Assembly: GCA_963699815.1 (NCBI GenBank) | Contig: CAVOVK010000004.1 | Coordinates: forward strand, 74,478-138,477 | DNA length: 64,000 bases | Source of the DNA: an uncultured Acidimicrobiaceae bacterium | GTDB taxonomy: Bacteria; Actinomycetota; Acidimicrobiia; Acidimicrobiales; Ilumatobacteraceae | Reading direction: 5' to 3' | Part shown: in pieces, positions 1-64,000 of the stretch | Numbering within the stretch: position 1 is the stretch's first letter | Layout: each line of letters starts with the position of its first letter | The notes under the pieces: model-generated | The model's database searches: none | What the model was told of the DNA's origin: nothing | Seen by the model: only the letters and a program-made list of their open reading frames with translations | Program-made: the position numbers and the translations under genes

Positions 1-316
1 GGTCGACCACGGCCTGCGTGCCGACGGGGCCGACGATCGTGAGCGGCGTCGGTCGGAACGTCATCACCCATCGAGTGGTGATCACGTCGTTGAGGTCGGT
101 GATGTGGTCGCTGTGCAGGTGGGTGATCAGCACCGCCGCCAGGTTCGGCGCGCCGACGCCCACCGCCGCCGCCCGCATCAGTACCCCGCGACCGGCGTCG
201 ACCAGGTAGTGCTCGGCGTCCGGACCCGGGCCGGTGGAGATCAACGTGGCCGGCCCGGCGCGGTCGGGGCTGGGCATCGGGCTGCCGGTACCCAGCAGGG
301 TGACGGCCAAGCTCAC
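1..316 (-). CDS. MBL-fold metallo-hydrolase, RNase Z/AtsA-like (runs off the window edge; absent from the ORF track)
   Basis: Manual translation from GTG at 316 gives [27 protein letters not shown]...LVDAGRG...[11 protein letters not shown], with the LGTG and THxHxDH motifs. The start overlaps the sulfatase stop (GTGA). Confidence 0.85.
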
Positions 317-2589
317 TGCCGGCTCATTTCTGCGACGGCCTCGACCGCGAGTGCGTCGAGCTCCCGCTTCGACAGCAGCTGGATCACGACGTCGTGCAGT
401 GTGCCGGCGAACGGGAACGGTGCTTCGTACAGTTTCGACACCGGGGATCCGTGGTCGTACCCGATGCTGGGCCCCACCGACGACATCATCCGCATGAACA
501 ATGGCAGCTCGATCGATCCGGCCGGCCGGCCGTTCACCTCGAGCGACACGCTGCCCGAGCGCCCGTCGCCGCGCCGCACGCTGACGACCAGCGTCGACTC
601 GCCGGGCGGCACCTCGACGGTGGACTCGAGCACGGTGTGCTCGTCGAACACGTTGTAGTCGACGACCAGCCGGTCGCCCTGCACGAACACCGAGACACCC
701 GAGTTCTGGGTGCCGGTCGCGAACAGCACGCCGTCCTCGCCCACTCGCCGCGTGACCGTGGCGGTGAGGTCGAAACTACGGCCCCCGATCGCCGCCGACG
801 CCTGCCCGGGCATCGGTGACATCGGCGGCCGGTACACGTAACGACGGCTCTCGGGATGCGGCGAGTTGGGCCGGAACCGGGCACCGAACAGCTCGAACAT
901 GCGATCGTCCAGCGGCAGCACGCCGTGGCGTTCGGCTTCCTGCCACCACAGGTCGACCAGCTCCGCCAGTTTGTCGGGCCGGGCCCGGGCGAGGTCGTCG
1001 CACTCGGACCAGTCGTCGGTGAGGTGATACAGCTCCCAGGTTTCGGTGTCGTAGTCCGCACCTTGGGCGTGCTTGCACACCGCCTTCCACAAGGACTCAC
1101 GGTCGCCTGCGACGAGCGCCCGGCTACCACCCATCTCGAAATACTGCAACGTGTTGGTGGCGGGCGCCGACGGATCGGCGAGCACCGAGGCGAACGACTG
1201 CCCGGTGACCGGGAGCTGTTCGATCCCGCGATACGTGTCGGGCGCGGTGACGCCGACGATGTCGTAGATGGTCGGAACGATGTCGGCCACGTTGACGAAC
1301 TGGTCGCACCTGGTGCCGGCCTGGTCGGCGGCGATCTGCCCGGGGGCGTGCACGATCATCGGTACGTGCACACCACCCTCGTGGGTGTTCTGCTTGTACC
1401 ACTTGAACGGCGAGTTTCCGCACTGTGCCCACCCCCACGGGTAGTTGGTGTGGCTGTGCGGCCCACCGATCTGATCGATCTTGCCGATCGCCTCGTCGGG
1501 TGTCTCGAAGATGCCGTTGAAGAACTTCATCTCGTGCATCACCCCGAACGGTCCACCCTCTTGCGAGGCGCCATTGTCGGCGAGCACCACGAACACCGTG
1601 TTGTCGAACTGACCCATCCCGCGCAGCCCGTCGACCAACCGGCCGATCTGGTCGTCGGTGTGGTCGAGGAACGCCGCGAACGCCTCTTGCAGGCGACACG
1701 CCAGCCGCTTCTGGTTCTCGGGCAACGTGTCCCACGCGTCGACCCCGGGATTGGGCGGTGCGAGCTGCGTACCTTCGGGGATCACGCCCAACTCGAGCTG
1801 GCGCCGGTACCAGCGCTCGCGCACGACGTCCCAGCCCTCGTCGTACCTGCCGCGGTACTTCTCGAGGTAGCTGGCCGGCGCCTGATGAGGCGCATGCGTG
1901 GCGCCGAACGGCAGGTACGCGAAGAACGGACGATCGGGACGAACACCCTTCGAGTCCGACACCATCTTGAGCAGTTGGTCGACCAGGTCCTCCGACAGGT
2001 GGTAACCGTCGTCGGGCTTCGCCGGCGGGTCGATCGGATGGTTGTCGCAGGTGAGCTCGGGGTGGAATTGGTCGGTCTCGCCCTCGAGGAACCCGTAGAA
2101 GCGGTCGAAGCCGCGCGCCAGTGGCCACTGGTCGAACGGGCCGGCAGCCGAGCACTGCTCCATCGGGGCGAGATGCCACTTGCCCGCGCAGAAGGTGGCA
2201 TAGCCGGCCTCGCCCAGCACCTCGGCCACTGTGGCGGCGTGGTTGCTGATGTGGCCGAGCTGGTTGGGGAAGCCAGTGCGGAAATTGGAGAGCGCGCGCA
2301 TGCCGACCGCGTGCTGTGAACGGCCGGTCAGCAGCGAGGCGCGGGTGGGCGAGCACAGCGGTGTGACGTGGAAGTTGGTGAACTGCAGGCCGCCGGCGGC
2401 CAACGCGTCGACGTGGGCGGTGTCGATGTCGGAGCCATAGCAACCGAACTGGGCGAAGCCGGTGTCATCGAGCAGGACCAGCACCACGTTCGGCGCATCG
2501 GCACCCGGGTGGGGTGGCTCGTCGTACCACGCCTCCGAGTCGGCGACGGTGCGACCGATCGTTCCTTCGAATCGTGATGCTCGTGTCAT
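313..2589 (-). CDS. Arylsulfatase (formylglycine-dependent sulfatase)
   Basis: [15 protein letters not shown] signature, GKWHL, THAPH, DNG and [13 protein letters not shown] motifs. Likely start MTRASRF at 2589. Confidence 0.92.
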
Positions 2590-2698
2590 GACGCCCCCGT
2601 GACGTACTGCCCCGCGGGCTCGCGACCCGGCGGACGGCGCGACACTAACTGATGCGAGTGCTACTATCAATAGTTGGAGTGCAACCACCGGAGCCGCC

Positions 2699-3352
2699 AT
2701 GAACCTCTCGATCGAGACCGGCAACGAGACCACCACCAAGACCGGCACCGACGGCCGACGGGCCCGCCGCGAGCGCGGGCGGCTCGCCGTGTCGGAGGCC
2801 ATGATCGACCTGGTGTTCGAGGGTCACCTCCCACCGACGACCGAGGAGATCGCGGAGCGGGCCGGCGTCTCGATCGCGTCACTGTTCCGGTACTTCGACA
2901 CGCTCGACGACCTGCGCCGCGACACGACCGAGCTCTACTTCGACCGCTACGCCCACCTGTTCGAGATCACCGACATCGGCGAGGGCCCACTCGCGGCACG
3001 CATCGAGCGCTTCGTCGATGCCCGGGCGACGCTCTACGAGACGACCGAGCCGATGTGCCGCCTCGTGCGGGTCCGCGCTCACGAGGTCGAAGCGCTCAGC
3101 GACATGATGAGCCTCGTCATCACCTCCCGTGCCGATCAGATCCGTCATCACTTCGACGCCGAGCTGTCGGCGATGACGCTCGACGCCGCCGAGGATGCGA
3201 CGGCCGTCATCAGCACGGTCACGTCATTCGAATCGTGGGACCAGATGTGCCGCATCCTCGATCGCAGCCAGGCCGAAATACGGCGCGCCTGGCTCGGCGT
3301 ACTCGGCCAGATCCTCGAACCCACCCCGCGGCAACCGGCACACACCGCATGA
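2699..3352 (+). CDS. TetR/AcrR family regulator
   Basis: HTH motif TTEEIAERAGVSIASLFRYF; divergent from the sulfatase. Confidence 0.9.
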   Translation: MNLSIETGNETTTKTGTDGRRARRERGRLAVSEAMIDLVFEGHLPPTTEEIAERAGVSIASLFRYFDTLDDLRRDTTELYFDRYAHLFEITDIGEGPLAARIERFVDARATLYETTEPMCRLVRVRAHEVEALSDMMSLVITSRADQIRHHFDAELSAMTLDAAEDATAVISTVTSFESWDQMCRILDRSQAEIRRAWLGVLGQILEPTPRQPAHTA

Positions 3353-3834
3353 CCTCCGACGGAGTCGATCAGATCCCGGTCGCCCACACACCCCCTGGTG
3401 GCTACGGCGAGGCAGTTCCCGAGCCGGTCCTGGCGAGCTGCACCGACGCCCTGAGCGAGGGCGCACCCGATCTACGCGGCTGGTGGCGAACGGTCGAGGT
3501 ATCGGTCGACGGGGAACAGCAGCCGACGCACCCCGCGCTCGGACACCGCCAACGGATCGAACAAGCGGGTGACCGCGTGGTCGTGACGGGCGGTGGTGTG
3601 GTGCACGACATGCGCTGTGACGGCACGGTCGAACGCGGCGTGCACGACGTCGCAGAGTTCGACAAACCGACCGAGATCACCGTGGTGGCGACCTACGAGG
3701 ACGGGGTGCACGTACTTCGACCCGTCGGCATGCCGATCGAGGTGAAGCGGCGACGCGGGCCCATTCATGATGTGGTAGTACCTCGGCTTCACCGCTCGCC
3801 TCGAGCGCATCGACGCCTGACGGAATGTGCCTGA
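3349..3834 (+). CDS. Hypothetical protein (probable frameshift near the 3' end)
   Basis: MTSDGVDQIPVAHTPPGGYG...PDLRGWWR... starts at an ATGA overlap with the TetR stop and has protein-like composition. Confidence 0.6.
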   Translation: MTSDGVDQIPVAHTPPGGYGEAVPEPVLASCTDALSEGAPDLRGWWRTVEVSVDGEQQPTHPALGHRQRIEQAGDRVVVTGGGVVHDMRCDGTVERGVHDVAEFDKPTEITVVATYEDGVHVLRPVGMPIEVKRRRGPIHDVVVPRLHRSPRAHRRLTECA

Positions 3835-3853
3835 CACCATTCCGACTTACGCG

Positions 3854-5654
3854 TCAGATGGGCCGGTCAGCGTCGAAGTCGGGGACTCGCGGGGTGTCGT
3901 GCAGTAGCCGCAGCGTGTAGTCCTGCTGCGGGTTCGACAGGGTGTCGGCGGCCGTGCCGAGCTCGACGATGACACCTTCGGACATCACCGCGACGCGCTG
4001 GGCGATCGACCGCACGAGCGGCAGGTTGTGGGTGACGAACAGCATCGCCAACCCGAGTTCGTTCTGGAGGTCGACGAGCAACTCGATCGTCGCCGCCTGC
4101 ACCAGCACGTCGAGCGCCGAGGTGACCTCGTCACAGATCAGGACCTGCGGCTCGCTGACCAGTGCCCGTGCGATCGCCACCCGCTGGCGTTCGCCGCCCG
4201 AGAGCTGATCGGGGAACCGGTTGCCGTACATGGAGCTGAGCGACACGCGTTCGAGCATCCGGTCGACGTCCCGGCGGATTTGGCGTTTGTCGACGCCCGC
4301 GATCGCCAACGGCCGGGCGATCGAATCGGCAACCGACCGCCGCGGATGCAACGAGCTGTACGGGTTCTGGAAGACGTACTGGATCGAGAGGCGCTGTTGA
4401 ATCGGCCGATCGCGCGACGAACGAGCGAGCGGCTGGCCCTCGAGCGCGATCTCGCCCTGCCATTCCCGATGCAGACCCCCGATCGACCGCGACAGCGTGC
4501 TCTTGCCCGAACCGGACTCTCCGACCAGCGCGACACACTCCCCACGAGCGATGTCGAACGACACGTCGTGCACCACGGCAAGGCCTGTGTATGAGGCCGT
4601 GACACCGCGCAAACTGAGCGCTGGCGCGCCATCGGAATCGGCGATACCGACGGCCGGGCGTGGCACCGTGCGCTCGGGTACCTCGAAGGCGTGGAAGCAG
4701 CGCACCTCGTGCGAGCCGCTGTCGCCAACCGTGGTGACGGCCGGGAACTCGATCGCGACACTGATCGGTCGCCAGCTCGCACCGGATCGCGAACGCACAT
4801 CCGACCGGACGTTGTCCGGGAGACGGGGCACGACCGCCCAACCCGACGAGCTGTCGATCGCTGCCCATCTCGGGTGCCGCGGCGACGAGGTAGCGGGTGT
4901 ACGGATGGGCGGGCTTCGCGAAGACTTCCGAGGTGGGCGCCAGCTCGACGACGCGGCCGGCGTACATCACCGCCACCTGATCCGCGAGCGTCGCCACGAC
5001 GGCCAAGTCGTGGGTCACGTACAGGGCGGCGACACCGTGCTGGCGGGCCAGGTTGCGAATCGTCTCGAGCACGTAGGCCTGGGTGGTCACATCGAGACCG
5101 GTCGTCGGCTCGTCGAGCACGATCACCGCCGGCCGAGCCGCGAACGCCATCGCCAGCCCGACCCGCTGCTGTTGACCACCCGACAACTGGTGCGGGTAGC
5201 GACGCAGGAACGCGGCCGAGGAGGGCAGCTTCACCTCTTCGAACACCTCGGCCACCCGGGCTTGGCGCTCGGCATCGTCGGCGCCGAATCCGTGGGTCTC
5301 GAGCACCTCGAGCACCTGACCGCCGATCCGCAACGCGGGGTTCAACGCGGTTCCCGGATCCTGGGGTACGTAGCTGACCAGCCGTCCACGAGCGTCGCGC
5401 AACGCCTTGCCGTCGAGCTCGAGGATGTTGGCCCCCTCGATCGTGATCGAACCCGCCGACACCGCGACTCCTTTGCGGGCGTGCCCGAGCACGGCGAGGC
5501 CGACGGTGGTCTTGCCAGAGCCTGACTCGCCCACCAAGCCGAGCACTTGGCCGCGGGCGATCGACACGGTGATCTCGTCGACGATGTCGTGCCCGCTCTG
5601 AGCGACGTCGAGCCGCAGATCCTTGATGGTGATCGCCGCGTCCTGCTCGTTCAC
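3854..5654 (-). CDS. Dipeptide/oligopeptide ABC ATP-binding protein, two fused NBDs (frameshift ~4750)
   Basis: Two GESGSGK Walker A motifs, LSGGQQQR/LSGGERQR, DEPTT/DEVTS and HPYT, found in ORFs 4131..6467 and 3854..4831. Confidence 0.88.
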
Positions 5655-6562
5655 GAGTCGGGTCGTCCTCGGTCGATACCGGCCACCGTGCGTGACAACC
5701 CGTCGCTGATCAGACCCGTGCCGACGGTGAGCAAGGCGATCGCGATCGCCGGCAGCACGGTGCCCCAGGGCTGCACCGACAGAGCGACGCGATTCTCCTG
5801 CACCATGAGGCCCCAGTCGGCGGCGTTGCGCTCGGTCGCGAACCCCAAGAAGCCGAGACCGGCGATGATCCCGATCGAGTAGGTGAGACGCAGGTTCGCC
5901 TCGACCAGCAACGGACCGATCACGTTGGGCAGCAGTTCGCGGGTGATGATGCGGAACCGCGACTCCCCGAGCGCTTCGGCGGCAGCGACGAAGTCGCGTT
6001 CGACCACCGGCACCGCGGCCCCGCGGGTGATGCGAGCGATGCGCGGGATCGTGGTGACCCCGACGATCGTGATGATCAGCCATGGCTCGGGCCCGACGGT
6101 GGTGAGCGCAACCAGCGCGAGCAACAGCTGCGGGAACGCCAACACGACGTCCATCACCCGCATCAACACATCGTCGATGCGGCCTCGGTTGTAGGCGGCG
6201 ACGAGACCGATCGCACTGCCGAACAGGAAGCCGATGAACGTCGACACCGACGCCAGGACGAGAATCGACCTGCCGCCGTAGAGGAATCGGGTCCAGACGT
6301 CCTGTCCGAAGTAGTCGGTGCCCAGCCAGGTACCGGGAACCTCTCGCAGGTTCGCCGTCCCGACGAACTCGGACGGGCCGTAGGGCGCGATCCAGGGCCC
6401 GACGATCGCGATCCCGACGAGCAGCAGTACCAGGGCGACACCGATGCGCGTACGCCACAGCCCCCACGCCGCCCTCATCAGTCCGGGCTGGGACGTCGCC
6501 ACCGCACTGTCGAGCGTCTCGTCGATCGTGTCGTCGACCGGGACCGTCACGGGGTACGTCAT
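5651..6562 (-). CDS. Peptide ABC permease (DppC-like)
   Basis: LGTDYFGQDV, EAA-like loop (FVAAAEALGES), LLPN, DWG; hydrophobic. Confidence 0.9.
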   Translation of the reverse strand: MTYPVTVPVDDTIDETLDSAVATSQPGLMRAAWGLWRTRIGVALVLLLVGIAIVGPWIAPYGPSEFVGTANLREVPGTWLGTDYFGQDVWTRFLYGGRSILVLASVSTFIGFLFGSAIGLVAAYNRGRIDDVLMRVMDVVLAFPQLLLALVALTTVGPEPWLIITIVGVTTIPRIARITRGAAVPVVERDFVAAAEALGESRFRIITRELLPNVIGPLLVEANLRLTYSIGIIAGLGFLGFATERNAADWGLMVQENRVALSVQPWGTVLPAIAIALLTVGTGLISDGLSRTVAGIDRGRPDS

Positions 6563-7515
6563 TGCAGCCTCGTGCGCAGGCGCGGTGTGACGATGATGGT
6601 CACGAGGTCGGCGACCAGGTTGCTGATCACGTAGATCGTCGCGATGAACATTGCGATGAACTGCACGACCGGGGCGTTCGCCTCGGGGATCGCGTCGCGC
6701 AGGGCGATGCCCAGCCCGCGGTAGTTGAACAGCGACTCGACGATCACGACCCCACCCGCCAGATAGGCGATGTTGAGGGCGATGACCTGCAGCGTCGGAC
6801 CGAGCGCGTTCGGAAAAGCGTGGCGCCACAGCACCGCACGTTCGGGCAGGCCTTTGAGCCGGGCCATCTCGACATAGTCACTCTCGAGCACCTCGATCAT
6901 CGCCGCCCGCATCGTTCGCGCGACGTGCGGGGTGACCGCCAACACCAGCGTCAGCACCGGCAGCACCATGCCGTCCAGGTCCGACCAGGGTTGCTCACCC
7001 GGGCGGATGCGGCTCACGGCCGGCACGATGTTCCAGAAGTTGGTGGCGAACACGACCGTCAACAGGGCTCCGACGACGAACTCGGGCATCGCGGCGAGCA
7101 CCAGCAACTGGTTCGACAGCGTCCGGTCGAACCATCCGTCACGTCGCAGCGCCGAATAGGCGCCGAGGAACAGCGAGAGCGGTATCGAGATCACCGACGA
7201 GACGGCCATCAGGAACAGCGAGTTCTTGACTCGGTCGCTGAGCAGCTCCCACACCGGCTGGCTGTTGGTGTACGAGACACCCGGATCGCCGGTGACCAAT
7301 CCCGTCAACCAATCGAAATACCGGGTGACGATCGGACGATCGAGATCGAGCTCGGCCCGCCGGGCCGTGACCACGTCGGGGAGCGCCCCCCGACCCAACA
7401 TCCGCCTGACGGGATCGCCGAGCACGTTGGTCAGCGCGAACACCGCGATCGACACGACGATCAGCGTGGCGACACCCCAGAGCAGACGCCGGATGATGAG
7501 TTTGAAGATGCCCAT
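6559..7515 (-). CDS. Peptide ABC permease (DppB-like)
   Basis: GDPGVS, DYVEMARLKGL, HAFPNAL, GGVVIVESLFNYRGLG. Confidence 0.92.
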   Translation of the reverse strand: MGIFKLIIRRLLWGVATLIVVSIAVFALTNVLGDPVRRMLGRGALPDVVTARRAELDLDRPIVTRYFDWLTGLVTGDPGVSYTNSQPVWELLSDRVKNSLFLMAVSSVISIPLSLFLGAYSALRRDGWFDRTLSNQLLVLAAMPEFVVGALLTVVFATNFWNIVPAVSRIRPGEQPWSDLDGMVLPVLTLVLAVTPHVARTMRAAMIEVLESDYVEMARLKGLPERAVLWRHAFPNALGPTLQVIALNIAYLAGGVVIVESLFNYRGLGIALRDAIPEANAPVVQFIAMFIATIYVISNLVADLVTIIVTPRLRTRLQ

Positions 7516-7574
7516 GGAACGCCGGGATGACGGGGCCAGGACGCAGCCAGTGATCCGCGCCCCGGCCCGTCAGG

Positions 7575-9290
7575 TCACAGGTCGAGCCAGATGTTCTTCC
7601 AGCCGCGGCCGAAGTGGTCGAAGTTGAGCAGGTTCGGTCGGGCGACGGCGCCCTTCACGTACGACGCGTGTCCGTCGATCAGGTTCTGGAAGTACGAGAT
7701 GATGTTGCCACCCTCCTCGTACTCCTGGCGCTGCATCTCGCGGATGATCTCGTTGCGCTTCTCGGTGTCGACCTCGGCGATCGCCTGGTCGTACAGCTCG
7801 ATGAAGTTCGAACCCTCCGGTGGCCACCGCGTCTCGGGATACGTCGCGGTGGGCAACGAACCGGCGCCCACCTGGTTGAGGTAGGGGCGGGTGCTCCAGT
7901 AGCTGGTGGCGAACGGCCGCTCGAGGTAGCCACCTTCGCCCCAGTAGGTGCCGCCGTCGAGCACGGTCGCCTTGACGTTGATGCCACCCGACTGGGCCTG
8001 CTCGGCGAACGCCGTGATGTATTCGGGGAGACCGGCGGTGTCGTCGGGAGCGAACACCTCGAACTCGGCATCGGCCAGACCGGCCTCCTGCGAGGAGTGC
8101 CCTGGCCTGCTCGAGGTCCTGCTCGCGCTGGGGGAAATCACTCGGATACGAGCTGTCGAGTACGCCGTACATGTCGTTGCCGACCCGGCCGTGCCCGGAG
8201 AGCACCCGCTGCACCATCTCTTCGCGGTTGACGATCAGGCGCATCGCCTGACGCACGCGCACGTCGTCGAACGGGTGCCACGTCGACGCGCATCGTGATC
8301 GTCTGCCAGTTGCCGTTCGTCGCCTCGAGCAACACGAGTTCGCTGTCGGACTCGACTGCTCCCGCCTGGGCGTAGGGGAGGTCGATCGCGACATCGATGT
8401 CACCCGACGAAGTGCGTTGACGAGCGCCGACTGGTCGGCGAAGTCGATGATCTGGACCTCGTCGAGGTACGAGTCGCCCCAGTAGTTCTCGAAGCGGACG
8501 TGCACGCTCTCGGAGCCCGGCGTGAAGCTCTGGAGCTTGAAGGCCCCGGTTCCGATCTGGGTGCTCGGATCGCCGTCGAAGCGCGCGTAGTCGACGGGCA
8601 CGATGGTGGCGCCGTAGTCGGCCAGGCCGTACAAGAACGCGACACTCGGCTTGAGGAGGTTGATCTCGACGGTCCGTTCGTCGAGTTTGGTGAAGCTGTT
8701 GGTGTCGATGAACTGGGTGAGGTTGGGAGCGATTCCGAGCTCGGGGTCGATCAGCCGGTTGAACGAGTAGATCAGATCGTCCGCACCGACGGTCTTACCG
8801 TTGTGGAACTCGACGCCCTGCTTCAGGCGGATGACGTACTGATCGGGGGCGAGCGCCTCGATCTCTTCGGCAAGGCTGTTGTTGTACGCGATGTTGAAAT
8901 TGTCGTCGTAGTTGGAGATCGGCTCCCAACCCGACACCAGCCGGGCCTGGTCGGCGCGCGGACACGATGTACTGAGCGTCCATCAGGTCGTTGGTGCTGC
9001 CGACGAGGCCGACGCGCAACGTGCCACCCGACTTGATACCGCCGGCCGGCACGGTCGTCTCCGTGACCGCAGGGGCCGTGGTCGCCGTGCTCCCCGGTGC
9101 CGTCGTGCCGGTGGCATCGGTTGCGCCGGTCGTTGCGGAAGGCGGCTGTCGTTCCGGAGGGAGCGGTGGTGTTGGCGGCCGTGTCGTCGTCGCCGCCGCA
9201 GGCGGCGAGCACTCCGGCGGCGCCTGCGCCGATGATGAACTGCCGTCGCCCGAGATTACTCGGCAACCACAACTTGCGATCCTCACTCAT
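7575..9290 (-). CDS. Peptide ABC substrate-binding lipoprotein, family 5 (several frameshifts)
   Basis: Tat-like GRRQFIIG and LAACGGDDD lipobox; LKQGVEFHNGK, IGTGAFKL and FDDVRVRQAM pieces in adjacent frames. Confidence 0.82.
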
Positions 9291-9516
9291 TCGAGCCCCC
9301 CTCAGTGGTGCGATGCGGCTCGACTGAGCCGATTCCGAACCATATCTCACGCCGCCTGTCCGCAAGGTCACGGGGCGCGCCGCCTCGCCGTTCGACACAG
9401 CTCGTCGCAGACGCTGATCCGGAGCGGTCCGACGACAACCGGTCGGACACAGCACGGCTCGACCAACCACAGCACAGCTCGGCCACAGACCAAGATCCGC
9501 GGGTTCCTGCTCGACA

Positions 9517-10757
9517 TCACCGAGGGTGAACCGCGCCACTTCGCTGCTGATGGGAGGGCTCGGGATTCGGCAGACGGCTGCAACACACGGCACCGAGCAT
9601 CGCCACTGTCGCCGACAACGCGAACACCCACGTGAACGAGCCCAGCGCGTCCGCGAGGCTGCCACCGATCTGGGGCGAGATCATCTGGGTCACCCCGAAG
9701 GCCAGAGTCGCCGCACTGAACGCCGGACCGTAGGTGGTGACGTCGGTGTGATCGACGATGTGGGCGGTGATCAACGTCGGGATGCCCGAGAACATCAGTC
9801 CGATCCCCACCGATGCGATCGCGACCCAGGGCTGGCGTCCGGTCAGCACCAGCAACCCGCACAGTCCGAACAGCGTGAACGCCATCGTGAGCGTGGTGCG
9901 CCTGCCGATCCGGTCGGACAGAAGTCCCACGGTCATGCCACCGAACGCCGCCGACACGCCGACCAGCGAGAACATCGCAGTGGCTCGAGCCGACGAGAAA
10001 CCCGAATCGTCCTCGAGCCGGGCCACCAGGAACCCGAGCACGAGGATGTAGGCGAATCCGAAGGACGCGTACGCGGCCGTGGCCGGGATCCATCCTCGAA
10101 CGGTTCGCAGTGCTCCGAAACCGCCGAACCCCCCGGCCAGCGACGGGCGATCGCCGCGCGAGCGCAACAGCAGGAACGCTCCCGCCAGCACCACGACCGC
10201 GATCGCGAACTCGATGCGGTAGAGCGTTTGCCATGCGTCCGCCGCGTCACTGCGACGATCGAGGAACGCAGCGACCTGACCGGCGAACACGATCCCGATC
10301 CCGATCCCCGACCCGACCATCCCGACCGCCGTACCAGCCCGATGCGGGGGAAGCGTCCTCGCCGCGATCGCGGGAGCAGGGATCCAGATCACTGCACCGC
10401 CGAGCCCCATCGGAACAGCGCGACACCGAGCACCGGAGCGTTGGGTGCGATCGACGCAAGCCCGAGCGACGCGGTCGAGATCGTGAGACCGAGCCGGACG
10501 AGGCCGATCAGCGTGACCTTCGATGCCGCCCACGAGACGGCGAGCGTGCCGAGCAGATACGCGGTGACATTGAGGGTGCCGAAGAATCCGGCGAGGGTGT
10601 TCGACCCGTCGAGCACGTCGTCTCGCGCTCCGGGCAACACCACTCCCCACGTGAACCGCCCGAACGCCTGCGCAACGGCCGCCGACGCCATCACGAGCAC
10701 GATCACCAACCAGATCCGCTCGGAGGTGCCGGCCTCGCGGTCCTGACGGTCGGTCAC
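9517..10757 (-). CDS. MFS transporter (YbfB/YjiJ-like; frameshift ~10410)
   Basis: QAFGRFTWG N-terminus, GLLSDRIGRR motif A, many TM segments. Confidence 0.8.
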
Positions 10758-10989
10758 TTCGGGATCACGGTCGGAGACTAGGGGTATCCCGAGTGGGAGA
10801 ACGGCTCGGAGTGGAAACGATACGACCGCGGCTGGACCACGAGCGGTGGCACGAGGATCACCGGGCTATGGACCCGGGTCCCCTGCCCGGTGCTCGAGTT
10901 CCTCTCGGGCCGACCTCGGCCGCTGCGAGAATTGACCGTCGGGATCACGTCGGTGACCGCGCACGCTATCGACCGTGCGACACTTCGCT

Positions 10990-11490
10990 ATGACTCCGTT
11001 CGAGGCAATCGTCAGTAAACGAGACCTGCGGGTCTACACCGACCGCGCGATCCCCGACGAGGTGATGCATCGGATCCTGCAAGCCGGACGAATGGCCGGC
11101 AGCGCCAAGAACATCGAGGCCAACCGGCTGATCGTGGTCACCGATCAGGCCGTGCAGGATGCACTGGCGGCAGCGGGCGACTTCGCGTCCTGGATCGGCG
11201 GCTCGGCCGCGGTGATCGGGTTCGCGTCGCCGATCGATCAGCTACGCCTGTTCGACGTCGGCCGCCAGGCCCAGAACATGATGATCGCCGCCCACTCCGA
11301 AGGCGTCGGCAGTTGCCCCGTCACCCTCGGCCATGCCGACAGGGCGCGGGTCGCGGTCGGCCTGCCCGAGGACTGGACGATGCCGATGGTGATCACGCTG
11401 GGATACCCGGTCGCCGATCATCCCGACAGCCCTCTCAAGCGACCGCGCATCGCGCTCGACGAACTCGTCCGCTACGACCGCTGGAGCTGA
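10990..11490 (+). CDS. Nitroreductase family protein
   Basis: FEAIVSKRDLRVY, AGRMAGSAKN, QNMMIAAHSEGVGSC, ITLGYP. Confidence 0.85.
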   Translation: MTPFEAIVSKRDLRVYTDRAIPDEVMHRILQAGRMAGSAKNIEANRLIVVTDQAVQDALAAAGDFASWIGGSAAVIGFASPIDQLRLFDVGRQAQNMMIAAHSEGVGSCPVTLGHADRARVAVGLPEDWTMPMVITLGYPVADHPDSPLKRPRIALDELVRYDRWS

Positions 11491-11539
11491 CAGCGACCGC
11501 CACGCCCCGATCCGACCACCGCTGAAGTAGTTTGCCGCG

Positions 11540-12137
11540 ATGGAAATCGATGCGGTAGCCGTGACACGAACCGAGGCAGTCGACGCAGCAATGAACGACG
11601 TCCGGCGAATCGAAGCCGACCTCGGAGTCACACGCGAGGCAGTCGCTGCCATCCGGGATCGGCTGATCGAGTTGAGCGCCCTGCGCGAGCTGTTTCCACC
11701 CGACAGCTTTCCGGCGCCACCCGCGCACGGCGAACTCGACCAGCTACTTGTATCGCCTCGCTCAGGATTCGGACGACCGCTTCGCGCTGTACGTGCAGTC
11801 GAGCCGAGGCCACGTGGAGACGCCTCCCCACAATCACACCACCTGGGCGGTGGTGGTCGGTCACTCGGGTCACGAGCTGAACAAGTTCTACGAACGCGGC
11901 GCCGACAGCGTGATCGAAACGAACCAGCACATGGTGCAGGCCGGCACAGGGGTCGCCATGCTGCCCGACGACGTGCATTCGATCCACATCGACGGACCGG
12001 CACTCAACTTCCACTGCTATGGGTTGGCACTCGAACGGCTCGACCGGCGCGAGTACTTCAGCGCGACGAGCGGCGAATGGAAGTCGTTCGCCAACATCAG
12101 CGGCATCCGCGAAGCACGCGCCGGCCTCGACTGCTGA
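11540..12137 (+). CDS. Cysteine dioxygenase-like cupin (frameshift ~11745)
   Basis: PPHNHTTWAVVVG, DDVHSI, HCYG metal-binding cupin pattern. Confidence 0.75.
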
Positions 12138-13751
12138 TGCCGAAAGCCGGGCCACAGCCGATCGACTCCGCCATCCTGGCCGAGTGGTTGACCGACGGCG
12201 ACGAATTGGCGTTGCTCGATGCACGCGAACAAGGCGTGTTCCTCGAAGCGCACCTGTTCCACGCCGCCTGCATCCCGCTCTCCCAACTCGAGCTGCTGCT
12301 GCCGTCGCTGGTGCCGCGGCTCGACACTCGACTCGTGTGGTGTGACGACGGATCGGCAGGGCTGGCCGATCGTGCGGCTCGCCGTGCCTCCGAGCTGGGT
12401 TGGTCGAATTGTTCGGTGCTCGAAGGCGGCACGGCCGGTTGGGCGAGCAACGGGGGCGAGCTGTACGCGGGCGTGAACGTGCCGTCGAAGGCGTTCGGCG
12501 AGTACGTCGAGCACACCTACGGCACGCCGCGCATGCCGGCCGCCGAGGTCAAGGCACTGCTCGACGACGGCGCCGACATGGTGATCCTCGATTCGCGTCC
12601 GATCCAAGAGTTCCGCAACATGAGCATCCCCACCGGTACCGACTGCCCGGGCGCCGAGTTGGTGCACCGTGTCAAGGAACTGGTCGACGACCCCGACACG
12701 CTCGTGGTGGTCAACTGCGCCGGGCGCACCCGCAGCATCATCGGCAGCCAGTCGTTGATCAACGCCGGGCTGGAGAACCGCGTCGTCGCCCTCGAGAACG
12801 GCACGATGGGATGGGAACTGGCCGGCTTCCACGTCGATCGCGGCCGTGAGGTGCACGCCCCGGATCCCTCGCCGGCGAGCCGGGCATGGGCAGAAGCCGC
12901 GGCAGCCCGCGTCGCAACCAGGTTCGGGGTCGAGCGGATCGACCACGAGCTCCTGAAGCGCTGGCGGGCCGACCCGGCACGCACCACATATCTGCTCGAT
13001 GTCCGTACGCCCGACGAGTACGACGCGGGCCACCTCGCGGGCAGCACCAACGCACCCGGTGGGCAGTTGGTGCAGGCCACCGACGAGTACGTCGCCACCC
13101 GCAACGCCCGCCTCGTGCTGGTGGACGACACCGGGGTGCGGGCCACCATGACCGCCTCGTGGTTGCGTCAAATGGGTTGGCTCGACGTCGTGGTGCTCGA
13201 TGCCGGCCTCGATGGGCAACCGCTGGAGACCGGGACGCCGTCGCGGCGTCCGGTCGGATCGGCCCCGACGATCAAGGTGTCCGGAGCTCGCCGATCGATT
13301 GGCCGCCGACGGCGATTCCGGGGCACTGGTCGTGATCGACATCGGTACCAGCCTGAAGTATCGCAACAAGGGTCACATCCCCGGTGCGTGGTGGGGTGTC
13401 CGCAGCCGCCTCGACGAGGCCCGCACGGTGATCGGCGAGGCCGATACGGTCGTGCTCACCTCGACCGACGGACGGCTGGCGAAGCTCGCCGTGATCGAGG
13501 CTCAGGGCCACTGGCCGGACACCGAGGTGCTGGCGCTGGCAGGGGGAACCAAGGGTTGGCGCCACGCTGGGACACGACATGGAGCCCGGGTTCACACGTC
13601 CCACCACTCGAGCCGACGACGTCTGGTACAAGCCGTACGACCACGACGACGAGGTGGTCGCCCAGCACATGCAGGACTACCTGACCTGGGAGATCGCGCT
13701 CGTCGACCAACTCGAACGCGACCCCACGGTCGTCTTCCCGAAGTTCGCTGA
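12137..13751 (+). CDS. Multi-domain (four-repeat) rhodanese/sulfurtransferase (frameshifts ~13280, ~13570)
   Basis: ALLDARE, ILDSRP..F...SIP, VVNCAGRTRSIIG, LLDVRTPDEYDAGHLAG, GHIPGAWW, LEGG/LENG/LAGG motifs. Confidence 0.85.
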
Positions 13752-14058
13752 CGAACACGGCCCACACCGATCGTTCGACGCCGCCGGAGCCGACCGAGTA
13801 CCGACGCCGCGAGGCCGCCGACGAGGGCCTCGCGGATGCCCGCTCGCCGTGGCCACCCTTTCACGCCGACTACGAAGGATCGCCCGTCACGCGGCTCGTG
13901 GGGCATCCGGTGCAGCGGAAACCAGGACCGGGGGCCGTGACCGGACAGTTGCCGGTGAACGGAGCAAATGACGTGCTGATCGCAACAGCGATCGGCGCCC
14001 GGGCCGGAACGGCTCCCACCTGCGACACGCGCTCCATCGTCTCGGTAGTGTCGCCCAC

Positions 14059-15350
14059 ATGGTGGAACCCGACTTCTTCCGATTCGACACGCTCAGTCTG
14101 CATGCCGGGCAGCGTCCGGATCCGACGACCGGTGCCCGGGCGGTACCGATCTATTTCACGACCTCGTACTCGTTTCCCGACACCGACGAGGCGGCAGCCT
14201 TGTTCAACCTCGAAACACCAGGTCACATCTACAGCCGGATCTCGAACCCGACGGTCGCTGTGCTCGAAGAGCGCATCGCGGCCCTCGAGGGCGGGGTCGG
14301 AGCCGTGTGCACGGCCAGCGGGACCGCGGCCCTCCACCTCGCTGTTGCGTCGCTGCTGAGCGCCGGTGACCACATCGTCGCGTCGAAGAACCTCTATGGC
14401 GGCTCGTACAACATGATGAGGCTCACGTTGCCGAGGTTCGGGATCCACACGACGTTCGTCGACCCACGCGACCCCGACGCCTTCGCGGCGGCGATCGAAC
14501 CGAACACCAAGCTGTTCTTCGGCGAGACACTCGGCAACCCGGGCATCGAGGTGATGGACGTCGAGGCGGTCGCCGCAGTGGCGCACGCGAACGGCCTGCC
14601 GTTGATGGTCGACTCGACGTTCTCGACGCCGTACCTCTTCCGCCCGATCGAGCACGGCGCCGACATCGTGATGCACTCGATCACCAAGTTCCTCGGCGGC
14701 CATGGCACGGCGCTGGGCGGTGTCATCGTCGACGGTGGCAGGTTCGACTGGACGGCCAGCGACAGATTCCCCACCATGACCGAGCCGTATGCCGGCTATC
14801 ACGGGATCGTGTTCGCCGAGGAGTTCGGGCCGTCGGCGCTGGGAATGCGCGCTCGTGCCGAAGGTCTGCGCGACTTCGGGGCCTGCATGAGCCCGCACAA
14901 TGCGTTCGCGCTGTTGCAGGGGATCGAGACGCTCCCGCTGCGGATGGCCCGCCACATCGACAACACCGATCGGGTGCTCGAGATGCTGCAGACGAACGAT
15001 GCCGTGAGTTGGGTCAAGCACCCGCGTGTCCGTCACATCCCGACTTCGAACTCGCCGAGCGCCTCTACCCGAAGGGTGCCGGCGCGATCTTGAGCTTCGG
15101 CGTGAAGGGCGGTCGCGATGCCGGCCGCAAGTTCATCGAGGCGGTGCAGCTCGCGTCGCACCTCGCCAACGTCGGTGATGCCAAGACATTGGTGATCCAT
15201 CCCGGTTCGACGACGCACAGCCAACTCACCCCGGAACAGCTCGAGGCCTCGGGGATCAGCGAGGACCTCGTGCGCCTGTCGATCGGGCTCGAAGATCCCG
15301 ACGACATCATCGAAGATCTCGAGCGAGCCCTGAAGGCGAGCCAGCGATGA
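14059..15350 (+). CDS. metY: O-acetylhomoserine aminocarboxypropyltransferase/sulfhydrylase (PLP; frameshift ~15030)
   Basis: YSRISNPT, LYGG, VDSTF, HSITKFLGGHG (PLP lysine), ANVGDAKTLVIHP, VRLSIGLE. Confidence 0.85.
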
Positions 15351-16162
15351 TCGTCGATGTGGATGGAAGCCTGGCGCATGCATCGACCGGTGGCGTCACG
15401 TTGGCCGGTGACGACCCGGTCGTGCTGATGATCCACGGCGCCGGCCATGACTCGACGGTCTGGCAGCTGCAGACGCGGTATCTCTCGTATCGTGGATTCC
15501 GTGCCCTGGCCGTCGACCTTCCGGCCCACGGGCGAAGCGAGGGCGACCCCCTCGTATCGGTCGAGGCCATGGCCGATTGGGTCTCCCGCTTCGCCGCCGC
15601 CGCCGGGTTCGGGTCGGTCCACGTCGTCGGACACTCGATGGGCTCGTTCATAGCGCTCGAACTGGCCAGCCGATACCCCGGCATCACCGACTCGATCACG
15701 CTGTGTGGCGCCGCGACGGCGATGCCCGTCCATCCCGACTTGCTGGCGGCCGCCGAGCACGACCTACCGGCTGCAGCTGCCTTGATGGCTGCATGGGGCC
15801 ACGCCAAGCCGGCCCACGTCGGTCTCAACCCGACGCCGGGATTGTGGATGCTCGGCGGGGCCAGAGCACTCGTCGAGAACGGCCGACCCGGAGTACTCGT
15901 CACCGACTTTCGTGCGTGCATGGCCTACACGGGTGCTGAAGCCGCCGCCGCCGCCGCGACCTGTCCGGCCACCGTGATCATCGGCCTCGGCGACAAGATG
16001 ACGCCACCGCGTGGCGGACGAGCGATCGCTGCCGCACTGCACTCACCGACCGTCGTCGAACTGCCCGACACCGGTCATCAGATGATGACCGAGAACCCGC
16101 GAGCGGTGAAGCGGGCGATTCTCGCCCGCGTGGCGGCGGGTGCCGATACCGCGACTCGTTGA
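15347..16162 (+). CDS. Alpha/beta hydrolase
   Basis: IHGAG, DLPAHGRS, GHSMG nucleophile elbow, terminal GH. Confidence 0.88.
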   Translation: MIVDVDGSLAHASTGGVTLAGDDPVVLMIHGAGHDSTVWQLQTRYLSYRGFRALAVDLPAHGRSEGDPLVSVEAMADWVSRFAAAAGFGSVHVVGHSMGSFIALELASRYPGITDSITLCGAATAMPVHPDLLAAAEHDLPAAAALMAAWGHAKPAHVGLNPTPGLWMLGGARALVENGRPGVLVTDFRACMAYTGAEAAAAAATCPATVIIGLGDKMTPPRGGRAIAAALHSPTVVELPDTGHQMMTENPRAVKRAILARVAAGADTATR

Positions 16163-16186
16163 GCTGCTCGATTCGTCAACGGACGG

Positions 16187-18215
16187 TCACACGTGGTCTC
16201 GCGACCGCGTCGCCTGCCGGTGGCTGGCGAAGATCTCCTGACCGTCCTCCAACGCGACGACGGAGTCGGTCGTGTGGAAGTGGGTCGCGTCGCAACGCAT
16301 CGTCGACGTCGTGCGAACCTCGGCACAGACCTCGCCCCAACGTACGGTCCAACTGCGGTCACACGTCGCGGTGGCGCTGAGCGGGTCACCCCTCGTGATT
16401 TCCCACACGTCGGTCGCGCTCGAGGACATCTCCGTGCCGCTGGCATCGAATCGGATCGTGCCGGCATCGTCGTGATCGGTGAGCACGACCGTCCCGGTCG
16501 CCATGTCCTCGTACAGCGTGCGGCGATGGGCGGGTGCGATCAATTCGGTGGCACCGTCGGCGGCCGTCTCGGGTTCGTCGAACCAACGAATCGACGGATC
16601 GCCACCCACTGCGGCTCGCACGGGAAGGTCGAGCCGACTTCGCTCCCCGAGCTGAACGGTGAGCTCGACGTCGACGGGAGACGGCCAGGCGATCGGCCAG
16701 AGGCCCGTGCCGACGTGGAGCTCGACGCGATGCCCGACACCCAGATCATGGGCGACCGCATCGAGCCCGACGACGACGTCACACAGCTCGCCGGGCACCA
16801 TCGCCTCGGGACCGGCGTGACCGTTGCGGTGGCACAGGTTGAGCAGGCCACGGCTCAGCTGCAGCGACGTGCCGTCCGGAGCCACGTCGCACAGTCGAAT
16901 CGCGACCAGCGCGACGGGCTGGTCGACCGCCAGCCGCAGGTGCACCTTCGGACATCCGAGGATCGTCGTCGCCGCCTCGATCGGATCGCCGATGAACCGG
17001 AACGCGGCGGGTTCCTCGAGTCGCTGGTCGGCAGGCAGTTGACCGGGCTCGGCGTACCCCCACCACGATCCTTGCCGGAGGCCGGACGTCACGCTGTTGC
17101 GCCCGCTGGTCGACGTCGGCGTCGGAGCGCTGGCCGACAGACCGGTCGGTGCGAGGAACAGCGGCTCGTACTCGACGTTCGGGGACGGCCAAGCCGGTTC
17201 GCTCACCCAACGTCCGGGCCGCTCGACGTGACTCGTGGCGGGCGCCACCCACTCCTGGACCCACACCCGCAGCGGATCGTCCCAGGCGGCGCGCTCCGCT
17301 TCCGCGTGGTCCAGTCCGAGGTGAACTCCGAACCAATCGACCACCTCTTGCAGGAACCCGATGTTCGGGCCCGGCACACCGACCGCCGGATAGTTGTGCG
17401 ACCACGGACCGACGATGCCGCGAAACGGCGCCTGGAGGCGCTCGGCGAGGTGAAACACCGTGTCGGTGTATCCGTCGGCGAAGCCACCGACGCTCATGAC
17501 CGGAACGTCGATGGCGGCGAAGTCCTCGCAGACCGAACCGTGTTGCCAGAACGCGTCCCGGCGTTGATGGGCGAGCCAGTCGTGCACGAAAACCGGTGCC
17601 TCGGCCAGCCGCTCGAGCCACCGCCGGCGCCACTGCTCGCCGACGATGCGCGGGTTCGGCGGACGTGCGTTGAAGCACAGCATCGTGGACGACCAGGGCA
17701 ACATGTCGGTGCCGAGCAGACAGCCTCCCTTGTAGTGCACGTCGGTGGCATACCGGTCGACGGTGGCAGCCACGCTCACCACCGCTGCGAGCGCGGGCGG
17801 ACGCTTGGCGGCGATCTGGAGACAGTTGAAGCCTCCCCAGGAGATGCCCATCATGCCGACCTTCCCGGTGCACCACGGTTGGGCGGCGATCCAGGCGATC
17901 ACGTCGACGCCGTCGTCGAGCTCGGTCGCCAGGTACTCGCCGGCGAGCACACCGTCGCTGTCGCCCGATCCACGGATGTCGACCCGCACACATCCGAACC
18001 CGTGGCCGGCCAGGTAGTCGTGCTGGCGGTTGTCGCGCGAGCGTGCCATCGTCCTTGCGGTACGGCACGTACTCGAGGATCGCCGGCACCCGGTGGTCGA
18101 CGATCGGCAGGCGGAGCGTGGCACTCAGCCGGGCGCCGTCGGGCAAGTCGATCGAGACGTGTTCGATCGTTCGAACCTCGAAGGGGAACTCGGAACGGAC
18201 CGTGGTCATCGTCAT
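16187..18215 (-). CDS. CocE/NonD family hydrolase (frameshift ~18045)
   Basis: DGARLSA, YVPYRK, DIRGSGDSDG, GISWGG, GPWSH and a C-terminal PepX-like domain. Confidence 0.88.
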
Positions 18216-18314
18216 TGGCTCCAGTTCGGACTCGGGGCCCGCGGTCGGAGCGTCGGTCGGCGTCCGACACGGGCGATGATGGCGGCACTGTAGTGCCGCC
18301 ACGTTGGTCGCCGG

Positions 18315-19625
18315 TCAGGCCGTCACGACGCCGACGTCCGCCAGACGCCGTCTCGGCCGAGATACTCGCGGCCGGCGTCGGCGCGCTGGCGATAGAACGT
18401 CGCACTGCCCGAGTCCGCCAAGACTTGCAGCATGGCCGGCAGTTCGGCACCCTCGGACGCGGATCTTGGCGATCACCCGGTCGTTGCCGATCGCATCGAG
18501 CATCTCGAACGGACCGAGCGCCCAGTTGAAGCCCCACCGGATCGCATTGTCGATGTTGACGATGTCGTCGGCGATCTCGGGCACCAGTCCCGCCGCATAG
18601 CGCAGCGTGCCACCGAAGATCTGCCATGCGAGCCGGCCCTGCGCCGACTCGTCGAACATCACGGCACCCAGCTCGGCGGGAAGGCCGTCGAGGTCGGGCT
18701 CGACGGCGTCACGCCACTGCTCGGTGACGAGGTCGAACGTCTCGATCTGCTTCGAGCCGTCATCGAGCTTCTGCACACGACCGAACCCGCCGAGCTGGCG
18801 AGACTTCCGGCCGAGCTGGCCGCGTTCGAGCATCCGCTGTTCTGCCTCCGGGAACGCCGTGAATCGTCGGCCGGCATCCGTGGCGGGCAGGTTGACGGCG
18901 AGGTTCTTGCCGACCAGGTCCATCACATCGAGCCCGATCAGGTCGATCAAGCCGTACAGACCGGTCGGCGGCAACCCGACCGGCTTGCCCAGCACCGCAT
19001 TGATCGTCTCCTGAGTCATTCCATCGGCCAGGAACGGCTTCGCGAGATGCAGCCCGCTCAGCATGAAGTAGCAGCCGATCCGGTTGCCGATGAAGTTCAC
19101 GGTGTCCTTGGCGTGCACGACACCCTTGCCGAGCTGGTGCTCACCGAACGCCGCGAACGCCGCGATCACGTCGGCGCCGGTGTGTTCACCCGGAACCAGT
19201 TCGAACAGCTTCATCACCTGCACCGGATTGAAGAAGTGGGTGATCGCGACATCGGCCTGGAATCGGGCGGGCATACCGGCCGCGATGTCGCGCAGCGGGA
19301 TGCCGGAGGTGTTCGAGCTGATCACCGATCCGTCCTTGCGGAGCGGCTCGACCTTCGCGAACAGCTCTCGCTTGGTGGCGAGGTCCTCGACGATCGCCTC
19401 GCAGATCCAGTCGTAATCGGCGATCTCGGCGAGATCGTCGTCGAACGTGCCGGTGCTGACGAGATGCCGATCGCCTTCGTCGACAGTCTGCAGCCCGCGC
19501 TCGACCGCCTCGGTGTTCATGTCCAACATCAACACCCGGCAGCCCGCGGCCGCACTCGCGGCGGCGATACCGGACCCCATGGTTCCGCACCCGAGCACGG
19601 CAACCGATTCGATCTGACGACTCAT
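18315..19625 (-). CDS. 3-hydroxyacyl-CoA dehydrogenase
   Basis: GCGTMGSGIA, EAIVEDL, SNTSG, HFFNP, FIGNR, DLIGLD. Confidence 0.9.
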   Translation of the reverse strand: MSRQIESVAVLGCGTMGSGIAAASAAAGCRVLMLDMNTEAVERGLQTVDEGDRHLVSTGTFDDDLAEIADYDWICEAIVEDLATKRELFAKVEPLRKDGSVISSNTSGIPLRDIAAGMPARFQADVAITHFFNPVQVMKLFELVPGEHTGADVIAAFAAFGEHQLGKGVVHAKDTVNFIGNRIGCYFMLSGLHLAKPFLADGMTQETINAVLGKPVGLPPTGLYGLIDLIGLDVMDLVGKNLAVNLPATDAGRRFTAFPEAEQRMLERGQLGRKSRQLGGFGRVQKLDDGSKQIETFDLVTEQWRDAVEPDLDGLPAELGAVMFDESAQGRLAWQIFGGTLRYAAGLVPEIADDIVNIDNAIRWGFNWALGPFEMLDAIGNDRVIAKIRVRGCRTAGHAASLGGLGQCDVLSPARRRRPRVSRPRRRLADVGVVTA

Positions 19626-19628
19626 GAC

Positions 19629-20690
19629 TCACTCCTGTTCCCCGGAACTCGGCCTCTTCAGCCCAGAGAGTGTGCCCGACGAACGTGGCGGACTGAACAC
19701 CGTGTCCCGCTTTTCCCTGACGACGGCCGCGCCCCCGACGCCCTCAACCCCAGTTCGGAACACGGGTCGCCGTGCTGCATCACCGGCGCGGTGGTCGCAA
19801 GGTCCTTCGACGACCGAGACCTGGATGCCGAGCGTTCGAGCGACGCCTCGATCGCGGTGCCGCAGATCTCGCCGTCGCCCTGGGCGAAGTGCGGATCGCC
19901 GACGAAGAAGCCCGGCGCCCTCGGCGAACACCGGATAGCACATGACGGCGCCGGGCCCGAGGCGCCAGTTGTCGACGTTGCCGCCCCAACTCGCCCGGCG
20001 GGATGCTGTTGATGCGACCGGGCTCCGGCGGAGCCACTCCCATCACGCCGAAGTGCGGACGGACCGGTACCTGGACCGGTCGACCGAGAAGGGTCGCCGG
20101 GATGCCGGGGTCGGGCGGGGTGACCACGCCGGGCAGGTCGTAGAGCGCGACGCGTGGTGAAGTCGAACCCGAACCGCGGGCTCGGCCGTCGCCGTGAACC
20201 CGGCGGCGACGCATCGCCCGCGAGCTCGTAGATGGTGATCCGCTCCTTGCCGAAGGCGTTCGTAGAGCAGACCCCAGTTGGCGGCGCAGTTGGACCCGTG
20301 CGGCAGGCGCGGGCGCCATGTCGAGGATGCCGCACGACCAGGGTGTCGCCCGGCTCGCGGCGCCGGCGAACGAGCGATCGGGCCCGGTCATGATGTGCAC
20401 GCCGGGGTTGCGGGTGTCCTCGGGGATGCCCTCCCAGATCGGCTCGGATGCCGTCGTCCATCAGCAGGTCCGGCGCATCGCCGGCGTGGTGGGTGACGGC
20501 CTCGATCCACAACTCCGCACCCGTCTCGACTTCGAGACCCGCCGGCCGGCCGACATCGAGGTAGCCCCGGTAGCAGGTGTCGGGTGTGGCAGGAAGACGC
20601 AGATCTGTCCCCGTCGCCGGCAAGGTAGGTCGCCCGTCTGAATGCCGCGTTTCCGGGACGTCACGATCTCGTCGGCCGCCAACCGCACGG
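19629..20690 (-). CDS. Acetamidase/formamidase family protein (heavily frameshifted)
   Basis: Fragments EAVTHHAGDAPDL, HIMTGP, PHFGVMGVAP, GDPHFAQGDGEICGTAIEAS lie in different frames. Confidence 0.7.
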
Positions 20691-20724
20691 CCACGGTCGG
20701 ATCCGCCGCGGGTAACGTCGTTCG

Positions 20725-21898
20725 ATGGAGTGCAGCAGGGATCGGATCCTGACCACGCACGCCGGGAGTCTGCCGCGACCACCCGGCTTGGTCGGTCTCC
20801 TCAAGCGCGTGAGCCGGCACGAACCCGTCGACACCGCCACGCTCGACCACGCCGTGGATGCCGCCGTCGCCGACGTCGTGGAGCGACAGCGCGTGGTGGG
20901 GATCGATGTCGGCAACGACGGTGAACAGGGCCGTGAGAGCTTCTTCACCTACGTGCAACACCGCATGACCGGGTTCGCGGAGGCGCCCGCCGACGGCAAT
21001 GCGGTCGGCCGCAGCTGGAAGGACATCGACGACTTTCCCGGGTTCGCCGAGATCCGCCGGGCACAACGATCGACCGCCGACCAGGTCACGCTCACCCGCC
21101 CGCCGGTCGCCGTCGGGACGGTGACCTATGACGACACCGGGGCCATCGAGGCCGAGTGCTCCGCGGCTGTCCGGCCTGCTGGTGGACGGGCCGTTCGTCG
21201 AAGCGTTCATGAGCAGCCCGTCACCGGGCATCGTCGCGGCGGCGATGGCGAACCGGTTCTATCCATCGCTCGACGAGTACCTGGATGCCGTCGGCAGCGC
21301 GCTCTCGGTCGAGTACCGGCACATCGTCGAAGCCGGCTTGGTGTTGCAGATCGACGCGCCCGATCTGGCGATGGAACACCACGGCCTGTTCGCCGACCGT
21401 CCGCTCCGCGAGTTCCTGGACTTCGTCGAGCGGGTCGTCGCCACCATCAACCGGGCGACCGAGGGCCTACCGGCCGAACGCATCCGGCTGCACGTGTGCT
21501 GGGGCAACTACGGCGGGCCGCACGTGCACGACGTGTCGTTGAGCGACCTGCTGCCGCTGCTCTACCGGGCCCACGTCGGTGGGCTCCTGGTCTCGGGCGG
21601 CAATCCCCGTCACGAGCACGAGTACCGCGAGTTCGAACGGTGGCCACTGCCCGACGACTGGATCCTCGCCGCCGGCGTGATCGATACCACGACCAATTAC
21701 GTCGAACACCCCGAGGTGGTCGCCGACCGACTCGAGCGTGTGGCCCGAGCCGTCGGAGATCCGTCCAGGATCTTGGCCTGCACGGACTGCGGGTTCGACA
21801 CCGCCGCCGGTTTCGGACTGGTCGTGCCCGACGTCGCCTGGGAAAAGCTGCGCTCGCTGCGCGAAGGCGCCGATCGTGCAACCGACCGACTGTTCTAG
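20725..21898 (+). CDS. Cobalamin-independent methionine synthase II-like (MetE C-terminal-domain family; frameshift ~21165)
   Basis: ILTTHAGSLPRP, NDGEQ, LQIDAPDL, HVCWGN zinc ligands, GVID, TDCGF. Confidence 0.85.
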
Positions 21899-22007
21899 GT
21901 CACCGCCCCTGACGCGCCGGCCCGCGACGCGTCGGTGCGGACGCCATGTCGCCAGAGCGTCCGCACCGATTCGTGCCCGCGACGATCGCGGGAGCCTCGC
22001 CGAGTTG

Positions 22008-24201
22008 TCAGTGGGCGAACTTCACGTTCGGCATGATCCGGTCGATCCAGCGGGGCAGCCACCACGCCTTGTTGCCGATGATGAAGAGCGCGGCGGGCAC
22101 CAGCACCAGCCGGATCAGGAAGGCGTCGAGGAGCACCGCCGTCCCGAGGATCAGACCCATTTCCTTCATCGGCAGCGTTCCGGCGATGGCGAAGGTGTAG
22201 AACACGGCGATCATGACACCGGCCGCCGCCACGATCGGCCGACCGACGTGGCCGAGCGACCCGCGGACGGCCTCGTTCGCATCGCCCGACCGTTCGAAGT
22301 GCTCACGGGTGGAGGCCAGCAGGAACACCGTGTAATCCATCGAGATCGCGAACACGAGGGCGAAGAAGAACAGCGGCGCCCACGAGGTGAGGTAGCCCTG
22401 GCTGTCGAATCCGAGCAGGTCGGCACCCATACCGTGCTGGAACACGAGCGCACCGACGCCGAAGGCAGCGCCGACCGAGAGCAGGTTGAAGATCACACCG
22501 ACGAAGGCGACGATGATCGCCTGCAGGGCGAGGATCAACAGCAAGAAGCCGAGCACGAGCACGACGCCGATGACCAGTGGTGCCTTCTCGCTGAGTGTTC
22601 GGTCGAGGTCGTAGTTCTCGGCGACCGGACCACCGACGAGCACACCGTCGGGCAGCTCGGTCCGCAGGGTCGGGATCAGCGCCAGCGCCTCGACGGACGA
22701 CGGGATCGTACCCACCGACGGCCTGGATGATGCTGGCGCCATCGGCGCCCGGCTGGGGCGGGAACGCCATGACGATGCCGTCGGTGGCCATGACCTGATC
22801 GGCGACGGCCTGTGGATCCTCACCGGCCGGAACGATCACCTGGATCGGTCCCGGGCCTCCTGGGCCGAACCCGTCGGCGATCATGTCGTAGCCCTGTCGG
22901 GCCTGTTCGTCCTCCGGGAGCACCGTGATACCCGGCATCCCGGTCTTCAGACCGAGCAACGGCAGGGCGAGCGCCAGCAGCACCACGATCGAACCCGCAG
23001 CGACCACGACCTTGCGGGCCTGGATCCGGTCGGCGAGGCGGGCGAAGAACTCGCTGTGGTGGTCACCCTTGCTGTGCCACGGCAGGGCGAACCTGTCGAT
23101 GCCGGGGCCGAGCAGTGCAGGGAGCAGGGTCAACGCGGCGAGCAGCACGAAGCTGACGGAGAGCATCATGCCGGCCGCCATCGAGCGGAAGGCGGGGATC
23201 GGCACCAGCAGCACGGCCGAGAGGCTGATCAACACGGTGATGCCCGAGAACAGGACCGCTTTCCCCGCGGTGTCCATGGCGATGCCCGCCGCGTGTTGCG
23301 GGTCCTCCGGGTGGGCGTGCAGCGCGGCTCGGTAACGGGTGACGATGAAGAGCGCATAGTCGATGCCCAGTGCGAGCGCGAACATCATGGCGAAGTTCAG
23401 CGTCCAGATCGACAGGTCGGTGGTCTGCGTGATCCCGTACAGCACGCCCATCGAGGCGAGCAGTCCTGCCGCGGTGAGCACGAGCGGAAGGCCGGCCGCG
23501 GCGAGCGTGCCGAAGGCGATCACGAGGATGATGGCCGTGACCGGCCACGTCAGGATCTCGGCCTTCATCATCCCCTCGCGGTTGACGGCGTTGAAGTCGT
23601 CCCAGAACGCCGGCGACCCGGTCAGGGCCACCTCGATCTCGTCGCCGGCCACCTCGGTCGAGAGCTCGGCGATGTCGTCGCCGAGGCGTTCCGCGGCGCG
23701 AACCGCTTCGGTCGGGTCGACGTCGGCTCCGGCCTGGATCATCACGGTCATGCCGTCCATGCCGGGCTGTGCGGGCATCGGCTGCCCGAATCCCGGCTCG
23801 GCGAGGATCAGCGTGTTGACCTCGGAAATCACCTGCTGGTAGGTGGGATCGTCGATCGGTGTCGACTGGCTCTGGATCACCACGACGGCGGACTGCGAGG
23901 AGAGACCGCCGAACTGCTCGTCGATCACGTCGCGGGCGGCGAGCGATTCGCTGCCGTTGACCTCCCACATGGCGCCGGACAACGCGTGTTCGAGTTTGGG
24001 CGCGAAGACGCCCAAGCCGATCGCCAACACGGCCCACGCGGCGATCACGAATCTGCGATGTGAGTGCGCCGCCCGGCCGATGCGGGCGAGCGGCGGGTGC
24101 TCGACGTCGGTGTCGAGGTCGTCGTGATGGGGTGCAACATTAGACACTTCATGCGCATCTAGCGATGCATCGGTGTCGGGTGGGTCGATGTCGATACTCA
24201 T
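22008..24201 (-). CDS. MMPL family transporter (frameshift ~22720)
   Basis: ALGIDYALFIVTRYR, AISMDYTVFLL, LDAFLIRLVLVPA, WWLPRW. Confidence 0.9.
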
Positions 24202-24275
24202 TCGGGGTCCTCTGGTCGGTGGAGTGGGTGACGGGTAGGGGCTTCGGCTCGACGCCGCTGATCGGGTGGCGGCGA

Positions 24276-24608
24276 TCAGGTGACGGCGAAGGTGCGGGCG
24301 TCGGATGCGGCCTGGTCGCGCAGTCGGTCGCAGACGATCGCGCAGACCGGCATCAGACTGGGGTCGGTGACCGAGTAGTAGGCGGCGGTGCCCTCGGCCC
24401 GGCGGGTGACGATGCGGGCATCGTGCAGGATGCGCAGGTGCTTGGACACGTTGGCCTGACTGGTGCCGAGCTCGCCGACGAGTTGGCCGACATTCATCTC
24501 ACCCTCGTCGAGCAGGGTGCGGATGATGCCCAGCCGGGTTGCATCGCCCAGCACGCGGAAGCGCTCGGCGACGTGTTCGAGGAGTTCTGGTGGGAGTGCC
24601 TCGGGCAT
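24276..24608 (-). CDS. ArsR/SmtB family regulator
   Basis: FRVLGDATRLGII, SQANVSKHLRIL; ATG at 24608 preceded by TAAAGT-N7. Confidence 0.88.
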   Translation of the reverse strand: MPEALPPELLEHVAERFRVLGDATRLGIIRTLLDEGEMNVGQLVGELGTSQANVSKHLRILHDARIVTRRAEGTAAYYSVTDPSLMPVCAIVCDRLRDQAASDARTFAVT

Positions 24609-24659
24609 GTACAGCACTTTATAACTATCAAACGATAAATGCAACCGGCAGCCGTTCGT

Positions 24660-24710
24660 CCATCCATCTTGACCATCCATCTTGACCATCCATCTTGACC
24701 ATCCATCTTG
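24660..24710. repeat. 13-bp tandem repeat (CCATCCATCTTGA) x~4
   Basis: Three exact units and one 12/13 unit, read directly. Confidence 0.95.
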
Positions 24711-24836
24711 GAGGACACTGCATGGACGCCAGGCGAGACCAACAGATGCAGACGAGGTACAGGATCGGCTGATGAACCCGACGGCGATTCGGCTGGCAGG
24801 ATGGTCGGGACGACTTCAACCAGGAGGCCATCCGTC

Positions 24837-26116
24837 TTGAGTTCCGAGATTCTCCATGACGAGCACGGTGCACCGATCACCGCGCCCGTGCACGACTGGG
24901 CGACCGACTACGACATCTTCGACCCAGGCTATGTCACGGATCCGTACGGGATCTGGGACGAACTACGCCAGAGCTGCCCGATGGCACACACCGACCGGTG
25001 GGGCGGATCGTGGCTGCCGACGCGTTACGCCGACGTGTACGCGATCGCACACGACATCGAGAAATTCCCGTCCGGCAACGGCATCAGCGTCGTCCCGCTG
25101 GTCGACCCCACGATCGACGACGACTCGGTTCCGGCCAACGCTCCGTCTCCGATCCTGACGTCCGGAGTGCCGCCGATCAGCGCCGACCCACCGCTGCACA
25201 CCTGGACCCGGCGCCTGATCCTGCCCACCATGAGCCCCGCCCGGGTCGCCGAGTACGAGGTGTTCACGCGCGCGAGCTGTGTCGGCGTCTCGTCGATGAC
25301 GTGCTCGAACGAGGCAACGGTGATGCCGCATCCGAATATGCCCAACAGATCCCTGTCCGCGTGATCGGTCACATCCTCGGCGTGCCCGAAGAGATGTCGG
25401 CAACGTTCACCGAGTGGGTGCGCGACGTGCTCGAGTTCGCCCACGATCTGGAGCGCCGACGTGCCGGCATCGGCCACATCATCCACTACTTGCACGAAGC
25501 GATCGAGGCCCGCCGGGCCGAGCCGCAGGACGACTTCATCACCGAGCTGCTCAACAGCGAGCACGACGGCGAGCCGATCGGGATACCGGTCGTGATGGGC
25601 ATGTGCGCCCTACTGCTGATCGCCGGCATCGACACCACGTGGTCCTCGATCGGCTCGACGATGTGGCACCTCGCCACCCATCCCGACGATCGTCGTCGTC
25701 TCGTCACCGAGCCCGACCTGATGCCGACCGCGATCGAGGAGTTCCTGCGGGCGTACGCGCCGGTCACGATGGCGCGTCGGCTGGTCGAGGACAAGGAGTA
25801 CGAAGGCTGCCCGATGAAGGCCGGCGAGCGGATCCTGATGAACTTCCCCGCCGCCAACCGCGACCCCGAGGTGTTCCCCGATGCCGACGAGGTGATTCTC
25901 GACCGCCGCCAGAATCGGCACCTCGCGTTCGGAGCCGGCATCCATCGGTGCGCCGGCTCGAACCTGGCCCGCATGGAGCTTCGCGTCGCCGTCGAGGAGT
26001 GGCTGGCACAGATCCCCGAGTTCGGCCTGATCGACCCCGGACTCGTCACGTGGGCCGGTGGCCAGGTCCGAGGGCCGCGTTCGATCCCGGTGCGGGTGGG
26101 CACATCTGGCTCATAA
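24837..26116 (+). CDS. Cytochrome P450 (frameshift ~25270)
   Basis: DPPLH, AGIDTT, EEFLR (ExxR), AANRDP, HLAFGAGIHRCAG heme motif. TTG start follows AGGAGG. Confidence 0.92.
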
Positions 26117-26144
26117 ATCCTGATACGAGCTGTATCATGATTGC

Positions 26145-26870
26145 ATGCTGTTGGTTGACCTCGTTGCGATCCAGGTCGATGCCCGTACGGGCACGTCCGT
26201 GCTCGTACTTCGCGAGCACGACGCTCCCCACCGAATGCTGCCGATCGTCGTGGGTGGCGATGCCGCCGCATCGATCGCGATCGCTGCCAGTGGCCAGCAC
26301 CCTCCGCGCCCGATGACCCACGATCTCATGGCAACCCTGGTCGAGAGCTTCGAGGGTCATCTCGACGCGGTCGAGGTGACCGACCTCCAAGACGGCGCCT
26401 TCATCGCCAACCTCGCGATCAGCGGACCGATCGGCGACCGCCGTATCGATACGCGCCCGTCCGATGCGATCGCGTTGGCGGTTCGCCTGCACGCGCCGCT
26501 CTACGTCAGCGAGCACGTGCTCGCCGAGGCCGGCGCGCTCCCGGCGGTCGAGACGGACGTCTTGGACGAGGTGGCGATCGATGCCGAGGTCGACCAATTC
26601 CGCAGCTTCCTGGCCGACCTCGACCCGACCGACTTCCTACCGGACACGCCCGATCCCGACCCGACCGACTTCCTGCCGGACGCGCCCGATCCCGACCCGG
26701 CCGACTTCCTGCCCGACGCGCCCGATCCCGACCCGACCGACTTCCTACCGGACACGCCCGATCCCGACCCGACCGACTTCCTGCCCGACGTGCCCGATCC
26801 CGACCCGGACGGACGTCGATCCCGAACGTCACGACCCGGAAGCGACCGACGGTCCCGCGACAGGCTGAGG
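26145..26870 (+). CDS. Bifunctional nuclease (DUF151) family protein with repetitive acidic tail; 3' end uncertain
   Basis: LPIVVG, PRPMTHDL, DTRPSDAIALA, EVDQFRSFLADLDPTDF. Confidence 0.85.
26622..26807 (+). repeat. 36-bp coding tandem repeat x5 (DPTDFLPDTPDP)
   Basis: Read directly; units differ at a few positions. Confidence 0.95.
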
Positions 26871-26902
26871 GCCCGTCGTCCAACCGTCGTACGGCGACGA
26901 CG

Positions 26903-27661
26903 TCACCGACCGGTGAAGTCTGGGAGGCGACGCTCTCCCATCGCACGCGTTCCTTCGGCGAAGTCCTCGGTCGCCTGGAGCCGAGCCTGTTCGGCGGCCT
27001 CGTGCGCCGTCGCCACCGCGACCCGGTCGGCGAGATCCCCCCGCAACGTGGCGCGGATCGAGCGAACGGCGAGCGGGGCCGACCGGGCGATCTCGAGCGC
27101 GAACGTGTGGGCGGCTGCGCCCAGCTCGTCGATCGGCACCAGCCGATCGGCGAGACCCATCGTTCGTGCCTCTTCCCCGTCGACCCGCCGTCCCGTGTAG
27201 AGCAGATCGGCTGCCGCCTGCTCGCCGACCACGCGGGGCAGCGTGACGCTCAGGCCGAAACCCTGGTGAAAGCCGAGCCGAGCGAAGTTGGCGCTGAATC
27301 GAGCCTCGGGTGCAGCGAACCGGAAGTCTGCCGCCAGCGCGAGACCGAGCCCGCCACCGATCGCCGCGCCCTGTACGGCGGCGACGATCGGCTTCGCGCA
27401 ACGGAAGATGCGCACGGCGGTCGCGTACAGGTCTTCGGTGGTGTACGAACGGTCGCCGCCGAAATCGGCGCCGGCACAAAAGTGCTTGCCCCGGGCACGC
27501 AGCACGATCGCCCGGCAGCGGTCGTCGGCGTCGAGACGTTCGAGCGCGTCGGCGATGCCACCGATGATGTCCATCGAGAAGAAGTTGTTCGGCGGACGAC
27601 GCATCTCGACCGTCGCCACATGATCGTCGGCGACGGAACTGTGAACGGCTTCCTCGGACAT
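26903..27661 (-). CDS. Enoyl-CoA hydratase/isomerase
   Basis: FCAGAD, KPIVAAVQGAAIGGG, LAADFR, EDFAEG. Confidence 0.9.
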   Translation of the reverse strand: MSEEAVHSSVADDHVATVEMRRPPNNFFSMDIIGGIADALERLDADDRCRAIVLRARGKHFCAGADFGGDRSYTTEDLYATAVRIFRCAKPIVAAVQGAAIGGGLGLALAADFRFAAPEARFSANFARLGFHQGFGLSVTLPRVVGEQAAADLLYTGRRVDGEEARTMGLADRLVPIDELGAAAHTFALEIARSAPLAVRSIRATLRGDLADRVAVATAHEAAEQARLQATEDFAEGTRAMGERRLPDFTGR

Positions 27662-27748
27662 GTGCCGACGGTACTTTCCGCGCTCCGGTGCGAACGATCG
27701 CAGCCGGCAGGCCATCGACTGCGATCAGCGGATCGGGCGGGTCGACCG

Positions 27749-28603
27749 CTATGGCTCGACGTCGTCGCCGCTGGCGGCGCGGTCGACCGCAGATCGACGG
27801 TGACGCCGTAGTGGTCGGAGGCCAGCACGCCGCCCACCGGTTCGACACCGATCAGGGCGGCTCGTACCGGGTTGCCGAGCGGGCACAGCCTGGGCCAGCC
27901 CACCAGTACGTAGTCGAGCCGTCGCTCCGGCCAGGCCGAGTCGACGACGTACGGGTTCGACGCGGAGTACGTCGCTCCCGGCCCACGCCCCGCCTGCGCC
28001 CAGGCGTCGGTGAACACCAGAGCCGGGAACCGCCGGCTCGGTGAGGCCGGTGAGGCGCCGCACCTCGTCGCTGTCGGGGACGGCATTGAGGTCGCCGAGC
28101 ACGATCGGGGGATACGCGCGATACGGACCATCGCGCTCTTCAGCGACCAGTGCCGCGACCTGGTCGAGCTGGCGGCGGCGTAGACCGCTCTGGTCGAATC
28201 CATGCGACAGGTGGGTGCAGTAGACCCGCAGGACGCCATGCGGTGAGGAGATCGTCGCCCGCAGCACCGTCCGATGCGGCGGCATCGAACCCACGTCGAG
28301 GTATCGCCACACGGTCTCGACGATCGGCCAGCGCGATGCGATCGCATTGGCGATCCCGTGTCGATCATCGTCACCGTCGGGGGCCGTCACCACGGCATAG
28401 CCCAGCTCGTCGCGCAGCGACGCGATCTGGTCGGGCTCGCGGGTGCTCACCTCCTGGAATCCCACGACATCGGCATCGACACCACGCAGGACGTCGAAGA
28501 TCGCCGGCTGCCTCGCCCGCCAATCGCCATTGCGACACCACAGGTTCCAGGTCGCAACTCGCAGCGTGCCCGCCGGTCGGGGCGGGTCCCGGCGAGCGCT
28601 CAT
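27749..28603 (-). CDS. Endonuclease/exonuclease/phosphatase family protein (frameshift ~28020)
   Basis: VATWN, GFQEV, THL, GDLN, RLDYV, SDHY. Confidence 0.85.
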   Translation of the reverse strand: MSARRDPPRPAGTLRVATWNLWCRNGDWRARQPAIFDVLRGVDADVVGFQEVSTREPDQIASLRDELGYAVVTAPDGDDDRHGIANAIASRWPIVETVWRYLDVGSMPPHRTVLRATISSPHGVLRVYCTHLSHGFDQSGLRRRQLDQVAALVAEERDGPYRAYPPIVLGDLNAVPDSDEVRRLTGLTEPAVPGSGVHRRLGAGGAWAGSDVLRVEPVRRRLGLAGATARLRTGGLAQAVPARQPGTSRPDRCRTGGRRAGLRPLRRHRRSAVDRAASGDDVEP

Positions 28604-28826
28604 CGAATCAAGCTACTGGCGCGTCCGCCACCGCAAGTGACGTGCCCCACCCGAGACCAACACGACCGGCGGGCGGTTGGCGACCTCGCCGCTGGCTGGT
28701 CGACGTCGAACGGGGCCTCCGGCTCTGGCCATCGTCGATGGGTCCGACGTACGTAGGTGGTGAAGAAGTCGACAGAGGTGTGGGACCGCGGTGAGATCGA
28801 CTTCCACCATGCCGTCGACCACGCCG

Positions 28827-30306
28827 TCAGTAGCTGCCGCGGATCAACTCGACGTCGGCGGTGATCATCGGGACCCGGATGTTCACACCGTGCATCGTCA
28901 GTTCGACGCTGGCACCCTCGATGCCGTGCACGTCCCAGTTCCGGGGCTCTGCGCCGACCAACCGAAAACTCGTGAATCGTCCCGGGTCGTCGCGCAACGG
29001 AGCGAGTCGCAGGTGCAGGTTGCCGTCGATCCATTCGGCGCGGCGGAACGCCATCGTCGGGAAGTCGACGTCGACGAGCTGCGGGCACACCTCGAGCGGA
29101 GCCTCCGACAGCCGTGTCCACAACCCGGGGCCGGCTGCCTCCGCAGCGGCGAGGAAGGCGTTGAACTGACCTCTCGGATACGGCTCGTCGAGGCCCATGC
29201 CCCATGTGAACTCGCCTCGGTCCGAGTCCCAGGTCGGCTCGTAGGACGCCTCGATCGCGTCGGTGGTTCGGTCGTCGAGTTCGTGCATCTCCCACTCACG
29301 GGCCAGGATCAACGCCGAGGCGAAGGCGCGACTGGCCGGGAGCGGAAGCCGGCGTGAGCCGTCGAGTCCGATCGAGACGCACGCCGCCCGGAACAGGCGT
29401 CGGGCGTCGTCGGGCACCTGGGGGGCTGCGTAGAACGACGTGGTCAGCGCCGCCGCCACCGGTAGCCGATGGTGCACGTCGAGCCGTGGGTCGTAGTCGA
29501 AGGTCGTCACCTGGGGTGCCGTCTCGCAGTCCAGGTCGAGGTAATGCTGACGGGCGTAAGCCCACCATGGCTCGAATGCCTGATGGTGGAAATCGGTGCC
29601 GTGGCGGTTGTCGTGGAGCCTCAGACCGAGGCCGGCTCCGGCCAGTCAAAACGGCCAGACCTTGGTGTTTTCTCAATGGCAACCGATGGGCGCTGCCAAC
29701 CACTGGCGGCACAGGTGTTCGGCGATCTGGGAGTGGGTCCAGGTGAACGTGTTGTCGCCGTCGCGGATCAGCTCGAACGGCCGGTTCCACGTGTCATCGG
29801 CGTTCTGGGCGTTGTCGATCATCGATCGGATGCCGAGCAGCACCAGGAAGAACCCCTTGTAGAACAGCATCCCATCGGCGGCGACAGGATCCATCTGCAG
29901 ACCCCACGGTTCCGTGCCGTTGGCGGTCCAACCCGGCACGTCGTAGTCGCCCCACAGTCGAGGTGGAATGAACGGCCGATAGATGTCGGGGTAGTCGGAC
30001 CGGTCCGGGTCGTGGCCGAACTGGGTCAACCAGTCGGCAGCCGACCACCAGCCGGTGTGGCGCTCGATCAGCTGGTCGAGGATCGCGACGTACGGTTCGG
30101 TCCACGCCGGTGTTCGGTGCGCCATCGAGTCCCATCGCATACGACGAGTCCACCAGGTCGAAACGATGCCAACTCGCCATCGGCGGATCCGACCGATCGT
30201 CCCAGTGCGGGTGTGGTCGCCCGGCTCGGCTCCAGTCGTCGGGCGTATTCGCTTTGCGGTGTAGGTACCGCAGCCATCCCAGCGACCGTTCCGACAGCGC
30301 CTTCAT
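28827..30306 (-). CDS. Linalool dehydratase/isomerase (LinD)-family protein, putative selenoprotein with two Sec codons (~490 aa; one probable 1-nt insertion ~30127)
   Basis: Three ORF-track pieces join into one gene. DPVAADGMLFYKGFF resembles LinD DPIEKENIMYKGHL (recalled). In-frame TGA at 29673-29675 and 29646-29648 gives U-x8-U, and the frame then stays open to 28827. Confidence 0.78.
29615..29639 (-). promoter_or_regulatory. Putative bacterial SECIS hairpin for the second UGA
   Basis: GGA-(GCCG bulge)-GCCUC-GGUCU-GAGGC-UCC. GGU CUG are codons +7/+8 after the UGA, as in E. coli fdhF. Confidence 0.7.
29648..29671 (-). promoter_or_regulatory. SECIS-like hairpin between the two UGA codons
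   Basis: AAAAC-A-CCA-AGGUC-UGG-CC-GUUUU; contains AGGUCUG. Confidence 0.45.
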
Positions 30307-30526
30307 ACTCGACGTCGGCACTCGAATCCGCCGCTGCCCACCCCGGCCGAGAAGATCCCGATTCCCATCGAACCAACCTAAACCACCACGTTCGGTTGCG
30401 GCCGGTTCGGGCCCCGACGGTCGAGCGATCGGTGCTCGAGGTCGGTACGTCGCGCCCGCTCAGCCCACCGACACCATCCACACCCAAACCAGCCACACCG
30501 GTACCAGCCACACCGGTACCATCCAC

Positions 30527-31402
30527 GTGGTGGGTACGGACAGGATCGCCATCGAGCCGCTGGACGCCATGTTCGGCGCTGTCGTGCGGGGGATCACCGT
30601 GAGCGAACTCGACCCGTCCGGGATCGAGCGAGATACACGAGGCGTGGGTCGAGTTCGGTCTGCTCGTGTTTCCCGAGCAGCATCTCACCCTGGCCGAGCA
30701 GGACGACTTCGCGCGCGCGCTTCGGCGAGCTCGAGTACGACGCGACCGCGCTCACCGACCTCCGGCGCGATGGAACGGTTCGCGACCCGTCGCGAAGCGT
30801 TGGTCAGGTCGTTACGCGGCAACGAGGGCTGGCATCACGACAGCACCTACCTGCCGGTGCAGGCCAAAGGGGCGGTGTTCAGCGCCGAGATCATCCCGAC
30901 CGAGGGCGGTGCCACGGGGTTCGCCGACATGAGGGCGGCGTACGACGCGCTCGATCGGGCCACCCGTTCGTCGATCGCCCAGCTGAGCGCTCACCACTCC
31001 CGGCGCTACAGCATGGAACGGTCGGGGAATCAGGTGTCCGAAGGGGAGGCCGGTACCTATCAGCTCTACGGCTACCACGACGATGAACCGCCGCTACGAC
31101 CACTCGTGAAGGTGCATCCCGACACCGGGCGTCCGAACCTGCTGATCGGTCAGCACGCATTCGGGGTCCTCGGCTTGAGTGACGACGAGTCGGTCGCCGT
31201 GCTCGATCGTCTCAACGACGAGGCATGCCGGGCGTCGCTCACCTACCACCACGAGTGGAGCGTCGGTGACGCCGTGCTGTGGGACAACCGGCGCCTCATG
31301 CATCGCGCAACGCCCCACGACCCGACCCAACCACGCCGCATGTGGCACACCCGCATCGCCGGCGACCCTGCGACCGAAACCGCCACCAACTACCGACGGT
31401 GA
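30527..31402 (+). CDS. TauD/TfdA family Fe(II)/2-oxoglutarate dioxygenase (frameshifts ~30630-30790; start uncertain)
   Basis: WHHDSTY (HxD), GGATGFADM, PLVKVHPDTGR, WDNRRLMHRA. Confidence 0.88.
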   Translation: MVGTDRIAIEPLDAMFGAVVRGITVSELDPSGIERDTRGVGRVRSARVSRAASHPGRAGRLRARASASSSTTRPRSPTSGAMERFATRREALVRSLRGNEGWHHDSTYLPVQAKGAVFSAEIIPTEGGATGFADMRAAYDALDRATRSSIAQLSAHHSRRYSMERSGNQVSEGEAGTYQLYGYHDDEPPLRPLVKVHPDTGRPNLLIGQHAFGVLGLSDDESVAVLDRLNDEACRASLTYHHEWSVGDAVLWDNRRLMHRATPHDPTQPRRMWHTRIAGDPATETATNYRR

Positions 31403-31403
31403 T

Positions 31404-31470
31404 CGACCACGGACGATCACCGACCATCGGACGATCACCAACCACGGAGTCACCGACCACGGACGATCAC
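31404..31470. repeat. ~17-bp imperfect tandem repeat x4 (CGACCACGGACGATCAC)
   Basis: Read directly, immediately after the TauD stop. Confidence 0.85.
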
Positions 31471-31629
31471 CAGTGATCGGCGTCGCGGATGGTCGGAGCG
31501 AGCAACGGCTCGCCATCGAGATCGTCCATCCGGTGTTCCCACACCTCGTCGCACTCGCGCCTCCCTCGCCATCGTCGCTGCAAGCGGTGACGGCCAACCC
31601 GGCCCGTGCCCAGGTGTCATCATGAGGGG

Positions 31630-32663
31630 ATGCCGATCGACTCTCCATCGACTCCCAGCGCGGCAGGCTTCGCGATGCCGGCCGAATGGGAGCCGCACGC
31701 GGGCTGTCTGATGGCGTGGCCGTCACGGGCCGAGCTGTGGGGTGACCACCTCACGGCTGCCAAGCACGACTACGCCGCGGTGGCGACCGCGATCGCCGAG
31801 TTCGAACCGGTGGTGATGGTGTGCAATCCGGGACACGGCGCCGAGGTACGAGCGTTGTGCGGTTCGGTCGTGTCACCGATCGAGATCCCGATCAACGATT
31901 CGTGGGCCCGCGACAGTGGGCCGGCATTCGCGCGGCGACGTCGACGGCGACGTGGCGGTGGTCGGGTTCGGATTCAACGCCTGGGGCAATCGGTGGCATC
32001 CCCACGACGACGATGCCCGATTGTCGCTGCGGCTGGCCGAATGGCTCGGGCTGCCCTACTTCGAGGCGCCGTTCGTGCTGGAAGGTGGATCGTTCTTCGT
32101 CGACGGCGAGGGAACCCTGATCACCACCGAGGAGTGCCTGCTCAACCCAACCGCAATCCTGAACTGTCGCGCGCTCAGATCGAGCAGGGCCTGAAGGACT
32201 ACCTGGGAGCGAGCACGGTGATCTGGTTGCCGTACGGACACAGTCTCGACACCGGCCCGGCCGGAACCGACGGGCATGTCGACGGTGTGCTGCAGTACGT
32301 GGCACCGGGCCACGTGATGTTGGAAGTGGTCTCCGACCCATCGTCACCGGAGTACCCGCCGGCCACGCGAACCTCGAGATCCTGACTGGATCCCTCGATG
32401 CCGCAGGCCGCCGCTTCGACATCACGATCCTCGACCCCGGCACGACGACCGAGGTGTCATATGCCAATCATTACCTCGCCAACGGCGGTGTGATCGTGCC
32501 CGTCGGCGGCGACGCCGCCGACGGACCGGCGCTCGAGACCTTGCGAGCTCTGTACCCGGATCGCGAGGTCGTCGCGGTGCCCGGGGCAACGATCGCGTTC
32601 GGTGGTGGAGGGCCGCACTGCATCACGCAGCAGATCCCACTCGGAGTCGATCTCCCCGGCTGA
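31630..32663 (+). CDS. aguA: Agmatine deiminase family protein (several frameshifts)
   Basis: MPAEWEPH, DSWARDSGP, LEGG, TDGHVDG, SYAN, GGGGPHCITQQ. Confidence 0.85.
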
Positions 32664-32698
32664 GACCGACCCCGATCAGCCACCGGATTCGTTCGAGA

Positions 32699-33658
32699 TC
32701 ACGCGTCGGCGGACGGTCGGCCGAGATCCGTCGACGTCATCAGGCGCCGATACCGATCGGGTCGGCGGGTGTACATCAGACCGAACGACAGGGCGTCGTC
32801 GCGCTGGGTGAGATCGAGATCGGCGATCAACACCGCCGGACGGTCACGTGGCGCCTCGACGAGGATCCGCCCGTAGGGATCGGAGACGAACGACGATCCG
32901 TAGAACGTCAATGGGCCCTCGGTTCCGATGCGGTTGATCGCGATCATGAACGTCGAGTTCGCCAACCCGTTGGCGGCGATCATCTGGCGCCACATCGGTT
33001 GGGTGTCGGCGTCGGGCATGTGCGGCTCGTTGCCGATCGCGGTCGGGTAGACGATGATCTGAGCACCTTGCATCGACAACGAGCGGGCCAGCTCGGGAAA
33101 CCATTGATCCCAACACGTCGGGAAGGCGAACATCGCGCCGGCCGCCTCGACCACCGGGCAGTCCTGATCGGCCGGCTCGAAGTACTGGTTCTCGTGGTAG
33201 TAGGGGAACTCGGGAATGTGGGTCTTGCGGGTTCGTGTCACGAGTCGCCCCGACGCGTCGACACAGATCGCCGTGTTGAAACCACGACCGTCGGTGGTGC
33301 GCTCGTACAGCGAGGCGTGCACCCAGACGTCGAACTCGGCTGCGAGCTGACGTGCCATCGCGAGCGTCGGACCGGTCTCGATGTCCTCGCCGTACGTGAC
33401 CAAGGCACGGGGTACGTCGGGCGCGACGCAGAAGTACGGCGACAGGGTCAGCTCCTGCAACACCACGATGCGTGCACCCCGCTCGGCAGCGAGCTGCACG
33501 CCGCTGCGCACGGTGGCCCGATGCTCGACCGGGTCGGGATTCCACGCACATTGCACAGCGCCCACCCGGAGCATCTCACCGTCCGGCTGGCCGGCGATCC
33601 GGTACGGCGACGGCAACACCGCACCCGGCCCGATCACCTGGAACTCGTTGACGAACAT
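32699..33658 (-). CDS. Carbon-nitrogen hydrolase (N-carbamoylputrescine amidase-like)
   Basis: E-K-C triad in LQEL, RKTHIP, TCWDQWFPE; PTAIG, FYGSSF. Confidence 0.85.
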   Translation of the reverse strand: MFVNEFQVIGPGAVLPSPYRIAGQPDGEMLRVGAVQCAWNPDPVEHRATVRSGVQLAAERGARIVVLQELTLSPYFCVAPDVPRALVTYGEDIETGPTLAMARQLAAEFDVWVHASLYERTTDGRGFNTAICVDASGRLVTRTRKTHIPEFPYYHENQYFEPADQDCPVVEAAGAMFAFPTCWDQWFPELARSLSMQGAQIIVYPTAIGNEPHMPDADTQPMWRQMIAANGLANSTFMIAINRIGTEGPLTFYGSSFVSDPYGRILVEAPRDRPAVLIADLDLTQRDDALSFGLMYTRRPDRYRRLMTSTDLGRPSADA

Positions 33659-33876
33659 CGGCCACACCCCTTCACGTTGCGGAGAGACAGCCGCCATCAT
33701 CGCATCGTTCGGACCGCGAGAGCGCCGCTCGGTCGACTCAGGCGAGACAGAACGGGCACCCGCCGCCCGCGCGATCGCCTCGACGAACGGCCGGCCGCTG
33801 TGCGAACCCCGGATACACCAACGTTGCCGAGCCCGGCTGGACGCGCCGGCGCTCGCGCGATCATGATGGGCCCCTC

Positions 33877-35030
33877 ATGGGCAGCGCCAATTCCAACCAG
33901 TCCGGCGCGACCCATGTGGCGTCGATCGTGCACGTCACCGATACCCACCTCTTCGTCGACGAACACGGAGCGACACGGGATCGCAGCGATCGCACCCGAC
34001 TGGTTCGTGGGCTCGAACGGATCGGGGTCAAGGATCTCGAGTTTGCCGAAGCGGAGATGACCGAGCGGTTCGTCGACGCACTCCAGCGGGCAGTCGACCT
34101 CGAGCGGACCGTGCTGCCGGCCGCCGCACCGATCGTCGCCGTGCACACCGGCGACGCGGAGGCCTTCGGATCCACCGATCACGAGCATGCATTCTCCGGC
34201 TTCGCACACATCGACCGCATCTTGGCGGACGTCGGGCTCGGCGATGCGGTGGTCTCGGTTTCGGCAATCACGATGTGTGGCCGGGGAGCGTGGCGCTGTT
34301 CGGCCTCAACGGCCCCCGCCACGACCCCCAGAAGCACCACATCGCCAGAGCGGTCGACATGGTCGGCGACCTGCCACCGCCGGCACCGATTCGGTTCCCG
34401 ACCCCGGCCGGGTTCGACCTCGTGTTCGCACCCCTCAACTCCGTGAACTCGCATGTGATTCGAGGCGCGCTGCTCGCCTACGGCCGGGTCTCCCACCATC
34501 CACCGGCGAGCGGACGCCCACTCGACCGGATCGCGGGCTACGGCCTGGCACCTCACGACTTGAACATCGCCGTGATGCACCACCCACCCCACTTCTACCG
34601 GCCCCTGACACTGCGCGACCGACTCGGTATCGGACATCTCGACGACTCCGAGTCCGTGGCCCGCGAACTCGCCGCGGCCGGTATCGATCTGGTGCTCGCG
34701 GGCCACCGCCACCGTCTCGACCCGTCGCTGGGCGAACAGATCGATGCGACCGAGCCCACCCAGTGGCCGCTCCCGGGCGGAATCGCTCAAATGGTCGCGA
34801 TCTCGCCGACGATCCCGACCGATGCCGCGGCCGCCCGCCACGACCCGACAGGCTCGCCGCGCAGCGGGATCTGCGTGTATCGCGTCGTGGTGGGTACCGG
34901 GTCGGTCTCGCTCGATCGGGTGATCCATCCGACCGAGCCCGGGCGCTCCTCGGAACCCGTGATCGAACGCGGAACCGTGACGGGGCTCGCCGTGCACGGC
35001 GCCACGAGCACCAACCCAATCGGCCGCTGA
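33877..35030 (+). CDS. Metallophosphoesterase-fold protein (frameshift ~34260)
   Basis: HVTDTH, HTGD, GNHD (across the shift), MHHPP, LAGHRH. Confidence 0.75.
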
Positions 35031-35071
35031 TCGATCCGGCCGAGCGAACTCGGCGCGGCTAACTTCGGCGA

Positions 35072-35905
35072 GTGGCCGCAGCACCCGAGTTGACGATCGA
35101 ACACCCCCAGCAATGGGCCAAGACGCTGACCGTGCTCGGCCAGGTCGTCGTCGTCACCGCGGTGCTCGCGACGATCGTGTCGATCGTGCTCGTGGAGCGC
35201 TTCTCCACCACCTACGAGGACGGCTTGACCGTGACCGAGGAGTCGGCAGCGTTGGTGGCGGACGCCGTCGAGCCGCTCCATACGCTCGCCGACGATCTGG
35301 CGGGTCTCGCCCTCACACTGGTCGACGGGCTCGAACTTGCACAGTCGGTGATCGACAGCACCACCGACATCCTCGCGACGACCGGTGATGCGTTCAGCAC
35401 GAACCTGGCCACGAGTGCCGAGGCGGCCGCCGACGTGGCGGACCGGCTGGCGGACGTGTTGGAACTGATCGAACGGCTCATCCCCGGCGAGAGCCAGAGC
35501 ATCGCCGAGGAGCTTCGCTCGTTCGCCGACGGGCTCGCGCCGGTCGCCGATCAGTTGCGAGTGATCGGGAGCGAGCTGACCACAGCGGCGACCAATCTGG
35601 ATGAGAGCCAGGCCACCCTGTCGGATTTGGCCGAACAGGTCGGAACGCTCGCTGCCGACATCAGCGGGCTCACGCCGCAGTTCGACGCTCTCGAGGCCAC
35701 TGCCTCCGACCTCCAGATGAGGGCGGCAGCAGCCTCGGATCGCATGGGCCTCGACCTCTGGCTGATCCGAATCCTGATCCTTTCGGTCGGTGCCGTGTTC
35801 GTGGCGTTCGGGATCGCCATGTATCGCTTCGCCAGGGATTGGCTGATCATCGACGTCGATCCTCCACCGATGCCGATGCCGATCCCGAGCGAGCACGACA
35901 GCTGA
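35072..35905 (+). CDS. Membrane protein with two TM helices flanking a long helical coiled coil
   Basis: Hydrophobic N- and C-terminal segments; acidic heptad-like middle region. Confidence 0.7.
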   Translation: MAAAPELTIEHPQQWAKTLTVLGQVVVVTAVLATIVSIVLVERFSTTYEDGLTVTEESAALVADAVEPLHTLADDLAGLALTLVDGLELAQSVIDSTTDILATTGDAFSTNLATSAEAAADVADRLADVLELIERLIPGESQSIAEELRSFADGLAPVADQLRVIGSELTTAATNLDESQATLSDLAEQVGTLAADISGLTPQFDALEATASDLQMRAAAASDRMGLDLWLIRILILSVGAVFVAFGIAMYRFARDWLIIDVDPPPMPMPIPSEHDS

Positions 35906-35972
35906 CCCCGACCGGGCGCTCGCGAGGGCCTCGCCAACCATCGTCGGCGAGCGACCGTGTGCGCGAGAACGC

Positions 35973-36824
35973 GTGGTGTGCGATGCTCGCGGCGTGGAAT
36001 CCGCCTACGACTGGAAGCAGTACTACGCGGCCGAGCGCGAACGGTTGGGAGCCGCGGCGTTGCTGGCGCAGTTCGATGCCGTGCCGCCACTCGAACTGCG
36101 TAGTGGCGGAGCGATCGTGGTGCCCCACACCCGCATCGAGGTGACCGGTAACCAGATCGCGACCGCGGTGTCGACGGTGCTCGCATCGGACGTCGAGCGA
36201 GTGTTGGCGCTCGGGGTGCTGCACGGGGCGCGACGCTGCGACCGCGATCAGGTGACGGCGGCCCGTAATGGCGACCCCGAGGCCCGCTCCGCCCTGCGGG
36301 GTGTCCACGACGAATCCGGTCTGGCGGCGGAAGAGTTCTCGCTCGATGGCTTCGTCCACGTGCTCGGCCTGGCCTGCGATCACGTCGGACGCCGAGTCGA
36401 GGTCGTGTGCCGCTACCCCTTCCTGGTCGGTGACGACCCGGCGTCGCTGCCCGGCATCGACGAACTCGAGCGATTCATCGACGACGGCGCACTGCTCGTC
36501 GCCACCACCGACCCCATTCATCACGGCCACGCCTACGGCACACCGCCACACGAGTGCCTCGATGCCGCCGACGCGTCCACGCTCGACACCGCGTGATCGG
36601 CGATCGACGACCAGCTCGTCGCCCTCGCCGAACATCGCTTCGCGGACTTCGCCCAGCTCGTCGAGCGCCACCGTTCCGACTTCCGTGACACCGGCCCGGT
36701 AACGGCACAGCTCATCGGTGAAGGATTCACGCCACACGTGCACGACCTGGCCCTCGTCGACTACGCCGATGCCCTCGCAGCTCCGGCACCGACCTGGGTC
36801 GCCGGCGCGCTGATCACGGTCTGA
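35973..36824 (+). CDS. Hypothetical protein, distant MEMO1/AmmeMemo-B-like (frameshift ~36592)
   Basis: IVVPHT, LGVLH, EEFSLD, ATTDPIHHG echo the MEMO motifs PHAG, GxxH, EHSxE, SSDxxHYG. Confidence 0.45.
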
Positions 36825-36851
36825 AACGACGACGTGACCATCCAACGGCCG

Positions 36852-37478
36852 TCACGCGGGCGGGCGTCCAGCCTCGCCTCGTCGTAGGGTGATCAGTTCG
36901 ACCATGAGGTCGCGGAACTCGAGCAGGCCGGGCGTCGAAGCGTCCAGCACCTTGGCGAGATCGTCCCATCGGCGCAGATCGACGGCGGTTCCAGCCAGCG
37001 GTTCCCGCTCGAACTCGGCGACCTCGGCCTCCGACATCGGGCCACCCTGGAGCACCAGACTGGCGACCGACGCAGGCGACAGATCGCCGTGGTAGTCGGG
37101 TGACGTCGCGCACAGATACCGCTTGGCTGCGACATGCAGACGGATCGGATCGGTGACCGCCGGGGTGAACCAGCCGGCGAGGAAGCGTGCACCGACCGCC
37201 TCGTGCCGCAGGTCGCGCTCACGATCGTGGCCGTGTGCGAGCAGGTGCCCGATGTCGTGCAGAAATGCCGCGGTGATCGTGGACGCATCGGCACCAGCCG
37301 CCATCGCCAGCGCCCCGCTCTGCAGCGCATGCTCGGTCTGGGTGATCACCTCGTCGTAGCGATCACCGCCGCGCTGCTCGAACAGGTCGATCAGGGCGTC
37401 GGCGACGTCGTCGGGCGAACCGAGCTCCCGCCACCTTGCCGTCTCACTCAATGATGACTCCTTGCCGAGGGGACGCAT
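36852..37478 (-). CDS. HD-domain protein, PhnZ/phosphonate-degradation-like
   Basis: YDEVITQTEHALQ, LHDIGH, HEAVGA, HVAAKRYL, SLVLQGG, RRWDDLAK. Confidence 0.82.
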   Translation of the reverse strand: MRPLGKESSLSETARWRELGSPDDVADALIDLFEQRGGDRYDEVITQTEHALQSGALAMAAGADASTITAAFLHDIGHLLAHGHDRERDLRHEAVGARFLAGWFTPAVTDPIRLHVAAKRYLCATSPDYHGDLSPASVASLVLQGGPMSEAEVAEFEREPLAGTAVDLRRWDDLAKVLDASTPGLLEFRDLMVELITLRRGEAGRPPA

Positions 37479-37515
37479 GACCGATCCAGGACCGATGGGG
37501 ATGTGTGACCGGTGT

Positions 37516-38497
37516 TCACAGCCAGTCGTTGCGCTTGAAGAACCGGTGCAACACGAGCATGATGACGCCCATCCCGGCCAACGTCAACGGGTAACCGAGG
37601 CTCGAATCGAGCTCGGGCATGTGGTCGAAGTTCATGCCGTAGACGCCGGCGATCAGGGTCGGTACCGCAGCCATCGCCACCCAGGCGCTGATCTTGCGCA
37701 TGTCCTCGTTCTGCTGGATGCCGGTCTGGGCGAGGCTCGCGGTGAGTGCCGCATCGAGCAGGTTCGACAACGACCGCGTCCGGCCGACCGTGCGGTTCAG
37801 TTGGTCGGAGGCCGCGCTCAGGGTCTCCAGCGTCTCGGAGTCGGCATGGCGTCGAACGTGCCGGATCAACCGCTCGAGCGGTTCGTCGAGTGCCTCGAGC
37901 GGAGTCTGGAAGCCGCGTACCTCGCGCTTGAGCCGGTACAGGCGCCGGACCGGCTGCGGCCCGCCTTCGGTGAAGACGTCCTGCTCGACCTCGATCAGGT
38001 CGTTCTCGAACCCGTCGAGGGCTGGGCTGTAGTCGGCGACCACCTGGGCGATGATCTCCGCCATCACGCCGAGCGGCCCGCTGTCGAGTCGCTCGGGGTC
38101 CGCCTCGAGCTCGGACCTGAGATGAGCGAGCGGGCTGGCATGGCCGTACCTCACCGCGATGATCGCGTTCTCCCAGACGAGCAACGTCAATTCGCCGAGC
38201 GAGATCGTCTCGTCGCGATCGACGTAGCGGGCGGTCCTCAGAACGAGCTCGAGGGCTGGGCCGTCGAGACTGAGCACCGGTCGCGTGTGCGGTGCGAGCA
38301 CCTCGTCGACTTCGATCTGGCCCGTGCACCCGAGCACGTCGACGGCGCGACGCGAGCTCGTCGGCGCTCGGCATGGAGAAGCCCAGCCAGGCAAACGCAC
38401 CCTCGTGCGCCGGCAGCATCGCCAGCGAGTCGATCGTCGGTGGAAGGTCGAGCCTGCGGCCCTCCGAATAGAGCGCGCAGTCGACGATCACCACCAC
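37516..38497 (-). CDS. corA: CorA magnesium/cobalt transporter (frameshift ~38345)
   Basis: QQNEDMRKISAW, PTLIAGVYGMNF signature, MPEL. Confidence 0.9.
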
Positions 38498-38626
38498 ATT
38501 GTGCACGATCGGACAGGGGTCTTCGAGCCGCACGTCGGGACGTCACTCGGTTCAACAAGGCCGCCGCAGGGCTGCGATACTCCGGTGTCCGAGAGTTCAC
38601 CTGCGGTCGAAGCCATGAGGAGTGCC

Positions 38627-40250
<1,624 letters not shown>

Positions 40251-40307
40251 GGTACCGCGGCGCCGGTTGGGTTTCCTCCCCGCGGCGACGTCGATCGCGA
40301 AACCGAT

Positions 40308-40472
40308 TCAGCGTCCGAAGAGCTGAGCGAGCCAACCCGACTGGGAAGACTCCGACGATGCGCAGTCACAGCGGTCGTCCGGGGCCACATCCCCGAGGAC
40401 ACTCTCGACGTGTGCGCCACAACCGCGCCACGACGGCTTCTGACACGACCTGCAAGTGGTTCGCTGACACAT
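40308..40472 (-). CDS. Small Cys-rich protein (54 aa)
   Basis: MCQRTTCRSCQKPSWRGCGAHVESVLGDVAPDDRCDC... preceded by a CAGGAG RBS. Confidence 0.7.
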   Translation of the reverse strand: MCQRTTCRSCQKPSWRGCGAHVESVLGDVAPDDRCDCASSESSQSGWLAQLFGR

Positions 40473-40642
40473 GATGCTCTCCTGAATGATCCGGTCGGCA
40501 ACCGCCGGGTGCCCGACGTTTGCTGGCTGTTCTCGACCCTGATGGACGACGACAGATAATGTACGGACATTTACGGGAAATGCAACCACCACCGACAAGA
40601 TCGATGGCCCGGCGATGCTCGATGTCTCACCGATCCGGGCTC

Positions 40643-40715
40643 CGACCGTCACGCCGAGGCGGTGACGACCAGCACCACTCGACCGTCACGCCGAGGCGGT
40701 GAAGACGAGCAGCAC
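40643..40715. repeat. Direct repeat of the META gene 3' end (23 bp identical, 37-bp period)
   Basis: CGACCGTCACGCCGAGGCGGTGA at 40643 and 40680. Confidence 0.9.
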
Positions 40716-41102
40716 TTCGTCGGCGTCGTCGGTGAGGGTCAACGTGTCGCCGTCGACGGCGAACCGGCTGACGGTGGGGAGCACCTGGAAGAATTGCGTC
40801 TCGACCTCGGTCACGGCGGGTTGGCACGCCATCATGGTGGACATGATTTCGGGGGCGATCGTCACGGCCCCGTCCTCGAACGATGCGTTGCTGCCGTAGT
40901 TGTTGCAGCCGCCCGAACCGGCGACCCGAGCACCGTCGAATTCGAGGGTCGGTACGATCCCGTCGGGAACGGGTTCGCCACCGAGTTCGGACAGCTGCCA
41001 CACCACACCGGTCACGTCGGCGCCGGTGCTGGGGGCATCGTCGCCTCCGCACGCGGCGAACAGGCCCGCACCGACCGAGACGAGCAGCGACCACACCGAC
41101 AC
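40686..41102 (-). CDS. META (HslJ-like) domain lipoprotein
   Basis: FAACGGDD lipobox; WQL, GSGGCNNY, STMMAC. Confidence 0.85.
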   Translation of the reverse strand: MSVWSLLVSVGAGLFAACGGDDAPSTGADVTGVVWQLSELGGEPVPDGIVPTLEFDGARVAGSGGCNNYGSNASFEDGAVTIAPEIMSTMMACQPAVTEVETQFFQVLPTVSRFAVDGDTLTLTDDADEVLLVFTASA

Positions 41103-41501
41103 ATCTGCGAACCGTCGTCATGGCAGAACTCTCCCACACACATCGGTCGCGGACAATCATGCGATCCGGGCGTTCCGAGCGGACGATTGCCACCCGTTGG
41201 TCGGGGCAGATCCCGATTCGGTCGTGACCTCGGGGCTGTCGGCACCGAGGCCGAGGCGCACGTTGTCGGCGACTCCGGCCGCAGGACGATGTAGGTCATC
41301 CCTGCATGCGATCGTGGATTGGATGTCGGTGTCGAGCCCGAACCGCCTCACGGAACGATCGGCAGCCGGGACGTGGGATTGGCTACGCTCCCGTGAAGGC
41401 GTCGCTCGCCGCCCGGCCGAACGTCGACGCGGTCGTCATGCCGTGAGCACCCGACCGACTGAAGACTCGGCCGAGTCGGCACGACACAAGGGATCGACAC
41501 G

Positions 41502-42560
41502 ATGACCATCAAGATCGGACTCTCGCTCGACCCGTCGACACCGCGGTTCCTCGAACTCGCCCAGGAGGCCGAACGGATCGGTGTCGATTCGGTCTGGGTG
41601 GCCGAGTACTGGGCCTACGACGCGTTCACGCCCCTCGCTGCCATCGCCTCGGTGACCGAACGTCTGCGTCTCGCCACAGGGATCGCTCAACTGGGTGCCC
41701 GCAGTCCGGCGATGCTGGCGATGACCGCGCTCGGCGTGCAAGCCGTCTCGGACGGCCGACTCATCCTCGGCATCGGCGTGAGCGGACCGCAGGTGATGGA
41801 GGGGTGGCACGGCGTCACGTTCGATCGCCCGGTGCGCCGCAGCCGCGAGACGATCGAGATCGTCAAGATGGTCGCCTCGGGTGAGCGGCTGGTCTACGAC
41901 GGGTCCGTGTACCGGCTCCCACTTCCCGGCGGCGCCGGGAAGGCGATCCGATCACGCGCCGATCCGACGCCGATACCCGTGTACATCGCGGCGCTCGGAC
42001 CGGCCAACCTCCGACTCACCGGCGAGCTCGGCGATGGCTGGATCGGCAACTCGTTCTTCCCCGAGTCTGCCGACGTGTTCTTCGATCCGATCGCCGAAGC
42101 GGCGGCCGGAGCCGGGCGGTCGTTCGCCGACATCGATCGTGTCGTGGCCGTCTCTCTCGAGTTCACGGAGGACGATCCTGTAGCGATCGAGGCCGCCGGT
42201 CGCCGTCACGCCAACGGATACGCGTTCACCTTCGGGGCGATGGGCACGACGGGCAAGAACTTCTACAACGATGCGTTCGCTCGCCAGGGCTACGGCGTCG
42301 ATGTGGCCGAGGTCGAACGACTGTGGGCGTCGGGCGACCGCGCGGCCGCCGAAGCACACGTCCCGATCGAGATCGGTCTCGGCACCAACCTGGTCGGCCC
42401 GCCGGCCACGATCCGCACCCGACTCCGTGAGTACGAACGCTGCGGCGTCACCACGCTGCGGGTCGGGGTGAGCGGCAGCTTCGACGAGAAGATCGCGGCC
42501 CTCGAGATGCTCGTCGGCTCGCCGGAGACGTCGGCCAGGATCAACCCGTCGATCAACGAC
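41502..42560 (+). CDS. LLM-class flavin-dependent oxidoreductase (true stop probably lost)
   Basis: SVWVAEYW, LATGI, GRLILGIGVSGPQVMEGWHG, IPVYIAALGP, GDGW. Confidence 0.85.
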
Positions 42561-42743
42561 GAGCACCATCGTGACGATTCTCGACAGGTGATGCCGTCGT
42601 TCCGGTGCGCGCAGGCGCGGTACGACCCTGTCGAGTCACCCCGCCGGCACCGCCTCACACGAGGTGCCGTGTCATCGACGGACCGAGTCCCGTTCGACGC
42701 GGTCGAGCCCGCTCGGAACAGTCCCACCACGTACGGTCATGAG

Positions 42744-43910
42744 ATGGCCAGTGAAGCGAACCCGAACGACCGAGGAACCGGATTCGACGCCGAACCGTTC
42801 CGGTTCTTCGACAACCGCGAAAAGTATCTGCTGTTCGTCACCACCACGAGTGAGAAGAGGGTGGTCGCGTCCCGAATCGGCGACGAACTCGATCTGCTCG
42901 AACCCACACCGCCGGCCCTTCGCGTGTTCGACGCCGGGACCGGCAACGGAGTAGTGCTCGCACACGTGTTGAGTGATCTGCACAACAGGATGCCGACGGT
43001 GCCGTTCGTCGTGGTCGGCAAGGAGATCAGCATGGAAGACACGCGCCTCACGCTGTCGACCCTCCCCGACCGGCTCGTCGAGCACCCGGAGACCGCTGTC
43101 GTCATCACGAATATGACCTACGCCGAGGCGCCACGCTTGTTTCCTCGCAAGCCCGAGAACCGGGAACGAATCGCATGGTGGGACATCGGTCTCGACGGCA
43201 CCACCTCACACGAGTTCCAACAGCAGATCTCGGGCCTCGAACACGTGCTGTCGCAGGGATGGCAGACCGTCACGAGCCCGGCGACCGGCAACCCGATCTA
43301 CGCGACGCCCTCGGTCCTCGTGCTGTATCGGTCCGATCGTGCCTTCGTGCTGCACGATGTGATCCCGCGCAACATCGGCGCGCCGCAGCCGTTCGGCTAC
43401 GACCTCGTGCTCGCGGCGCAGCCGTACCGTTCGCGGACGCCCGCCGAGCTCAAGGTGCGTACCGTGCTGGTCCCGTTGGCCGAAGCGCTCGATCCGAAAG
43501 GGCGGCTCGTCGTCGTGCAGTCGACCGGGCACGATCCGGGCATGGAGATCATTCGGCGGATCTGGCCCGGCGACGAGCCGTTCGCCACCCCGCGCCATCT
43601 CTTGGTCAAGGAACTCGATCGTCAACTCAACGGCGAAGGACCAGCGGAGTTCGTGTTCGAGAACCACGACGATGCCCGGGCGCTGTTCAGCTACCACTTG
43701 CACGCCATGCCGAGCGAGATCAGCAACCGGTTGAGCACCTCGACGGCGCTCGCGGCCTGGAACGCTGCGATCTACGTCGCCCAGATCGACGACGAGAGCG
43801 TGTCCGAAGCGATGCGGCACAGCGACTACCTCCAGGTCACCAACGAGATCGTCCTCAAGCACGGCGGCCTCTGGTTCCAGGACGAGAGCTTCGTCGTCGT
43901 CAGGCAGTAG
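42744..43910 (+). CDS. Conserved hypothetical protein with class I SAM-binding-like motif
   Basis: FRFFDNREKYLLFVTTTSEK, then VFDAGTGNG (motif I-like) and GKEISMED; in frame with the LLM ORF. Confidence 0.65.
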   Translation: MASEANPNDRGTGFDAEPFRFFDNREKYLLFVTTTSEKRVVASRIGDELDLLEPTPPALRVFDAGTGNGVVLAHVLSDLHNRMPTVPFVVVGKEISMEDTRLTLSTLPDRLVEHPETAVVITNMTYAEAPRLFPRKPENRERIAWWDIGLDGTTSHEFQQQISGLEHVLSQGWQTVTSPATGNPIYATPSVLVLYRSDRAFVLHDVIPRNIGAPQPFGYDLVLAAQPYRSRTPAELKVRTVLVPLAEALDPKGRLVVVQSTGHDPGMEIIRRIWPGDEPFATPRHLLVKELDRQLNGEGPAEFVFENHDDARALFSYHLHAMPSEISNRLSTSTALAAWNAAIYVAQIDDESVSEAMRHSDYLQVTNEIVLKHGGLWFQDESFVVVRQ

Positions 43911-43949
43911 TGCACGCTCGATCAGGGCAATCAGAACGCGCCGGCTGGG

Positions 43950-46900
43950 CTAGGGCTGGGGAGTGGTCCGCTGGGGCCCGATCGTCCATTCCACGCCGAC
44001 GATCCCGCCGCTCCGGGCGAACAGTTGCTGTGACTGGCGGAGGTGAGGGCGAGACCATCCCGGTGCTCACTGGTGCCGTCGTCGACGGACGACGGTGACC
44101 CCGTCGACCTCACCTCGGGCGAGCGTCATCGGAACCGAACAGAAGGTGAACGATGCCGAACCACGACCAACTGTGGCGTCTCCCGACGGCACGATTTCGC
44201 TCAGCGGGAGCAGACCCGGGGACAGCGAGACGCACCCGTGTGTGACTCTCAGCCCCAGTTCGCCGAGCCGGGTCAGCACCTCTTCTTTGACTTGACCGGT
44301 CATGCCGGGCTGCTGGGCACCGGCGTGAGCGGGGGTGTGCGAATAGCAGTCGGTCGGGATCGCGCCGTACTCCCCCGGTTGCTTCCGGAACCCGAGACCA
44401 GACCGGATCCGGCGGTACGCGTCGGCCAGTCGCTCGACGACGTCGTCGGGTGCACCGTGATCGACGGCTGCCCAATACGTCTCCTGAACCGCGAGCAGCA
44501 GCTTGGCGACCATGTGCCAGTAGACCGAACCGATGCCTTCGTAGCCGTACATGCTGCCCGAGCGTCCGGTGAACGAACTGTGATGGAAGACCGTCTTCGT
44601 ACAACTCGATGATCCGATCGCGATCGGACTCGGGCAGGGTCGTCTGATCGAGCGACGTGGCGAGCACGCCGGCGTTGATGATGTCGGGCCGGAACCGCAG
44701 CCGACCCTCGAGATCGGTCGCGAAGATCCGCCGCAGCGAATCGTCGAGCGGTCCAGCGAGCCACGGGATCGCTGCGACGGCTCGCGGGGGCACGATGTTG
44801 CGTTCGAGGAACGGCGGCAGCGCGACCACCGGGTACAGCATGAACGTGTCCTGGTCAGCTCGGTACATCCCGGAGGCGAACAGGGCGTCGACCAGATCGA
44901 CCGAGGCTTCGGGGTCGAGGGCACCGGACGAAAGCACCGCGACCTGACCTTCGAGCATCGGGCCGAGGTGGTCGACATGTGCCGTATCGGCGGTCGGGAA
45001 GGAGACGCGGTTGTACGAGTGATACAGGCCGTCGGCGCGCTGCGCACCCCGGATCGACTGCTCCAGGTGCTCGCCTGCCAGGTCGCACAGACGTCGCACG
45101 TCGGCGATCGACGACGTCGAGCGGCGTCTGATCGGTTCCCTGACCGACTCGTCGGCGATGTTCGGAACCAGCCGCGCCGAGGGCGTCGACGATCGAGCGC
45201 CGGGCTCCGATCGTCGATCGGCTCGGCCGCCGGTGGGATCTGTTCGAAGACGTCGAGGATGCCCTGGAACCAGGCGGCCACCGAGTTCGTGAGCCCCGAC
45301 GCTCTCGGCATCGACGCCATCGAGCTGTGAGCGACGAACTGCAGGTACCGGCGCAGGTGGTAGAGCGTGACCATCGACAACCCGGGACCCGCCAGTGCGT
45401 TGTTGGCGTCGTTCCACTCGGGGCGCTGCGTGTTGAGCCAGATCCCGCCACCCGGCACGAAGCTGGTGAGCTTGGCGAGCGCCGGCACGAGCAGCTTCTC
45501 GAGCAGCCCGATTCTCAGCAGTGCCCCGTCGTCATCCACGACGAGCCGTCCGTCGGAGCCCAGCTGCTGCTCGCGCCGGGCGATCGCTTCGGCGCGCCGC
45601 CTCGTCGAAGGTGATGGTGTTCTTCGGGTCGGCGACCATCGCATCGTGGTCGGCGATCACGTACGGCACGTCGGCGTACACGAACACCGGTCGATCCAGC
45701 CACTCCCGGATCGCTCCGGGCTCGTGCTGCTCCCATGCTTCGAGCAGGCGCAGCAGGTAGATGATCTGATGGTCTCCCCAGTAGCCGATGTGACTCCACG
45801 GATCGTCGGGGTCGGGCACCTCCCAGTCGATGCCGTCGCGCGAGATGCGGTACGGGTTGTAGCCGTCGATCGTCGATGCGTTCACGAACTTGGCGACCAC
45901 GTGGGCGTAGTAGGCGGGGAACGACTGCAGCAGGGCTTCCCAGTTCTGGAAGATGTCGCGCCAGTTGCCCTCGTACGACAGCAGCTCTCCACCGTCGTCG
46001 TTGCGGACGTTGATCGAGAATCGGTTCCACGGCCGGCTGGGATCGCCGTGTCGACGCGAGAACGTGAGCGGCAGGTACTCCAGCACCAGCCGGATCAGAT
46101 CGTCGTCGCCGGTCGCCAACGCGGCGTCGCGCAGCGTCGCCACGTCGACCCACGTACCCAGGGCGCGCCGAGCCAGGTCCGACACCGCTCGGACACCTCA
46201 CGATTGCGGACGCGCACGAACTCGGCGAGGTCGGCCGTCGGGACCTGATGGCCGTACGGGAAGACGCCGCCACGCATCGAGTTGAACAGCACGTTCGACA
46301 GGTGATGGGCATCGGCGATGCCATCGGCCGTCGACTGGAAGGCATCGGCGCCGGCGAGCAACACTCGCAGCCGCTCGGACCCGGCCAGGACGTCGTCGCC
46401 GACGGTTCGAGCGGCATCGGCGTCGGTCGCCGTGCGGGACGCGGCCAGTACGTCGGAGTGGGCGAGCCCGGTGTCGGCCACCATCATCCACGACACCGAA
46501 CCGGACTCGGGAACGGTGACTGCGCCTCGCAGCAGATATGCGCCCGGACGACCCGTGACCAGCCGACTCGGGTCGCGCGGCCGACCCTCGACCATGGCGT
46601 CAATCGCACGAGCATCGAGATCCGGCTCGGCGCCGGTGAATCCCGACGACCAGATCGTCGTCGCGGTGAGCGATTCGGCGGGCTCGGCACGGTCGGTGAT
46701 CAGCGCCTCGAGCGTGTACACGGCGAGCGTGCCCCACGGTCCCGTCTCGGAACGCTTGTACGAGTCGACCAGGTTCGAAAGGATCTGCTCGGTCTGGGCG
46801 TCGACGCCCGCCGGCATCACGTCGAGCAGGCCGTCGAGCACCTCGAGTCCGAAGCCGTGCCCGCCGACATCCCCACCGACATCGACGACTTCGACGGTGC

Positions 46901-47345
46901 GGACCCAACCGTGTGCCCTGGACGGTGCCCATGTCGCCAGGAAGTCGAGACCCCACTCGTGGTGCCGCTCCTCGAAGATCAGTCGGTCGCCGAGGACGCT
47001 CTTGGCGATCGATCGTGAGCATGATGTGTCGCACTCGGCCCCGAACGGTCGCCACAACAGGCGCTGCCCGTCGACGGTACGAGCGATCACCGTCACCGGC
47101 CCCGTGATGCCGGCCGCCCGATGCAACTTGTCGACGGTCTCGTACGGGAAGAGCGAGTGATCGGCATCGACCCGGCCGGCGGTCAGCGCGCCGGTACTCG
47201 ACACGAAGTTCCACAGGTCGGAGTCGGACACGACCGTCATCAGGAACGGCTCCATCTGCTCGACACCGTCGATCCGGTAGTACTCGACACCGTCGATCAG
47301 CGACAGCCCGCCCGTTGGAACGCGTTGCCTCTCCCTCATGATCAT
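43950..47345 (-). CDS. GH149-like beta-1,3-glucan phosphorylase (~1100 aa; multiple frameshifts)
   Basis: PFLMTVVSDSDLW..SS.G.LTAGR, FSRRHGDPSRPWN, YEGNWRDIFQNWEAL, GYWGDHQIIYL, NTQRPEWNDANNAL, FTGRSG..YGYEG.GS.YWHMV, SHTP..GAQQPGMTGQVKE. Family assigned from recalled motifs plus GH16/GH3 context. Confidence 0.75.
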
Positions 47346-47369
47346 CTCACTCCCACTGTGTCGATGCCA

Positions 47370-47403
47370 CGGTGCGGTCCCCCGGGGGGACGGGACCGCA
47401 CCG
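47370..47403. terminator. GC-rich stem-loop upstream of the GH149-like gene
   Basis: CGGTGCGGTCCC...GGGACCGCACCG, 12-bp perfect inverted repeat. Confidence 0.6.
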
Positions 47404-47410
47404 TCGCGGA

Positions 47411-47551
47411 TCATGATTCGAGCTCGAACGCCCCGACGTCGCACCCGGGTCCACGTGGGCGGGTGACACCACACTGGTCCGCAGCCGGGCACGCACCGGC
47501 GTCCGAGGTATCGACCACCGAACTGCCGGGTGTGGCACTGCTGTGCATCAT
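47411..47551 (-). CDS. 46-aa ORF resembling a choice-of-anchor Q C-terminal motif (possible remnant)
   Basis: [46 protein letters not shown]; the ATG overlaps the upstream TGA. Confidence 0.55.
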   Translation of the reverse strand: MMHSSATPGSSVVDTSDAGACPAADQCGVTRPRGPGCDVGAFELES

Positions 47552-48718
47552 CAACCTTCCGTGAGGGCGAGGCGGGTCTCGGGGTCGAAGAAGTGGAGGT
47601 TCTCGGTGGTCACCGCGATGTCGACGACCTCTCCTTCGCGGACTCGGGATCGCGGGTTGAACCGGCCGACAGCGTTCGCCTGGCCCTCGACGGGCTTGGC
47701 GTCAGGCGCATCGGGGTCACCGGAGTCGACATTCGGAGCATCGATCGAGAAGTGGACCATGATCTCCGAACCCAACGCCTCGAGCAGGGCGACCGGCGCC
47801 GTCAGCCGCCGCTCGGGCACGCTCGATTCGGCCAGGGTCGCATCCTCGAAGTCCTCGGGTCGGATACCGACGATCAGATTCTTGCCGTCGTAGCTGTTCA
47901 GGGTGGGATACCGGTCGAACAGGACGGGTTCCAGGGCGAGCGTCTGGGAGCCGAGCCGCAACGTGTGGCCCTCGACCTTCGCCTCGTAGAGGTTCATCGA
48001 CGGCGACCCGATGAATGCGGCGACGAACACGTTGGTCGGGTCGGTCGTAGAGGTTCTGTGGCGTGTCGACCTGCTGGAGGTAGCCGTCCTTGAGTACCGC
48101 CACCCGGTCGCCCATGGTCATCGCTTCGACCTGATCGTGGGTCACGTAGATCGTGGTGACACCGAGGTCACGCTGGATACCGGCGATCTCGGCACGCATC
48201 TGGACCCGCAGCTTGGCGTCGAGGTTCGACAACGGCTCGTCCATCAAGAACGCCGAGGGCTGGCGCACGATGGCACGCCCCATCGCGACACGTTGGCGCT
48301 GGCCACCCGACAACTGACCGGGCTTGCGATCGAGATTGGCGGTGAGCTCGAGGATGTCGGCCGCCTTGCGGACCCGCTGGTCGATCTCGTCCTTCGGGAC
48401 CTTCGCCAGCTTGAGCGCGAAGCCGATGTTGTCGTAGACGCTCATGTGCGGGTACAGCGCATAGTTCTGGAACACCATCGCGATGTCTCGGTCCTTGGGC
48501 TCGACATCGTTGACCACACGGTCACCGATCCGTAGCTCGCCGCTGGAGATCGTCTCCAGACCAGCGACCATCCGGAGCGCGGTCGATTTGCCACACCCGG
48601 ACGGCCCGACGAGAACCAGGAACTCACCGTCGTTGACCGCTAGGTCGAGACCGTGGATCGCCTGGAATCCGTTCTCATAGATCTTGTTCACCTGGTCGAG
48701 GACGACGTTCGCCATCAC
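47551..48718 (-). CDS. Sugar ABC ATP-binding protein (MsmK/UgpC-like; frameshift ~48035)
   Basis: [51 protein letters not shown]. Confidence 0.92.
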
Positions 48719-50556
48719 TCACCTCCTGTTCGTGTCATGACGAGCGTTGTGCCCGCTTGGTGTCCGATTGGCCAATTTGGTGGGTCCGGTTCGAGCTCGG
48801 TTCCACCGATGATCTGGGACTCGCTCGTCGGCCACGGAACGGGGAGTCGACCCGTGAAGGGAGCGTGGCCCAGCAGCACCTCGGCGATCCCGTCGGCTTC
48901 GGTGCCGGGGAGCCAGCAGGCGACGACCGAGTCGGCGAGCTCGACGATCGGCTCGATCAACAATGGACGCCCGGAGATGATGACCACGATCAATCGATCG
49001 ACCTGGTCGCGCATCCGGCGCACGACATCGATCTGATCGGTCGGGATCGAGAGGTCGGAGCGATCGCCGCCACCTTCGACGTAGGGCAGTTCGTGGATCG
49101 ACACGACGCCGATCGGTGCCCTGGCATCGCCGAAATGGGCGCTGCGTTCGTAGCGAACCCGCTCGTGCCCGCACAAGCGTCGGAGACCGTCGACGATCGT
49201 GCGGCCATCGGTGATGCGACCGGAACCACCCGTCCAGGAGATCGTCCACCCACCACACCCGATACCGATGTCGTCCAACGCATCACCGGCTGCGAGGAGT
49301 TCGACGTCGTCCGGGATCGGAAGCGCGCCGCCATCGGTCAGCACGACCGCGGATGCCCGCACGGCGGCCCGCGCCAGCGCACGATGCTCGTCGCAACCGA
49401 CGACCGTGAGGTCGACATCGCGGGGTGACAGCTCGGTGAACAACCCCAACTCCGACTTCACATGCAGGATTCGGCCGACCGCGTCATCGATCCGCTCGAG
49501 GGGGATCCTGCCGGCGTCCACCAGGTCGACGACCGTCGTGATGAATCGCTCGTAGTCGAACGGCACCATCACCATGTCGATCCCGGCACATATCGCCTGT
49601 TCGACGGCGGTGGCATAGTCGGGGTCGATCTGCTCGACCGCCATCCAGTCGCTCACGACGAACCCGGCGAACCCGAGCTCGACCTTGAGCACGTCGGTGA
49701 GCAGATAGCGATGGGCGTGCAATCGTCGACCGTGCCACGATCCGTAGCAGGCCATGACCGTGAGTACGCCGACATCGAGTGCGGCGATGAACGGGGGCAG
49801 ATGCACGCGGCGAAGCTCGTCCTCGTCGATCTGGATGTCGCCCTGGTCGATCTGCCAGCCCTGACCCCAACCCTGCCACCAGTCGATCCAGGGCTGGCGA
49901 TGGTTGCCCGCCGTGCCCCATACCGTCGCCCCCTCCCCGACGTAGTGCTTGGCGCACGCCAGCACACCGTCGACCGCGAGGTCGTCACCGTGCCACCCCT
50001 CGACGGCAGCACGACCGAGGGCACTCACCACCGCGACGTCCTGCGAGAAGCCCTCGTAGGTGCGTCCCCAGCGAATGTCCTGCGGAACGGCGAGGCACGG
50101 TGCGAACGACCATCGGGCGCCGGTTGCAGCGGTCTCGAGCGCGGCTGCACGGCTGATCGTGCGCATCAGGTCGGGGTCGTCGGCAGCTCCCATCCCGATG
50201 TTGTGCGGAAAGATCGTGGCATCGAGGACGTTGTTGTGACCGTGCACTGCGTCGGTGCCGTACAGGATCGGGATCCCGAGGCGGCTCCGCCTCGATGCCG
50301 CCACGAACGAGTGGACGCTTTCGCGCCACGCTGCGGCCGAACCATCACCGGGGTTGCCACCCCCGCCGCTGAGCACCGAACCGACCGACCAGGCCGCCAC
50401 GTCGTCGGGGGTGATGCTGCCGAACTCGACCTGTGTCATCTGGCCGACCTTCTCGGCGGTCGTCATCGAACCTAGGAGATCGTGCATGCGCCCATCCTCG
50501 AATGCTCGCTGCGGCACCGCGGTGCGGCGGCCGATCGACGCCGGTGGGCGTGCCAC
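48715..50556 (-). CDS. GH3 beta-glucosidase/exo-beta-glucanase
   Basis: [48 protein letters not shown]. Confidence 0.92.
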
Positions 50557-50675
50557 CTCGAGTCGCGCCGGGCCATCGAGTCGTCCTGACGCGCCGTCCT
50601 CGACCGATTCGACCGGTTCAGCGCCCTGGCTCCGTGTGTGCGATGCATCTCTCCCCGTTCACCAGATCCTTCGTC

Positions 50676-50735
50676 TGGGAGCGCTCCTGGGAGCGCTCCC
50701 AGAAACATACGACCAGAACCCGGTTGAGGTCAAGA
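50676..50735 (-). promoter_or_regulatory. Promoter with tandem CelR/CebR-type LacI operator
   Basis: TGGGAGCGCTCC-TGGGAGCGCTCCCA at 50676-50701; TTGACC-N18-TATGTT immediately upstream on the minus strand. Confidence 0.8.
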
Positions 50736-50776
50736 GGAATGTCGCGAATGTTTCCAGTGGGTGCGAAACGAGCGTC

Positions 50777-51805
50777 TCAGCTCGTGTGATGCAGCAGCTC
50801 GTTCGTACCGCAGGACGCTCCGATCCGAAGCGCCGTGGGCAGGATCACCGTCTTGGACTCAGAGGTCGCGTCGGCCAACATGGCGACCGCCGTGCGGCCG
50901 ACCTCGACAACCGGCTGCACCACGGTGGTCAGCGCCGGCTCGAGCCGCGGCCCGCGCGCAAGGCCGTCGAAGCCGACGATCGCGACGTCGTCGGGAATCC
51001 GAACGCCGTGCTCGGACAATGCCCGGAACGCACCGGCAGCCATCGGGTCGGTTGCGACGTAGATCGCGTCGGGACCCTCCGACAACAACGACGACGTGGC
51101 GCGGTATCCACCGTCCGATGTGGGTTGATCGAGGCGGATCAAGCGATCCTCGACCTCGCGGCCGGCGGCGGCGAGCCCATCCCGATAGCCGTCGAGCCGC
51201 TCGGCGCCGAACAGGTACTCGGAGCTCGGACCGACAAAACCGACACGGCGCCGACCGTGCTCGCACAGGTGCAGGGTGGCGGCCACGCTTCCCGCTCGAT
51301 TCTCGACGTCGACACGCAAGAGACCGACGTCGTCGACCGGGTGCCCGACGACGACCAACCGCTTCCCACGGTCACGGAGCGACGAGATGAGACCGTCGCT
51401 GCGCGGGCCCGCCGTCACGATCACGCCGTCCACGAAACCTTGGGCGATCTGGGTCGTCAGGATGTCTGCACGCCCCTCAGGGCCGTGGACCGGGAAGATC
51501 GAGAAGATCAGGCCGTGCTCGACGCAACCCTGCTGGATGCCGTTGACGAGCGCCGAATAGTACGGATCGCCGAACAGTTCGTCGACCTCGGTCAGCATCA
51601 CCAGACCGATCAAACCATTACGGCTCGACACCAGTGCACGCGCCGCCTGGTTGGGCAGGTAACCGGTCTCCTCGATCACCGCCTCGACCCGAGCACGAAC
51701 CTCGGGCCGGACGTCAGGGTGATCGTTCAGGACCCGGGACACCGTCGAGCGCGAAACCCCGGCCCGCCGACCGATCTCCTCGAGTGTCAGATTCGCAGAC
51801 TTCAT
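50777..51805 (-). CDS. LacI family regulator
   Basis: TLEEIGRRAGVSRSTVSRVLN, GYLPNQAARAL, IPDDVAIVGFD, LTTVVQP. Confidence 0.93.
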   Translation of the reverse strand: MKSANLTLEEIGRRAGVSRSTVSRVLNDHPDVRPEVRARVEAVIEETGYLPNQAARALVSSRNGLIGLVMLTEVDELFGDPYYSALVNGIQQGCVEHGLIFSIFPVHGPEGRADILTTQIAQGFVDGVIVTAGPRSDGLISSLRDRGKRLVVVGHPVDDVGLLRVDVENRAGSVAATLHLCEHGRRRVGFVGPSSEYLFGAERLDGYRDGLAAAGREVEDRLIRLDQPTSDGGYRATSSLLSEGPDAIYVATDPMAAGAFRALSEHGVRIPDDVAIVGFDGLARGPRLEPALTTVVQPVVEVGRTAVAMLADATSESKTVILPTALRIGASCGTNELLHHTS

Positions 51806-52653
51806 ATCGCTTCCGGCCTCGGGTCGAGGCTCTCGACCCGGATCCAATCGACGAGCACCTTCGCCCGATCGGTCTTGATTGCTGTTACCGCTTCTTCGGA
51901 CATCCCATGATAGGGGGACCGGATTCCGTTGGATTTCACCGGATACACTCCGCCCAGGGCGAAGTTCAAAATGAGGAACTTCTCGTTGTCGAACGCCCAG
52001 GGGCCGAAGAAGTCGACCATCGGGCGCACGACCCGATAGGCCAGTTCGCCATCGACCGTGAAGACGAGCCGATCAGGTTCCCAGTCGACGGCATACACGT
52101 GCCACCCCGATGCATCTGCGCCACCGGTGAAGTACATGTTGTTGGCCAGTGCCTGCTCGCCCGAGTAGCCGGGCCCGTGCACGGCGCTACTGACCCAATC
52201 CGGTTCGCCGACGTATTCCATCACGTCGATCTCGCCGGTATCGGGCCAACCGCTGCAGCCCATCAGCCAGAACGCCGGCCACAATCCTCGCCCACTGGGC
52301 AGCCGCATGCGAGCCGAGGCCGACCCGTACCGGAACTGGAACCTGTCGCGAGTGTCGACTCGGCCCGAGACGAAATCGAAGCGGTCACCGTCCGGCGTGA
52401 GGTAACCAGGGCGAAAGCGCGGCTGGATGACCAACACGTTGCCATCGGCACCATCAGCCTCCTGTCCCGACGCGACGTAGATCGTCTCGAGCGAATCGAC
52501 ATAGGCCTGCTGCTCGTCGTTGACGACCCTGCCGGTGACCCGAACATTCCATGTCGATCGGTTCAGCACGCCCGAACCGAAGTCATCGAAGAAGATCGGC
52601 TCGGATCGAGGTCCGACTCGTCGACCGGGGGTGCTGGTTCGCTGCTCGACCAC
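51802..52653 (-). CDS. GH16 laminarinase-like glycoside hydrolase (no signal peptide seen)
   Basis: FFDDF, NDEQQAY, GLWPAFWL, WPDTGEIDVME (EIDxxE). Confidence 0.9.
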   Translation of the reverse strand: MVEQRTSTPGRRVGPRSEPIFFDDFGSGVLNRSTWNVRVTGRVVNDEQQAYVDSLETIYVASGQEADGADGNVLVIQPRFRPGYLTPDGDRFDFVSGRVDTRDRFQFRYGSASARMRLPSGRGLWPAFWLMGCSGWPDTGEIDVMEYVGEPDWVSSAVHGPGYSGEQALANNMYFTGGADASGWHVYAVDWEPDRLVFTVDGELAYRVVRPMVDFFGPWAFDNEKFLILNFALGGVYPVKSNGIRSPYHGMSEEAVTAIKTDRAKVLVDWIRVESLDPRPEAI

Positions 52654-52665
52654 GACGAGGGTTCC

Positions 52666-53668
52666 TCACTCGGCGGTCGGCTGGTAGACGCGCACGTAGT
52701 CGACGTAGTACTGGATGGGAAACTCCAGGTCCAGCGCGATGCTCCCGCCCAACGTGCCACCGAGGGCGAGGTTGAGAATGATGAAGAAGGGCCGGTCGAA
52801 CACCCACTCGCGATCGCTCAAGTCCGCCGGACCGACCTCGAAGTACATCTCGTCGTCGAAGAACCACCGGATCCCCTCGGCGTCCCAGTCGACCGCGAAG
52901 GTGTGGAAATCGTCGCCGATCTCGAAATCCTGCCGATTCCACTGCGACTTGCCGCCGGCGCCGGCATAACCCGGACCGTGGATGGTGCCGATCACGAGAT
53001 CGGGCTCGCGCCCGACATACTCCATGATGTCGATCTCGCCGATGTTGGGCCACTGCTTGGCCGGATCGTCGGACTCGTTGTCGAAGTCGGAGCCCAACAT
53101 CCAGAACGCCGGCCAGGTGCCGGACCCCTTCGGCACCTTGATGCGCGGCTTCGATCCGGCCGTACTGGAACTCCTGCAGGCCCTGGCTCTTCAACCGGGC
53201 GGACGTGTAGTACGAGTCCTCGAACTTCTCTTGGTGGAGTTCGATCAGCAACAGCCCGTTCTGGGTGCGGGCGTTCTCGGGGCGGTCGGTGTAGTACTGC
53301 GCCTCGCCGTTGCCCCATCCCCAGCCCCCGATGTCGTAGGTCCAGTTCGATCCGTCCACCGCATCACCGTCGAACTCGTCGCTCCAGACGAGCTCCATAC
53401 CCTCGGGTGGCTCGGCCGGGATCGGTTCCGGTGTTGCGATCGTCGTGGTCGGCGCCGTGGTGGCCGGTTCGGTGATCGGCGGCTCGGTGCTCGGCGGCGC
53501 GGTGGTCGCCGGCGTGGTCACCTCGGCGGGCACGGTCGTCGGAACCGGCTCGGTCGCGGCAACGTCGGCGTCGTCATCGTCGCCGGAGCCGCACGCAGCG
53601 ACCAGTAGCGAACATGACAGGACTGCCCCCAGCGCTCGCCATCGGCGCCTCGCGTGAGCCGGTCTCAT
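52666..53668 (-). CDS. GH16 laminarinase-like lipoprotein (frameshift ~53145)
   Basis: LVAACGSGDDD lipobox, P/T linker, LVWSDEFDG, WGNGEAQYY, WPAFWM, GEIDIME, VDYVRVY. Confidence 0.88.
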
Positions 53669-53793
53669 CGTGATCCTCTCCTTCCTGGTTCGGCGGATGG
53701 TTGTGGGTCCCCTCGTCGGCAGATGTTCTCGAACGTCATCTCGACCCAGCCGCTCCGAAGGCCCCGACACCGGGACTCGACGAACCACCACGA

Positions 53794-54994
53794 TCATGGC
53801 CGCGCCGGACTTCCGTCGGGCAACCGGGTCTGGGTCCACTGCTCGACGATCTCGCCACACGGATACTTCGCAGCGAGCTCCTCGTCGATGGCGATGCCCA
53901 AGCCGGGCTGTTCGTTCGGGTAGAGATATCCGGCCCGAACCTCCGGGAGGCCGGGGAACATCTCGTAGTCGACTTCGGACGGCTGGTACCACTCCTGGAT
54001 CCCGAAGTTCGGTGCCCAGAGATCAAGGTGCAGATTGGCGGCGTGCCCGACCGGCGACGTGTCGCCCGGCCCGTGCCACGCGGTGCGCACTCCGAACGTC
54101 TGCGCCAGCGCCGCGACGTTTCGGGCCGGCGTGATCCCACCGATCTGGCTCACATGGATGCGTATGAAGTCGATCAGCTGCTCGGTGATCAGCGAGCGCC
54201 ATTCGTGCGGATTGTTGAACAACTCGCCCATCGCCAACGGAGTTGAGCACTGTTGGCGAAGATGCCGGAACCAACCGACATCTTCGGGGGCAACGGGGTC
54301 TTCGAGGAAGAACAGACGATATTGCTCGACGTCCTTGGCGAAGCGGAGCGCGTCGACGGGGTGGAGTCGTTCGTGCACATCGTGGAGCAACTCGACATCG
54401 TCACCCAACGAGCTGCGGACATGATCGATCATCCCGAGCATCACACGGCCGTACTGGCGTGGATCGAAGTAGCTGCCGTCGGGTGCCCCTTCGGGTGGCT
54501 GCAACCCCGACCCCGAACCGCCGTATCCGCCCATCTGGACGCGGAACGTGGTGGAAACCCTGCTCGACCAGGCGATTCGCATTGTCCGCGACCTGGTGTG
54601 GATCGCTGCCGTCGGCGTGCACGTAGACGGCAGCCGCTTCGCGGCTCTTGCCTCCGAACAGTTGGTACAACGGCATGCCGGCCCGCTTGCCCTTGATGTC
54701 CCACAGCGCCTGATCGACGCCGGAAACGGCATTGTTCAGCACCGGACCGTTGCGCCAGTACCCGTGCACCATCGACATCTGCCACAGCTCCTCGATGCGA
54801 TCGACGTCGCGACCGATCAGGAACGGCTTGAGATGTCGTTCGATCGCAGCCTGCACCGCGAACACACGCTGGGTGAAGGTCGCACACCCCAGCCCGTACA
54901 GGCCGGGTTCCGAGGTCATCACCTTGACGATGACCAGGCGCGAAGCACCGGGCTGGGTCAGGATCGGCCTGACGTCGGTGATCCTGATCGTCAC
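53794..54994 (-). CDS. Enolase-superfamily acid-sugar dehydratase (RspA/ManD subgroup; frameshift ~54545)
   Basis: GLGCATF, YWRNGPV, DQALWDIKGK, LLHDVHERL, FLEDP, MGE, HGPGDTSP, PGLGI. Confidence 0.85.
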
Positions 54995-55000
54995 GGCTAC

Positions 55001-55873
55001 CTATCCCTTGACGGCGCCCGAGGTCAGTCCAGAGATGATGTAGCGCTGTAGGAACATGAAGAGGATCAACATCGGGGCCATCAACATCAACACAGCGGCA
55101 GCGAGTTTGGGCCAGTCGCTGCCGTACACGCCCTCGAACACGATCAGACCCTTGGTGATCGGATAGAGATCGTCGTCGGTCAGGTAGACGTTGGCGAGGA
55201 TCAGCTCGTTCCAGATCCCGATCGCGTGGATCACCGTCACCGTTGCGATCGCGGGCTTGATGAGTGGGATCAGGATCGACCACACGAATCGGATGTAACC
55301 GCAGCCGTCCATCGCTGCCGACTCGTCGAGTTCTTTTGGGATCGATTTGATGTAGTTGACGAGGATGATCAGCCCGATCGGGTTGATGAGGAAGAGCAAG
55401 ATGTAGCCCTGTCGGGTGTTGTAGAGGCCGAGGTTCAGGATCAGCTGGAACTGGGGGATCAGCGCCGGCGGCAGGAACAGCGCCACCACGTACAGAGTCA
55501 GCAGCGCGCCTGCTCCCTTCACGTATCCGCGGGCGATCGGGAAGGCGACGAAGACGGACATGATCACGAACAGGATGGTCGCCACCGTCGTGTAGATCAG
55601 CGAGTTGAGCAAGAACTTCGGGAAGTTGGCGAGATCCCAGGCCTCCTTGAAGTTGGTGCTGTTGAAGCTCTCCGGAAGGCCGGTCGGGTTCTTGAAGAAC
55701 TCCGGCAACGACTTCATCGACGCGCTGATGAGGATCAGGAGCGGGCCGACGTAGAAGGCGGCGAAGAGCAGCAGGATCGAGTAGGAGGCGACCTTGCGCA
55801 GGATGCGCCGGCGCTTCGCGCCTCCGTCGCCACTACGTACCGTGTCGGCAAGGGGTTCGGTGATGACGCTCAT
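55001..55873 (-). CDS. Carbohydrate ABC permease
   Basis: IPKELDESAAMDG EAA loop; WNE; GLTSGAVKG C-terminus. Confidence 0.92.
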   Translation of the reverse strand: MSVITEPLADTVRSGDGGAKRRRILRKVASYSILLLFAAFYVGPLLILISASMKSLPEFFKNPTGLPESFNSTNFKEAWDLANFPKFLLNSLIYTTVATILFVIMSVFVAFPIARGYVKGAGALLTLYVVALFLPPALIPQFQLILNLGLYNTRQGYILLFLINPIGLIILVNYIKSIPKELDESAAMDGCGYIRFVWSILIPLIKPAIATVTVIHAIGIWNELILANVYLTDDDLYPITKGLIVFEGVYGSDWPKLAAAVLMLMAPMLILFMFLQRYIISGLTSGAVKG

Positions 55874-56793
55874 CCCATGTACTTCCTTTCACGCCGACCG
55901 ACAAACGCATTGGCGGCCATCCCGAGCACCAGCACGAGTGCGAACAACACGATCGAGGCGGCCGCGGCGTACCCCTGGCGGAACGAGGCGGTGCCGGTCT
56001 GCCCGAACGCCTCGGCGTAGACGACGTACCCGAGCACCTGTGTGCCGTTCTTGTACCCGGTCAGCACGAGGAACAGCATCCACGCCTGGAGCGAGCCGAC
56101 GATGTTCAAGAGGAAGTTGGTGTTGATGGCAGGTGTGAGCTGCGGCCAGGTGATGTTCTTGAAGAGCTGCCACCCGCTGGCGCCATCGACCGCCGCCGCC
56201 TCGTAGAGGTCGGCGGGGATGGTCTGCATCCCGGCCAGGAAGATGACCATCGTGAACCCGGCGTTGGCCCAGATCTGTACGACGATCACCCAGTAGAACG
56301 CGTTCGGTCCGGCCAGGAACTGGGATTCCAGTCCGAACCACCCGAAGATCGAGTCCATCGGACCACCACCGGGCCGCAGGAACAACTTCCACATCAGGCC
56401 CTGGACGGCGACGCCCAGGATCACCGGGACGAAGAAGAGGGTGCGGAAGACGAGCCGACCGCGCAGTTTCTGGTTGACGAGGATTGCCATCAGCAGCCCG
56501 ATGCCGAACTGGATCGACGTGACCAGGGCCATGAAGATGAGTGTCCGCTTGAGCGCGTCGAGGTTGTCGCGCGATCGCGCACCCTGCAACAGGAAATCGT
56601 CGTAGTTCTTGAAACCGACCCAGTTGATCGGGAGGCCCTTGATGCCGGTGGCGTCGGTCAACGAGTAGACGAACGTCGCCAATGACGGCCCGACCCCGAT
56701 CAGGATGTAGAAGCCGAGCCCGGGGAGAAGCAGCAGCCACGGATAGAGGCGCTGTCCCTTTCCCCCGAACAGATATCGCTGATGGACTGCCAT
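55870..56793 (-). CDS. Carbohydrate ABC permease
   Basis: WVGFKNY, IPADLYEAAAVDGA, GYAAA. Confidence 0.92.
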   Translation of the reverse strand: MAVHQRYLFGGKGQRLYPWLLLLPGLGFYILIGVGPSLATFVYSLTDATGIKGLPINWVGFKNYDDFLLQGARSRDNLDALKRTLIFMALVTSIQFGIGLLMAILVNQKLRGRLVFRTLFFVPVILGVAVQGLMWKLFLRPGGGPMDSIFGWFGLESQFLAGPNAFYWVIVVQIWANAGFTMVIFLAGMQTIPADLYEAAAVDGASGWQLFKNITWPQLTPAINTNFLLNIVGSLQAWMLFLVLTGYKNGTQVLGYVVYAEAFGQTGTASFRQGYAAAASIVLFALVLVLGMAANAFVGRRERKYMG

Positions 56794-56886
56794 TCGACGT
56801 CCCCCTTTGGTGTCGAGCGATCGAGTTGTATGTCGTTTGAGTCGGTGTACGGATCCGTCGCGTCAGTGCATTCAGCGAGGGAATCC

Positions 56887-56926
56887 GGTGGGTGCGGGCC
56901 GCCGCGAGAGGCCGCCCGCACCCACC
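56887..56926. terminator. Stem-loop downstream of the sugar-binding protein gene
   Basis: GGTGGGTGCGGGC...GCCCGCACCCACC, 13-bp inverted repeat. Confidence 0.7.
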
Positions 56927-56953
56927 ATCATCCGTGTCAGTGAGTCGGCCTGA

Positions 56954-58376
56954 TCACAAGCCGGAGTCGAGGTCGGCCTGGGCCTTGTTGGCGGCTTCGG
57001 TCGGATCGCTGAAATCCCCATTGTAGAACCACAAGGCAGCCTGGCTGCCGTTGGCATTCTGGCCGGCGCCAACGGGTCCGACGAACCACTGCTCGAACCC
57101 GACCGTGAAGTTGCCCTCTTGGAGGATCGGGGCGACCGAACGGCCCATGGTGCTGTCCAGCGTCGCCGTGGGCTGGGTCGGCAGGAAGTTGACCGCGTTG
57201 GCGAAGGCGTTGTAGTTGTCGGGCTCCGAGAACGCGGCGAGATAGGCCATCGCGAGGTCCTTCACCGGCGTGTTGGCGGCGACCGCCCAGCCCTGGTCGT
57301 ACTTCCCGAACAGGGTCTGGTTGTCGGCGGCGTCGTCGCTGCCGGGGAACGGGATGTAGCTCCACTCGAACTCGGCGCCGGTACCTTCGGCCGGCTCCAG
57401 GACGCCGGCATTCCAGCCGCCCATCGGACCGAACGGCGACATCGCCGGCCAGGTAGCGCGAGGCCGCGGCGTCACCGGTGAGACCGGCCGATTCGGCATC
57501 GAGCATGTCGGCGAACATCTTGTACCGCTCGAAGAGCTGCAGGCCCTGCTCGTCGTTCCACTTGGCTGCACCGGTCCAGAGGCCCTCGACGAGGCCCTCC
57601 TGGTCGGGATAGAGCGCACCGAGCAGGCCGTACGAACCGACGAACACCGGCCATCCGTCCTGACCGCCGGCGATCATGCACTTGTAGCCGGCTGCCTGGA
57701 CCGCGTCGCAGGCCGCGACGAGCTCACTCCAGGTCGTCGGCACATCGACGCCGACCTCTGCGAGCAGGTCGAGGTTCACGAACATGCCGCTGTAGGTCGT
57801 GCGGCCGAGATTGAGCGAGTAGACGCTGCCGTCGTACGAACCGCCCTCAGCGATCGCAGCCTCGTCGTAGTTCTGGACGAACGGCTGGTCGCTGAGATCC
57901 ATCAGCAAACCGGCGTCGATCAGCTGCTGCCAATACGGGGCGTCGACATCGGTCATGTAGGGCTGCACGGGGTTCGCGAATCCGGTCACGGTGATCGTCG
58001 TGACATCGATGTCGTTCGCCGTCAGACGGGTCTGGTTGGCGGTGGGGAGGTCGTTGGCCTCGACGATCGACAGGTCGATGCTGACGCCCGGGTTGTTCGC
58101 CTCGAACTCCTCGTTGAAGTCCTCCATGAACGCCACCATCGGTGGGTTCTGGTGGATCAGCACTCGCAAGGTGCCTTCCAGGTCGGTTGCGGGTGCATCG
58201 GTCGAACCGGGTGCATCGGTCGAACCGGGTGCATCGGTCGAACCGGGCGCATCGGTCGCGCCGGGGGCATCGGTCGCGGGTGACGAATCCGAGTCGTCGT
58301 CACCACCGCAGGCAGCTGCCAGCAGCGCTGAGACCACCAGTACCGGCAGTATCAGCTTCTTCTTCGTGGACCTCAT
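56954..58376 (-). CDS. Sugar ABC substrate-binding lipoprotein (frameshift ~57440)
   Basis: LAAACGGDDD lipobox, PTTWSELV, WSYIPFP; GAGG RBS. Confidence 0.88.
58191..58280 (-). repeat. 18-bp coding repeat x5 (TDAPG[AS]) in the lipoprotein linker
   Basis: Read directly. Confidence 0.85.
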
Positions 58377-58619
58377 GATTTGTTCTCCCTCTGGAATTGA
58401 CGGTTGGTCGTTGCTTGTTCACTCATCGCGCTGGTTGGTGTTGGGCTGCTCGTCCTCGCGACGTTGCGCCACACGAGGCGCGGACGGCGAGCTGGGTCGG
58501 GATCTCGTGGTACCGATGTACGACGGCCGATCTCGGATCGGATCGGCCGACTCGGGTCGGTTGGGACTCTGGTGTCCCTTCTGTGCGATGCACCTCTCCC
58601 CCTTCTCCAGGATTGGTCC

Positions 58620-58677
58620 TGGGAGCGCTCCTGGGAGCGCTCCCAGTCACGATACGACCGCAGCCCCGTGGCGTCAA
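58620..58677 (-). promoter_or_regulatory. Second promoter with tandem CelR/CebR-type operator
   Basis: The same 26-bp double operator at 58620-58645; TTGACG-N17-TATCGT upstream on the minus strand. Confidence 0.8.
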
Positions 58678-58778
58678 GACAAATGTCGGAAATGTTTCGG
58701 CCCGGCGCGTTCTCGGCCTATCCACCGAGCGCGACGGTCGTGCCGCAGCGGACCGCGGCGCGCCACATCGAGTCGTCA

Positions 58779-61145
58779 TTACTCGTAGCGAAGGGCCGTG
58801 CCGGGCGCCATTCGTACGACCCGGCGCAGCGGAAGCCGGATCACGATCAGTGTCGCGACCAGCGTGACGACGAGTGACACGGCGATCGTCCAGAGCGGGA
58901 AGCGGAACGTGAAGGCGGCCTCGAAACGGCGCTCGAAGACCCACAGGATCAGCCTCGCCAGCCCGTATCCGACCGGGATGCCGATCAGCCATCCGAGGAG
59001 GGCGATCGTGAGCCCTTCGGCCCGGAACATCGCCCGCAGATCGCGCCGCCGTGCGCCGATGCTGCGCAGGATGCCGATTTCGCGGGTGCGGTCGAGCACG
59101 TTGCTGGCCATCGCGCTCACGAGTCCGATCATCCCGATCGCCACGACCGGGAGCCCCATCGCCATCACGACCGTCACGATCAGGCGGTTCTCGGCCATGT
59201 TCTGATCGCGGTCGATGTAGCGCAGGCTCGACGCGACCTGGTAGCCGTTGCGCTCCAACACCTCGTGGATCCCGGCTGCGGCCGCATCGACGGTCGCCGG
59301 CTCCGGGTCGACCGTTCTCACCCAGTAGTTGCCGGTGCGTCCACCCCTCGTAGTCGAGCACCGTTCGGAACGGCATGAACAGGCCCTGCCCGTTGTTGAC
59401 GAGCTGGCCGTCGATGCCGATCACGTCGAGGTCGATCGGTCCACGGCGGGTTTCGACGGTGACGGTGTCGCCGACCGTGAGCCCGGTTTGGTTGGCGAGC
59501 GCCTCGCCGATCACGACGACCGGAGCGGCCTCCTCGGCCTCCTCCGGGGAGAACCAACGTCCGGCGATCACGTCGTGGTCGTAGGTGCTCTCTGCGGGCA
59601 GCCCCCACACGTACTTCTCGCCGTCGAGTTCGACGCTGCTGTAGATCATCGGATGAGCGAACGCCACTTCCGGTACCGACTCGATCAGCTCGCCGGCCCG
59701 TGCGTCGAGACCGGGGTCCCGGTTCCACACGATGATGTCGCCGCCTTCGAGATCGAACGAGTTGGCGTCCTCGTCGACAGCGGTGATCAGCACCGAGCCG
59801 AAGGCGAGCATCGTGCCGACGGCGAGCCCGATCGGCACGGCGGTCGCGACGGTCCGACCCGCCCGGCGGGTCGCGTTCCGCATGCCCATCTGCGTCGGCG
59901 TCCGGCGAGGGGAAGCCGAGCGGCAACCCGGTCGAGTGGTCGCAGCCCGTATCCGGCGACGACTCCGTGGTCCTCGATCGCGTCGCGAACGGTGATCCGG
60001 GACGCGCGTCGCAGGGCCGGCCAGGACGCGGCCGCGGTGCCGCCGAGGCCGACGACGATGCTGAGCACCAGCGCGAGACCGCTGATGCGCCATCCGACCG
60101 AGGTCCCGCCGAACTCGTCGCTCATGAACGTCATCAACCAGTTGCTGAGGGGGATGCCGACGACGATGCCCGCGGCGGTGCCGATTCCGCCGAGGATCAG
60201 CGCTGTTCGGAGAAACCCGACGGCGACGGTGCGGCGGGTGCCTCCGATCGCCTTCATCACCCCGATCTCGCGGGTCTGCTCGCGGACCATCGTGTTCATC
60301 GTCGTGAAGATCAGGATCAGCGCCGAGACGAGCGCGATCCCGGCGATCACGTAGAACACGACGATGAAGTTGCCGAAGTCCTCCGAACCCGGCCACGTGC
60401 CCTCCCGCCAGACCTCCAGCACGTCCCAGTAGGCGATGTCATCGAGCTCGGCGGCGAGCATCGAGCGGAGTTCGGTCACCATCGCGTCCACGGCCGTCGG
60501 CGAGGGGTCGACGGCGACGACGTCGATCGAGTTGGGCGCCGGGTAGTTCATCACGCGCTGCACGTCGGCGTTCGTCATGTACAGCACGGGCGCATCCTGC
60601 GCGACCTCGCTGCTGTAGCGGACGGTGCCGCCGGAGCCGCTGATCCCGAACTGTTCCCAGCGCCCGGTGTACGTGCGCACCTCGACCGCATCGCCGACCG
60701 CGCCGTTGAAGCGTCCGGTCCGGGCGTTCTCGGCATCGGTGATCAGCTGGTTCGGCTGGTCGGGGAACACCCCGGCCGTCAGCGACACGATGTTCACGGT
60801 CTGCTGCTCGAAGTCGGCGACACCGACGAGGATCACGCCCTGCGTGCGGCCATCGATACGGATCTCGCTACGGGCGAGCGTGCGCGTGTCGAGCGCCGCC
60901 ACGTTGTCGACGGAACGCAGCGAAGCGAGCTGGGCGGGCGTCAGGTGAGCGGCAGCCGGCGCCAGTCGTGCGGTGTGCATGGCGTCGGACCGGACCCGCT
61001 GCTCCATCGTGGCGTCGACGTTGCCCGGGATCGCGAACAGCCAGACGCCGGCGATCGCCACCGCGATCGTCGCGATCGTCAGGGCCGATCGGCCGCGCCG
61101 CCGCGTCAGCTCCCTGATCGATCGGCGCGAGTGAGCCGAGATCAT
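58779..61145 (-). CDS. FtsX/MacB-like ABC permease with duplicated domains (frameshifts ~59330, ~59900)
   Basis: EQTREIGVMKAIGG and DRTREIGILRSIGA; C-terminal ALRYE. Confidence 0.85.
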
Positions 61146-61900
61146 CGCCGATCATCGTCGCCGGTCAGGCACCCGTCGCGGATCGACACGACGCGGGCTG
61201 CCCGCTCGGCCAGCGCCTGGTCGTGGGTGACGTAGACCACCGTGGTGCCACGTGCGTTCACGTCGCTGAGGACGGAGAACATCTCGTCGGCGGTGTCGGT
61301 GTCGAGGTTGCCGGTCGGTTCGTCGGCGACGAGGATCGACGGATCGCAGGCGAGCGCCCGGGCGATCGCGACCCGCTGCTGCTCGCCGCCCGAGAGCTCG
61401 GCCGGGAACTGATCGAGGTGGTCGCCGAGCCCGACCTGGGTGAGCCGGGCGGCGGCCCGCTCGGAGCGCTCGTTCACCGAACCGATCCGGGCGAAGTCGA
61501 GCGGCAGCATCACGTTCTCGCGTGCGGTCAGCGTCGGCAGGAGCTGGAAGAACTGGAAGACGATGCCGACGTGCTCGCCGCGCCAGACGGCGAGCTGCTC
61601 CTCGTCGAGTTCGTTCAGGTCGCGGCCCGTCACCGCGACCGTCCCGGCAGTCGGGCGGTCGATGCCGGTGATGATGTTCAGGATCGTCGACTTGCCGCTC
61701 CCGCTCGGACCCACGATCGCGATCAGCTCGCCGGGTGCGACCTCGAGGTCGACGCCGCGCAGTGCCTGATACTGCACCCGGCCACTGCGGTAGACCTTCT
61801 CGATCCCGCGGAGCCGGATGATCGCGGTGCCGGAGTCGACAGCTGGCTCGGGGTCGAGCCGACGGGCCTCACGGCTCGCCGTGTCGGACGACTGGGGCAT
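61142..61900 (-). CDS. ABC ATP-binding protein (LolD/MacB-like)
   Basis: [34 protein letters not shown]. Confidence 0.92.
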
Positions 61901-61954
61901 CCATGGTTCCGAGCTACCACCGAGCCATCCGCCCGACAAGAGTCGATCGTCACA

Positions 61955-62147
61955 GCCCACAGCGTCGTCGTGCCGGCGCCGAGCGATTGCTCCGGTTACT
62001 TGGGGCCCAGTGCCTCGATGGTGCCGACACCCGTGACCGTCGAGCTCACCTCGGGCCGGCCGTAGTACCGGACGGTGCCGACCCCGGTGACCGACACGTA
62101 GAGCTCATCGACGGCCCACAGCGTCGTCGTGCCGGCGCCGAGCGATT
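61955..62147. repeat. 34-bp exact direct repeat (61955-61988 and 62114-62147)
   Basis: GCCCACAGCGTCGTCGTGCCGGCGCCGAGCGATT occurs twice. Confidence 0.9.
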
Positions 62148-62739
62148 CGACCGAGGCACCGTCGGCCCGCAGGTCTCGACCGTCGAAGTCTCCGGCACCG
62201 GACTGCACGACATCGAGTCGGTCGGTCCGACCGGTGGCGACGATGCCACCGGCACCGCTCAGGGAGATACTCACCCTCGAAGCCTCGACATCGGGCGCGA
62301 GGATCGTGCCGGCGCCGGACAGTTCGATCTGGAGCTCATCGTCCGTGGTGCAGCCGGCGAGGTCGATCGTGCCGGCTCCGGAGAGGACGGCGGCGGTGAC
62401 GATCGGACAGCCGACCCGATAGGTGACGCCGTTGGTGGGATCGATGTCGGTCCCCGGCTCGGTCGAAAGCGTGAGCGTGTCTCCCGAGACGTCGGCCCTG
62501 ATCGCGGTGAGCAGGTTGTCGTCCGTCTCGACTTCGACGAACCCGTCCGAGCCGGCGCCGAACAGAACGTCGCCTTCGCCGGCGAGTACGACGCGCTCGA
62601 AATCGGCGATCGACCGGGTCTCCACCACCACCTCCCCGGAACCCCGAACCCGGTCGCCCTCAGTGAGGAGGTCGCTGCAGCCGGCCAGCAACAGGCACAG
62701 CCCCACCACCATCGCCACCGGAGCACGGGGATTCACCAT
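61996..62739 (-). CDS. Head GIN domain (DUF2807) lipoprotein
   Basis: LLAGC lipobox, GSGEVVVETR, DDNLL, repeated SGAG, YYGRP. Confidence 0.85.
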   Translation of the reverse strand: MVNPRAPVAMVVGLCLLLAGCSDLLTEGDRVRGSGEVVVETRSIADFERVVLAGEGDVLFGAGSDGFVEVETDDNLLTAIRADVSGDTLTLSTEPGTDIDPTNGVTYRVGCPIVTAAVLSGAGTIDLAGCTTDDELQIELSGAGTILAPDVEASRVSISLSGAGGIVATGRTDRLDVVQSGAGDFDGRDLRADGASVESLGAGTTTLWAVDELYVSVTGVGTVRYYGRPEVSSTVTGVGTIEALGPK

Positions 62740-62935
62740 CCGATTCCTGCCGGTCGTCGCCCGCACGGGCACCACCTCCAGGTTCATCATCAGTGATGAC
62801 CATCGTTGCCTCCAGGGCAAAAAGGCCACAACGGCGATCCGCTGAGCCGAACCAGGGCCTGTGTCGCCGGTCTCGCAGACAGGATGAGGCCATTGTGCCC
62901 TGCCGCCCCGGCCACCCCAGACCGCACAATGGAAC

Positions 62936-63214
62936 GTGAGAAGGAGGAACGGACACGTGATCTGGCTGGGAGTCGGGGTCGGTGTCGCAGCGATCGCTCT
63001 GTTGCTCGTGCTCGCTGTCCAACGCCGTCGTGGCACATCGCCCGACGGCCGAACCGTCGACGATGTCGACCCACTCTTCACCACCGGGATCGCCCTCACC
63101 GGTGCCGGTGTCGCCCTCGCGACCACCGTCGGCAACTTCATGTACGTCGTGATGATCGTCGGGTTGATCCTGATGGCAGTCGGGGCGAGCCGAACACGAC
63201 ACCCGCACCACTGA
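62936..63214 (+). CDS. Small membrane protein
   Basis: Three hydrophobic segments; AGGAGG RBS near the start. Confidence 0.6.
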   Translation: MRRRNGHVIWLGVGVGVAAIALLLVLAVQRRRGTSPDGRTVDDVDPLFTTGIALTGAGVALATTVGNFMYVVMIVGLILMAVGASRTRHPHH

Positions 63215-63381
63215 TCGATCCGCCGCCCGAACCGAGGTGCCACCGGGTTCGCCGGCCGACGCGCCGAGATGGTCGGCGTCACCGACCGATCGCGCCCTGG
63301 GCCATACTTGCGTTACGCGGTCAGACCATCGGTGCCGTCCTGGGAGGTGAAGCCGCGATGGGTGAGATCGACGAAGGTGTC

Positions 63382-64000
63382 ATGGAGGGCTACCTGCTCC
63401 TCGCTGATATCTCCGGCTACACCACGTTCTTGACAGGAACCGAACTCGAGCACTCGCACGCGATCGTGACCGAACTGACGAAGCTGATCCGGTCGGCGCT
63501 CACGCCTCCGATGCAGTTCGTGAAGGTCGAAGGCGATGCCGTGTTCTGCTTCGCTCCGCACGCAGCATTCCCGAACGGCGAACTGCTGGTCGAGCTCGTG
63601 GAATCCTGCTATTTCGACTTCAGCAATCGGCTCCTGAACATGACGCGCTCGACGACGTGCACGTGCGATGCGTGCCGCGCCATCGACGGCCTCGATCTGA
63701 AGTTCGTCGCCCATCGTGGAACGTTCATCGTCGATCGTGACGAGGACGGCCGCCTCGACCTCGCCGGGCCCGACGTGATCCTCGTGCATCGGTTGCTGAA
63801 GAACACGATCATCGAGCACGGTGGGCCGGCGTCGTACGGGTTCTTCACCGATTCGTGCCTCACCGGTGTCTCGGCCGAGTTCCGGCTGCCGCCGCACCAC
63901 GAGTCGTACGAGTCGTTCGGCCAGGTGAACGGCGTGGTACAGGATCTGGCCGCAGTGGCGGCACGACGACGTGAGGCACAGGTGGTGCGCGTCACCGATG
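63382..64000 (+). CDS. DUF2652-like protein (nucleotide-cyclase-like fold; partial, frameshifted ~63460-63500; absent from the ORF track)
   Basis: MEGYLLLADISGYTTFL...ELEHS; KVEGDAVF; CTCDAC; LKFVAH; GPDVILVHRLLKN. Confidence 0.8.
   Translation, partial: MEGYLLLADISGYTTFLTGTELEHSHAIVTELTKLIRSALTPPMQFVKVEGDAVFCFAPHAAFPNGELLVELVESCYFDFSNRLLNMTRSTTCTCDACRAIDGLDLKFVAHRGTFIVDRDEDGRLDLAGPDVILVHRLLKNTIIEHGGPASYGFFTDSCLTGVSAEFRLPPHHESYESFGQVNGVVQDLAAVAARRREAQVVRVTD

What the first reader, a model, noticed from the sequence alone, without database searches (positions are those of the whole stretch)
28827..30306. Candidate di-selenocysteine linalool dehydratase/isomerase-family enzyme
Seen: the minus strand reads ...GGT TGC CAT TGA GAA AAC ACC AAG GTC TGG CCG TTT TGA CTG GCC GGA..., i.e. 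GCH*ENTKVWPF*LAGAGLGLRLHD. The two TGAs (29673-75, 29646-48) are nine codons apart, and the frame then stays open for ~270 codons to 28827. Known (recalled): Castellaniella defragrans LinD uses two active-site cysteines nine residues apart (C171/C180, CEPDNYFVQC) downstream of an MYKG motif, matched here by LFYKG. Inference: both catalytic Cys are Sec (U-E-x7-U). Errors elsewhere in this window are indels, so two independent TGY->TGA changes at exactly these sites are unlikely. A Sec-dependent cofactor-free hydro-lyase/isomerase would be unusual, and pipelines would call it a pseudogene. I cannot verify that it is undescribed.
Basis: partly seen in the sequence, partly recalled or inferred. 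Interest (0 to 1): 0.95.

Follow-up and report, generated by a model that had tools for sequence, protein, structure and literature searches.

The report
Double-selenocysteine linalool-dehydratase-like enzyme family
The two apparent stop codons in this gene sit exactly where its relatives carry their two active-site cysteines, are kept in dozens of related bacteria and in a separate, likely eukaryotic branch, and very likely encode selenocysteine in an uncatalogued enzyme that is predicted to act on terpene-like alcohols or alkenes.

Summary
Observation confirmed. Both TGAs (29673-75, 29646-48) fall on the columns of LinD's C171 and C180 (profile alignment; the model matches LinD at Z 33). In 57 distinct acidimicrobial loci, 51 are TGA/TGA, 6 Cys/TGA and none TGA/Cys; 102 of 106 more distant database homologues are Cys/Cys. 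A hairpin 18 nt after the second TGA is fully paired, covaries, and freezes three synonymous codons. A second hairpin after the first TGA is stabilised only in double-TGA genes but lacks the conserved SelB-type loop G. selA, selB and selD are in this genome; tRNA-Sec is missing from this 62%-complete assembly but present in 9 of 10 carriers tested. The frameshift at 30127 is private to this assembly. A separate, eukaryote-like branch (EukProt and MMETSP members) has the same two TGAs with 3'-tail SECIS elements. Not in a 119-family 2026 catalogue or in my paper searches. Selenocysteine about 0.95; LinD-like chemistry about 0.55; substrate unknown.

The parts
28827..30306 (-). Gene for a 492-aa Ldi-family (PF18566) protein with two in-frame UGA codons; ATG 30306-04, stop TGA 28829-27
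   Evidence: orthologue in G018 is 492 aa, 89% identical
30126..30127 (-). Single extra base that shifts the first ~60 codons; most likely an assembly error
   Evidence: absent in G018 and left out by contigs in 4 of 4 runs laid; other single-base indels lie in neighbouring genes
29853..29867 (-). LFYKG motif, aligned to LinD IMYKG (M125 is Phe here; the following H129 is Phe)
29673..29675 (-). UGA 1 (predicted Sec211), column of LinD C171, followed by invariant Glu (LinD E172)
   Evidence: TGA in 51 of 57 distinct loci, Cys in 6
29646..29648 (-). UGA 2 (predicted Sec220), column of LinD C180
   Evidence: TGA in 57 of 57 distinct loci
29637..29659 (-). Hairpin 1: begins 13 nt after UGA 1 and holds UGA 2 in its loop; stabilised only in double-UGA genes; no conserved G at the loop start
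29617..29633 (-). Hairpin 2, bacterial SECIS-type: 6-bp stem, loop GGUCU starting 18 nt after UGA 2
   Evidence: fits the model criteria in PMC13188914 section 5
28830..29096 (-). C-terminal all-beta domain (~89 aa) that LinD lacks
   Evidence: no Foldseek match at E<=0.001

Best explanation
This is one gene for a 492-residue protein predicted to have the linalool-dehydratase/isomerase (LinD) barrel fold, in which two conserved in-frame UGA codons occupy LinD's two catalytic cysteine positions and are very likely read as selenocysteine, giving what is likely a cofactor-free enzyme that removes, adds or shifts a hydroxyl group on an allylic, terpene-like substrate. Shown: the codons, their conservation, their alignment to C171/C180, the hairpins, the selA/selB/selD genes. 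Inferred, decoding: SelB binds hairpin 2 (loop GGUCU) to decode UGA 2; for UGA 1, hairpin 1 folds out the 23 nt between, with UGA 2 in its loop, so that the same SelB site lies just past the ribosome. Inferred, chemistry: selenol has pKa 5.2 against 8.3 for thiol, so it is a poor proton donor and a strong nucleophile. The always-Sec second position would attack the allylic carbon to form a transient selenoether, and the first position, which can be Cys, would assist with the invariant Glu. Probabilities: Sec at both sites 0.95; LinD-like hydro-lyase or isomerase chemistry 0.55; linalool itself as substrate under 0.1.
For: Cys/Cys in 102 of 106 database homologues that show the motif (query excluded). 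TGA/TGA 51, Cys/TGA 6, TGA/Cys 0 of 57 distinct loci. All 1057 Trp codons in 56 genes are TGG. Hairpin 2: 312 of 312 cells paired, 7 C-G to U-A double changes, 0 of 500 shuffles as high; CTC-GGT-CTG invariant in 56 of 56; present in 58 of 58 UGA-bearing genes and 0 of 4 without UGA. Hairpin 1 beats synonymous recoding in UU genes (median P 0.03, n=47), not in CU (0.35, n=11) or CC (0.49, n=2). selA, selB, selD in the genome. 29 of 29 UGA carriers tested have selB or selA; tRNA-Sec in 9 of 10. Model pLDDT 92.6; LinD best hit, E 1.5e-9, Z 33.3, rmsd 2.6 over 324 residues, next family Z 19. A separate branch has both TGAs with eukaryote-type 3' SECIS elements.
Against: No tRNA-Sec found in this assembly. 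Hairpin 1 shows no covariation above shuffles and its loop-start base is G in 33, A in 12, C in 2 of 47; its link to UGA 1 rests on only 4 independent pairs (sign test p 0.125). Hairpin 2's loop is 45 nt from UGA 1, outside the 16-37 nt model. Identity to LinD is 15-18%; M125 and H129 are not kept; no Cys lies before residue 199, so LinD's capping disulfide is absent. No conserved neighbours in 28 loci scanned. Nearly all catalogued selenoproteins are redox proteins. dN/dS is about twice as high downstream as upstream, although the Cys/Cys family shows the same gradient (identity 0.77 up, 0.54 down). No protein, expression or activity data.
Confidence: 0.6

Rival explanations
1. Both UGAs are selenocysteine, but the enzyme does redox or carbon-sulfur chemistry, for example releasing glutathione or another thiol from a conjugate through a diselenide or selenosulfide cycle, rather than water chemistry.
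For: A marine Cys/Cys sister group carries a C-terminal CxCC-type tail in 54 of 61 complete genes, as a redox shuttle would. Its neighbours are a glutathione transferase (31 of 69 loci), an acyl-CoA ligase (25), an SDR (24) and a VOC protein (20). Most known selenoproteins are redox proteins. LinD's H129 is not kept.
Against: Those loci are mostly close kin, so the neighbours are few independent events. The tail is absent from the 93 nearest Cys/Cys homologues and from the Sec forms seen. The U-E-x7-U spacing and Glu match LinD, not a CxxC motif. LinD itself is oxygen-sensitive and needs a reductant, which could explain both tail and Sec without redox turnover.
Confidence: 0.3
2. Decoding rival: hairpin 1 is itself a SelB-binding SECIS of unusual loop sequence, so each UGA has its own element.
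For: It starts 11-13 nt after UGA 1, like hairpin 2 after UGA 2; its stability tracks UGA 1; with the top G-U pair open its loop starts with G 20 nt after UGA 1 in this genome.
Against: The loop-start G is absent in 14 of 47 double-UGA genes, whereas the hairpin 2 loop is invariant in 58 of 58.
Confidence: 0.4
3. The gene family is real, but this copy is dead because of the frameshift at 30127.
For: The assembled sequence has the extra base; raw reads of this genome were not seen.
Against: Contigs of near-identical strains lack the base (one 480-base contig covers 30041-30446 with 8 differences and 1 gap). Single-base indels also lie in neighbouring genes. dN/dS against G018 is 0.14 upstream and 0.19 downstream.
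Confidence: 0.07
4. The TGAs are true stops (pseudogene or split gene), or are read as Trp or Cys under a variant code.
For: Gene callers split it: 10 database proteins at 69-81% identity are the C-terminal half only. No tRNA-Sec in this assembly.
Against: Stops shared at two exact columns across many genera with open, conserved frames on both sides. The gene's own end is TGA. tRNA-Trp(CCA) and tRNA-Cys(GCA) are present. No TGA at any Trp column. A covarying hairpin is present only when UGA is.
Confidence: 0.02

Closest known systems
Linalool dehydratase/isomerase LinD/Ldi of Castellaniella defragrans (PDB 5G1U, 5HLR, 5I3T, 7AD2; mutants 6TFT C171A, 6TFR C180A; Pfam PF18566)
   Same: Predicted barrel superposes at Z 33, rmsd 2.6 over 324 residues; DPI..N/M..YKG, G..CE and the second Cys nine residues on are aligned; Pfam score over cut-off.
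   Different: 15-18% identity; Sec predicted for both Cys; M125 and H129 are Phe; no N-terminal disulfide pair; by eye no signal peptide; extra ~89-aa C-terminal beta domain; substrate unknown.
Linalool isomerase Lis of Thauera linaloolentis (PMC4791888, passages)
   Same: The other characterised member of the family; cytoplasm-facing catalytic domain, reductant-dependent, stand-alone gene.
   Different: Lis has four N-terminal membrane helices and 644 aa; no selenocysteine is reported. I did not align it.
Bacterial selenoproteins with two Sec and an in-frame SECIS (e.g. UxxU Prx-like, TsoB UxxxxU, MbdU; Table 1 of PMC13188914)
   Same: UGA at a Cys column, downstream hairpin with a G-led loop 16-37 nt away, selA/selB/selD in the genome.
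   Different: None of the 119 listed families has this fold or a U-x8-U motif; nearly all are redox or metal-handling proteins; here the first UGA lies 45 nt from the canonical loop.
MerB-like organometallic lyase SaoL (NF040728; listed, abstract start)
   Same: A selenoprotein version of a cysteine-dependent lyase, truncated in databases at the UGA.
   Different: Different fold, one Sec in a CU motif, conserved nine-gene neighbourhood; this family has none.

Membership tests
Bacterial selenoprotein | In-frame UGA aligned with conserved Cys of homologues | tested here: met
   102 of 106 homologues Cys/Cys; Cys kept at 25-31% identity
Bacterial selenoprotein | UGA conserved in orthologues with coding constraint on both sides | tested here: met
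   57 of 57 at site 2, 51 of 57 at site 1; dN/dS 0.07-0.20 upstream, 0.19-0.38 downstream in 8 pairs
Bacterial selenoprotein | SECIS for UGA 2: loop 16-37 nt downstream, G-led loop of 3-9 nt, stem of 4 or more pairs, MFE <= -7.5 | tested here: met
   18 nt, GGUCU, 6 pairs, -9.2 kcal/mol
Bacterial selenoprotein | SECIS for UGA 1 by the same model | tested here: inconclusive
   hairpin 1 has the spacing and energy (-13.8) but the loop G is missing in 14 of 47; hairpin 2 is 45 nt away
Bacterial selenoprotein | selA, selB, selD in the genome | tested here: met
   C17:36906-37958, C17:38043 onwards (adjacent), C1:32718-33626, all over cut-off
Bacterial selenoprotein | tRNA-Sec (selC) in the genome | tested here: inconclusive
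   not found in G000, 62% complete, 27 tRNAs; the DNA flanking relatives' selC is also missing from it; found in 9 of 10 carriers
Bacterial selenoprotein | Selenium shown in the protein | not testable with these tools
   needs 75Se or mass spectrometry
Ldi family (PF18566) | Pfam score over the curated cut-off | tested here: met
   35.5 bits against 26.1
Ldi family (PF18566) | (alpha/alpha)6 barrel like LinD | tested here: met
   predicted model
LinD proper (EC 4.2.1.127) | Catalytic pair at 171/180 with Glu172 | tested here: met
   UGA-Glu and UGA at these columns; met only if UGA is Sec
LinD proper (EC 4.2.1.127) | M125 and H129 in the MYKGH motif | tested here: not met
   F and F; their role as pocket residues is recalled, apart from the M125A entry title
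LinD proper (EC 4.2.1.127) | Disulfide capping the substrate channel (Cys48-Cys101 in PMC6600392) | tested here: not met
   no Cys before residue 199
LinD proper (EC 4.2.1.127) | Signal peptide, periplasmic location | tested here: inconclusive
   conserved core starts at residue 4 and aligns to LinD from about residue 17-21 of the mature chain; no predictor was run
LinD proper (EC 4.2.1.127) | Homopentamer with active site at the subunit interface | not tested
   no complex job was run
LinD proper (EC 4.2.1.127) | Linalool dehydration and isomerisation | not testable with these tools
   needs an assay
Eukaryotic selenoprotein (related branch L128-L134, L143, L146, L151, L182) | UGA at Cys columns plus AUGA..AA..GA SECIS 3' of the frame | tested here: met
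   strict scan 6 of 10 loci with a 3' tail, 0 of 60 Cys/Cys tails; sub-threshold Rfam SECIS_1 hits in 3 loci, 2 of them additional; none found in L182

The most novel reading that the evidence does not exclude
A cofactor-free, non-redox selenoenzyme class that breaks or shifts allylic C-O bonds through a covalent selenoether, which acquired the same two selenocysteines independently in actinobacteria and in marine protists; in the bacteria a single SelB-binding SECIS serves two UGAs 27 nt apart, the first by a fold-back hairpin that hides the second UGA in its loop.
Probability: 0.3. Interest if true: 0.93.

Novelty: new variant of a known kind. Interest (0 to 1): 0.83.

Why it matters
It adds a widespread selenoprotein family that gene callers cut in pieces and that a 2026 list of 119 prokaryotic families lacks, in a fold with no redox cofactor. 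Whether LinD works by acid/base or covalent catalysis is stated as open in PMC6013536; natural Cys/Cys, Cys/Sec and Sec/Sec versions of the same site make that question directly testable, since selenol is a poor acid and a strong nucleophile. LinD is used for diene production and is oxygen-sensitive, so Sec forms may be more robust. The same double recoding under two different SECIS systems is a rare case of convergence, and the two-hairpin layout tests how bacteria decode two close UGAs.

Tried and rejected
tRNA-Sec in G000: ARAGORN, RF01852, Rfam near selB and blastn with five relatives' genes found none. A single-sequence PDB search found no LinD hit; profiles were needed. NCBIfam has no model for 3 of 3 proteins. 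A genome-wide scan for UGA plus similar hairpins gave 83 mostly chance hits; a pattern search missed even this gene because my spacing was one base too long. No molybdopterin oxidoreductase was found in G000, so the organism's own SECIS form could not be learned from formate dehydrogenase; its SelD is the Cys form. Neighbourhood: no shared family beyond luciferase-like monooxygenases (4 of 28 loci). Hairpin 1 covariation was not above shuffles. The C-terminal domain has no Foldseek match at E<=0.001; the wider VIA search was not obtained. No promoter-like site. RNA runs held only 5-8% of the words and are no evidence; expression is untested. TGA=Trp, TGA=Cys and pseudogene readings were rejected. 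For the eukaryote-like branch, a ciliate-type TGA=Cys code is disfavoured: TGA falls on the two columns, frames run hundreds of codons either side and SECIS elements follow.

Full report
Observation. The minus strand carries TGA at 29673-75 and 29646-48 in one frame, which is then open for 272 codons to TGA 28827-29. The start is ATG 30306-04. One extra base at 30126/30127 shifts the first ~60 codons. It is the only indel in the gene against the closest congener G018, whose protein has 492 aa and 89% identity. Contigs in 4 of 4 independent public runs leave that base out, and other single-base indels lie in neighbouring genes, so it is most likely an assembly error. Raw reads of this genome were not seen. 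Named relatives are Ilumatobacteraceae and other Acidimicrobiia.

What the codons replace. Of the best 120 database homologues, 106 show the motif and 102 are Cys/Cys; 14 lack it, 10 of them C-terminal halves at 69-81% identity that begin after the second TGA. The two Cys persist at 25-31% identity. In the genus, 16 of 40 genomes match; 14 cover the site, 12 with TGA/TGA and 2 with TGC/TGA. Of 70 loci examined (15 from genome searches, 55), 5 do not show the site and 8 are duplicates; the 57 left are 51 TGA/TGA, 6 Cys/TGA, 0 TGA/Cys. These loci were found with this protein, so they sample its clade. In an even draw of 400 genomes of the order, 23 match: 9 TGA/TGA, 6 Cys/TGA, 2 Cys/Cys, 2 Ser/His, 4 partial. 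In 56 aligned genes TGA occurs only at the two columns and all 1057 Trp codons are TGG; dN/dS is 0.07-0.20 upstream and 0.19-0.38 downstream in 8 pairs. The Cys/Cys family shows the same gradient.

Machinery. G000 has adjacent selA and selB and a selD, all over their cut-offs. No tRNA-Sec was found, but the assembly is 62% complete and the DNA around relatives' selC is missing too. Of 29 UGA carriers, 25 have selB at E<=1e-65 and the other 4 have selA; 9 of 10 tested have tRNA-Sec, with UCA anticodon in the 5 printed. Carriers have it in 14 of 15 (Fisher p 0.024; kin are not independent), so this test is consistent but weak.

Hairpins. Hairpin 2 (29617-33) has 6 pairs and loop GGUCU 18 nt after UGA 2, -9.2 kcal/mol, inside the published bacterial model. 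All 312 cells pair, with 7 C-G to U-A double changes; 0 of 500 shuffles reach that, though the count of pairs with a double change (1) is not above shuffles. CTC-GGT-CTG is invariant in 56 of 56, among the four least variable of 102 conserved degenerate columns. The core is in 58 of 58 UGA-bearing genes and 0 of 4 without. Hairpin 1 (29637-59) starts 13 nt after UGA 1 and holds UGA 2 in its loop. It shows no covariation above shuffles, but against synonymous recoding it is stabilised in UU genes (median P 0.03, n=47) and not in CU (0.35, n=11) or CC (0.49, n=2). The rare Gly codon GGA/GGG that closes it is in 42 of 47 UU and 1 of 11 CU genes; on the tree this is only 4 independent pairs (p 0.125). 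Its loop-start base is G in 33, A in 12, C in 2. I therefore favour one SelB site used twice, with hairpin 1 as a fold-back spacer (0.45), over two SelB sites (0.4) or no role (0.15). This is inference.

Fold and site. The G018 orthologue folds at pLDDT 92.6. LinD chains are the top Foldseek hits (E 1.5e-9) and align at Z 33.3, rmsd 2.6 over 324 residues; the next family is at Z 19. Profile alignments put UGA 1 on C171, Glu on E172 and UGA 2 on C180, and Phe on M125 and H129 (numbering counted from the printed chain and matching the mutant titles). No Cys precedes residue 199, so the capping disulfide is absent. An 89-aa C-terminal beta domain has no clear match. It works like LinD in fold and catalytic pair and belongs to PF18566; it is not LinD proper.

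History. On trees without the recoded columns, Cys/Sec forms branch first, several Cys/Sec genes nest among Sec/Sec genes, and Ser/His and Cys/Gln forms nest there too. The second position is the stable Sec; the first changes 5-6 times. The direction depends on the root.

A second branch. A profile search of all cluster representatives returned distant proteins ending just before the first column. Of 29 top proteins of that branch, 28 end in G/A-L/M/I/V-H/N at that point and the 29th ends in GVP. Sources include EukProt (one labelled Choanoflagellata sp. UC4) and MMETSP. Of the best 80 of 443 metagenome loci, 11 are TGA/TGA and 69 Cys/Cys; two pairs among the 11 are near copies. The 11 lack the in-frame hairpin core. 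A strict AUGA..AA..GA scan hits 6 of the 10 with a 3' tail, against 0 of 60 Cys/Cys tails and 0-9 of 300 shuffles per tail. Rfam SECIS_1 gives sub-threshold hits in L151, L134 and L143 (28.8, 25.6, 20.5 bits; gathering 35). L151 ends in an A run; L182 has no element found. The EukProt and MMETSP proteins are closest to these loci. The branch is one clade (100/100) separated from the actinobacterial Sec clade by Cys/Cys groups, and a joint clade is rejected (p-AU 4e-81; LG+G4 without mixture, group named after seeing the tree). Eukaryotic origin of the contigs themselves is inferred. Independent gain is the simplest reading; ancient Sec with many losses is not excluded.

Function. No neighbourhood is conserved around the Sec genes (96 neighbours from 28 loci). 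The marine Cys/Cys sister of the eukaryote-like branch has a C-terminal Cys-Cys tail (54 of 61) and sits by a glutathione transferase, acyl-CoA ligase, SDR and VOC protein (31, 25, 24, 20 of 69 related loci), which keeps a thiol-conjugate or redox role open (0.3). I commit to LinD-like allylic dehydration, hydration or isomerisation (0.55), probably through a selenoether at the second position, because selenol (pKa 5.2) suits a nucleophile and not the proton donor of the acid/base scheme described in PMC6013536. A later paper arguing for a non-covalent LinD mechanism is recalled, not read.

Literature. Full-text searches: 'linalool dehydratase' with 'selenocysteine' or 'selenoprotein', 0 papers; 'PF18566', 0; 'selenoprotein' with 'linalool', 31 papers, the 20 listed unrelated by title and abstract start; 'linalool dehydratase', 33 papers, none on selenium by listing; further searches. 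The library lacks most subscription journals. Seen: PMC13188914 outline, sections 5 and 8, parts 1-2 of 3 of section 7 with the whole table of 119 families, and a whole-text search with 0 hits for linalool and dehydratase; PMC6013536 section 8 and passages; passages of PMC6600392, PMC4791888, PMC7539508 and bioRxiv 10.64898/2026.04.03.716425; PMC12455561 abstract start and a search with no hits. The supplement of PMC7539508 could not be read; its 'Hypo' family, or unnamed deep-Sep predictions, could hide this family. NCBIfam June 2026 has no model.

Earlier scan notes. Eleven notes on other genomes describe the bacterial family; they agree but are not independent support. Two word searches found none that mentions eukaryotes.

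Verdict. A real, apparently uncatalogued two-selenocysteine family on a known fold: new variant of a known kind, interest 0.83.

Noticed in passing
L128-L134, L143, L146, L151, L182; proteins P0185, P0311, P0317: Eukaryote-like branch of the family with the same two TGAs and 3'-tail SECIS elements (two in L133, at 1813 and 1946); database proteins are cut at the first TGA.
   Followed up: yes
L117, L118 (G091, G286); P0072, P0116, P0002, P0129, P0133, P0146: Degenerate members with Ser/His, Cys/Gln or eroded residues at the catalytic columns; those placed on the tree nest inside the Sec clade. Possible pseudo-enzymes or changed function.
   Followed up: partly
L135-L207 (marine Cys/Cys loci): C-terminal Cys-Cys tail in 54 of 61 complete genes; frequent neighbours are a glutathione transferase, acyl-CoA ligase, SDR and VOC protein.
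   Followed up: partly
window 29676-29678 and 29649-29651: The codon before each UGA tends to end in U: CAT in 42 of 50 and TTT in 40 of 50 double-UGA genes, against 181 of 757 His and 115 of 948 Phe codons elsewhere in these genes. Possibly a context that weakens termination.
   Followed up: partly
order-wide search: selB is found in 259 of 401 genomes of this actinobacterial order, so selenocysteine use is common there; G000's own SelD is the Cys form.
   Followed up: no
window 26145-27200 (+): Bifunctional-nuclease-domain gene (PF02577) with about five tandem copies of a DPTDFLPD(T/A)PDP-like unit near 26620-26800.
   Followed up: no
window 28021, 30528, 30625, 30717, 30793: Further single-base indels against G018 in the neighbouring exonuclease/phosphatase-family and TauD-family genes, pointing to an error-prone assembly.
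   Followed up: partly
window 24998-27715 and 30110-33700: Neighbours: cytochrome P450, enoyl-CoA hydratase, TauD dioxygenase, agmatine-deiminase-like and carbon-nitrogen hydrolase genes; an enoyl-CoA hydratase lies near the gene in 5 loci only.
   Followed up: partly

Follow-up and report, generated by a model that had tools for sequence, protein, structure and literature searches.

A short hairpin (hairpin B) downstream of the second of two in-frame UGA codons (UGA1 and UGA2) in a linalool-dehydratase-like (Ldi-family) gene is most probably a bacterial SECIS element through which UGA2 is read as selenocysteine, at one of the enzyme's predicted catalytic cysteine positions, with sharing of the same element as our model for UGA1. 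The gene lies on the minus strand of the window, by which we mean the whole 64,000-nucleotide stretch of DNA that was analysed, and the features discussed are collected in Table 1. Comparison of homologous sequences makes it very likely that hairpin B is a SECIS acting on UGA2. The wider proposal, that one SECIS serves two UGAs spaced 27 nt apart in the same frame and builds a non-redox lyase whose two catalytic positions are both selenocysteine, is put forward tentatively, at somewhat less than even confidence.

If this assignment holds, gene callers are cutting in two the members of a widespread selenoprotein family, and selenocysteine would sit in a hydro-lyase/isomerase fold, not in a redox enzyme. 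The natural Cys/Cys, Cys/Sec and Sec/Sec forms would offer a ready comparison for the disputed mechanism of LinD. The tandem hairpins in a 60-nt cassette bear on how a bacterial ribosome decodes two close UGAs, each of which normally needs a SECIS at a fixed distance, and on the production of multi-selenocysteine proteins in bacteria. PF18566 (Ldi) is absent from the whole 119-family selenoprotein table of a 2026 review (PMC13188914). The accessible part of a preprint with 69 predicted families makes no mention of linalool, Ldi or dehydratase, and its list could include the Ldi family. In the literature within reach, which mostly excluded subscription journals, we found no report tying the Ldi family to selenocysteine and no account of a single bacterial SECIS that serves two UGAs; the deep-Sep supplements could list the family.

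Table 1. Positions of the gene, its recoded codons and the predicted RNA elements in the window
Feature	Position	Strand	Description
Ldi-family (PF18566) gene	28827..30321	-	~497 codons from ATG 30321, read across one extra base
Extra base splitting 5' part of gene	30126..30127	-	Two frames join there
UGA1	29673..29675	-	LinD Cys171 position (C-H-U-E); ~residue 216; TGA in 81/108 distinct homologues
UGA2	29646..29648	-	LinD Cys180 position (W-P-F-U-L); ~residue 225; TGA in 92/108 distinct homologues
Hairpin A	29637..29659	-	8-bp stem UCUGGCCG/UGGCCGGA, 7-nt loop containing UGA2, begins 13 nt past UGA1
Hairpin B (putative SECIS)	29617..29633	-	6-bp stem GGCCUC/GAGGCU, -8.6 kcal/mol, begins 12 nt past UGA2
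Apical loop GGUCU	29623..29627	-	18 nt past UGA2; invariant in 92/92
AGG Arg codon (3' arm of hairpin B)	29619..29621	-	AGA variants always with upstream GGU (U-A pair)

The gene and its two in-frame UGA codons

When TGA is read as selenocysteine, a single frame extends from 30140 to 28827 on the minus strand, with two internal UGAs nine codons apart and the true TGA stop at 28829-28827. The peptide around both sites reads G-C-H-U-E-N-T-K-V-W-P-F-U-L-A-G-A-G-L-G-L-R-L. The 34 bases quoted in the original prediction match the minus strand exactly from 29648 to 29615, and the UGA quoted there is the second of the two in frame.

The 5' part of the gene is split by an extra base. This base is likely a sequencing or assembly error because contigs from three public runs (X1, X2 and X16) have one base fewer near 30126-30127, and the true start of the gene is probably the ATG at 30321. 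Several neighboring genes are apparently split by frameshifts as well (window 22008-24201, 24708-26116, 27250-28603, 30500-31402 and 31606-32400). They include an MMPL-like transporter (assigned by eye), a cytochrome P450, an endonuclease/phosphatase, a TauD dioxygenase and an agmatine-deiminase-like gene, and the splits are consistent with indel errors in the assembly. Repeats were also seen in this region: a bifunctional-nuclease-domain gene ends in about five tandem 36-nt units around 26600-26800 (plus strand), translated as a P-D-P-D-P-T-D-F-L repeat, and the TauD gene is flanked at both ends by short imperfect tandem repeats (~30490-30530 and ~31400-31480).

The many frameshifts in the window, one of them within the Ldi-family gene, would suit an explanation in which the UGAs are real stops, reflecting a pseudogene, a split gene or a sequencing error, and the hairpin is due to chance. 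Some rule-passing hairpin is indeed common, since 576 of 5000 random TGA triplets in the genome (~12%) satisfy a loose published SECIS rule. We nevertheless regard this explanation as negligible. Many assemblies carry the same two TGAs, in 81 distinct sequences altogether. Purifying selection acts on each half of the gene (median dN/dS 0.11 and 0.25 against 66 relatives), the freezing of synonymous sites is confined to the surroundings of UGA2, and a cut would split the middle of a confidently predicted fold. The two UGA sites account for 144 of the 147 stops found in 31,834 aligned codons. Short homologues in protein databases have the same boundaries: among the 120 matches listed (292 found), 115 end exactly before either site, 27 before site 1 and 88 before site 2, in records in which the stop codon itself is invisible. 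Contigs of relatives from RNA runs X15 and X16 cover the UGA site in small shares, and therefore no claim is made about expression.

The base directly 5' of each UGA is also biased. U precedes UGA1 (window 29676, minus strand; CAU) in 56 and UGA2 (29649, minus strand; UUU) in 58 of 67 two-UGA genes, and occurs at these positions in 1 and 3 of 12 Cys/Cys genes. The preferred U is possibly a codon-context effect on read-through.

The hairpin downstream of UGA2

Homologues were collected from genomes and metagenomes. The site was not covered in 14 of the 148 loci inspected, and merging of duplicates left 108 distinct sequences; locus L162 (genome G676) was excluded from every count. At the two sites the sequences comprised 81 UGA/UGA, 11 Cys/UGA, 14 Cys/Cys and 2 Ser/His forms and no UGA/Cys form. 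Two collection scans were queried with the window protein's own peptides, which biases the set toward its clade, and the Cys controls were drawn from few families. The refuting condition set by the original prediction, a hairpin equally kept in Cys-only homologues, did not hold: CUC GGU CUG AGR occurs in 92 of 92 genes with UGA2 and in 0 of 14 Cys/Cys genes. The two Ser/His genes also lack it, so that it is absent from all 16 non-UGA sequences.

Codon usage points in the same direction. For the codon-column analysis we used 67 two-UGA genes that are less than 90% identical (median 71%). Four of the 136 conserved degenerate codon columns are invariant, namely codons +1, +6, +7 and +8 after UGA2. 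The loop codon GGU is found in 67 of 67 genes as compared with 19% elsewhere in two-UGA genes. At codon +9, where the original prediction had suggested that RNA structure selects the AGG arginine codon, AGR is used in all 67 genes but makes up 5% of the Arg codons elsewhere in the same genes, which supports that suggestion.

The GCCUC/GAGGC pairing proposed earlier around GGUCU is the conserved stem, and it reaches 6 bp through a G-U pair. One free pair in this stem covaries: GGC is combined with AGG in 79 genes, GGU with AGA in 9 and GGU with AGG in 4, and GGC is never combined with AGA (as bases, C-G 79, U-A 9, U-G 4, C-A never), where the U-A rows may stem from few events. Stem B is 100% paired with this one two-sided change. 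Two-sided change is seen in only 1 of 14 pairs, a count equalled in 306 of 500 shuffles, and the protein sequence likewise fixes most stem positions. Together with an upstream hairpin (hairpin A) the structure is 98.5% paired, compared with at most 55% for slid controls. The central pairs hold in 0 and 4 of 12 Cys/Cys genes. RNAalifold returned, unprompted, 7 of the 8 pairs of hairpin A and all of hairpin B. A two-hairpin model matched only this site in the genome when 150 of 3575 candidates were scored.

The extension of the stem by GGA/UCC that had also been proposed did not survive the comparison. Its pair probability is 0.01 in this window and averages 0.0 over 67 homologues, the middle pair is kept in 48 and fails in 19 of these 67, and the GGA belongs to hairpin A, not to a lower stem of hairpin B.

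Folding energies gave a different picture from the alignment. The minimum-energy fold of the 37-46 nt stretch in isolation is another pairing (z -0.4), and the structure drawn in the original prediction lies 4 kcal/mol above it. Wider stretches gave z values of -0.4 to -1.5, so that folding energy alone is insignificant, and we set energy z-scores aside as uninformative. The minimum-energy pairing GGAGCC/GGCUCC of the isolated stretch was rejected as a conserved fold, codon +4 varying freely. The GGCCUC-GGUCU-GAGGCU stem is thus recovered across homologues but not as the minimum-energy fold of the isolated stretch. Likewise, the support for recoding that had been read from the hairpin is borne out by the homologues (motif in 92/92 versus 0/14) and not by the folding energy of the single sequence. 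The exact 11-mer occurs at the same offset after 1 of 70,127 TGA triplets in the genome, with a motif that was chosen post hoc. Judged by homologue comparison, and not from the single sequence, hairpin B is far beyond chance.

Hairpin B was compared with the published description of bacterial SECIS elements. It is part of the coding sequence and closely follows an in-frame UGA aligned with Cys. Its 5-nt loop and 6-bp upper stem are within the allowed sizes (3-9 nt and 4-16 bp), the first two loop bases are GG in 92 of 92 genes, and the energy of -8.6 kcal/mol passes the limit of -7.5 kcal/mol. The distance of 18 nt from UGA2 to the loop is within the 16-37 nt of the consensus given in the Figure 2 legend of the review (PMC13188914), all four rules of which are satisfied by hairpin B, whereas UGA1, at 45 nt from the same loop, falls outside this range. 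Among the homologues, 60 of the 67 with two UGAs and 7 of the 10 with one also have a hairpin B that obeys all four rules, and the hairpin is tied to UGA, being missing in the Cys-only homologues. By these published rules the predicted structure is a member of the bacterial SECIS class, outside the fdhF subtype. A GGUCU just after UGA1 was rejected as a SECIS loop; it is unconserved, with Ile and Val codons alternating, and is not in a loop.

The likeness to E. coli fdhF on which the original prediction drew is partial. The fdhF sequence was quoted correctly (exact match to E. coli K-12 DNA), and GGU CUG occupies codons +7/+8 in both genes. In fdhF (b4079, UGA codon 140), as in the window, the UGA is in frame and followed by C and the SECIS is inside the coding sequence; G23 and U24 of fdhF, counted from the U of UGA, correspond by position to the second G and the U of the hairpin B loop. 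The likeness thus covers position and loop letters but not the bulged U17 or the lower stem. Position 17 in hairpin B is a paired G, the long lower stem is absent, and the loop is closed by C-G around 5 nt, as opposed to A-U around 4 nt in fdhF. An Rfam profile search found no SECIS family among the matches to E 10, and hairpin B falls outside the fdhF type as the Rfam SECIS models represent it. Because U17 is required for E. coli SelB, according to PMC8659212, a reporter assay in E. coli may give a false negative.

The SECIS elements of E. coli fdnG and fdoG have the same offset and register as hairpin B, with three pairs around RGUCU (GCA-AGUCU-UGC, against CUC-GGUCU-GAG in hairpin B) and AGU CUU at codons +7/+8. 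With its 5-nt RGUCU loop and Watson-Crick closing pair, hairpin B is, in predicted structure, closer to fdnG/fdoG than to fdhF. Unlike hairpin B, the fdnG/fdoG elements have a bulge and a lower stem, there is one UGA per gene, and an upstream hairpin is absent.

From established SelB biology, a ribosome positioned on UGA2 would hold the first 12 nt inside, and the remaining RNA would fold as hairpin B. Binding of the loop G and U by SelB would deliver Sec-tRNA to UGA2, and this route of selenium insertion via hairpin B is very likely the one used.

Hairpin A and the proposed decoding of UGA1

The 23 nt that form hairpin A enclose UGA2 in the loop. The stem has a predicted energy of -11.1 kcal/mol, with z -3.7 for the cut-out, the boundaries of which were chosen post hoc. 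The GGA codon at its base is conserved in 59 of 67 genes versus 11% elsewhere because it closes hairpin A. Mean pair probability is ~0.86 in two-UGA, 0.19 in single-UGA and ~0.1 in Cys/Cys genes, and the core is intact in 65 of 67, 2 of 10 and 3 of 12 of these groups, respectively. Stem B, by comparison, is paired in all 10 single-UGA genes. Changes in hairpin A are one-sided only, with no two-sided change, and the encoded protein leaves no choice at many of its bases.

A quick tree was computed from sequences that omitted the recoded segment and was rooted, by assumption, on the Cys/Cys side. Cys/Cys genes lie on one side, five single-UGA genes form a basal grade, and the 67 two-UGA genes form a well-supported clade in which five single-UGA genes and two long-branch Ser/His genes are nested. 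With this assumed root, the sequences suggest that Cys/Cys came first, then Cys/Sec and then Sec/Sec, and that reversion occurred several times. A broken hairpin A core is seen in 2 of the 67 two-UGA genes, as against three of the five nested revertants to Cys (the other two keep it intact) and all five basal single-UGA genes; the nominal p of 0.002 for its loss in revertants ignores kinship.

Some homologues stand apart. Loci L031 and L033 and proteins P0002, P0072 and P0116 have Ser/His or Cys/Gln at the catalytic positions and lack the SECIS; L031 and L033 are inside the two-UGA clade, on a long branch. Such homologues are possibly a derived form with another function. Locus L102 (G745:C193, labelled Gammaproteobacteria) is a broken copy of ~80% identity with several stops, for which the label or the binning may be off. 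One of the short database homologues is labelled Candidatus Entotheonellaceae by its source, and the single-UGA form therefore likely extends beyond Actinomycetota. In a search for DNA from other phyla, the phylum sample yielded 0 of 300 apart from this genome, viral contigs held no homologue DNA, and 2 plasmid hits were found at 39%.

The model that we favor for UGA1 is sharing. With the ribosome at UGA1, hairpin A would fold out 23 nt and hide UGA2 in its loop, which would bring the same SECIS to an effective distance of ~22-25 nt, close to the ~26 nt of an AhpC/TlpA-like candidate in this genome. Once the ribosome had unwound hairpin A, it would arrive at UGA2 and use the SECIS a second time, at normal spacing. 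Sharing is favored because hairpin A is without a conserved loop G and because UGA1 never occurs without UGA2 and hairpin B in the set of homologues collected here. That hairpin A lets both UGAs share one SECIS is still held at just below even confidence. In one trial with the first 12 nt past UGA1 blocked, the best fold of the window copy paired the region differently.

Hairpin A could also be a second, independent SECIS for UGA1, bound by SelB through an unusual U-rich loop, with hairpin B serving UGA2. It is a stable stem at the right distance and tied to UGA: its loop is 21 nt from UGA1, and its offset (13 nt) nearly equals that of hairpin B after UGA2 (12-13 nt). The loop reads UUUUGAC in 54 of 67 two-UGA genes, and the loose SECIS rule is satisfied in 42 of 67 if the loop is read as 9 nt starting at G. 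Some bacterial SECIS elements, moreover, depart from the consensus, as stated in the review (PMC13188914). The required G is, however, the base preceding the 7-nt loop, which itself starts with UU, and this base is G in 42, A in 23 and C in 2 of 67 genes. The loop is also without GG or GU, unlike those of hairpin B, fdhF, fdnG, fdoG and the two other candidates of this genome, and its U-richness may be codon context, U being preferred before UGA at both sites (56 and 58 of 67). UGA1 alone occurs in 0 of 108 genes. We consider an independent SECIS possible but on balance doubtful.

A pause or release-factor-blocking element that raises read-through of UGA1, with SelB arriving by another route, would account for the position of hairpin A at ribosome entry distance (13 nt), its stability and the conservation of its stem but not of a loop G. 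It would leave the delivery of SelB to UGA1 unexplained, and we consider it unlikely. The 3-nt linker between hairpins A and B is set by the coding frame and cannot separate these models from the sharing of one SECIS.

Predicted enzyme and selenocysteine machinery

The read-through protein matches Pfam Ldi (PF18566) with 35.5 bits against a gathering cut-off of 26.1; NCBIfam had no model for the 4 proteins tested, and a PDB search with the single sequence gave no match. In an alignment of 121 rows, the UGA columns are Cys in 104 (site 1) and 105 (site 2), and the nearest relatives, at 69-81% identity, are the 10 rows gapped at the sites, fragments that start after them. A profile built from 60 homologues matched solved LinD chains at E 1e-6, with Cys171, Glu172 and Cys180 of LinD paired to the C-E-x7-C motif. 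The AlphaFold model of a Cys homologue (P0008, 53% identical to the window protein) has a pLDDT of 93, and its best fold match is LinD (E 3e-11, 16-19% identity). The LinD fold and the C-x8-C pair with following Glu, as seen in the P0008 model, place the protein in the Ldi family. In the profile alignment the positions of the LinD pocket residues Met125 and His129 are Phe in the window protein, which sets it apart from true LinD orthologues. A true linalool dehydratase would also be a periplasmic pentamer with activity on linalool, myrcene or geraniol.

LinD/Ldi of Castellaniella defragrans (PDB 5G1U, 5HLR, 6TFT, 6TFR) shares the Pfam family, the fold and the aligned cysteine pair; the window protein differs by its length of ~500 residues with an extra strand-rich C-terminal region, by UGA at both cysteines and by the low identity. 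In two papers (PMC6013536 and PMC6600392, the latter numbering the residues 170 and 179) the cysteine pair is described as catalytic and the mechanism is disputed between acid/base and covalent thio-terpene catalysis. The product of the window gene would be a ~497-residue cofactor-free hydro-lyase/isomerase with a U-x8-U pair. Its likely nucleophile or base would be a selenolate, with an allylic alcohol or alkene as the target. Compared with a thiol, a selenol at neutral pH is more nucleophilic and donates protons less readily, and Sec at these sites would therefore lean to a covalent or base role. As substrate a terpenoid is a tentative suggestion, which we place short of even confidence. No neighbor is common to more than 9 of 70 loci, and gene neighborhood therefore gives no substrate clue. 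The 119-family table of the review (PMC13188914) includes bacterial proteins with 2-3 Sec per chain and motifs such as UxxU and UxxxxU, but a U-x8-U motif is absent. Redox or metal-binding proteins make up most of the families in it, unlike the window protein.

The genes selA, selB and selD are present in the genome, each over its family cut-off; at contigs C1 (32718-33626) and C17 (36852-39119) of this genome (G000) the SelD active site is Cys, and selA and selB are adjacent. Searches of the 62%-complete assembly for tRNA-Sec (selC) with Rfam, relaxed ARAGORN (noise only) and BLAST with relatives' tRNA-Sec gave none, and Rfam gave nothing near selAB or selD. Four overlong ARAGORN calls (Ala, Thr, Gly and Ile; 88-97 nt; contigs C1, C8, C14 and C18) may be false positives. 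A tRNA-Sec over the cut-off was found in 5 of 5 relatives. Among 61 chosen genomes, which are kin to each other and often incomplete, selA is present in 45 of 45 of the UGA type and in 8 of 16 others. A molybdopterin-enzyme match for comparison with a formate dehydrogenase SECIS was not found in this assembly.

SelB-dependent Cys insertion occurs in some bacteria, and the UGAs might be decoded as Cys or another residue by an unusual tRNA with a UCA anticodon. The lack of a tRNA-Sec in this incomplete assembly and the Cys at the active site of SelD itself would fit such decoding. The presence of selA and selD, which make selenocysteine, the canonical tRNA-Sec of relatives and the confinement of UGA to the two catalytic positions argue against it, and we consider it very improbable. 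Selenocysteine is the preferred reading at both sites.

Two other candidate selenoprotein genes in the genome combine an in-frame TGA with a G-loop hairpin. One is a UGSC-family gene (NF041046 over cut-off; L182, contig C25, 21634-22065, minus strand) with the TGA at U-G-S-C and, ~19 nt downstream, an 8-bp hairpin whose loop is GUG; it is a candidate selenoprotein of a known family. The other is the AhpC/TlpA-like gene (L189, contig C7, 41585-41917, plus strand), which encodes W-U-x-x-C and has an 8-bp hairpin with a GGUC loop past the TGA, the CCUC-GGUC-GAGG top of which is near-identical to that of hairpin B.
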